DNA of 36,042 nucleotides from an uncultured Parabacteroides sp. GTDB taxonomy: Bacteria > Bacteroidota > Bacteroidia > Bacteroidales > Tannerellaceae. Location of the stretch: the NCBI GenBank assembly GCA_944323815.1, contig CALUTX010000001.1, forward strand, positions 1-36,042, given 5' to 3'. Position numbers and translations under genes: made by a program. A model generated the notes under the pieces. The model was not told where the DNA came from. It saw only the letters and a list, made by a program, of their open reading frames with translations, and made no database searches. Of this stretch, positions 1 through 36,042 are shown in pieces; within the stretch, counting starts at the first letter, position 1, and every line of letters begins with the position of its first letter.

Positions 1-1083
1 ATCCACATCACAGACCTTTCATGGGGCCGCGTAACGCATCCGGAAGAGATCGTTCAGTTAGACCAGAAAATCAACGTGGTTATCCTCGACTTCGACGACG
101 AGAAGAAACGGATTGCACTTGGTTTGAAGCAGTTGACACCGCATCCTTGGGACGCTTTGGATCCGAATTTGAAAGTTGGCGACAAAGTAAAAGGAAAAGT
201 TGTTGTCATGGCAGATTACGGTGCATTTGTCGAGATCGCTCCGGGCGTAGAAGGATTAATCCACGTTTCCGAAATGTCTTGGACACAGCACTTGCGTTCG
301 GCTCAAGATTTCATGAAGGTAGGCGACGAAGTGGAAGCTGTTATCTTGACCTTGGATCGCGAAGAGCGTAAAATGTCGCTGGGTATCAAGCAGCTGAAAC
401 CGGATCCATGGGAGCATATCGAAGAACGTTTCCCGGTTGGTTCACGCCACATGGCCAAAGTTCGCAACTTCACCAACTTCGGCGTATTTGTTGAAATCGA
501 AGAGGGTGTCGACGGTTTGATTCACATTTCCGATTTGTCTTGGACGAAGAAAATCAAACATCCGTCTGAATTCACACAAATCGGTGCAGACATCGAAGTT
601 CAGGTATTGGAAATCGACAAGGAAAACCGCCGCTTGAGCTTAGGTCACAAACAATTGGAAGAAAATCCTTGGGACGTATTCGAAACAATCTTTACGGTTG
701 GTTCTATCCACGAAGGAACAATCATCGAAATGTTGGATAAAGGGGCTGTCGTTTCGTTGCCTTATGGCGTAGAAGGTTTCGCAACTCCGAAACACCTGAT
801 CAAAGAAGACGGTTCGCAAGCTCAGGTAGATGAGAAATTGCCGTTCAAGGTTATCGAATTCAACAAAGAAACCAAGCGCATCATCCTTTCTCACAGCCGC
901 GTTTTCGAAGACGAACAGAAGAGCGTAAAGAAAGAGGCTGGCGAAAAGAAATCTTCGTCTAAACGCGCAAGCAAGAAAGAAGACGAAACTCCGATTTTGA
1001 CCGGTACAGTTGAAAAAACAACATTGGGCGACATCGAAGAGTTGGCCGCACTGAAAGAAAAACTCTCAGGAAAACAATCCTAA
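1..1083 (+). CDS. rpsA: 30S ribosomal protein S1, 5'-truncated by window edge
   Basis: Frame 1 is open from base 1 (IHITDLSWGRVTHPEE...). It has repeated S1 domains (YGAFVEIAPGVEGLIHVSEMSW; FGVFVEIEEGVDGLIHISDLSW) and the Bacteroidetes C-terminus EKTTLGDIEELAALKEKL. Confidence 0.98.
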   Translation: MHITDLSWGRVTHPEEIVQLDQKINVVILDFDDEKKRIALGLKQLTPHPWDALDPNLKVGDKVKGKVVVMADYGAFVEIAPGVEGLIHVSEMSWTQHLRSAQDFMKVGDEVEAVILTLDREERKMSLGIKQLKPDPWEHIEERFPVGSRHMAKVRNFTNFGVFVEIEEGVDGLIHISDLSWTKKIKHPSEFTQIGADIEVQVLEIDKENRRLSLGHKQLEENPWDVFETIFTVGSIHEGTIIEMLDKGAVVSLPYGVEGFATPKHLIKEDGSQAQVDEKLPFKVIEFNKETKRIILSHSRVFEDEQKSVKKEAGEKKSSSKRASKKEDETPILTGTVEKTTLGDIEELAALKEKLSGKQS

Positions 1084-1105
1084 GAAACAAACGTTTCCTC
1101 TAAAT

Positions 1106-1144
1106 AAAAAGGAGATGTCCGCGCGTCGGATATCTCCTTTTTTT
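1106..1144. terminator. Bidirectional intrinsic terminator between rpsA and the convergent small ORF
   Basis: AAAAAGGAGATGTCC-gcgcgtc-GGATATCTCCTTTTTTT: a stem with A and T runs on both sides. Confidence 0.9.
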
Positions 1145-1197
1145 GTGTGTACCATAAAACGGGTACGGGATTTGGAAAAACTATCAAAAGCAGCTTC

Positions 1198-1413
1198 TTA
1201 TTCTGCCTCCCCGACTCTTTCCAGCAAAGCATTTATTTCCTGCCGCTTGTCCAAGTCTGTAAAATAGGTTTCCACTACTTTGTAGATGTCAAAACCGTCC
1301 GTCGAACCGGCAGCCAGCCCTAACGATTCTACCAATTTACCCGTTGCTTTCCGAATTTCATCTTTGTTGATCAAATGAAACTCATTACTGTGGATTAATC
1401 TACTTTGTCCCAT
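1198..1413 (-). CDS. Small hypothetical protein (71 aa)
   Basis: ATG start behind an AT-rich leader, protein-like composition, and fills the gap between the rpsA terminator and the rprY terminator. No family recognised. Confidence 0.7.
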   Translation of the reverse strand: MGQSRLIHSNEFHLINKDEIRKATGKLVESLGLAAGSTDGFDIYKVVETYFTDLDKRQEINALLERVGEAE

Positions 1414-1589
1414 GATGCCCTAAGTTTAAAGTTATACTTCATATTCATTCTTCCTGCAAAAAGGAGCTTTTCTATTTCTCCTCTTTGTTTGGAGCACTAA
1501 ATATACGAACAACCTTCGAACTTTTACACTTTTCTGCGATTTATTTTTACAGAATCATGAAAAAAACATGACAATCCCATTAAATGCAC

Positions 1590-1630
1590 AAAAAAATCCC
1601 CGAATCCTATCTTGGGATAGCATCCGGGGA
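1590..1630 (-). terminator. Intrinsic terminator of rprX-rprY
   Basis: TCCCCGAATCCTATC-ttgg-GATAGCATCCGGGGA imperfect stem. The adjacent A-run reads as a U-tract on the minus strand, ~20 nt past the rprY stop. Confidence 0.75.
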
Positions 1631-1648
1631 AACACAAATAGTCAAATC

Positions 1649-2380
1649 TTAAATCACTTGAATGCCTTCTTCACGGTTCGAGTCTTCGCCCGAAGGAGTA
1701 ATCAATTTATAACCCTTGCCGTGAATGTTGATAATTTCGATTCCTGGATCGTCTCTCAACAGTTTACGTAGCTTTGTGATGTACACGTCCATGCTGCGTG
1801 CATTGAAATAATTGTCGTCCACCCAGATGGTTTTCAACGCATAATTCCGTTCCAAGATTTCATTGGCATGTGCGCACAGAAGGCTCAGCAATTCGCACTC
1901 CTTCGTGGTCAGCTTCGTTACCTTCTCGCCGATTGTCAGCGTCTGTTTCTGCGTGTCAAACAAGAAATTACCCAATTTGTAGTAAGGTATATCTTTCATC
2001 TTCTTACCTTTCACGCGGCGCAAAATAGCCTCGATACGCAACAACAACTCTTCCATGCTGAACGGTTTGGTCAGATAATCGTCCGCACCAATCTTGAAAC
2101 CTTCCAAAATATCTTCTTTCATCGTTTTAGCCGTCAAGAAGATAATTGGAATATCCGGATTCACAGACCGAATCTCCTGTGCCAATGTGAAGCCATCTTT
2201 CTTCGGCATCATCACATCCAACACACACAGATCATATTTGCCTTTGGTAAAACCTTTGTAACCGGCTTCTCCGTCAGAGAAAAGATCCGTTACATACCCT
2301 TTTGCCTGCAGGTATTCTCTCAATAACATACCTAAATTCTCGTCGTCTTCGCAAAAGAAGATCTTCAATTTTTCTTCCAT
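1649..2380 (-). CDS. rprY: OmpR-family DNA-binding response regulator RprY
   Basis: Receiver domain (EDDENL, LDVMMPKKDG, FLTAK, GADDYLTKPF) plus winged helix (RSMDVYITKLRK...IHGKGY). The MEEKLKIFFCEDDENLGMLL start is typical of Bacteroidales RprY. Confidence 0.93.
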   Translation of the reverse strand: MEEKLKIFFCEDDENLGMLLREYLQAKGYVTDLFSDGEAGYKGFTKGKYDLCVLDVMMPKKDGFTLAQEIRSVNPDIPIIFLTAKTMKEDILEGFKIGADDYLTKPFSMEELLLRIEAILRRVKGKKMKDIPYYKLGNFLFDTQKQTLTIGEKVTKLTTKECELLSLLCAHANEILERNYALKTIWVDDNYFNARSMDVYITKLRKLLRDDPGIEIINIHGKGYKLITPSGEDSNREEGIQVI

Positions 2381-2382
2381 AA

Positions 2383-3933
2383 CTAACTTTTTATAAGAGG
2401 TAAAGTAATAATAAATTTCGTTCCTACATTTCCTGCCCCATTTTCAGCCCGAATCGAGCCTTTATGGTCTTCCACTATTTTACGGACGTAAGCAAGCCCA
2501 AGCCCGAATCCTTTCACGTCATGCACATTGCCCGTCGGCACGCGGAAAAAGCGGTCGAACACCTTTTTCAGGTACTCCTTCTTGATGCCGATACCGTTAT
2601 CTTCTATCGAAATCAACAATTTGCCATTCTCGTTCCACGTCCTGCACATCAACGTCAGCGGCACGTCCAAACGACGATATTTCACAGCGTTGTCCAGCAA
2701 GTTGAACATGACGTTCGTGATATGCATCTCGTCCACATAAATGCCCGACTCTTCTGCCTGCAAGTCAATATCAATCGTTCCGCCATATTTCTCCACTTTC
2801 AAAGCGAACGTATTCGCCACATTCGCCAGCAAGTCGTTTGCATCAATCTCTTTCAACTTCAACGTCGCTTTCTGACGTTCGAACAACGACATCTGCAGCA
2901 CCTTCTCTACCAAGAAACTCAGCCGTTTGGTTTCGTCGTTGATGACACCCGATATGTGTTTGAACACGTCCGGACTCTTTGTTATATCCGAATCCTTCAA
3001 CATCTGCGCAGCCAAAGAGATGGTCGAAACCGGCGTCTTCAGCTCATGCGTCATGTTGTTGATAAAGTCGTTTTTCATCTCCGAGAGTTTTTTCTGCCGG
3101 AAGACGATGTAAATCGTAAAAATAAACGTCACCAACAGAATCACCGAGAAAATGATAGACGGGACCACGAATGTCACCGAACTTGAAATGTAATCCCCCT
3201 TTGTCGGGAAATAGACTTTCAAATAATTCAACTTGGAAGGCGGGTCATTCGGAAACAGCACCTGCGTAATGACGTCCGATACTTGCGGCATTTCTCCGCT
3301 GGAATAAACCATCTTCCCGTCTTTGTCAATCACCGCAAAAACAAACGGCAAATTCAACCCGTTATTGAGAAATTCCGCCTTCAAATAGTTGTTTAGCTTT
3401 TTGAAGTCGACCCGTTCGCTAATAGGTTTCAGGTTGGCCGTGTACAAAATGTTCAATATAACCTCATTGAGCATACCGCTCTGATAGAGGTAACGGTCTT
3501 TCAACGTCTGCTGCAAACTTTTGGAGTTGCGGACGATGCTTTCCAATTGATTGCCGTTGGTTGAAGCCGCCGGTTCGCGTTTACGTATCCGGATGTCGCT
3601 GTGAAACTCGATGTGCTTGATTGTCCCGTCCGGAGTCGTAAAAAATATCCGGTGCTTCTCGCCGGAAATCAGGTCGTTATTCAGTTCGCTCTGATTGCTC
3701 TGTCGGAGGTATTGGCGCGCATCGTCTTGGCTCACTTCCTCCTCCAGATAACGGCGCGTCTCGTCCTGCTCCAAGGTTTTCGCCACCTGATGCAACGAAC
3801 GCTTTACCGTTTCGTTAAATTGCTCGCTACTCTTTTTCAGGATAATACTTACGTATTGCAACTGTAAAAAGAGCAATCCGGCAAAGGCAAAAGCCATCAC
3901 CACCGCAAGCAACCAAATAGTAGACTTCTTCAT
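2383..3933 (-). CDS. rprX: Sensor histidine kinase RprX
   Basis: Two TM segments, H-box FINNMTHELKTP, N-box NLLDNAVKY, G1 DNGIGI and G2 GFGLGL; lies directly upstream of rprY. Confidence 0.92.
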   Translation of the reverse strand: MKKSTIWLLAVVMAFAFAGLLFLQLQYVSIILKKSSEQFNETVKRSLHQVAKTLEQDETRRYLEEEVSQDDARQYLRQSNQSELNNDLISGEKHRIFFTTPDGTIKHIEFHSDIRIRKREPAASTNGNQLESIVRNSKSLQQTLKDRYLYQSGMLNEVILNILYTANLKPISERVDFKKLNNYLKAEFLNNGLNLPFVFAVIDKDGKMVYSSGEMPQVSDVITQVLFPNDPPSKLNYLKVYFPTKGDYISSSVTFVVPSIIFSVILLVTFIFTIYIVFRQKKLSEMKNDFINNMTHELKTPVSTISLAAQMLKDSDITKSPDVFKHISGVINDETKRLSFLVEKVLQMSLFERQKATLKLKEIDANDLLANVANTFALKVEKYGGTIDIDLQAEESGIYVDEMHITNVMFNLLDNAVKYRRLDVPLTLMCRTWNENGKLLISIEDNGIGIKKEYLKKVFDRFFRVPTGNVHDVKGFGLGLAYVRKIVEDHKGSIRAENGAGNVGTKFIITLPLIKS

Positions 3934-4044
3934 ATCAATCGAACTCCTTTCTTTAACACAACAAATAACGCACCTTTTAGTTTAATATTCACACAAAAAA
4001 TGTAAAAACAAAATCTCGTTGAGTTAAAAAAAGTGTCTGCCGGT

Positions 4045-4150
4045 AAATCAAAAGTTTCCTCGGCAAGAAACTCTCGTTTCACTGGCAGGAAACTTTTGTT
4101 CCATTAGCAAGAAACTTTTGTTTCACCCCGAGGAAACTCCTGAAACTTTT
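4045..4150. repeat. 22-bp-period array of palindromic GAAAC-N4-GTTTC units (REP-like), copy 1
   Basis: Units start at 4045 (degenerate), 4067, 4089, 4111 and 4133 (partial), e.g. GAAACTCTCGTTTC and GAAACTTTTGTTTC, with 8-bp variable spacers. Confidence 0.85.
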
Positions 4151-4254
4151 GTATGTCAGTTACGTTTTCTTGGCAGCGGGCAAAATTCAACCACAAAACG
4201 CATTCATTTACAGAAAAACTTCCGCAGAGCGCACCTACTTTTCATTATTCATTT

Positions 4255-4262
4255 TATCTTTG
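4255..4262 (+). promoter_or_regulatory. Bacteroidetes -7 promoter element for glsA-glsB
   Basis: TATCTTTG matches TAnnTTTG, 22 nt upstream of ATG 4285. Confidence 0.65.
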
Positions 4263-4284
4263 TCTCCTGTAAAAGCTATGCAGA

Positions 4285-5112
4285 ATGACAGCAGAAAGCA
4301 TCACACAGATAGACATTCAACAAGTCTTGCGGCAAAAAGCCCCATCGGCGGCCCGGAAGATTCCGCAGTTTGTGATAAACTATCTGACACGTACCATTCA
4401 TCAAGACGAGCTGAACGACATTCTCCGCCGTTATCATGACAAGAACGGGGTGGCTTTCATGCAGGAACTGATTGGTTATTTCGATTTGCATTTGGTGCTG
4501 GAAAACGAGTCGAACATCCCGACCGAAGGACGTTACATCTTTGCCTCCAACCATCCGCTGGGCGGAGTGGACGGCATCTGCCTCTCGGCTATCATCGGGA
4601 AACGCTTCAACGGCAACATCCGTTACCTCGTAAACGACCTGCTGCTCTACCTTACGAATCTGCGTTCCATCTTCGTCCCCATCAACAAACATGGCGCGCA
4701 GGGCAAGTACAATGCCCGGCTGATTGAGGAGGCGTATGCTTCAGACAATCAGATTATCACTTTCCCGGCCGGTCTTTGTTCGCGCAAACAGCATGGGAAG
4801 GTCGAAGACATCGAATGGAAAAAATCTTTTATCCAGAAAGCTGTCGAGTATCAGCGGGATGTTGTCCCGGTTTTCTTTGATGGGAAAAATTCCAATTTCT
4901 TTTATCGGATTGCCCGTTTGCGGAAGGCTTTAGGCATTCGGATGAATTATGAAATGATTTATCTGCCGGACGAAATGTTTAAAAGCAAACACAAGACATT
5001 CCATATTTATTTCGGACGCCCCATTCCTTGGCAGACGTTTACTGACGGCCGCAAACCGGTCGAATGGGCGCAAGAGGTAAAAGAGTTGGTTTATAATTTA
5101 AGGAATCAATAG
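4285..5112 (+). CDS. glsA: PlsC-family O-acyltransferase, GlsA-like (glycine lipid synthesis)
   Basis: NHPLGGVDG (HX4D) and FPAG acyltransferase motifs. Sits upstream of an OlsB-type N-acyltransferase as in the Bacteroides glsA-glsB pair. Confidence 0.8.
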   Translation: MTAESITQIDIQQVLRQKAPSAARKIPQFVINYLTRTIHQDELNDILRRYHDKNGVAFMQELIGYFDLHLVLENESNIPTEGRYIFASNHPLGGVDGICLSAIIGKRFNGNIRYLVNDLLLYLTNLRSIFVPINKHGAQGKYNARLIEEAYASDNQIITFPAGLCSRKQHGKVEDIEWKKSFIQKAVEYQRDVVPVFFDGKNSNFFYRIARLRKALGIRMNYEMIYLPDEMFKSKHKTFHIYFGRPIPWQTFTDGRKPVEWAQEVKELVYNLRNQ

Positions 5113-5123
5113 TTTGATTAGAT

Positions 5124-6092
5124 ATGCAAGACATTATTAAACCCATAGACCGTTCGCTTCTGAAAGCAGAACTGACTCCTGAAAAAAGACTTCGGAAGAC
5201 GAACAAATCTGATAACGAAATCTATATCATCACAGCCGAAGACTCTCCACACGTCATGCAAGAAATTGGCCGATTACGGGAAATTGCCTTCCGCTATTAC
5301 GGAGGCGGCACGGGAAAGGCTCTTGACATCGATGCCTTCGACATCATGGAAGATGCTTACAGGCAACTGATTGTCTGGAGTCCGAAAGAGGAACAGATAT
5401 TGGGCGGATACCGTTTTCTCTGTGGTTCGGACGTCCGTTTTGATTCCGACGGGAAACCGATTCTGGCGACGTCGCATTTGTTCGATTTCTCACCGAAGTT
5501 CATCCGTGACTATCTGCCGTATACGGTGGAGCTGGGGCGTTCGTTCGTCACGTTGGAATATCAATCGACCCGTTGCCGCAATGCCAAAGGGCTGTTCGTA
5601 TTAGACAATTTGTGGGACGGGCTTGGGGCGTTGTCCGTCATCGACCCCAGTTTGCAATATTTCTTCGGAAAGGTCACCATGTATAATACATACAATCCGG
5701 AGGCTCGTAACATGATTCTCTACTTCCTGAACATGCACTTCCCCGACCCGGAACATTTAATCACGCCGATTTATCCACTGGAAACCGACACGGACATCGA
5801 AAAGATGCAAGCGCTTTTCAGATATGACAATTTTAAAGACAATTATAAAGTGCTGAACCAAGAGGTGCGCAAATTCGGCATCAACGTTCCGCCGTTGGTC
5901 AATGCCTACATGAGTCTTTCGCCAAAAATGCGCGTATTCGGCACGGCCATCAATCATGAATTTGGCGAGGTGGAAGAAACCGGCATCTTGATTGCCATCA
6001 ATGAGATTCTGGAAGAAAAGAAGAAACGGCACATCGAAACATACCTGAACGAAGAGTGGAAATCGGCCACTTTGATCCGAAAGGCAGAGTAA
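5124..6092 (+). CDS. glsB: GNAT/OlsB-type N-acyltransferase, GlsB-like (glycine lipid/commendamide synthesis; often mis-annotated as hemolysin)
   Basis: EIGRLREIAFR, GGYR, VELGRSFV..EYQ and PPLVNAY motifs of the Acetyltransf_5 family; operonic with the acyltransferase. Confidence 0.82.
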   Translation: MQDIIKPIDRSLLKAELTPEKRLRKTNKSDNEIYIITAEDSPHVMQEIGRLREIAFRYYGGGTGKALDIDAFDIMEDAYRQLIVWSPKEEQILGGYRFLCGSDVRFDSDGKPILATSHLFDFSPKFIRDYLPYTVELGRSFVTLEYQSTRCRNAKGLFVLDNLWDGLGALSVIDPSLQYFFGKVTMYNTYNPEARNMILYFLNMHFPDPEHLITPIYPLETDTDIEKMQALFRYDNFKDNYKVLNQEVRKFGINVPPLVNAYMSLSPKMRVFGTAINHEFGEVEETGILIAINEILEEKKKRHIETYLNEEWKSATLIRKAE

Positions 6093-6098
6093 AGACGA

Positions 6099-6683
6099 TT
6101 ATTCGCCGTTCCGTTGCTTTTCCCATTCGGTTGCAACCGTCTCAAGCGTGTCGTACCATGCCTGTCCGAAACGACGGATTAATGGCTCTTTCAGGAAGCG
6201 AAACACCGGAAGATTGGCTTGTTCTCCCATCAGTTCGGCTGCTTTACATACGTTCCAGCGATGATAATTGAGCGCATAGAATGTGCCGTAATCCGTTACG
6301 CGAATCGGATACAAGTGGCAAGAAACCGGCTTATAAAACGCCAGTTTGCCTGCACGAAAGGCTTTCTCTATGGCGCATTTGCAGGTTCCATCTGCGTCAT
6401 AACAAGTAAATACGCAATCCTTCCCGTTGACGATAGAGGTCACCAAATCGCCATCTTCGTCCCGATAAGCCACGCCTTGCTCCCGAATCACATCTTGCGC
6501 TTCAGGCGAAAGGTCGTCCCAAATAACCGGTAGAGCCCTCTCCAATTCTGCGACTTCTTCTTCCAATAAAGGCGCTCCCGAATCACCTTCCACGCAGCAT
6601 ATTCCTTTGCACTTCGAAAGATCACACAAGAACTTACGCTCAACAATATCGAGGCTAACTAAGGTGTTATCAATTTGAATCAT
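6099..6683 (-). CDS. DUF3109 family Cys-rich protein
   Basis: FLCDLSKCKGICCVEGDSGAPL, DCVFT and KPVSCHLYPIR motifs. Confidence 0.88.
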   Translation of the reverse strand: MIQIDNTLVSLDIVERKFLCDLSKCKGICCVEGDSGAPLLEEEVAELERALPVIWDDLSPEAQDVIREQGVAYRDEDGDLVTSIVNGKDCVFTCYDADGTCKCAIEKAFRAGKLAFYKPVSCHLYPIRVTDYGTFYALNYHRWNVCKAAELMGEQANLPVFRFLKEPLIRRFGQAWYDTLETVATEWEKQRNGE

Positions 6684-6714
6684 ACTTTTTAAATTGAGAA
6701 TTGAAGTATAAAAA

Positions 6715-6808
6715 AACGCAGATTACACAGACAGAACAGATGGACGCAGATAATTTATTGACAAATCAAAAATCTGCGTCCATCCGACTTATCTATGTTA
6801 TCTGCGTT
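6715..6808. repeat. Long imperfect intergenic palindrome built from ACGCAGAT units
   Basis: AACGCAGATTACACAGA...GATGGACGCAGAT (6715-6751) pairs with ATCTGCGTCCATC...TGTTATCTGCGTT (6772-6808). Confidence 0.8.
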
Positions 6809-6818
6809 CCCTTATTAC

Positions 6819-8333
6819 TTAATGAATTAAATTATTTCCATTCATCTCCTTCGGTTGCGGCATTCCCATGATATGCAAAATAGAAGGAGCGACATCGGCT
6901 AATACACCATTCTCCACTTTTGCATCTTTATTCTCCGTCACATACACGAATGGAACCGGATTTAAAGAATGGGCCGTATTGGGCGTTCCGTCTGCATTCA
7001 ACGCATGGTCTGCATTTCCGTGATCGGCAATGATGATAACTTCATACCCATTTGCCTTGGCTGCTTCCACCGTGTCGCGTACACAGTTGTCGATTGCAAC
7101 GACCGCCTTCTCTATGGCGCTATAAACACCCGTATGTCCCACCATGTCGCCGTTCGCATAATTGACGACAATGAAATCATATTTCTGCGTGTTGATGGCT
7201 TCCACCAATTTGTCTTTTACCTCGTAAGCACTCATCTCCGGCTTCAAATCGTAAGTCGGCACTTTCGGGCTGGGAACCAAGATACGGTCTTCACCTGCAT
7301 AAGGAGTTTCACGACCACCGTTGAAGAAGAAAGTCACATGCGCATATTTCTCCGTTTCTGCGATATGCAACTGCGTTTTGCCACTGTTGGAAAGATATTC
7401 GCCAAGCGTATTCTCCACATTTTCCTTGTCAAACAAGATATGCACACCTTTGAAAGAGGCATCATAAGGTGTCATGCAATAATATTGCAGGTTCGGGAGG
7501 GTGTGCATACCCTGTTCCGGCATATCCTGCTGCGTCAGGACAATTGTCAATTCCTTCGCGCGGTCGTTGCGGTAATTGAAGAAAATCACCACGTCGCCGG
7601 GCTTAATCGTTCCATCCACCATTGCATTATTAATCGGCTTGATAAATTCGTCCGTCACGCCTTCGTCGTATGACTCTTGCATGGCCTGCACCATGTCTGT
7701 TGCCTGCTTTCCTTTGCCTTCGACCAGCAAATCATAGGCTTCCTTCACACGCTCCCAACGTTTGTCACGATCCATCGCATAGAAACGTCCTACGATTGAA
7801 GCGATTTTACCGGCAGATTTGGCGCAATGTGCCGTCAGTTGCTCGATGAATCCTTTACCACTTTGCGGGTCGGTGTCCCGGCCATCCATAAAGCAATGAA
7901 TATAGGTGTTCGCAATGCCGTATTCCTTTGCGATGTCGCACAGCTTGAACAAATGATCCAGTGAACTATGAACACCACCGTTGGAAGTCAATCCCATGAA
8001 ATGCAAATTGACAGCCTTCTCTTTGGCGTATGAAAAAGCCGACACGATTTCCGGATTCTGCATGATGCTGTTGTCCGCACATGCCCGGTTGATTTTCACC
8101 AAATCCTGATAGACAATACGTCCGGCGCCGATATTTAAATGCCCGACCTCAGAGTTCCCCATCTGTCCGTCCGGCAATCCGACGTTTTCACCGCTTGCCT
8201 GCAACTGCGAATGAGGATAATGAGCCAACAAACTATCCCAATAAGGAGTAGGTGTATTGAAAATCACATCATCTTTCTTGTGATCACCGATTCCCCAACC
8301 ATCTAAAATCATTAAAAGGGCTTTCTTACTCAT
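6819..8333 (-). CDS. gpmI: 2,3-bisphosphoglycerate-independent phosphoglycerate mutase
   Basis: [44 protein letters not shown] and ADHGNAD motifs. Confidence 0.98.
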
Positions 8334-8361
8334 GATTGTTTCTTTTTTTAGTTTCCGGGTG

Positions 8362-8369
8362 CAAAGATA
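8362..8369 (-). promoter_or_regulatory. -7 promoter element for gpmI
   Basis: Plus-strand CAAAGATA reads TATCTTTG on the minus strand, 28 nt upstream of the start. Confidence 0.7.
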
Positions 8370-8381
8370 ATTCTTTTTAAG

Positions 8382-8464
8382 TTGAGAATTGAAAATTGAA
8401 AATTGAGAAATACTTCCCTACCGGGCACAAAGCCATTTTTTAATTCTCAATTCTCAATTTTTAA
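8382..8464. repeat. Inverted pair of 4x7-bp heptamer tandems (TTGAGAA/TTGAAAA versus TTCTCAA/TTTTTAA)
   Basis: Left arm 8382-8409 and right arm 8437-8464. A partial copy AAATTGAGAATTGAA lies at 6691-6705. Confidence 0.8.
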
Positions 8465-8478
8465 TTTATTGAAACCAT

Positions 8479-8486
8479 TACTTTTG
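8479..8486 (+). promoter_or_regulatory. -7 promoter element for the M48/YgjP gene
   Basis: TACTTTTG, 8 nt before ATG 8495, implying a near-leaderless transcript. Confidence 0.6.
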
Positions 8487-8494
8487 CAACTGAT

Positions 8495-9193
8495 ATGGAA
8501 AAGATAGTTCAAGACAAAGTATTGGGCGAAATACGACTCCGCACCAGTCCGCGCGCTGTTCACTACACATTAAAAATATCCAAAGGGAAAATTACGGCGA
8601 CCATGCCAGTCGGCGGCAATGCGACTCGTATGCTTGCTTTCATTCAGGAAAACCGGGCGAAATTGCTCAAAGCCCTTGCCAAACATCCGGCACACCCACT
8701 CTTAACCGACAAAACGGAGATGCAAACAGCTACTTTCCGCCTGCATATCTTCCGCACAGAACGCGAGAACTTCTACATGCGGCTGGAAAACGGCATTTTG
8801 CATATTGCCTGTCCGAAAGAGATTGATTTTGCAGACGAACAGGTTCAAAAAGTATTGAAAGGGCTCATCGAGCAGGCACTCCGCCACGAAGCCCGCCGAA
8901 TACTACCTCAACGGCTGCATCAACTGGCATCCCAACATGGATTTACCTACACGGGCGTCAAAATCTTCAACAGTAAAAGCCACTGGGGTAGTTGCACAGC
9001 CCGCCGAAGCATCAATCTGTCGCTCTCCCTCATGCTGCTCCCTTTTCCCCTCATTGATTACGTACTTCTGCACGAACTTTGCCACACAATCGAGATGAAC
9101 CACAGCGACCGTTTTTGGGCACTGATGGACAAAGTAACCGACGGAAAAGCCCAAACACTAAGAAAGGAGCTGAAAGAGTTTCACATGCTTTGA
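8495..9193 (+). CDS. M48/YgjP (DUF45) family zinc-dependent metallohydrolase
   Basis: KSHWGSC and DYVLLHELCHTIEMNHSDRFW (HExxH...NHS..FW) signature. Confidence 0.9.
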   Translation: MEKIVQDKVLGEIRLRTSPRAVHYTLKISKGKITATMPVGGNATRMLAFIQENRAKLLKALAKHPAHPLLTDKTEMQTATFRLHIFRTERENFYMRLENGILHIACPKEIDFADEQVQKVLKGLIEQALRHEARRILPQRLHQLASQHGFTYTGVKIFNSKSHWGSCTARRSINLSLSLMLLPFPLIDYVLLHELCHTIEMNHSDRFWALMDKVTDGKAQTLRKELKEFHML

Positions 9194-9242
9194 AGATTGT
9201 GCGTAGACCTCCGCTTTCACCCAAGTTTGAAACATGACATAG

Positions 9243-9296
9243 AAAAAGAGGGCAAAATCCGGACAGAAAACACTAAATAACCGGATTTCACCCTCT
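9243..9296. terminator. Hairpin/terminator between convergent M48 gene and speA
   Basis: AGAGGGCAAAATCCGG (9247-9262) pairs with CCGGATTTCACCCTCT (9281-9296). The upstream A-run gives a U-tract for speA. Confidence 0.65.
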
Positions 9297-9346
9297 CAAA
9301 TTGGCACATGAAGTGCCTGCGATTTATAAACGACTAATTACCAAAC

Positions 9347-11239
9347 TCATTCCAAATAAGTATATCCATACAAGCCAGAACGATAATTCGACAAAAATTC
9401 TTTTCCTTCGTCTACCGAAATGCGACCTTCTTTGACCGACTTGGTTACCCACGTTTCCAACGTGCGTACCAACTTTTTCGGGCTATATTGCACATAATCC
9501 AACACTTCGGCCACGGTCTCGCCATCAATGACTTGCTCGATGTAATACCCCTTGTCGTCCACTGTCACATGGACCGCATTCGTGTCGCCAAAAAGATTAT
9601 GCAAATCTCCCAAAATCTCTTGATAAGCTCCCACCAAAAAGACGCCGATATAGTAAGCATCCTTTCCTTTCAGGGAATGAACCGGCAAATCATGGGAAAC
9701 ATTGCGTGTCGAAATGAAATTGGCAATCTTTCCATCCGAATCGCACGTGATATCTTGCAACGTCGCCGTCCGGTCCGGCCGTTCGTCCAACCGCTGAATG
9801 GGCATAATCGGGAATATCTGGTCTATCGCCCACGAATCGGGCAAGGACTGGAATAACGAAAAATTACAAAAATATTTATCAGCCAACAGTTTGTCCAAGT
9901 TCCGGAACTCATCGGGTGCATGTTTCAAGCCAGAAACAATCTGGTTGATTTCGCGCGTAACCGACCAATACAGGCGTTCGATTTGTGCGCGTGTCTTCAA
10001 ATCGACGATGCCATGGCTGAACAAGTCGAGCGCCTCCTCCCGAATTTGCTGCGCATCGTGCCAGGCTTCCAGCATTCGGGGTTGATTCAGCTTATCCCAA
10101 ATCTCGTACAGTTCACGAACCAACTCATGGTCGGACTCGCTCACCTCGAAATCCTCATCCATTTCAGGCAAAGTCGCCGTTTCCAGCACTTCGAAAATCA
10201 AAACCGAATGATGGGCTGTCAGCGAACGGCCGCTCTCGGTAATGATGTTCGGATGCGGAATGCCATTCTTATCGCTGGCATCGACCAGCGTCGAAATCGA
10301 GTCGTTGACATATTCCTGAATCGAATAGTTGACGCTGCTCTCACTGTTCGACGAGCGGGTTCCGTCATAATCGACACCCAGACCGCCGCCTATATCGACA
10401 AACTCGACATTAAATCCCATCGCATGCAACTGCACGTAAAATTGCGAAGCCTCGCGCAAGGCTGTCTTTATCCGGCGTATTTTCGTTACCTGACTACCGA
10501 TGTGGAAATGTATCAGCTTCAAGCAATCCGCCAAATCCTTCTTTTTCAAGAAGTCCAATGCCTCCAACAATTCGCTCGAAGTCAAGCCGAATTTACTTGC
10601 ATCGCCTCCGCTTTCTTCCCACTTGCCGCTGCCGGACGAAGCCAATTTGATGCGAATGCCGATATTGGGCCGCACGTTAAGCTGCTTCGCGATTTTGGCA
10701 ATCAGCGCCAACTCATTCATCTTCTCCACGACGAGAAAAATCCGTTTGCCCATCTTCTGCGCCAGCAGAGCAAGCTCGATATAACTCTCATCCTTATATC
10801 CATTGCAAATAATCAAAGAATCCGAATCCGTATTGACAGCGATTACAGCATGCAACTCCGGTTTAGAACCGGCCTCCAAACCCAAATTAAACTTTTTCCC
10901 ATGGCCAATGATTTCTTCCACGACCGGACGCATCTGATTGACTTTGATGGGATAAATGATGAAGTTCTGGGCTTTATAGCCATACTCCCCGGCAGCCTGT
11001 TTAAAGCAATTGGCAATCTTCTCGATGCGATTGTCCAATATATCTGGGAAGCGCACCAATACAGGTGCCTCCACGTCCCGCAGCTGCAACTCATCCATCA
11101 AGTCCCTCAAGTCGACGGCAACCCCATTTTTACGCGGAGTGACCACCACATGCCCTTTCTCGTTGATACCAAAGTACGAAGCCCCCCAACCTGTAATGTT
11201 ATAGAGTTCTTCTGAGTCTTCAATACGCCATTTTCTCAT
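9347..11239 (-). CDS. speA: Biosynthetic arginine decarboxylase
   Basis: YPIKVNQ (PLP lysine), GLEAGSKPEL, HFHIGSQ, DIGGGLGVDYDG, DITCDSDG and GAYQEILGDLHNLFG motifs. Confidence 0.98.
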   Translation of the reverse strand: MRKWRIEDSEELYNITGWGASYFGINEKGHVVVTPRKNGVAVDLRDLMDELQLRDVEAPVLVRFPDILDNRIEKIANCFKQAAGEYGYKAQNFIIYPIKVNQMRPVVEEIIGHGKKFNLGLEAGSKPELHAVIAVNTDSDSLIICNGYKDESYIELALLAQKMGKRIFLVVEKMNELALIAKIAKQLNVRPNIGIRIKLASSGSGKWEESGGDASKFGLTSSELLEALDFLKKKDLADCLKLIHFHIGSQVTKIRRIKTALREASQFYVQLHAMGFNVEFVDIGGGLGVDYDGTRSSNSESSVNYSIQEYVNDSISTLVDASDKNGIPHPNIITESGRSLTAHHSVLIFEVLETATLPEMDEDFEVSESDHELVRELYEIWDKLNQPRMLEAWHDAQQIREEALDLFSHGIVDLKTRAQIERLYWSVTREINQIVSGLKHAPDEFRNLDKLLADKYFCNFSLFQSLPDSWAIDQIFPIMPIQRLDERPDRTATLQDITCDSDGKIANFISTRNVSHDLPVHSLKGKDAYYIGVFLVGAYQEILGDLHNLFGDTNAVHVTVDDKGYYIEQVIDGETVAEVLDYVQYSPKKLVRTLETWVTKSVKEGRISVDEGKEFLSNYRSGLYGYTYLE

Positions 11240-11283
11240 TTCTCTTTTCTGTGCAATAAATATATGTATTCATTTGTTGCGGA

Positions 11284-11291
11284 CAAAGATA
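11284..11291 (-). promoter_or_regulatory. -7 promoter element for speA
   Basis: CAAAGATA reads TATCTTTG on the minus strand. Confidence 0.65.
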
Positions 11292-11324
11292 CTACCAAAA
11301 AACGAGATATGGGGCAAATTGAGG

Positions 11325-11370
11325 AAAACAAAATGACCGCAGATTCATTCCGTTTGTATCTGCGGTCATT
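11325..11370 (-). terminator. Intrinsic terminator of the 683-aa lipoprotein gene
   Basis: Perfect 13-bp stem AATGACCGCAGAT (11332-11344)/ATCTGCGGTCATT (11358-11370), followed by a U-rich tract on the minus strand. Confidence 0.85.
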
Positions 11371-11386
11371 CGTATACTATAGAGGC

Positions 11387-13438
11387 TTAGAAAGCGAGAA
11401 TGCAGCGGACGCGGTAAGCACATTCTCCATTACCTTTACTGTAAGCATCCTTATCGTCAAAAGACAGATAAAGGCTATTGCTTTTAGGACTGAGTTTTAT
11501 TTGAGAACCATTATCTGCATCGCCTTCTGAAGAAGTTTGATAGTCACAACTGTTATTGTAAACATGTAATTTGGCAGAAGCTCTTACTTTTCCAAAATAA
11601 GCGTTAATAGCTTCTTCTATATCAGTTCCTTCAGGTTCGGTTTGCATGCTGAAGAAATCAGAAACTTTTTTGAAATTACTTGTTTCAAATGAAACACCGG
11701 CTAAATTTGCCAGTAAATCGGCCCATTGTCCCATACTGGGTAAGAACCAACCAGTTGTCCCTTCGGGTAAATTGACATTATTAGCGTCAGCATACCGTTT
11801 CGCCGCATAAAAAGCGGGATATTTCTCTACATCTCCATATTTCCCTTCATTCCAAATCGTTTGACTATTCTTTAAACCACTGATATCATTATATAATGTA
11901 GTAATATCATCTGTCAAACAATTAGTCAGATCTTCATCATGCATGGCAGGTTTGCTTTTATCGGGGTCAATATTGATAGTTAGTCCTTCATTCTCTTTAG
12001 GGTCATTGCCTGCACACCATAAAAGATTATAATCGCTTTTTTTATAATCATCTTTACTCGGATTTGCTCCGCTATTATGATAATTGATATTTCCCGGAAC
12101 AGTAGCATCGCTCAACGCCATTGCCAATCCGGTCGGCGTATCAACACCTTTCGCGGCCAATACGGCTTTTTCTGCTTCACCGATGCGATCTGTTCCCAGA
12201 TAGAAGATAATACCGACCGGCGTTTTACCGGAAATCAACTTGGTAGAATAACTCCCGTCACTGTACAAAATGTCACCCACTTTCATCTTTTCCATAAAAC
12301 GAATGGCACGAGTCGTAACGTACGTGCTTCCGTCATGCGTTGTCAATGTAGCACGAATGATATATGTTTCGCCGGATTCCATCCCTTTGTATTTTACATT
12401 TATATAATACTCGTCCGAGCCATCTACGGTTGTATTGACAAATACACCGATTTTCTTATCTTCATCATCCGCGCGGGTTGTAATAAAATTCTCATCGTTA
12501 CCAGCTTGGTCGTCGGACGATTGGGTAACAATCTCCGCTATCAGATTGGATATATCCTCTTTTTGTATACCTTCGGGATAATGAAAATAGAGTTGATAGG
12601 AATAGTAGACCGTTGGAGCTGTTATCATGATTGAAACGGGATCATTTTCTTCATACGTTTCTGTCCCTTTATATTCTTCTGAAGAAAGGAGATAGAAACC
12701 GTTAGCTTCTGTTGCCTCACCATAATAAGGTACTTTAAACGTTTGCCCATTCTCTAACGTGAACGTCACATAATCTGTACCAAGTGTAACCGTAATCCCT
12801 TGCGCCGAACCTCCGTTCGAGCCTGCCGGGCCTTGTGGGCCTTGTGGACCGGTCGGTCCCTGCGGGCCGGTTGCGCCGGTATCGCCTTTCGGGCCTGTGA
12901 CGCGCGTCCACGTCTTGCCATTGTCCACGCTAAGGTAAACAATGCTGTTTTCGGGGTTCTTGCCTTCGTCGGCACCGGTCAGGACAGCATCGTCGGGCAG
13001 GTCTTTCCCTAATTTCAAAATGGGTGTTGGAGCTGATGCACCATCTTCCCCGTTGGCTCGGATGGGGTTGCCTTCGCTGTCGAGCAGCAACTCGCCATTC
13101 TGCGTCCAATACCAATTGCCGTCTTCGCCCTGCGTGAGGCTGATACCGGCGTCGGCACCGTTGTAGAGCGTGATGGATTCCGACTGCTTGAAGTCGATGC
13201 GGTAGCCGATGGTGTCTCCCTCTTCGGTAAGCGTCGTCACGGCAGTGATGTAGTCCATCGTGTTGATTAACTCTTGCAAACCGGCAATCGTTTCGTTGGC
13301 TTGCTTTTGCCAGGTCTCCAGCGCAGCGATACGCGCCTCGTGGTCGTTCACCCGATTCCATAGTTCATCGTCATCATACTTGCAGGAACTGATTGCAATG
13401 AGGGCGAACGCCATCCAAACAAAGTGTTTCAGTTTCAT
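11387..13438 (-). CDS. Surface lipoprotein: DUF4988 (PL29-N-terminal-like) coiled-coil domain, collagen-like linker, C-terminal DUF1566/C-type-lectin-like adhesin domain
   Basis: Lipobox ISS-C followed by KYDDDEL; [18 protein letters not shown] (DUF4988-like); 9 Gly-X-Y triplets; [32 protein letters not shown] and terminal YRVRCILAF. Confidence 0.8.
12815..12895 (-). repeat. Collagen-like (Gly-X-Y)9 coding repeat
   Basis: [27 protein letters not shown]. Confidence 0.92.
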
Positions 13439-13825
13439 AATTCACTCGTTTTTTGTTTCCCCATGCCAGTTCCCACGCAGGAGTTGGTTACCAAATTAAC
13501 TCGTTTGAAACGGGCATATATGCGAAAAGCGTGGGAACTGTACTCTGTCACTTATCCCACGTTTCCAGGCCTTCGCATTGCCTACAGCATAAGGATAAGC
13601 AACGAAGAAAGCCCACGCCGATGGTATAGTCATACAACTGTGCGCCATGAATAAGCGCACAGTGCATTCTTATACAACCCCGCAGGCATCTACCGTTGCC
13701 TTATCTTCTTATGCTGTTTCTAAAGTTGCGAAGTTCGGAAACATAGAAGATAAAGCGTTAAGTAAACGCCTTCTACATATATGTCTGTTGCCCACCCCTC
13801 TTAAAAAAATCGGCGTGAGTAACGG
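13439..13825 (-). ncRNA. Candidate large structured 5' leader RNA of the lipoprotein gene
   Basis: Several long-range complementary segments (see findings) between a -7 promoter and the ATG; no credible ORF. Confidence 0.6.
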
Positions 13826-13828
13826 ATG

Positions 13829-13836
13829 CAAATGTA
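13829..13836 (-). promoter_or_regulatory. -7 promoter element for leader plus lipoprotein gene
   Basis: CAAATGTA reads TACATTTG on the minus strand. Confidence 0.65.
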
Positions 13837-13933
13837 TAGAAAAAACTTTGGATTAAGAGTAAATTCCTTCAGAATATACAAATTTTATTCCCTCGGTCAA
13901 ACATAAACTTAGTTTTTACCGTACCTATTCTTT

Positions 13934-14013
13934 AATCAGCATCGTTGATTGTACAATCAGCGTCGGCGTTTTTATAATCAACGACGCTGATTATACAAAC
14001 ACCGACGCTGATT
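13934..14013. repeat. 21-bp-period array of 17-bp palindromic AATCAGCGWCGCTGATT-like units, copy 1
   Basis: Units at 13934, 13955, 13976 and 13997, separated by 4-bp spacers (GTAC, TTAT, ATAC). Confidence 0.85.
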
Positions 14014-14127
14014 TGAGAATGGGATGAGGGCGGGAATAAAAGATACTCCGATAGTCTGTACTTCTGTTTGCGAGGAAGATAAATAGTTAATCTTGTGGGA
14101 ACACTCGGAGATGCCCAAAGAATAGCG

Positions 14128-14135
14128 TACATTTG
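14128..14135 (+). promoter_or_regulatory. -7 promoter element for fkp
   Basis: TACATTTG, 38 nt upstream of ATG 14174. Confidence 0.65.
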
Positions 14136-14173
14136 TTTTCTAAAATGACTGATTATATCCATATAAAAAAGAA

Positions 14174-17017
14174 ATGAAGAAATTACTTTCTTTACCGCCT
14201 AACTTGGTCGGTAGTTTTCATACAATCACAAACAGCGACCCGGCTGAATGGTTTTGCGCGTCCGACCCCATCGGGGCTCGTTTGGGGTCAGGAGGAGGAA
14301 CCACTTGGATACTGGAGCGTTGCTACCGCAACGAGCAAACGGCACGGACATTCGAGGAGTGGTTAGCCGCAGAAAAACGAATCATCCTCCATGCCGGCGG
14401 TCAAAGCCGGCGTCTGCCCGGTTATGCGCCATCCGGGAAAATCCTGACGCCCATCCCGGTCTTCCGCTGGGCACGCGGACAAAAGTTGTCGCAAGACCTG
14501 CTTTCGCTCCAGCTTCCGTTGTATGAAGAAATCATGCGCAAAGCGCCGGACTCCCTGCATACGTTGATTGCCAGCGGCGATGTGTACCTGCGCCACAACG
14601 AACCGTTGCAGGCGATTCCGGAAGCCGATGTCGTCTGTTACGGTTTATGGGTAGACCCCGCGCTTGCCACCCGGCATGGCGTTTTTGTGTCTGACCGGAC
14701 TACGCCCAACCGGCTCGATTTCATGTTGCAAAAACCCTCTTTCGAAACGTTGCAGCAGTTAGCGAGTTCGCATTTCTTCCTGATGGATATCGGCGTATGG
14801 CTGCTCAGCGACCGTGCCGTCCGCCTGTTGGCGCAACGTTCCTATCAACCGGACGGAAAGCAGATGAAGGCATACGACCTGTATGCGGAATTCGGCTGTG
14901 CGTTAGGCGTTCACCCGCGCATCGCAGACAGGGAGCTGAACCAGCTGAGCGTGGCGATTCTTCCCCTTCCGGGAGGCGAGTTTTATCATTACGGAACCAG
15001 TCGCGAACTCATTTCATCGACCTTGTCCGTACAAAATCTCGTGCACGACCAACGCCTCATCATGCAACGGGCAGTCAAGCCTCATCCCGCCATGTTCGTC
15101 CAGAACGCTCTTGTGCAGTGTCCGCTTACTTCCCAAAACTCGGAACTTTGGATTGAGAACAGTTTTGTGAACGACCAATGGCGGTTAAACCGGCAGCACA
15201 TCATCACCGGCGTGCCGGAAAATAACTGGCAGCTACACATTCCGGCGGGAATCTGCATCGACGTCGTTCCCATCCGCCAAGCGGAATGGGCCGCTCGGCC
15301 GTATGGATTCGCAGACCCGTTCAAAGGTGCGACAAACGCCCCGGAAACTCAATTCTTGGGACAACCGTTTGCCGAATGGAAAGCCCGGCGCGACCTCATT
15401 GTGCCCGACTACCCGGACATACAAGACGCGCCGTTGTTCCCTGTTTGCAACAGCATCGAGGAAACAGGGCTCGTCATGCGTTGGATGACTTCCGAGCCGT
15501 CACTGGCCGAAGGCAAAGCTATTTGGGAGAAACGAACCAAACTTTCTGCCAATCAACTGTCAGACCAAGCCAACCTCTCCCGGCTGTTTGCCCAGCGCGA
15601 ACACTTCAGGAAAAACAACTGGTATGCGTTGGCAGCCAATTACAACAAAAGCGTTTTCTATCAATTGGATTTAGACGACGCGGCGGCGGCATTCATCCGT
15701 AACTCGATTCCGCTTCCGGCGCCCCTCCCACACGATGCGCCTTTATTGACGCGCATTCAAGACCATTCGTTCCGTGCCCGCGTCCTAAAGGCGACCGACT
15801 TCAAGCAGAGCGAAAGGGAAGAGCAACAGGCCTTTTCCTTGTTACGGGAGGGATTAATCCAGACCGTAAGCCATGAAAAGCAATCCCCTCGCCTCGATGT
15901 GTACCGCGACCAAATCGTTTGGGCACGCAGTCCGGTCCGTATCGACTTGGCCGGCGGCTGGACCGACACGCCTCCCTATTGTCTGTATGCTGGCGGCAAC
16001 GTGGTCAATGTAGCCATCGAGCTGAACGGGCAGCCGCCGTTGCAGGTCTACATCAAGCCGTCGCCCGAACACCGGCACATCATCCTCCGCTCCATCGACT
16101 TGGGCGCCATGGAATGCGTTTCGACATGGGAAGAACTGCGCGATTTCAGAAAAGTGGGTTCTCCTTTCTCTATTCCCAAGGCGGCGTTGGCTTTGGCGGG
16201 ATTCGTCCCTGAATTTTCGGCCGACCGTTATGCTTCCTTGAAAGAGCAGTTGGAGGCATTCGGATGCGGATTGGAAATCACCCTGCTGGCAGCGATTCCC
16301 GCAGGCTCGGGACTGGGGACAAGTTCTATTCTGGCGGCAACGGTGTTAGGGGCGTTGTCCAATTGCTGCGGCCTTGCCTGGGACAAAAACAAAATCGGAA
16401 ACCGGACGTTAATCCTCGAACAGCTGCTTACTACCGGCGGAGGCTGGCAAGATCAATATGGAGGGATTCTGCACGGACTTAAACTTCTGCAAACAGACGA
16501 AGGGTTGCTTCAAGCCCCCGTTATCCGATGGCTACCGGAACAGCTCTTTACCGAACCGGAATATCAGGCTTGTCACCTGCTTTACTACACCGGCATCACC
16601 CGCACGGCTAAAGGCATTCTTGCCGAAATCGTCCGGCAGATGTTCCTCAATAGTGGGCCGCATCTTCTCCTTTTATCGGAGATGAAGACCCATGCGTTAG
16701 ATCTTTCCGAAGCCATCTTGCATGGCGATTTCCAAACTTACGGGCGACTGGTCGGCAAAAGCTGGGGACAAAACAAAGCACTCGATGCGGGTACGAATCC
16801 GCCTGCCGTAGAAGCCATTATATCCCGGATTCAGGACTATGCCTTAGGCTACAAGCTGCCGGGAGCCGGAGGGGGCGGCTATCTCTACATCACAGCCAAA
16901 GACCCGGAAGCCGCGTTGCACATCAAACGCATCCTGACCAACGAGCCACTCAACGCCAATGCCCGGTTCGTCGACATGAATCTGTCGGATAAAGGCTTGC
17001 AAATAAGCCGCTCCTGA
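14174..17017 (+). CDS. fkp: Bifunctional L-fucokinase/GDP-L-fucose pyrophosphorylase
   Basis: MKKLLSLPPNLV start, LGSGGGT and HAGGQSRRLP; GHMP kinase motifs PVRIDLAGGWTDTPP, PAGSGLGTSS, GGGWQDQ and GAGGGG; 947 aa. Confidence 0.97.
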   Translation: MKKLLSLPPNLVGSFHTITNSDPAEWFCASDPIGARLGSGGGTTWILERCYRNEQTARTFEEWLAAEKRIILHAGGQSRRLPGYAPSGKILTPIPVFRWARGQKLSQDLLSLQLPLYEEIMRKAPDSLHTLIASGDVYLRHNEPLQAIPEADVVCYGLWVDPALATRHGVFVSDRTTPNRLDFMLQKPSFETLQQLASSHFFLMDIGVWLLSDRAVRLLAQRSYQPDGKQMKAYDLYAEFGCALGVHPRIADRELNQLSVAILPLPGGEFYHYGTSRELISSTLSVQNLVHDQRLIMQRAVKPHPAMFVQNALVQCPLTSQNSELWIENSFVNDQWRLNRQHIITGVPENNWQLHIPAGICIDVVPIRQAEWAARPYGFADPFKGATNAPETQFLGQPFAEWKARRDLIVPDYPDIQDAPLFPVCNSIEETGLVMRWMTSEPSLAEGKAIWEKRTKLSANQLSDQANLSRLFAQREHFRKNNWYALAANYNKSVFYQLDLDDAAAAFIRNSIPLPAPLPHDAPLLTRIQDHSFRARVLKATDFKQSEREEQQAFSLLREGLIQTVSHEKQSPRLDVYRDQIVWARSPVRIDLAGGWTDTPPYCLYAGGNVVNVAIELNGQPPLQVYIKPSPEHRHIILRSIDLGAMECVSTWEELRDFRKVGSPFSIPKAALALAGFVPEFSADRYASLKEQLEAFGCGLEITLLAAIPAGSGLGTSSILAATVLGALSNCCGLAWDKNKIGNRTLILEQLLTTGGGWQDQYGGILHGLKLLQTDEGLLQAPVIRWLPEQLFTEPEYQACHLLYYTGITRTAKGILAEIVRQMFLNSGPHLLLLSEMKTHALDLSEAILHGDFQTYGRLVGKSWGQNKALDAGTNPPAVEAIISRIQDYALGYKLPGAGGGGYLYITAKDPEAALHIKRILTNEPLNANARFVDMNLSDKGLQISRS

Positions 17018-17071
17018 AGCTGCAAACAAAGAAAAACAAGCGAAACTGTCGGGTATTTCCGGCAGTTATGC

Positions 17072-17079
17072 TACATTTG
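17072..17079 (+). promoter_or_regulatory. -7 promoter element for the DUF5606 gene
   Basis: TACATTTG upstream of an A-rich leader and ATG 17132. Confidence 0.65.
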
Positions 17080-17131
17080 CAGGCGCAAAATGTAAATTAC
17101 TAATCAAAACAAACAGAAAAACAGAAGCATT

Positions 17132-17581
17132 ATGTTGAAGACGATTTTGTCTATCTCGGGACGACCGGGATTATTCAGGTTAGTTTCAAGAGGGAAAAAT
17201 ATGTTGATTGTCGAATCGTTGGCCGACAAAAAGAAGGTGCCGGCCTACGCTAAAGACAAAGTCATCTCTTTGGGCGACATTTCCATCTATACACAGGAGG
17301 GCGAAACGCCGCTGCACAACGTATTGACAGCTATCAAAGAGAAAGAAAACGAAGGAAAGGCCTCCATCCCGACATCGGCCAAGCCCGACGAGTTGTATGC
17401 CTACTTCGCCGAAATCTTGCCCAACTTTGACCGCGACCGGGTACATCCGGGCGACATCAAAAAAATCATCCTGTGGTACAACCTCCTGCTCGACGCCGGC
17501 ATGACGGATTTCACTCCGGAAGAGGTAGAAAGCACTGACGAGACGGCAAGCGAAGCTGCAACAGAAAAAGCTGAAGCCTAA
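17132..17581 (+). CDS. DUF5606 domain-containing conserved Bacteroidetes protein
   Basis: MLKTILSISGRPGLF..., ISLGDISIYT and LPNFDRDRVHPGDIKKIILWYNLL; acidic tail. Confidence 0.88.
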   Translation: MLKTILSISGRPGLFRLVSRGKNMLIVESLADKKKVPAYAKDKVISLGDISIYTQEGETPLHNVLTAIKEKENEGKASIPTSAKPDELYAYFAEILPNFDRDRVHPGDIKKIILWYNLLLDAGMTDFTPEEVESTDETASEAATEKAEA

Positions 17582-17598
17582 CTGCACTTACCCGGAAC

Positions 17599-17650
17599 GT
17601 AAATAAAAATAGGATGCAGATAAAAAAATCTGCATCCTATTTTTATTTAC
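17599..17650. terminator. Bidirectional terminator, perfect 23-bp inverted repeat
   Basis: GTAAATAAAAATAGGATGCAGAT-aaaaaa-ATCTGCATCCTATTTTTATTTAC; overlaps the stop codon of the convergent acetyltransferase. Confidence 0.9.
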
Positions 17651-18206
17651 CTGCTATCTCACGAATCACCCGGCAAGGATTACCGACTGCCAACATGCCT
17701 GCGGGAATGTCCTTCGTTACCACGCTACCCGCACCTATCACAACACCATCCCCAATCGTGACACCCGGCAGGATAGAAACGCCCGCTCCTATCCAAACGT
17801 TATTGCCAATCGTCACCGGACGGGCATATTCCAACCCCTGATTACGTTGCGCCACGTCCAACGGATGTCCGGCCGTATAAATGCCGACATTAGGCGCGAT
17901 AAAAACATTATCGCCGATGCGAACTTTCGCCTCATCCAGCACCACGAAGTTGAAATTGGCAAAGAAATTCGCTCCTACCTCTATATTATAGCCGTAATCA
18001 CAGAAAAAGGGTTGTTCAATAACAGTTTGTTGCCCCATCTTCCCCAACAATCGTTCCAACAGCGCACGCCGTTCCGCCTGTTGCGAAGGACGCAGCCGGT
18101 TATAGTCATAAAGCAGCTCTTTGGCCCGCAAGCGCTCCGCCAGCAATTCCGCATCGTAATTGGCATCATAGAGAAGACCTTGCGCACATTTTTCTTTTTC
18201 GGTCAT
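17643..18206 (-). CDS. maa: Maltose/galactoside O-acetyltransferase family protein
   Basis: Mac N-terminal domain, PFFCDYGYNI, hexapeptide repeats (VTIGNNVWIG, VTIGDGVVIGAGSVVTKD) and GNPCR. Confidence 0.88.
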   Translation of the reverse strand: MTEKEKCAQGLLYDANYDAELLAERLRAKELLYDYNRLRPSQQAERRALLERLLGKMGQQTVIEQPFFCDYGYNIEVGANFFANFNFVVLDEAKVRIGDNVFIAPNVGIYTAGHPLDVAQRNQGLEYARPVTIGNNVWIGAGVSILPGVTIGDGVVIGAGSVVTKDIPAGMLAVGNPCRVIREIAGK

Positions 18207-18239
18207 GATTGCATCCTTTCATTGATGTTTATTACTTTT

Positions 18240-18938
18240 TCACTGATTCAGCAATTGCAACGTATGGCAAGCGACCAATGCGGCCGTTTCCGTACGCAGG
18301 CGGCTTTCGCCCAAGGAGATGGGCTGAAAGCCCTGTTCGAGCGCCAGGTTTACCTCTTCCGGACTGAAATCGCCCTCCGGCCCAATCAGTACCAAGGCAT
18401 GGCTTCCCGGATGGTAACACGCTTTCAAGAGCTGTTTTTCACCGGTTCCGCAATGGGCGATGAATTTCTGTCCGTCAAAAGGCCGCTTGACAAAATCCCG
18501 AAAGTCTGTCATCCCTTCCAGCAAAGGCAACGTCGCTTTCTGAGACTGCTTGATTGCACTCACCGCAATCTTCTCCAAGCGGGCGAGCTTTATTTCTCTG
18601 CGCTCAGAAAAACGACAATTCAGGCAGGTCACCGCATCTATCCCGATTTCCGTCGCCTTCTCGACAAACCATTCCATCCGGTCCATATTTTTCGTCGGCG
18701 CAACCGCGATGTGCAACCGGAAGTTCCACAACGCCGGCTGCTGCCATTTTCGTTCAATCCGGACTTCGCAATGCTTCGGATGCGGACGCTCAATCACGGC
18801 ATCGTAAAAGAAACCCCGCCCGTCCGTAATCCGGATGGCATCGCCTATGTCCAAACGAAGGACACGCACACAATGTCCCGACTCTTCCTCCGAGAGCACG
18901 GGATGAATCGAAATATCCGGTACATAAAACAACTGCAT
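18240..18938 (-). CDS. rsmE: 16S rRNA (uracil1498-N3)-methyltransferase (start re-called at MQLFYVPDI, 232 aa)
   Basis: HCVRVLR, EKATEIG, LIGPEGDFS and LGESRLRTETA motifs. The 85-aa upstream extension in the ORF track overlaps nupC out of frame. Confidence 0.95.
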   Translation of the reverse strand: MQLFYVPDISIHPVLSEEESGHCVRVLRLDIGDAIRITDGRGFFYDAVIERPHPKHCEVRIERKWQQPALWNFRLHIAVAPTKNMDRMEWFVEKATEIGIDAVTCLNCRFSERREIKLARLEKIAVSAIKQSQKATLPLLEGMTDFRDFVKRPFDGQKFIAHCGTGEKQLLKACYHPGSHALVLIGPEGDFSPEEVNLALEQGFQPISLGESRLRTETAALVACHTLQLLNQ

Positions 18939-18964
18939 TTCCTTTTCCTCTCTTTTTCTTTTTT

Positions 18965-20284
18965 TCAATTCCCCAAAATCATCCCAATGATCGTAGCGGA
19001 TAGGACGGAAACCAACGCTCCTCCCACCATGGCCGGAACACCCAAACGAGTAATCAACTCCCGTTTCTCGGGAGCCAACACGCCCATTCCTCCCAACAAA
19101 ATGCCAATCGAAGAAATATTGGCGAAACCGCACAATAGGTAAGTCGACATCAAAATCGATTTCTGATAGACGAACATCCCGGCCTCTTTCCACTCCTGCA
19201 ACTGGAAATAAGCGACAAATTCATTCAAAATCGTCTTCTGTCCCAACAAAGAGCCCACCAACAACATATCCTGATAAGGAATCCCTATCAACCACATGAA
19301 AGGAGCCAAAAGCACACCTAAAATCAATTGGAAAGTCAACCCCTGCGCCTTCCCATCCGAAACCGACTGAATCCACTCGTTCAACCCCGTATACCGTCCA
19401 ATGACGCCTTCCAACAAATAGTTCGCCATCGCGACCAGCGCAATAAACACCAATAGCATGGCGGCAATATTCACCATCAGGCGCACACCTGTCGATGTCC
19501 CGGCAGCCAATGCGCCTAAAACACTCGAATAGGTTCTCGTATGCTCCATTTTTACCAAACGCTCGTCCACTTGTTCTGTCTGCGGACAAATGATTTTCGC
19601 CAGCACAATCGCCCCCGGCGCAGCCATCAAAGAGGCAGACAACAGATGCTTGGCAAACAAAACCCGTGCTGCTTGGTCACCACCTGCCAACATACCGATA
19701 TACGTCGCCATCACAGTGCCCGCAATCGTCCCCATGCCGGCAACCATCACCAAAAACAGTTCGGAACGGTTCATTTTCGGCAGGTAATTCTTTATCAACA
19801 CAGGCGCTTCCGTCATTCCCAAAAACACATTTCCCGAAACAACCAGTCCTTCCGCCCCCGATATACGCAAAAAACGGCGTAGCAGCCATGACATACCGCT
19901 CACCACCCATTGAATGATTCCCCAATGGTAGAACAACGAGACCAAAGCCGAAAAGAATATCACCACAGGCAAAGAGTTGAGCAGGAAAATAAAACCTTTG
20001 CTTTGGGCAATCAAAGGCCCCAACAGAAATTGCACACCTTCTTGAGTGAAATCCATCAACTTGACAAAAATCTTTCCAATCCACTCCAAAGCAATTCCCA
20101 CCGCAGGGACATACAATACAGCCAACGCAAACAACAACTGCATCAACAATCCGGCTCCCACCAGCTTCCAGTCAATCCGCTTTCGGTCGTAACTCATCCA
20201 ATAAGCAACTCCCAACACAATCGCAATCCCCAAAAAACCTCTGCATACAGAAACCAGACTCAGGCTCAATTGCGGCTCCGTCAT
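18965..20284 (-). CDS. NupC/CNT-family concentrative nucleoside transporter
   Basis: Polytopic; IFFSAL..LFYHWG, NVFLGMTEAP, HLLSASLMAAP, KTILNEFVAY and LCGFANISSIGI motifs. Confidence 0.93.
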   Translation of the reverse strand: MTEPQLSLSLVSVCRGFLGIAIVLGVAYWMSYDRKRIDWKLVGAGLLMQLLFALAVLYVPAVGIALEWIGKIFVKLMDFTQEGVQFLLGPLIAQSKGFIFLLNSLPVVIFFSALVSLFYHWGIIQWVVSGMSWLLRRFLRISGAEGLVVSGNVFLGMTEAPVLIKNYLPKMNRSELFLVMVAGMGTIAGTVMATYIGMLAGGDQAARVLFAKHLLSASLMAAPGAIVLAKIICPQTEQVDERLVKMEHTRTYSSVLGALAAGTSTGVRLMVNIAAMLLVFIALVAMANYLLEGVIGRYTGLNEWIQSVSDGKAQGLTFQLILGVLLAPFMWLIGIPYQDMLLVGSLLGQKTILNEFVAYFQLQEWKEAGMFVYQKSILMSTYLLCGFANISSIGILLGGMGVLAPEKRELITRLGVPAMVGGALVSVLSATIIGMILGN

Positions 20285-20913
20285 GACGTCCCCTCCTTTC
20301 GACGGCGCAATTCATCCCGGTACATCCGAGCGTATTCATAATTTTCCTCCGCAACCGCCTCTTCCAAACGGCTGTTCAATTCATCTTTATCCAACAGAGA
20401 AAGCCAGCGCTTCAACTGCTCTTCGTCATGTATGTCTTCCGGCTCCAGATTCAAGATATATTCATCTTCATCGTGAGCCGTAAATGTTTCCCTCGGTCCA
20501 TTCTCCAAAACGACGCCACATTCTTTTACAATTTCCGGAGAGGTATAAATGCTGCAATTTACCCGCAACGCGATTGCAATCGCATCGGAAGTCCGCGAAT
20601 CCAAACGCACCGTATCCGCCCCTTTGTCAAATATCAATTCCGAATAAAAAACACCATCTTGAAACTTATAGATATAAACCTCACGCAGCTGAATGCCCAA
20701 CGTCCGGGTCAAAGCCACAAACAAATCATGCGTCAACGGGCGAGGAGGCGTGATATGCTCCAAAGCAATCGCAATCGATTGCGCCTCTGCCGTGCCGACA
20801 ATAATCGGGATACGATAAAAACCTTTCTCTTCAGCCAAAATCAAGGCATACGCTCCGGCCTGTATTTGGCTGTTGGTCAACCCCTGTACACGCAATTTTA
20901 CTTTTGTATCCAC
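20281..20913 (-). CDS. Bifunctional nuclease (DUF151) with C-terminal UVR motif
   Basis: IPIIVGTAEAQSI, RPLTHDL and DSRTSDAIAIALR; AVAEENYEYARMYRDEL (UVR). GTG start; 4-bp overlap with nupC. Confidence 0.9.
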   Translation of the reverse strand: MDTKVKLRVQGLTNSQIQAGAYALILAEEKGFYRIPIIVGTAEAQSIAIALEHITPPRPLTHDLFVALTRTLGIQLREVYIYKFQDGVFYSELIFDKGADTVRLDSRTSDAIAIALRVNCSIYTSPEIVKECGVVLENGPRETFTAHDEDEYILNLEPEDIHDEEQLKRWLSLLDKDELNSRLEEAVAEENYEYARMYRDELRRRKEGTS

Positions 20914-20939
20914 ACTTTCTCCCTTTTTTAAGTCACATA

Positions 20940-20947
20940 CAAAAGTA
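20940..20947 (-). promoter_or_regulatory. -7 promoter element for the DUF151-nupC-rsmE-maa operon
   Basis: CAAAAGTA reads TACTTTTG on the minus strand. Confidence 0.65.
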
Positions 20948-21006
20948 ATATTATTTCGACTATACTGAATAAGATTTATCGAGAAGAATCACAAACGGAC
21001 TAAAAT

Positions 21007-21078
21007 AAAAAAGAAAAGGTTGTCATCACGACAACCAATCTTCATTGCTAACCTTAAATCTAATACCATGAAAAACAC
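21007..21078 (-). ncRNA. Candidate stand-alone ~72-nt sRNA (resembles the multicopy Bacteroides paralogous sRNA family)
   Basis: TATATTTG -7 box at 21083-21090; body GUGUUUUUCAUGGUAUUAGAUUUAAGGUUAGC; terminator GGUUGUC-gugau-GACAACC plus U-tract. Confidence 0.7.
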
Positions 21079-21178
21079 GATGCAAATATAGAGGATTTTA
21101 TGTTATCCAGCATATTTTTCGCCATAAAAATGCACCACATTAACATTATTTGGCTTATACGGGGAGCTTCTCCCCGAA

Positions 21179-21264
21179 GAAACTAAAGTTTCCCCGAAAT
21201 GAAACAGAAGTTTCTTGCCAGTGAAACTTTTGTTTCACCACAAAGAAACGAATGAAACTTTTTT
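21179..21264. repeat. 22-bp-period GAAAC-N4-GTTTC array, copy 2
   Basis: Units at 21179, 21201, 21223 and 21245 (partial): GAAACTAAAGTTTC, GAAACAGAAGTTTC, GAAACTTTTGTTTC. Confidence 0.85.
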
Positions 21265-21281
21265 ACGAAAAATGAAATCCG

Positions 21282-22436
21282 TCAAATCGGTAAATATTTC
21301 GCCAAGCGGTAAATCCAGCGGACCGACAGACGATGCCACAACGAAATCGGCATCTCTTCCAACAAAATATCCGAGCGGAGCTCGCGCAGAATCAGCCAAT
21401 CCGCCTGTTTCACCCAATGCCGGAAAACCGGATTAGCCGAATGCGTTTTCGACAACTGAAGCAAAGCATCCAAATCAAACTGATGGGCAACGACTCCCGC
21501 CCCTGAATGGGACGCGTCGAAAGCATTGCAGGCCTGCTCGATATGCGTCGGCACCATCAGCACCGGCTTCCCCAAATACATCGCTTCGCAAACCGACTCG
21601 AAACCGGCTGTCGTCGCATACGCTTTTGCGCCTGCCATATAGCGGATAAAGAGTTTGTCGTCCAATTGGTGGAAAGAAAGACGTTCATCGACTTTGAGCT
21701 CCGGTTCCACATCTTTCTTATCCCAAAAGATATGCAACGCGACATCCGGATGCGCCTTGTGCCACGCGCGAATCTCCTCGCTAAAACCGCTATTCAGCAG
21801 ATAACCATGCAAATAATTTCCCTCCGTCGGCTGTACACCCAGCACCTCCTTACGCAACAATGGCGGCACCACAATCAGACGGTCTGCCGGCACTTCGCGC
21901 ATTTGCCTGAAAGAAAGGGCCAGCTTCTTCGTTGCCCCGATAGCGGTCAGCCGCGTAAAAAATTTCAGAGAGGCAAGCGAGAAGCGGTTTTCGTCCGGGA
22001 ACACAAAGTCCGGATGCAAAAACAAGTATTGATGGGCAATGCAGACCATTATCGCCTTGGGGCGGCAAAGCAGATAGGTAAGCCCCGTCAGCAGCTCATA
22101 GAAATTCACAACCACATCCGCTTCCGTTTCCTTTATCATCCGGTTGATATACCGAATGCTGAAAAGGTATTTATGCATCCTGAACAGGTTGTAGGCTACG
22201 CTTTTCACCAGATTCACCTGCTTGTTTTTCGCGGTCGGAAGGAAATTGGGACTCTCGAACGGATAAATGGGGACATGGATTTTCTCGCTAAAAAAAGCGG
22301 GGATTTGCCGCGCCGGACTTTTCCCGACCAACACGCCCACAACTTGATGTCCCTCGTCAGCCAATTTCTGGCGAAGCGAAAGCGCCTGCGTCAAATGTCC
22401 ACGCCCCTCTCCTTGTATGATAAACAATACTCTCAT
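21282..22436 (-). CDS. GT-B glycosyltransferase, MJ1255/VC2487-like family
   Basis: QGEGRGHLTQA, TTAGFESVCEAMYLGKPVLMVP and EQACNA motifs; overlaps the stop of the upstream phosphoesterase by 4 bp. Confidence 0.85.
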   Translation of the reverse strand: MRVLFIIQGEGRGHLTQALSLRQKLADEGHQVVGVLVGKSPARQIPAFFSEKIHVPIYPFESPNFLPTAKNKQVNLVKSVAYNLFRMHKYLFSIRYINRMIKETEADVVVNFYELLTGLTYLLCRPKAIMVCIAHQYLFLHPDFVFPDENRFSLASLKFFTRLTAIGATKKLALSFRQMREVPADRLIVVPPLLRKEVLGVQPTEGNYLHGYLLNSGFSEEIRAWHKAHPDVALHIFWDKKDVEPELKVDERLSFHQLDDKLFIRYMAGAKAYATTAGFESVCEAMYLGKPVLMVPTHIEQACNAFDASHSGAGVVAHQFDLDALLQLSKTHSANPVFRHWVKQADWLILRELRSDILLEEMPISLWHRLSVRWIYRLAKYLPI

Positions 22437-23233
22437 ATAACTTCGGCATAATGTAACAGAGAAGCATCATCCTCGCTTTGTTGAAACTCTTCCCTATTAT
22501 AAGAAACAATATTCCATTCACCTTGTTCATTTTCAACAAGCGCAGTCAGGCTTTCTACCCAATCACCCGAGTTCAAGTAATGGATATTTCCATACCACGT
22601 ATTGGCCGCCTGATGAATGTGTCCGCAAATAATACCGTCCAGTTTACGCGCCTCAGCCAGTTTCACCAATTCCTTTTCAAAATCAGAAATATAGGAAACC
22701 GCACTCTTCACTTTGTGCTTGACGTGCTGAGAAAGAGAAAAATAAGGTTTCCCCATCTTTTCCCGATGCTGATTATACAAACGGTTCAGCCACAACAGGA
22801 AAGTATAACCGATATCTCCCAACATAGCCAACCAACGCATGTTGGTCGTAATCGTATCGAAGATATCGCCATGCGTCACCAAGTAACGTTTTCCGTGCGT
22901 CTCCAGCACATAATCCTTCACGATAGACAAGTTAGAAAAAGAAAAAGGGACCAGATTATCCAAGAAATCATCATGATTTCCTCGCACATAGATAATCTGC
23001 GTCCCTTGTTTTTCCATCATTTTCATCAACACTTTAAAGAAAGCCGTATGCTGTTGTTTCCAGCGTCGACGTGGTTTTTGCAATTGCCACCCGTCAATGA
23101 TATCCCCATTTAATATCAGACGGTCACAATCAACATGTTTCAGGAAGTTTGTAACCTCTTCCGTCCGGGAATGCTCCGACCCCAAATGAATGTCCGACAA
23201 AACAACAGTCGGATAATACTTTCTTAATTTCAT
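22433..23233 (-). CDS. Calcineurin-like metallophosphoesterase, PlcP/LpxH2-like (usually annotated UDP-2,3-diacylglucosamine diphosphatase)
   Basis: SDIHLG, LNGDIIDGW, GNHDD, HGDIFD, CGHIH and YLNSGDWVES motifs. Confidence 0.88.
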   Translation of the reverse strand: MKLRKYYPTVVLSDIHLGSEHSRTEEVTNFLKHVDCDRLILNGDIIDGWQLQKPRRRWKQQHTAFFKVLMKMMEKQGTQIIYVRGNHDDFLDNLVPFSFSNLSIVKDYVLETHGKRYLVTHGDIFDTITTNMRWLAMLGDIGYTFLLWLNRLYNQHREKMGKPYFSLSQHVKHKVKSAVSYISDFEKELVKLAEARKLDGIICGHIHQAANTWYGNIHYLNSGDWVESLTALVENEQGEWNIVSYNREEFQQSEDDASLLHYAEVI

Positions 23234-23254
23234 GCTTCCATTCTAAGAGATGTA

Positions 23255-23312
23255 CAAAAATACATACTTCTTATTACAGAAATGCAACAAATGGGTGAAA
23301 AAAGGGTGAAGA
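23255..23312 (-). promoter_or_regulatory. -7 element plus 11-bp-period direct repeats (Pho-box-like)
   Basis: TATTTTTG at 23255-23262. Minus-strand heptamers TCTTCAC, TTTTCAC, TTGTTGC and CTGTAAT at exact 11-bp spacing (cores at 23306, 23295, 23284, 23273). Confidence 0.45.
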
Positions 23313-23338
23313 GGGAGACACAAAATATGTCTATAATT

Positions 23339-24190
23339 TCAAAACATCCGTTCAGTGACTTGATTAAAATATTCGATACTCTTCTTTATCTCCGGTAACG
23401 AATTATCCCAATTGTATTCATATTCAATCGAAATATACCCCTTGAACTGTTGTTCTTTCATAATTTCCATCATCTTCTCGACATCCAACACACCTGTACC
23501 CCAAACCACATCATGCGGGTCACCTGTTTCCGGTGAAGCAATATCCTTGAAATGGAATGAAATTATACGACTTTTCAATCGATTCAGGCAATCCAACTGG
23601 TTCAATCCTTCCCGACGCCAATGACCGACATCCGCACACGAACCTATCAGCTTACTCCGCCCCGATATCGCATCTAACAATAACGACGGGTTCCAGTAGG
23701 ATGAGGGTTGGGGATGATTGTGGACTGCTACCCTGATTCCGTACTGCTCGGCCAACTTTTCAACCTCGTCCCAATCCGCTAACGATGGTTCGCAGGTAAT
23801 CATCTCCATCTCCATCGACCGGGCAAAAGCAAACAGTTTCGGCCAATCGGAAGCCACACTCGGGATGAAAACACCCGTTGCGACTATCTTCACTCCTTTC
23901 GAAGCGGACATAGCTTTCAGCTCTCTTTGTGTCTGCGTATCCAAATTAAAATCAAACGGACGATCTCCCCATTTCCCTCCTAATTTATGACCGGGATACA
24001 CCTCGATATATTTGATTCCCAATTCAGCCGTTTTGTCCAATGCCTCTACCAAAGTGAACCGATGAAACGTGTACGACTGGATTGCTAGTTTCCAATCTGA
24101 CTCATTAGCACCTGTTCCCTGTGCCCGTACGGAAAACAGAAACATTGTGTAGGCGCAAATCCACAAAAATATGGTTAATTGTCTTTTCAT
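23339..24190 (-). CDS. Secreted xylose-isomerase-like TIM-barrel protein (sugar phosphate isomerase/epimerase family)
   Basis: Signal peptide ending VRA-Q; VHNHP, CADVGHW, HFKD and IEYE metal-binding motifs. Confidence 0.88.
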   Translation of the reverse strand: MKRQLTIFLWICAYTMFLFSVRAQGTGANESDWKLAIQSYTFHRFTLVEALDKTAELGIKYIEVYPGHKLGGKWGDRPFDFNLDTQTQRELKAMSASKGVKIVATGVFIPSVASDWPKLFAFARSMEMEMITCEPSLADWDEVEKLAEQYGIRVAVHNHPQPSSYWNPSLLLDAISGRSKLIGSCADVGHWRREGLNQLDCLNRLKSRIISFHFKDIASPETGDPHDVVWGTGVLDVEKMMEIMKEQQFKGYISIEYEYNWDNSLPEIKKSIEYFNQVTERMF

Positions 24191-24199
24191 CTCCTTTCT

Positions 24200-25714
24200 T
24201 TATTTAGGCATTCCAGGTAAGCTAAAACCATTCTTATACGTATGCTTGATCCATTCTGACACCATCTCTAACGCATTGAAATCCGCATAACGACGATCAA
24301 AACGTGGATCCCCGTCTATCACTTTAAAATCATCCACTGTCACAATCTTGATTGTATCAGTCGGGGATATGTTCGTGAAACGCATGTTTTCCCCATCCCA
24401 TTTCAACTCACGGTGCAGACCGTTCAGCCCGGACAAACGAACAGCCAACACTCCCATCACCACCATCTCATTAAATGGACCCGAAAACTGGAAATTAGAC
24501 GATGCTTCTGTCCGGTTTTCCGGAGATTCCTTGCAAGCACGTATCCAATCTTGTTCATGCGCATTGGTCGTCCATATATCCCCGTTCCCACCTCTTACTC
24601 GTGGTATCGTCGGCTTCGGTTGTTCAAAATGAGCCATCTCTGACGTAGGAAGCAATGTCGGATTCATTCCATAACAGCCCGTCATGATTTTCCCTTTACT
24701 TCCCACGAAAATAATTCCTCCATTCGAATCGCCCATCATTTCGCCATCCTTCAATTCTTCCGGACGAGGTGGCATCAACCCTCCGTCGTACCAATAAACT
24801 TTCACTTCGGGCATTTTGATTTTCCCTTTGGGTGGACGGGCCGGAAACGTATAAGTCACAATTTGGGCATGAGGGGGTGAATACAGATTACTTAATGTCG
24901 AACTGCCGATTACACTGGTCGGATATTTCAAATCCAACGCCCAATACAACGGATCCATGATGTGACATGCCATGTCCCCCAATGCTCCGGTTCCAAAATC
25001 CCACCAACCTCGCCAATTCCACGGCGTATAAGAGGGATGATAGGGACGTTTTTCCGCCGGGCCGATGAACAAATCCCAGTCCAATGTCTCCGAACATGCG
25101 GGAGTATCTGAGGGTTTCATCAACCCCTGAGGCCAAATCGGACGGTCTGTCCAACAATGTACTTCGGTTACTTCACCTATTACACCGGCGGCTATCCATT
25201 CAGCTACTTGACGGCACCAATCGAACGAATTCCCTTGATTACCCATTTGGGTTGCCACTTTGTATTTCTTTGCCAACCTGGTCAACAAACGAGACTCATA
25301 CACCGAATGGGTCAATGGTTTTTGCGTATAACAATGTTTTCCCAGCGTAATGGCATGGGCTGTCACTCCTGCATGCGTATGATCCGGTGTCGCCACCAAT
25401 ATCGCATCAATGGATTTTCCCATCTCGTCGAACATCACACGCCAATCTTTAAACCGACGGGCTTGTGGATAGTCATTGAATGTCTTCGCTGCATAACCCC
25501 AATCCACATCGCACAAAGCCACTATATTCTCCGTTTTCATATTGGACAGGTTTCGACGTCCCATTCCTCCCACACCGATACCTGCTATGTTCAACTTGTC
25601 ACTCGGCGCAGTAAATCCGAAACTTTTTCCCAATACTTTACTCGGTACAATCGTTAACCCAGCTGTGGCCAACACACTACCCTGCAAAAATGTCCGTCTT
25701 GTTATTGTCTTCAT
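24200..25714 (-). CDS. Tat-exported Gfo/Idh/MocA NAD(P)-dependent oxidoreductase
   Basis: TRRTFL twin-arginine signal; GIGVGGMG, ATPDHTH, QKPLTHS, WRGWWDFGTGALGDMACH. Confidence 0.92.
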   Translation of the reverse strand: MKTITRRTFLQGSVLATAGLTIVPSKVLGKSFGFTAPSDKLNIAGIGVGGMGRRNLSNMKTENIVALCDVDWGYAAKTFNDYPQARRFKDWRVMFDEMGKSIDAILVATPDHTHAGVTAHAITLGKHCYTQKPLTHSVYESRLLTRLAKKYKVATQMGNQGNSFDWCRQVAEWIAAGVIGEVTEVHCWTDRPIWPQGLMKPSDTPACSETLDWDLFIGPAEKRPYHPSYTPWNWRGWWDFGTGALGDMACHIMDPLYWALDLKYPTSVIGSSTLSNLYSPPHAQIVTYTFPARPPKGKIKMPEVKVYWYDGGLMPPRPEELKDGEMMGDSNGGIIFVGSKGKIMTGCYGMNPTLLPTSEMAHFEQPKPTIPRVRGGNGDIWTTNAHEQDWIRACKESPENRTEASSNFQFSGPFNEMVVMGVLAVRLSGLNGLHRELKWDGENMRFTNISPTDTIKIVTVDDFKVIDGDPRFDRRYADFNALEMVSEWIKHTYKNGFSLPGMPK

Positions 25715-25737
25715 TTTCTATCTTCTCCAATTTATAA

Positions 25738-27525
25738 TCATTTAAACAACGATATAAGTTCCTGCAAATGTTTTTCATAAATATCACGAGGCTGACAATT
25801 ATATTTTTTACACAAAAATGCAGCCTTTCCAACAACTTCACCCATCATTCCACAAGTATTCATTACTCGAACGGTTCCTAATACAATATGTGTTACACTA
25901 ATATTACGACCAGCCATAAACATATTGGATACATTTTTTGAATAAAAACATCTATACGGAATATGATACGGTGGAAAATCTCGATTATGATCTGCGACAC
26001 CCCAAAATTCCTTTCGTGGGTAATATTGAGTATTCTTAGGATCAGGATAGTGCAAATCAATTCCCCATGTTGTAGTGACACAGGCGTCTGGATAAATTGT
26101 ATCTTTTTCTATATCCAACTCAGATAACAATATATCCCCAACAAGCCGACGCGACTCCCTTTTTCCTGCAATATAAGCCATCCATTTTAATTTCCAACGT
26201 GCATTTTCTTCTTTTTTATAGTTCTTCAAAAAAGCCCAATGTCCATAATTTACTCGAAAATTATAATCACGTACAAACTCCGCATCCATAACTTTATCTT
26301 CATAGAACCCCGTTTCCCAATACCAAGCACTAGATTTATTGTTTGAGTAATATCCCGGTTGAAATTGTACAGCCCAAGGACACTCAGGAAATATAGATTC
26401 CTTCTCTTGCAGTTCTGCAAACCAATGATTTGTCGTTCCCATTGTTAAATTATCAGCTTCAAGAGGAGCTTTAGGTTCTTGTGTCTCTCCAAAACTTTCT
26501 CTTCCCATCTTATACATCGCCCCTGCCAAATATCCTAAGTTTCCATCCCCTGTACAATCAACAAATAAAGGGGCTTTAAAACTTAGTTCTTCATGAGTAA
26601 TTATATTTTGTGCTATCACTTCCGATATCTGTTCATTCACACACCTGACAGCACTTACATGTGTAGACAAATACAAACTAATATTTTTTTCTCTTTGTAT
26701 TAATTCAAGTTTCTTTCTATCTCCATAAGCTTCAGGTGAGGCATTTTCTGAGGTTACTTCAGTAGCAATCTCTTTCACAATAGACCCAAGTTGAGGATAA
26801 AGATTCTTACTCATATCTCCATTTAACGGAATCCGTACCTCAGAACTATTATTACCACCTAATACCGGACGATTTTGTATCAAAGCCACTTTTAGCCCAT
26901 ATCTAGCTGCTTGTATTGCTGTACACATCCCTGAAATACCGCCACCAACAACCACCAAATCAAATATACCCGCACTCTGTGGTTTATCTGATATATTCAA
27001 TTTTTTCTTCCTAAAAACGGCCAAGGCATTCTTTTCTGATGGAGGAGGTGTTTGATTCGTAGAAAAATAAATTGCATCAATACGTCCCTCGAATCCTGAC
27101 AAATCATGAATTCCAATTTCAACTTTAATTTTATTCGAGATATTCACTTCTCCTCCAAATTCCCAGTGCCATTGCATATTACCATCTTGTCCCAAAATAG
27201 TAGACAAATTCCGCCCATTAATTGATAGAGAAAATTTACCGGGTCCTATTGGATACGGTGACCAATCCTTGGTCCGTACCCAAACATAGTATTTTCCTGT
27301 ACTAGGAAAATCAACCATTGTGGTTGCAGACTTAACAGGTTCTCCTAATCCATGTGCAAGCAAATATGCAGATCCCATCTGATCAATAAATTGAGCATCT
27401 ACAGACCATCCACCTAACTGTTCAAATTGTTCGGCTTCAATCCAACATTCTTTTCCTTCTTCTCGACATGCGGTAAAAAGAAAAATAAATATTCCTATAA
27501 ATAATAACATTACTTTTTGCATCAT
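25738..27525 (-). CDS. Lipoprotein FAD-dependent oxidoreductase (FAD_oxidored-type) with N-terminal beta-sandwich domain
   Basis: Lipobox FTA-C; DLVVVGGGISG, RPVLGGNNSSE, VDCTGDG, KRESRRLVGD, IPYRCFYS, AGRNIS and RVMNTC motifs. Confidence 0.88.
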   Translation of the reverse strand: MMQKVMLLFIGIFIFLFTACREEGKECWIEAEQFEQLGGWSVDAQFIDQMGSAYLLAHGLGEPVKSATTMVDFPSTGKYYVWVRTKDWSPYPIGPGKFSLSINGRNLSTILGQDGNMQWHWEFGGEVNISNKIKVEIGIHDLSGFEGRIDAIYFSTNQTPPPSEKNALAVFRKKKLNISDKPQSAGIFDLVVVGGGISGMCTAIQAARYGLKVALIQNRPVLGGNNSSEVRIPLNGDMSKNLYPQLGSIVKEIATEVTSENASPEAYGDRKKLELIQREKNISLYLSTHVSAVRCVNEQISEVIAQNIITHEELSFKAPLFVDCTGDGNLGYLAGAMYKMGRESFGETQEPKAPLEADNLTMGTTNHWFAELQEKESIFPECPWAVQFQPGYYSNNKSSAWYWETGFYEDKVMDAEFVRDYNFRVNYGHWAFLKNYKKEENARWKLKWMAYIAGKRESRRLVGDILLSELDIEKDTIYPDACVTTTWGIDLHYPDPKNTQYYPRKEFWGVADHNRDFPPYHIPYRCFYSKNVSNMFMAGRNISVTHIVLGTVRVMNTCGMMGEVVGKAAFLCKKYNCQPRDIYEKHLQELISLFK

Positions 27526-27542
27526 AAATTTACCACATTACA

Positions 27543-27571
27543 GAGCGTATTAAAAAGACATTAATACGCTC
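27543..27571. other. Intergenic stem-loop after susD without U-tract
   Basis: Perfect 11-bp stem GAGCGTATTAA/TTAATACGCTC. Confidence 0.7.
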
Positions 27572-27585
27572 CAAATTTGACATTT

Positions 27586-29259
27586 CTAATAATTCGGACT
27601 TTGAACTAACCCATTTATCGTTTCAACCTCTATTCTTGGTATTGGCAATACCATATCCCTGTCTTTGTTAAAAGAACGTTGTTCTATCACTCTCATATCA
27701 CTAAGATTCGAGATGAAATCATAAACAGGTGTACCATTTTCATCTATTTGAGGAGCTTCCATTGGATAACTTCTAGGAGGTCTCCCATATAATGGGCCAT
27801 TCATCACTTCATCTGCAATATCCCAGCGTCGTATATCCGACCAACGTAATCCCTCCCATGCCAATTCACATTTACGTTCTTTTCTCACGATAGACCGCAA
27901 TTCTGACTGAGATTTTCCCATCTGGATCGCAGGCATATTCACACTTTCTCTTTGCCGAACTTGATTAATTGCATCATAAACTGAATCATCAATTTCTCCT
28001 AATTCAATCTTTGCCTCTGCATACATCAACAAAACATCCGCATAACGCATGAGTATGTAAGATGTTTCTAAATTATCCAATTCAGTAGATTTTGATATCT
28101 CGTCATATTTACGCCATACGTATCCAGAAAAAGTAGCGTAAGCATTCAATGCGTCTTGATTATCCACACGGGTAGCAGGAGATACATTATAATTCCAACA
28201 TGTAACACTATCTTTATGAGTCTCAAATTGAAAACCCATATAAATACTGCCAGGCACAACAATCGTATAATTTAAGCGTGGATCTCTATTTTCAAAAGGA
28301 TTTTGTGGATCATATAAAGGAGATTCATCAATTGGCAATCCATCTATACAATCATACGAATCAACAATTGCCTGAACAGGAATCTTACTACTATAACCAC
28401 CTGCCATTCTACTAGTACATCCACGTACAGCACTATTCGTTCTGTAACCATCTTGATAACAAATAAAAAACATCATTTCTTTACTCTGTTCCTGCGTCGC
28501 GGATAAAAACAAATTTGAAAATTCATCATCTATGGCATATTCATTCAAATCCATTACTGCTCTACACGCATCGGCCGCTTCACGATACATTTTATTATAT
28601 AATGCAGTTCTTGCTTTTAATGCATAAGCAACCCCTCTTCCAATCCTTCCTCTATCTGAAGTTTCTATGTGGACAGGTAATGCATCTGCAGATTCCTCGA
28701 ATTCTTGTATAATAAAATCTACAATTTCTGACTTTGGAGTTTTTACCATATTACTTGCTTCCTCTAATGTCAATGAATGAGTTATAAACGGTACATCCCC
28801 CCATAATTCGGTCAACATCAAATAAAAATAAGCTCTCAAACAACGAGCTTCGGACCTTATCCTTTCATATACATCAGCTGGTGTATTTGCTTGTGCCTTC
28901 TCTATATTATCTAATAAGAAATTACAACGTCCAATACTGATATAGTAATTTTGCCATAAATCTTCAACCCAAGCATTATTCGTATCATGAGACCCATTAC
29001 CAATCGATTGCATAGAAGTTTCTGCTCTTTCCCAGGCAATATCAGTCGTCACATCTAATAATGCTGTTGTACACATGTTATAATTCGTTCCAAGCCACAA
29101 TGTGGCATAGCATCCCCAAATAGCCATTTCCAACTCAGTCTCATTTGTTGGGAATGTACTAGAAGATGGAGCATCTAACGGATATCTTTCCAGTGAACTA
29201 TCACATGAAAACAAAGACATACCCAAAACTAAACATATATATGCTACGTATCTTTTCAT
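27586..29259 (-). CDS. SusD/RagB family nutrient-binding lipoprotein
   Basis: Lipobox LFS-C; EARCLRAYFY..LWGDVP, NRDPRL, MRYADVLLMYAEA, ERKCELAWEGLRWSDIRRW and QSPNY end. Confidence 0.96.
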   Translation of the reverse strand: MKRYVAYICLVLGMSLFSCDSSLERYPLDAPSSSTFPTNETELEMAIWGCYATLWLGTNYNMCTTALLDVTTDIAWERAETSMQSIGNGSHDTNNAWVEDLWQNYYISIGRCNFLLDNIEKAQANTPADVYERIRSEARCLRAYFYLMLTELWGDVPFITHSLTLEEASNMVKTPKSEIVDFIIQEFEESADALPVHIETSDRGRIGRGVAYALKARTALYNKMYREAADACRAVMDLNEYAIDDEFSNLFLSATQEQSKEMMFFICYQDGYRTNSAVRGCTSRMAGGYSSKIPVQAIVDSYDCIDGLPIDESPLYDPQNPFENRDPRLNYTIVVPGSIYMGFQFETHKDSVTCWNYNVSPATRVDNQDALNAYATFSGYVWRKYDEISKSTELDNLETSYILMRYADVLLMYAEAKIELGEIDDSVYDAINQVRQRESVNMPAIQMGKSQSELRSIVRKERKCELAWEGLRWSDIRRWDIADEVMNGPLYGRPPRSYPMEAPQIDENGTPVYDFISNLSDMRVIEQRSFNKDRDMVLPIPRIEVETINGLVQSPNY

Positions 29260-29271
29260 TTCTATTCACAT

Positions 29272-32200
29272 TTAAAATTTAACATCCAATCCTACCGTAT
29301 AAACTCTCACTTGTGGATAAAAAGTTCCATCTCCTATTGGAGCTTCAACATTAAACCCATCCCAGAAATTGTCTATAGAAAATAGATTCTGCCCACTAAC
29401 GTACAGTCTTATATGAGAAAATTTTAATTTGTTAGATATCGTTTTAGGCAATGTATATCCTATAGTCAAATTCTTAAGCCGTAAATAAGCTGCGCTCTTT
29501 TTCCAAAAACTAGAGTTCTGTTCATTATTACTTTCATTAAATGCTAATCGAGGAAAAGCTGCATTTTGATTTGTTTCTGTCCAATGATCTTTATGTATTT
29601 CCAAAGCAGAAGCTCCCATATAAAAAGGTATAGTTGCAGTGTTATTTAAATAACCATCAACCTTCCCAACCCCTTGCCAAAACATACTAAAATCAAATCC
29701 TTTCCAACGCATATCATAATTTAAACTATAAGTATATCTTGGAACTGTACTACCTATTATTACTTCATCTGCATCATTAATAATACCGTCACCATTCTGA
29801 TCTTTGTATTTTATATCACCAGGAGCAAACGCTCCAAATTGAGTGGCATATTTATATGTACCATCCGAATTATAATCATTCTCCGAAATATAACCTATAG
29901 CTTCCAATCCATATAAAGAATTAATTGAATAGCCTTCTCTATTTACTGTTAATCCCGTCATACTAACGCCTCTTAAATCCAATACTTTATTTCGGACATC
30001 AGACAAAATAAAAGAAATACTATAATCAAAATCATTGACACGATCATTCCACTTTAATGCTAAATCCCATCCTTTATTGGATACCTTTGCCGCATTTTGA
30101 TAAGTAGGACTTAAACCAATGATTAAAGGGACATTCAATTTCCATAAAATATCAGTTGTTTTCTTATCATAATAATCAAACGATGCTGACAATTTAGAGA
30201 AAAATTGTAAATCAATCCCAAAATCCAGCATTTCTGTTTTTTCCCAAGATATTTCGGGATTAGACATAGTATTTAATGCTGCACTTGTTACTGGTTGACC
30301 TCCAATTATATAAGAACTATAGGTTAAAGAAGAAGTAAACGCATAATTACCAATATTCTGATTACCTAATTGTCCCCATGAAACACGTAATTTCGCATTA
30401 TCTATAATTGATTTTAATGGATTCCAGAATTCCTCTTCTGACATTCTCCAACCAGCTGAGAATGATGGAAAAACACCCCATTTATGTCCATTATCAAATT
30501 TGGATGAGCCATCATATCTAACATTCGCTTCTAACAAATATTTCCCTTTAAAATCATAATTTACCCTTCCAAAGAAAGATGCTAAAGCATATTCAGATCC
30601 ACTTCCTGAATTTTGTTGATTACTACTTCCCCCTGCATTCAATTTAGGGTATTGTGGAAATACAAATGTATCGCGAGATGCATTTATATAATCACTAAAA
30701 CCACTTTCCCACTGAAAACCTGCTAAAACTTTTAAGTTGTGTTTTTGTGCAAATGTTTTATCAAAATTCACTAAAGCCTTAAAGTCATGAGACAAACCAT
30801 AGTTTCTATATTCATATAGAGTCGTTCTACTTGGTTTTGTATAAGCAAGTCCTCCATTTGGATAATATGTATTTACAGATTGATTATACGTTGTGGAAAA
30901 ATCATTGCTATATTGAGGAGTATAGCTAACTGTTGCTGACAAATAATCTGTAAACTTATAATCTAAAGTCGCATTCATTGTTAATGAAGGAGATTTACTT
31001 TTTGCAAAACCTCCATCTTGTGCAAAAGCCAATACATTATCCCCATCCCATCCTACAGCATATTGTCCATTAGAAAGCACAGCAGGATAAATAGAAGGAG
31101 TACGATTAACCCAATAAATAACATCGTTAACACCTCTACCTGGTGTTTTTTGATTATTATAACGAACAAACATATCAAACTTCATTGATAATCTCTTAGA
31201 AAATTGCATATCTGAATTTAAACGAACAGATATTCTATCATAATTTGTATTAGGTATAATACCTTCCTGGTCATAATAACCTATAGATGCTAATAATCTC
31301 ATTTTTTCAGTACCGCCATTTATTGTGAAAAAATGATTTTGCTGAAAAGCATAATTTTTCATGACTAACTTTTGCCAATCAGTATCAGGATAATTATCTG
31401 GATCTGACAAATGATTTTGTGTATACTCTCGTATATACTGATCCGAATATAAAGGAGTTCTTCCTACGTTTGTATATGCTTCATTAAGCATAATCATATG
31501 ATCAATAGCTCCTACTTTGTCTGGTAACTCTGTTGGATTTTGCCAACCAGCATATCCATTATACGAAATTGAAAACTCTTTACCTTTTGCTCGTTTTGTT
31601 GTAACCAAAATAACACCATTTGCAGCTCGTGAACCATAAATGGCAGAAGAAGCTGCATCTTTTAATACAGAAATAGACTCTATCATATTTGGGTCTATTG
31701 CACTCAAACTCATTTCTGAACCATCAACTAAAATTAAAGGATTAGAATCATTTAAAGTACCGATTCCACGTATTCTTATAGTTCCCGCATCAGCTCCCGG
31801 TTGACCGGATGATTGAGTAACTGTCACGCCTGGAGCAATACCTTGTAAAGCCAAAGAAGCTGATCCAACTGGCTTTTTAACAAGTTCATTTCCTGCGATA
31901 GAAGAAATAGACCCCGTCAAATTTACCTTCTTTTGGGTTCCATACCCCACAACCACCACCTCATCCAATGCTTCCGAATCTTCATGGAGTCGAATGGCGA
32001 GATTACTTTGATTCTCGACGTTTACTTCCTGTGACGCATAACCGATATAACTAATGACTAAAGGATTATCTCCAGATACTTCCAACGTAAAGTTCCCGTC
32101 CACATCTGTTATTGTTCCGTTAGTTGTTCCTTTTTCGACAACATTTGCACCAATAATCGGATCACCATTTATATCCACAATATGTCCTGTTACTTTCCGT

Positions 32201-32592
32201 TTCGATTGTGTAACCGATTCCACTTTTGGTATCACCGTTATATACTTATTATCAAACTGGAAACTCAAGCCTATCTGTTCGGATATTTCATCCAAATAAT
32301 CTATAATCTTGCCGGATTTTTGTTCGAAAGAAATCCGTTGATCCAAATTTACATCCTGATTCCGGAATACCACCAGATAATCTGTCTGCGCTTCAATCTC
32401 TTCGATTAGTTCTCGAAGTGTCATGTTGTTCCGACTGATTTTAATTTCGGTATTCTGCGCATCTATTTCTGTTGCCATCAACTGACATACGCATACAAAC
32501 AAGAGGAAAAGTGAAACCCTCATAATCCTAAAAATATTTTTAAAGCTATTATTATGTGTAATAAAAGACTTCAACAAAGTTTTTCTTTTCAT
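29272..32592 (-). CDS. SusC/RagA TonB-dependent transporter with N-terminal signalling (STN-type) extension
   Basis: EVVVVGYGTQKK, IRIRG, VLKDAASSAIYGSRAANGVILVTTK, RYDGSSKF, YLRLKNL and terminal F. Alternative start at MRVSLFLLF (32523). Confidence 0.96.
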   Translation of the reverse strand: MKRKTLLKSFITHNNSFKNIFRIMRVSLFLLFVCVCQLMATEIDAQNTEIKISRNNMTLRELIEEIEAQTDYLVVFRNQDVNLDQRISFEQKSGKIIDYLDEISEQIGLSFQFDNKYITVIPKVESVTQSKRKVTGHIVDINGDPIIGANVVEKGTTNGTITDVDGNFTLEVSGDNPLVISYIGYASQEVNVENQSNLAIRLHEDSEALDEVVVVGYGTQKKVNLTGSISSIAGNELVKKPVGSASLALQGIAPGVTVTQSSGQPGADAGTIRIRGIGTLNDSNPLILVDGSEMSLSAIDPNMIESISVLKDAASSAIYGSRAANGVILVTTKRAKGKEFSISYNGYAGWQNPTELPDKVGAIDHMIMLNEAYTNVGRTPLYSDQYIREYTQNHLSDPDNYPDTDWQKLVMKNYAFQQNHFFTINGGTEKMRLLASIGYYDQEGIIPNTNYDRISVRLNSDMQFSKRLSMKFDMFVRYNNQKTPGRGVNDVIYWVNRTPSIYPAVLSNGQYAVGWDGDNVLAFAQDGGFAKSKSPSLTMNATLDYKFTDYLSATVSYTPQYSNDFSTTYNQSVNTYYPNGGLAYTKPSRTTLYEYRNYGLSHDFKALVNFDKTFAQKHNLKVLAGFQWESGFSDYINASRDTFVFPQYPKLNAGGSSNQQNSGSGSEYALASFFGRVNYDFKGKYLLEANVRYDGSSKFDNGHKWGVFPSFSAGWRMSEEEFWNPLKSIIDNAKLRVSWGQLGNQNIGNYAFTSSLTYSSYIIGGQPVTSAALNTMSNPEISWEKTEMLDFGIDLQFFSKLSASFDYYDKKTTDILWKLNVPLIIGLSPTYQNAAKVSNKGWDLALKWNDRVNDFDYSISFILSDVRNKVLDLRGVSMTGLTVNREGYSINSLYGLEAIGYISENDYNSDGTYKYATQFGAFAPGDIKYKDQNGDGIINDADEVIIGSTVPRYTYSLNYDMRWKGFDFSMFWQGVGKVDGYLNNTATIPFYMGASALEIHKDHWTETNQNAAFPRLAFNESNNEQNSSFWKKSAAYLRLKNLTIGYTLPKTISNKLKFSHIRLYVSGQNLFSIDNFWDGFNVEAPIGDGTFYPQVRVYTVGLDVKF

Positions 32593-32603
32593 ACCTTTGC
32601 CTT

Positions 32604-32695
32604 CTCATGTTTAAAGTGAATACTAAAAATTTACGACGCGTGTTTGCTTTAACCCTTGCGGCAGTTGTTGGTAGCTTCTGCCGCTTTTGGTTTTT
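32604..32695 (+). ncRNA. Candidate cis-antisense sRNA divergent from susC (DonS-type)
   Basis: Plus-strand TACCTTTG at 32592-32599 overlaps the susC start codon; hairpin GCGGCAG/CTGCCGC (32658-32684) followed by TTTTGGTTTTT. Confidence 0.6.
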
Positions 32696-32749
32696 GTCTG
32701 TTTACTAAACCGTTTCCATAGGCATTCTTATTTTTAATTGTTCGACATG

Positions 32750-33733
32750 TTACTTTCTTAAGGTCACGATATTGTGTTCGGTATCCCTTTCCACTTTAAA
32801 ATTCCGGATGCGTTGCAACACACGGAATATATCATCCAGGCTATCACGTTGCCTGAATTTTCCCGTATAGGTATCTTTAAAAAGAGAGGAGTCTTCCACG
32901 ATAATTCGTACATCATAATATAGCTCCAACTTTTTCAAGATATGAATCAAAGGTTCATTTTCAAATGCATAAATTCCTTCGCGCCACAAAAAACGCTCTT
33001 TGCGGGCAATCGGTTCTACTTTCATCTCTTCACCTGAAACAGTCACTTGCTGATTAGGTTTCAGGACAACCCCCTCGCGTTCTTTGCCTGTAAAGAACAC
33101 CTTCACTGCCCCTTCCAACAAACTTGTTTCCACGTAACCTGTTTCCGGATAACTATACACATTAAATTGCGTACCCAAAACTTTCATTTCGACTTCGCCC
33201 ACCGACACGATAAAAGGTTTCACAGAATCTTTTGCCACCTTAAAAAAGGCTTCACCCTCTACGGTCACATTTCGGCTTTTTCCTTCAAAGCGAGAGGGAT
33301 AAACCAATTTGGATTTCGCATTAAGCCAAACCTCCGTACCGTCTTGCAAAACCAGTTGAGCCCGTTGACCAGCAGGTGTATATAAAGTATTGTAGGTCAC
33401 CGGCAAAGCAGGAGAATCATCCGACCGCATTACCCAATAGGTCAACACGCTCGAAGAAACGATTAACAGCAAAATAGCTGCGGCATATCGGCAACAAGTG
33501 CGCACTTGTTGCCGATATGCCGATTTTCTTTTGTTCACTACAAAAGCGTTATATTTTTGCAGACCTAATGTTTTATCTTGAAACTGGACGCCCAAGTTGA
33601 ACAAGGCATAGGCATTCTGAAACGCTACAAACTGTTTTTTCAATTCGGCATCAGCTTCCACTTCACGCAAGAACGTCAAACGTTCCTCGTCGGAAAGCAT
33701 CCCTGAAAAATAGTTATGTATTCGTTCGTCCAT
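32750..33733 (-). CDS. FecR-family anti-sigma factor
   Basis: Single TM (YAAAILLLI); LQDGTEVWLNAKS, GEAFFKV and VLGTQFNV; C-terminal DUF4974-like domain. Confidence 0.95.
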   Translation of the reverse strand: MDERIHNYFSGMLSDEERLTFLREVEADAELKKQFVAFQNAYALFNLGVQFQDKTLGLQKYNAFVVNKRKSAYRQQVRTCCRYAAAILLLIVSSSVLTYWVMRSDDSPALPVTYNTLYTPAGQRAQLVLQDGTEVWLNAKSKLVYPSRFEGKSRNVTVEGEAFFKVAKDSVKPFIVSVGEVEMKVLGTQFNVYSYPETGYVETSLLEGAVKVFFTGKEREGVVLKPNQQVTVSGEEMKVEPIARKERFLWREGIYAFENEPLIHILKKLELYYDVRIIVEDSSLFKDTYTGKFRQRDSLDDIFRVLQRIRNFKVERDTEHNIVTLRK

Positions 33734-33753
33734 TTTTTCCGCTTTTGTAGAAT

Positions 33754-33780
33754 AAACGTTTCAAGAGGTAAAAACCCCCA
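33754..33780 (-). promoter_or_regulatory. Putative ECF-sigma-dependent promoter for fecR-susC operon
   Basis: Minus strand TGGGGGTTTTT-acctcttgaaa-CGTTT, a G-run -35 plus CGT -10 as typically seen between Bacteroides ECF sigma and anti-sigma genes. Confidence 0.45.
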
Positions 33781-33819
33781 AAGCAAAAAAGTTAATTTTT
33801 AGTTTTTATCCTCTTTTTG

Positions 33820-34398
33820 TTAATTCGCGAATAGAAAAATAAGCAACGGCAAGTAATCCTTCAATCTTACCTTAATCTTCTTATAAGCAATATTCATTTG
33901 GTTTTCAACAGTTTTGATTGAGACATTCAACTCATCGGCAATCTCTTTCTGCTTTTTCCCTTCAATCTTACTTTTAATGAAAATTTCCCTGCATTTTTCC
34001 GGTAAAGAATCAATGGCTTCCGAAATCAGTTGTTCAATATCTTGCTCGGAGAGTATCGATTGATCGAATATCTCCAACGAATCCAACTTCATTCGCAATG
34101 TAATCTGATACTCTTCCTGCATCCGGTTCACCGCCTCTTGTACGACAATCCGATGACGCAACAAATCGATGCATTTATTTTTGATGGAGGTAAAAAGAAG
34201 GGCGACCCAGTTCATTTCGGCATAAGTCAACAACTCTTTCCGTTCCCACAGTTCCGTGAATACGTCTTGCACAATATTTTCCGCATCTTCTTCGGAGACA
34301 ACATATTCTTGTGCAAAACCTTTCATTCTTGAGAACCATGAAACGTACAGTTTCTCAAAGCATTCTAATGGTATTTTCTCCTCAGTCTCCATATTCAT
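33820..34398 (-). CDS. ECF RNA polymerase sigma-70 factor (Bacteroides expansion family)
   Basis: DAENIVQDVFTELWE and LPEKCREIFIKSKIEGKKQKEIADELNVSIKTVENQM motifs. Confidence 0.96.
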   Translation of the reverse strand: MNMETEEKIPLECFEKLYVSWFSRMKGFAQEYVVSEEDAENIVQDVFTELWERKELLTYAEMNWVALLFTSIKNKCIDLLRHRIVVQEAVNRMQEEYQITLRMKLDSLEIFDQSILSEQDIEQLISEAIDSLPEKCREIFIKSKIEGKKQKEIADELNVSIKTVENQMNIAYKKIKVRLKDYLPLLIFLFAN

Positions 34399-34474
34399 TC
34401 CTTATACTAACAATCACCCCCTCACTACTCTTTAAAATAATATATTTCATGCAACAACACGACGCTGCATGTCG

Positions 34475-34482
34475 CAAATGTA
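34475..34482 (-). promoter_or_regulatory. -7 promoter element for the ECF sigma gene
   Basis: CAAATGTA reads TACATTTG on the minus strand. Confidence 0.6.
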
Positions 34483-34591
34483 CGCAAAAATCTATAATTT
34501 GTATACGTTAAATTCCTATATTTTCCGCCTCCCAAAAAGAAAATCCTCTTTTCCCCGTACCTAAAACGAATTACCTCCGCAACAATTTTTA

Positions 34592-34671
34592 AATCAGCGA
34601 CGGAAATCATATAAACAGCGACGGCGTTTATACAATCGTCACCGCTGATTGTATAAACGCCGTCGCTGTTT
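34592..34671. repeat. 21-bp-period palindromic array, copy 2, containing a perfect 25-bp inverted repeat
   Basis: Units at 34592, 34613, 34634 and 34655; AAACAGCGACGGCGTTTATACAATC (34613-34637) pairs with GATTGTATAAACGCCGTCGCTGTTT (34647-34671). Confidence 0.88.
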
Positions 34672-34727
34672 TAAGATTTTCTCCTATGCCCGTTCGTTTG
34701 TAACGGGCTGTACTCCAAAAAGATTTC

Positions 34728-36042
34728 CTACCTTACTACAACCTTCACTGGAGATTGTGTACCGACTCTCACGACATAAACGCCATCTGGTAACGGATAA
34801 GTCGAATGACCGGAAGGAGCCAGGACGTTTTTCACCAATTTCCCTTCCACATTCCAAATCCAGAGAGGAGCAGCTTCCGACAAATAAAGGTACAAGGTGT
34901 GATTCAAACACTGTATGCTGACCGAAGAAGCGGGAATCCGTTCATTTCCTACGGGTTTATCTGTCGCGATGAAGCGTCCGCTCAAGGTGCAATCGCCTGT
35001 CACAACATACGGATAAGGATTCAGCGTATTGCCATCTTGCCATTTCATGAACATATTACCCGCTTGGGGCGTTGCTTGCAAAGTGATCACGGTCCCATGT
35101 TTCACCTTCCCTGTCTGGCTGGCAGAAACTGTTCCTCCCTCCTGCTGTTGAACAAGCACATCATATTCGTTTCGTTCCAGCCCCGTCACCTCCACCGTCA
35201 CATCAGTGGTCATAGCAGGAAGCGTATAAAACAAAGTTCGCGTTTCCGAAGAGGCACGCAGGGACAAAGCACTTGCCAGCTCTTTCCCGTTCGCCCAAAC
35301 CTTTACCTCGCTCTGACTATAAGCCGGTAAAATGACCAACTTCAATCGGACCGAATCGTCTTTCAACACCGCATCCGCATTCGCATCGACCGGTGTTAAA
35401 GCGGCTCCTGCAAGTACCGGCAAATCAACCTTCAGCGCTTCCGACACCACAGACGGCTGGAAAAGCGGGAACATCTGCGGTGCATCCGCCGCTCGTACCA
35501 TGCGGGGATTGTCTGCCAGCCCATCACTCCATTCTGAAAAACACTTTCCTTCGGGCGCTTGCGCATGCAATAAAACCATAGCGTCAGACTGTATCTCTTG
35601 GTTTGCCACCTCCAAACCGGTTCCCAGATCCACAGCAGAAACGGCCGTTTGCAAGGTCAATGTTTCCTTATTGCGCACAATCCCATCCACCGAGATGCGT
35701 ATATTTTCCGAAATATTGTAAAGGCTATACACCTCCTGCACTACTTCCAATTTCTCATCATTGGCATACACAACCGGAACAGACTGGTCATAATCAGCAT
35801 CCATGCGCAAATAGAACTTAAACTTGCCACCCGGTTTCACCTCCGTCGAATACCCCGTGAGCGGACGTACCGTCACGCCTGCCAACTCCGGTAAGATAAT
35901 CGAATAAGCGGTTGTTTCCTCCACAAAACAAGCTTCGAACGACCGATCAGACAGTGCCGTGAAAGTTCGCGGATTAGCCGTTTCCCCGTCTGCCCAAGCC
36001 TCGAAACGATAGCCCGCATCGGGCAATGCCACAATCGAAACC
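34728..36042 (-). CDS. C-terminal part of a large surface protein with InlB-B/Flg_new-like repeats and a T9SS-CTD-like sorting domain (5' end outside window)
   Basis: Frame is open to the window edge. Repeats GYRFEAWADGETANPR, GKCFSEWSDGLADNPR and GNMFMKWQDGNTLNPY; terminal IWNVEGKLV...LPDGVYVVRVG...KVVVR. Confidence 0.85.
   Translation of the reverse strand, partial: VSIVALPDAGYRFEAWADGETANPRTFTALSDRSFEACFVEETTAYSIILPELAGVTVRPLTGYSTEVKPGGKFKFYLRMDADYDQSVPVVYANDEKLEVVQEVYSLYNISENIRISVDGIVRNKETLTLQTAVSAVDLGTGLEVANQEIQSDAMVLLHAQAPEGKCFSEWSDGLADNPRMVRAADAPQMFPLFQPSVVSEALKVDLPVLAGAALTPVDANADAVLKDDSVRLKLVILPAYSQSEVKVWANGKELASALSLRASSETRTLFYTLPAMTTDVTVEVTGLERNEYDVLVQQQEGGTVSASQTGKVKHGTVITLQATPQAGNMFMKWQDGNTLNPYPYVVTGDCTLSGRFIATDKPVGNERIPASSVSIQCLNHTLYLYLSEAAPLWIWNVEGKLVKNVLAPSGHSTYPLPDGVYVVRVGTQSPVKVVVR

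What the first reader, a model, noticed from the sequence alone, without database searches (positions are those of the whole stretch)
13439..13836. ~385-nt structured leader with nested and mutually exclusive helices: candidate undescribed riboswitch/attenuator-like RNA
Seen (plus-strand coordinates; transcript is minus): a nested long arm made of 13561-66/13737-42 (GTTTCC/GGAAAC), 13571-77/13727-33 (CTTCGCA/TGCGAAG) and 13584-604/13694-717 (ACAGCATAAG..GATAAG.CAACG versus CGTTGCCTTATCTTCTTATGCTGT), capped by 13637-45/13655-63 (ACTGTGCGC/GCGCACAGT). There is a side hairpin at 13744-75 and a perfect 12-bp helix 13467-78/13529-40 (CAGTTCCCACGC/GCGTGGGAACTG) ~30 nt from the ATG. Segment 13612-22 (CCCACGCCGAT) is complementary both to the transcript 5' end (13809-17, ATCGGCGTG; pseudoknot-like) and to 13529-35 (GCGTGGG), where it would compete with the start-proximal helix. 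Inference: a three-way strand-exchange switch controlling expression of a surface adhesin. I recall similar leaders before Bacteroidales fimbrial/lipoprotein genes but cannot assign an Rfam family.
Basis: partly seen in the sequence, partly recalled or inferred. Interest (0 to 1): 0.8.

Follow-up and report, generated by a model that had tools for sequence, protein, structure and literature searches.

The report
Kissing-hairpin attenuator leader of Bacteroidales
This is one copy of a folded RNA leader, absent from Rfam, that many Bacteroidales bacteria carry in several copies ahead of accessory, mostly exported-looking proteins; its two hairpin tips stay complementary through dozens of letter codes, and it likely works as a switch that either stops transcription or zips into one long rod and lets the gene be read.

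Summary
All listed helices are present (fold z -6.2). The leader belongs to a multi-copy Bacteroidales family: 7 copies in this genome, and 37 of 301 order genomes match a strict pattern. No Rfam model matches it.

It encodes two exclusive folds. One is hairpin 1 plus a terminator-type hairpin 2 with a U tract. The hairpin tips (13733-27, 13577-71) are complementary in 161 of 178 copies across about 40 codes, nearly always with a YUNR U-turn motif. Both folds covary.

Published B. thetaiotaomicron dRNA-seq tables list 11 paralogues as an unexplained sRNA duplication group. Their TSSs lie 5 nt after the TAnnTTTG box, and 5 of 9 annotated RNAs end just past the terminator stem.

Best reading: a cis transcription attenuator whose loop-loop kiss triggers strand exchange into the antiterminator rod; the signal is unknown.

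The parts
13829..13836 (-). Bacteroidota -7 promoter box TACATTTG; TSS predicted at about 13824
   Evidence: Sequence; box found in 100 of 124 homologues; homologous TSSs mapped 5 nt after the box
13787..13823 (-). Accessory 5' hairpin with CACGCCGAU (13817-09), complementary to 13622-14; lineage-limited
   Evidence: co-occurrence with its partner 16 both / 11 partner only / 2 5' only / 71 neither
13737..13771 (-). Hairpin 1 5' arm (D): GGCGUUUAC 13770-62, core 13756-45, variable toehold 13744-37. Pairs with E in the two-hairpin state and with G in the rod
13722..13736 (-). Apex of hairpin 1: 3-bp stem and loop 1 CUUCGCAAC (13733-25) with a YUNR motif
13681..13717 (-). Hairpin 1 3' arm (E, E'): toehold 13717-08, core 13709-13695, E' 13693-81. 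The antiterminator strand that captures F and H in the rod
13620..13680 (-). Variable central hairpin (cap 13663-55/13645-37), apex of the rod; nearly absent in the minimal family form
   Evidence: (loop 1 to H distance 47-159 nt)
13583..13618 (-). Hairpin 2 5' arm: H GCGUGGGC 13618-11, F core 13603-13593, toehold 13593-84
13568..13582 (-). Apex of hairpin 2: GGC/GCC stem and loop 2 AAUGCGAAG (13579-71), complementary to loop 1 over 7 nt
13525..13566 (-). Hairpin 2 3' arm: toehold 13566-59, G core 13557-47, I UCCCACGC 13536-29, and a short U tract 13528-25 (4 U in 8 nt here)
13467..13478 (-). J segment with GGGAAC, about 33 nt before the ATG; pairs with I when I is freed
11387..13438 (-). Controlled gene: 683-aa predicted lipoprotein with N-terminal DUF4988, a short Gly-X-Y repeat and a weak FISUMP-like C-terminus
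11325..11369 (-). Terminator-like hairpin and U tract closing the gene; speA has its own TAnnTTTG box, so the unit is likely monocistronic
   Evidence: Sequence printed

Best explanation
This is a portable promoter-plus-leader module that encodes two mutually exclusive folds and likely acts in cis as a transcription attenuator on the gene behind it.

Shown by sequence and covariation: hairpin 1 (D:E, loop 1) and hairpin 2 (H-F:G-I, loop 2, then a U tract) are near-antisense copies of each other. The RNA can therefore form either both hairpins or one rod (D:G, loop 1:loop 2, E:F, E':H).

Inferred mechanism: hairpin 1 folds first and holds the antiterminator strand E. As F and loop 2 emerge there is a race. 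If the U-turn loops kiss, the copy-specific toeholds beside them zip and branch migration gives the rod; H is then taken, the terminator cannot close, and the gene is transcribed. The freed I segment then pairs with the GGGAAC loop about 30 nt before the ATG, which would lock the ON state or tune translation. If the kiss is late or blocked, hairpin 2 closes and a 200-320 nt RNA is released.

The input is probably kinetic (elongation speed, pausing, or anything that covers loop 1) rather than a metabolite. It has not been identified.
For: Loop code: with the loops called independently, 161 of 178 copies have at least 6/7 Watson-Crick pairs, and 41 of 59 distinct combinations do so versus a permuted mean of 3.4 (maximum 11 in 5000).

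Both folds are conserved on a 29-row alignment: two-hairpin state 95.8% of cells paired, 18 of 53 pairs with two-sided change; rod 87.3%, 29 of 65; slid controls 39-52%.

Swap test among copies sharing a code: rod-only toeholds pair better with their own partner in 130 and 131 of 132 copies (-9.9 vs -3.0 and -11.2 vs -3.1 kcal/mol); hairpin cores in 110 and 114 of 132. YUNR occurs in at least one loop in 42 of 43 codes versus a null of 30.2 (0 of 3000).

The states are near balance: in this copy rod -121.2, two hairpins -110.5 plus a -9.5 loop duplex; across the family the rod is lower than two hairpins plus kiss in 65 of 161. Hairpin 1 is the fold of the short nascent RNA.

Promoter box in 100 of 124; at least 6 T in 8 after I in 24 of 28 BLAST-derived copies. 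I:J covaries and GGGA sits a median 31 nt before the ATG.

B. thetaiotaomicron tables (PMC7366714 supplements): TSSs 5 nt after the box; 5 of 9 annotated RNAs end about 4-12 nt past I or past the listed alignment end; the same TSSs are called primary for genes 260-278 nt away.
Against: No mutation, probing or termination assay exists for any copy. At equilibrium H:I is never predicted (probability over 0.5 in 0 of 161), so termination needs kinetic trapping, which was not simulated. The rod could also nucleate from the central hairpin without a kiss.

This copy has a weak U tract (4 of 8). Four of 9 annotated B. thetaiotaomicron RNAs end elsewhere: two inside the 3' arm, one at 102 nt, one about 90 nt beyond. 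Only 1 of 9 was flagged with a terminator. Their 3' ends come from coverage drops, not 3'-end sequencing. Kin are not independent in any of the counts.
Confidence: 0.6

Rival explanations
1. Self-acting antisense switch. Released leader RNA, or a processed piece of about 90 nt holding only hairpin 2, kisses loop 1 of new transcripts from the same locus in trans. It captures E and forces termination, which makes more of itself. Loop code and toeholds would be the address.
For: U-turn loops typical of antisense/target pairs (PMC4152353 passage). About 40 codes, with 10 among 14 called copies in genome G336. Toeholds are copy-specific. Hairpin 2 plus the 5' half co-fold 10.7 kcal/mol below the separate parts. 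Two B. thetaiotaomicron copies have a TEX-enriched internal 5' end 1 and about 6 nt before H, seen only in later growth phases. P4 CI RNA is a precedent (PMC4825925 passage).
Against: No such internal end was found for four other copies searched. One of the two has a TAnnTTTG-like box 11 nt upstream and may be a promoter. Compensatory drift in cis explains the code diversity as well, and many copies within one genome share a code.
Confidence: 0.15
2. Post-transcriptional leader or stand-alone small RNA. The folds set mRNA stability or translation (through I:J near the start codon), or the short RNA acts on other targets, and termination is constitutive.
For: I:J covariation at a fixed distance from the ATG. 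Nine copies were annotated as sRNAs. The rod is the predicted equilibrium fold.
Against: It does not explain conserved exclusive pairing of H with both E' and I, or the U tract directly after I. A co-oriented ORF of 60 aa or more was called behind 139 of 159 copies, a median 58 nt downstream.
Confidence: 0.12
3. Selfish or portable promoter-terminator repeat whose symmetry serves its spread (DNA hairpin or recombination site), not regulation.
For: Multi-copy, with unrelated genes up- and downstream; tandem copies; the same flank carries different cargo in viral contigs L043, L052 and L062. Present before the small gene at the coaE-clpB locus in L278 and L282 but absent before B. thetaiotaomicron BT_4596 (UTR 19 nt).
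Against: One-sided changes listed in the helices are G-U type on the transcribed strand. It has a fixed orientation to promoter and gene and is transcribed in vivo. No integrase or transposase appeared among 42 of 69 upstream ORFs scanned.
Confidence: 0.08
4. Small-molecule riboswitch in which a ligand stabilises the kiss, as in guanidine-IV.
For: Same logic: a kiss between the first hairpin loop and the terminator loop opposes the terminator (PMC11611296 passages).
Against: The loop sequences vary freely as long as they pair. The invariant letters fall almost all in helices or beside them. Downstream genes share no metabolic theme. No Rfam hit.
Confidence: 0.05

Closest known systems
Zipper-type attenuator cATT of Bacillus plasmid pLS20 (PMC13401043; abstract and first part of the Discussion read)
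   Same: A central long stem is extended by pairing an upstream stem-loop with the terminator; antiterminator and terminator states are close in energy; the signal is unknown.
   Different: Here the exchange covers both whole hairpins, with complementary apical loops, variable toeholds and a downstream I:J helix. It lies in Bacteroidales ahead of single accessory genes, not ahead of conAn conjugation operons.
Guanidine-IV riboswitch (PMC11611296; passages read)
   Same: A kiss between the first hairpin loop and the terminator loop competes with terminator formation.
   Different: No conserved aptamer, about 40 loop codes, full conversion to a rod, unrelated downstream genes, no Rfam match.
Antisense-RNA attenuation of pT181/pIP501-type plasmids (recalled; U-turn role seen in a PMC4152353 passage)
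   Same: U-turn loop-loop contact followed by strand exchange decides terminator formation.
   Different: No conserved counter-promoter; sense and 'antisense' hairpins lie in one transcript.
Phage P4 CI RNA and P1 C4 RNA (P4 from a PMC4825925 passage; C4 recalled)
   Same: A leader-derived RNA has complementary sites up- and downstream in its own transcript, with premature termination.
   Different: No Rfam C4 match and not in phage immunity regions; processing and trans action are unproven here.
B. thetaiotaomicron sRNA duplication group BTnc235/169/163/198/047/166/262/042/006 (PMC7366714, supplementary file 4)
   Same: Same family: one listed site is identical to locus L191, and the printed sequences of BTnc042, 047, 163, 169, 235, 262 and the BT_3262 copy show its H, loop or I segments.
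   Different: Listed only as duplicated sRNA candidates. Six of the ids, searched in the paper library, occur in no main text.

Membership tests
Any Rfam 15 family | Match at gathering score | tested here: not met
   Window: only FopS at 21006-78. E up to 10 over 13300-14200: only sub-threshold models, mostly miRNA. 20 homologous loci: only a separate DUF805 RNA.
Transcription attenuator (terminator/antiterminator/anti-antiterminator) | Leader between own promoter and gene | tested here: met
   Box in 100 of 124 copies; TSSs of homologues mapped
Transcription attenuator (terminator/antiterminator/anti-antiterminator) | Intrinsic terminator hairpin with U tract | tested here: met
   H:I 7 bp, 99.5% paired; at least 6 T in 8 in 24 of 28 copies, only 4 in this copy
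Transcription attenuator (terminator/antiterminator/anti-antiterminator) | Conserved mutually exclusive antiterminator and protector helices | tested here: met
Transcription attenuator (terminator/antiterminator/anti-antiterminator) | Short RNAs ending at the terminator in vivo | tested here: inconclusive
   5 of 9 annotated B. thetaiotaomicron RNAs end there, by coverage drop; no data for this copy
Transcription attenuator (terminator/antiterminator/anti-antiterminator) | Read-through changes with a signal or with fold-locking mutations | not testable with these tools
   Needs reporters or in vitro transcription; the gentamicin ratio shift is only a hint
Guanidine-IV riboswitch | Kiss between first hairpin loop and terminator loop | tested here: met
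   (complementarity and covariation; the 3D contact itself is inferred)
Guanidine-IV riboswitch | Conserved aptamer sequence and guanidine-related downstream genes | tested here: not met
Zipper-type attenuator (cATT pLS20) | Central stem extended by pairing of upstream stem-loop with terminator | tested here: met
Zipper-type attenuator (cATT pLS20) | Precedes conAn-type conjugation operon of Gram-positive plasmids | tested here: not met
Counter-transcript antisense attenuation (pT181/pIP501 type) | Conserved convergent promoter making an antisense RNA | tested here: not met
   Opposite-strand TAnnTTTG in 20 of 124 copies, at scattered places; other promoter types not covered
Counter-transcript antisense attenuation (pT181/pIP501 type) | YUNR U-turn in a recognition loop | tested here: met
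   42 of 43 codes versus null 30.2
P4 CI / P1 C4 leader-derived antisense RNA | Processed internal RNA acting in trans | tested here: inconclusive
   Internal 5' ends at the foot of hairpin 2 in two copies, none in four others searched
Leader-peptide attenuator | Conserved short ORF before the protector strand | tested here: not met
   ATG within 25 nt before the D anchor in 38 of 155 copies versus 56 in shuffles

The most novel reading that the evidence does not exclude
A self-propagating, address-coded RNA switch. Each termination event releases a hairpin whose U-turn loop converts new transcripts of the same locus to the terminating fold. Cells would hold a heritable ON or OFF state for surface and defence genes with no protein or DNA inversion, and newly acquired genes would fire on entry until their own RNA builds up. 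About 40 loop codes and copy-specific toeholds would keep up to 15 switches per genome apart.
Probability: 0.15. Interest if true: 0.9.

Novelty: new variant of a known kind. Interest (0 to 1): 0.7.

Why it matters
Bacteroidales have few described cis-regulatory RNAs. This is an order-wide family, with 11 listed sites in the model B. thetaiotaomicron and a strict-pattern match in 31 of 61 Bacteroides genomes. It lies ahead of lipoproteins, LRR surface proteins, small regulators and some defence genes. It would reclassify a set of orphan 'sRNAs' as attenuator products and give a natural library of orthogonal loop-toehold RNA switches. It is directly testable in a genetically tractable strain with existing transcriptome maps. 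An earlier AI note of this scan reached the same family, so within the scan it is a repeat with new supporting tests.

Tried and rejected
Rfam at two thresholds and on 20 homologous loci found nothing for the leader. BLAST of plasmids found no match; phages gave one 94-nt partial match in an unannotated record.

Public RNA runs for homologue L278 were all contigs. Four were laid: two hold pieces that span the U tract but not the 5' half, one covers all in a single contig, one does not reach the leader. Strand, ends and level cannot be told, so this is not used.

A leader peptide and a conserved antisense promoter were not supported. An empty-site test failed: in 8 relatives the 7 kb upstream of speA holds neither the leader, the DUF4988 gene nor fkp. 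Two loose patterns on G693 gave only background.

The coaE-clpB copy could not be read in the B. thetaiotaomicron tables because that strain lacks the leader there. Six family motifs were not found in 6 of 8 supplementary files of PMC8040213; two files were not searchable. Prezza 2022 is not held.

The first loop call chose the best-pairing candidate and was replaced by independent calls. The GGY/RCC closing-stem counts follow from my pattern and are not used as evidence. The adhesin label for the gene rests only on sub-threshold collagen-repeat matches.

Full report
OBSERVATION. The minus-strand region folds far better than shuffles (-147.9 kcal/mol, z -6.19). It lies between a TACATTTG box (13836-29) and the ATG (13438) of a 683-aa predicted lipoprotein with DUF4988. 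The gene has its own terminator-like hairpin before speA. Rfam has no match for the leader at gathering score or at E up to 10, nor for 20 homologous loci.

FAMILY. A profile from 29 aligned copies finds 7 copies in this genome, 4 strong and 3 weak, with 4 loop codes. BLAST finds matches in 27 of 151 family genomes. A strict pattern for the 3' module matches 37 of 301 order genomes, with 1 control hit and up to 15 copies per genome. It matches 31 of 61 genomes of the genus of G693 (Bacteroides by the title of L191), and 0 of 250 other genomes drawn across the phylum. The genome-contig scan stopped at 120 stretches, and the 80 listed titles are mostly Bacteroidales. Of 41 viral stretches, at least 17 carry complementary loops. 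A minimal form of about 170 nt lacks the 5' and central hairpins.

NEIGHBOURS. Of 139 downstream ORFs, 108 have a hydrophobic N-terminus and 29 a lipobox-like motif by crude rules. Of 96 scanned, 57 have no Pfam hit; the rest include 8 BspA-type LRR, 2 DUF4988, 2 DUF4595, 2 MBOAT, AbiH, DUF2971, LytTR and T5orf172. Of 42 of 69 upstream ORFs scanned, 26 hit mostly unrelated housekeeping families and none an integrase. The module thus travels with single accessory genes.

TWO FOLDS. The rod is the equilibrium fold: H pairs upstream in 160 of 161 copies and with I in none. The same letters also form hairpin 1 (D:E) and hairpin 2 (H-F:G-I, then a U tract), and hairpin 1 is the fold of the nascent RNA up to 13640. 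On the alignment both states hold: two hairpins with kiss 95.8% paired, 18 of 53 pairs with two-sided change; rod 87.3%, 29 of 65; slid controls 39-52%. In this copy the rod is -121.2 kcal/mol and the two hairpins -110.5, with a loop duplex of -9.5. Across 161 copies the rod is lower than the bare hairpins in 152 and lower than hairpins plus kiss in 65. The kiss energy is a simple duplex estimate.

LOOP CODE. From 197 candidate modules, 178 allowed both loops to be called by separate rules; 19 were dropped. Of these, 161 have at least 6 of 7 Watson-Crick pairs, and 41 of 59 distinct combinations do, against 3.4 in permutations. The misses include miscalled loops and chance modules. In 42 of 43 codes one loop has a YUNR motif (null 30.2), the feature reported for antisense recognition loops (PMC4152353 passage). 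Beside the loops lie variable segments that pair only in the rod: own partner beats swapped partner in 130 and 131 of 132 copies, while the segments facing each other inside the hairpins do not pair (85 and 48 of 132). This is the layout of a kiss followed by toehold-driven strand exchange (inference).

3' END. At least 6 of the 8 bases after I are T in 24 of 28 BLAST-derived copies; this copy has 4. GGGA follows within 110 nt in 123 of 159 copies (21% in shuffles), a median 31 nt before the ATG. Its next three bases covary with those before CCC in I (0.60, 0.57, 0.50 versus 0.34, 0.35, 0.30). No conserved antisense promoter box (20 of 124, scattered) and no leader peptide were found.

IN VIVO EVIDENCE FROM A HOMOLOGOUS SET. 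In the supplements of PMC7366714 (rows and one part of file 4 read; main text by passages), a primary TSS at 3336815 has the promoter of locus L191, and a printed sequence is identical to its leader. Sheet 'sRNA_duplications' groups this site with ten others, nine annotated as sRNAs. Printed sequences confirm the family, including a further code and a compensated H:I pair. The seven TSS contexts seen for these sites lie 5 nt after TAnnTTTG, and three are called primary for genes 260, 271 and 278 nt away. By my hand count from the rows, BTnc042, 169 and 262 end 9, 6 and 12 nt after I. BTnc235 and 166 end about 7 and 5 nt after the listed alignment end, and BTnc166 carries a flagged terminator. 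Against this, BTnc047 and 006 end 19 and 34 nt early, BTnc163 is 102 nt, and BTnc198 runs about 90 nt beyond. Two copies show a TEX-enriched internal 5' end at the foot of hairpin 2 in later growth phases; four others searched show none. Under gentamicin two leader RNAs rise while their genes do not (PMC10994844, legend passages and 6 of 11 sheets); this lacks a control. No expression data exist for the window's own copy, and contigs laid on L278 were uninformative.

MECHANISM. Shown: promoter, two exclusive conserved folds, complementary U-turn loops, copy-specific toeholds, terminator layout, and short RNAs of matching length in a relative. Inferred: a cotranscriptional race in cis between closing hairpin 2 (termination) and kiss-triggered conversion to the rod (read-through), with I:J as a second step near the start codon; confidence 0.6. 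Rivals: trans self-silencing by released RNA (0.15), a post-transcriptional or sRNA role (0.12), a portable repeat (0.08), a ligand riboswitch (0.05).

COMPARISON AND NOVELTY. It works like the pLS20 zipper attenuator and shares the kiss-versus-terminator logic of guanidine-IV, but fails the defining context or aptamer of each. It resembles P4 CI in self-complementarity. Paper searches with Bacteroidales or Bacteroides plus structure and attenuation terms, and with six of the BTnc ids, found no description; a 2026 review names FopS as the only paralogous family in the passages seen. Limits: subscription papers are mostly not held, Prezza 2022 was unavailable, two files of PMC8040213 and nine of PMC10994844 were not searched, and bioRxiv supplements were not seen. 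An earlier AI note (e1-2978093), seen after my structural tests, names the same family; it is not independent support. Verdict: a real feature and a new variant of transcription attenuator, catalogued before only as duplicated sRNA candidates; interest 0.7.

Noticed in passing
window 13924-14023: A separate imperfect palindrome of about 100 bp built of CAGCGTCG-type units lies upstream of the promoter. It has copies on more than 25 contigs of this genome (output cut at 60 rows), including window 34585-34676; it looks like a REP/MITE-type repeat.
   Followed up: partly
window 21006-21078 (-): FopS sRNA (Rfam RF04319, 78.9 bits) between a glycosyltransferase gene and a bifunctional-nuclease-domain gene.
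   Followed up: no
L099:1386-1454 and downstream of the L084 copy: A DUF805 RNA motif follows directly behind the leader in L099; L084 shows a similar stretch. Two RNA motifs appear to be stacked in one 5' UTR.
   Followed up: no
G000:C17:13442-17658: One copy follows ORFs that look like an integrase, a small HTH protein and a replication protein (labels recalled from the sequences, no family search): a small integrative element with cargo.
   Followed up: no
L033, L035, L093, L157, L185, L191, L193: Several copies precede small stand-alone LytTR (Pfam hit for L033) or HTH-like proteins (label recalled); L033 holds two leaders 920 nt apart. Possible regulators or feedback.
   Followed up: no
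PMC10994844 supplementary file 2, sheet f: Taking sheet f as gentamicin versus control, leader RNAs rise (BTnc235 +3.2, BTnc169 +1.6 log2) while their genes do not (BT_4141 -0.55, BT_3039 +0.24), and BT_3262 falls (-1.47). Six of 11 sheets were seen and no control sRNAs.
   Followed up: partly
L191, TSS +142..546 and +377..607: The annotated B. thetaiotaomicron BT_2678 (134 aa) starts inside the leader and is probably spurious; the likely gene is the 76-aa HTH-like ORF at +377.
   Followed up: partly
L150, L176: Copies with complementary loops in records named Tenacibaculum and Sphingobacterium, outside Bacteroidales, although 0 of 250 other phylum genomes matched the strict pattern.
   Followed up: no
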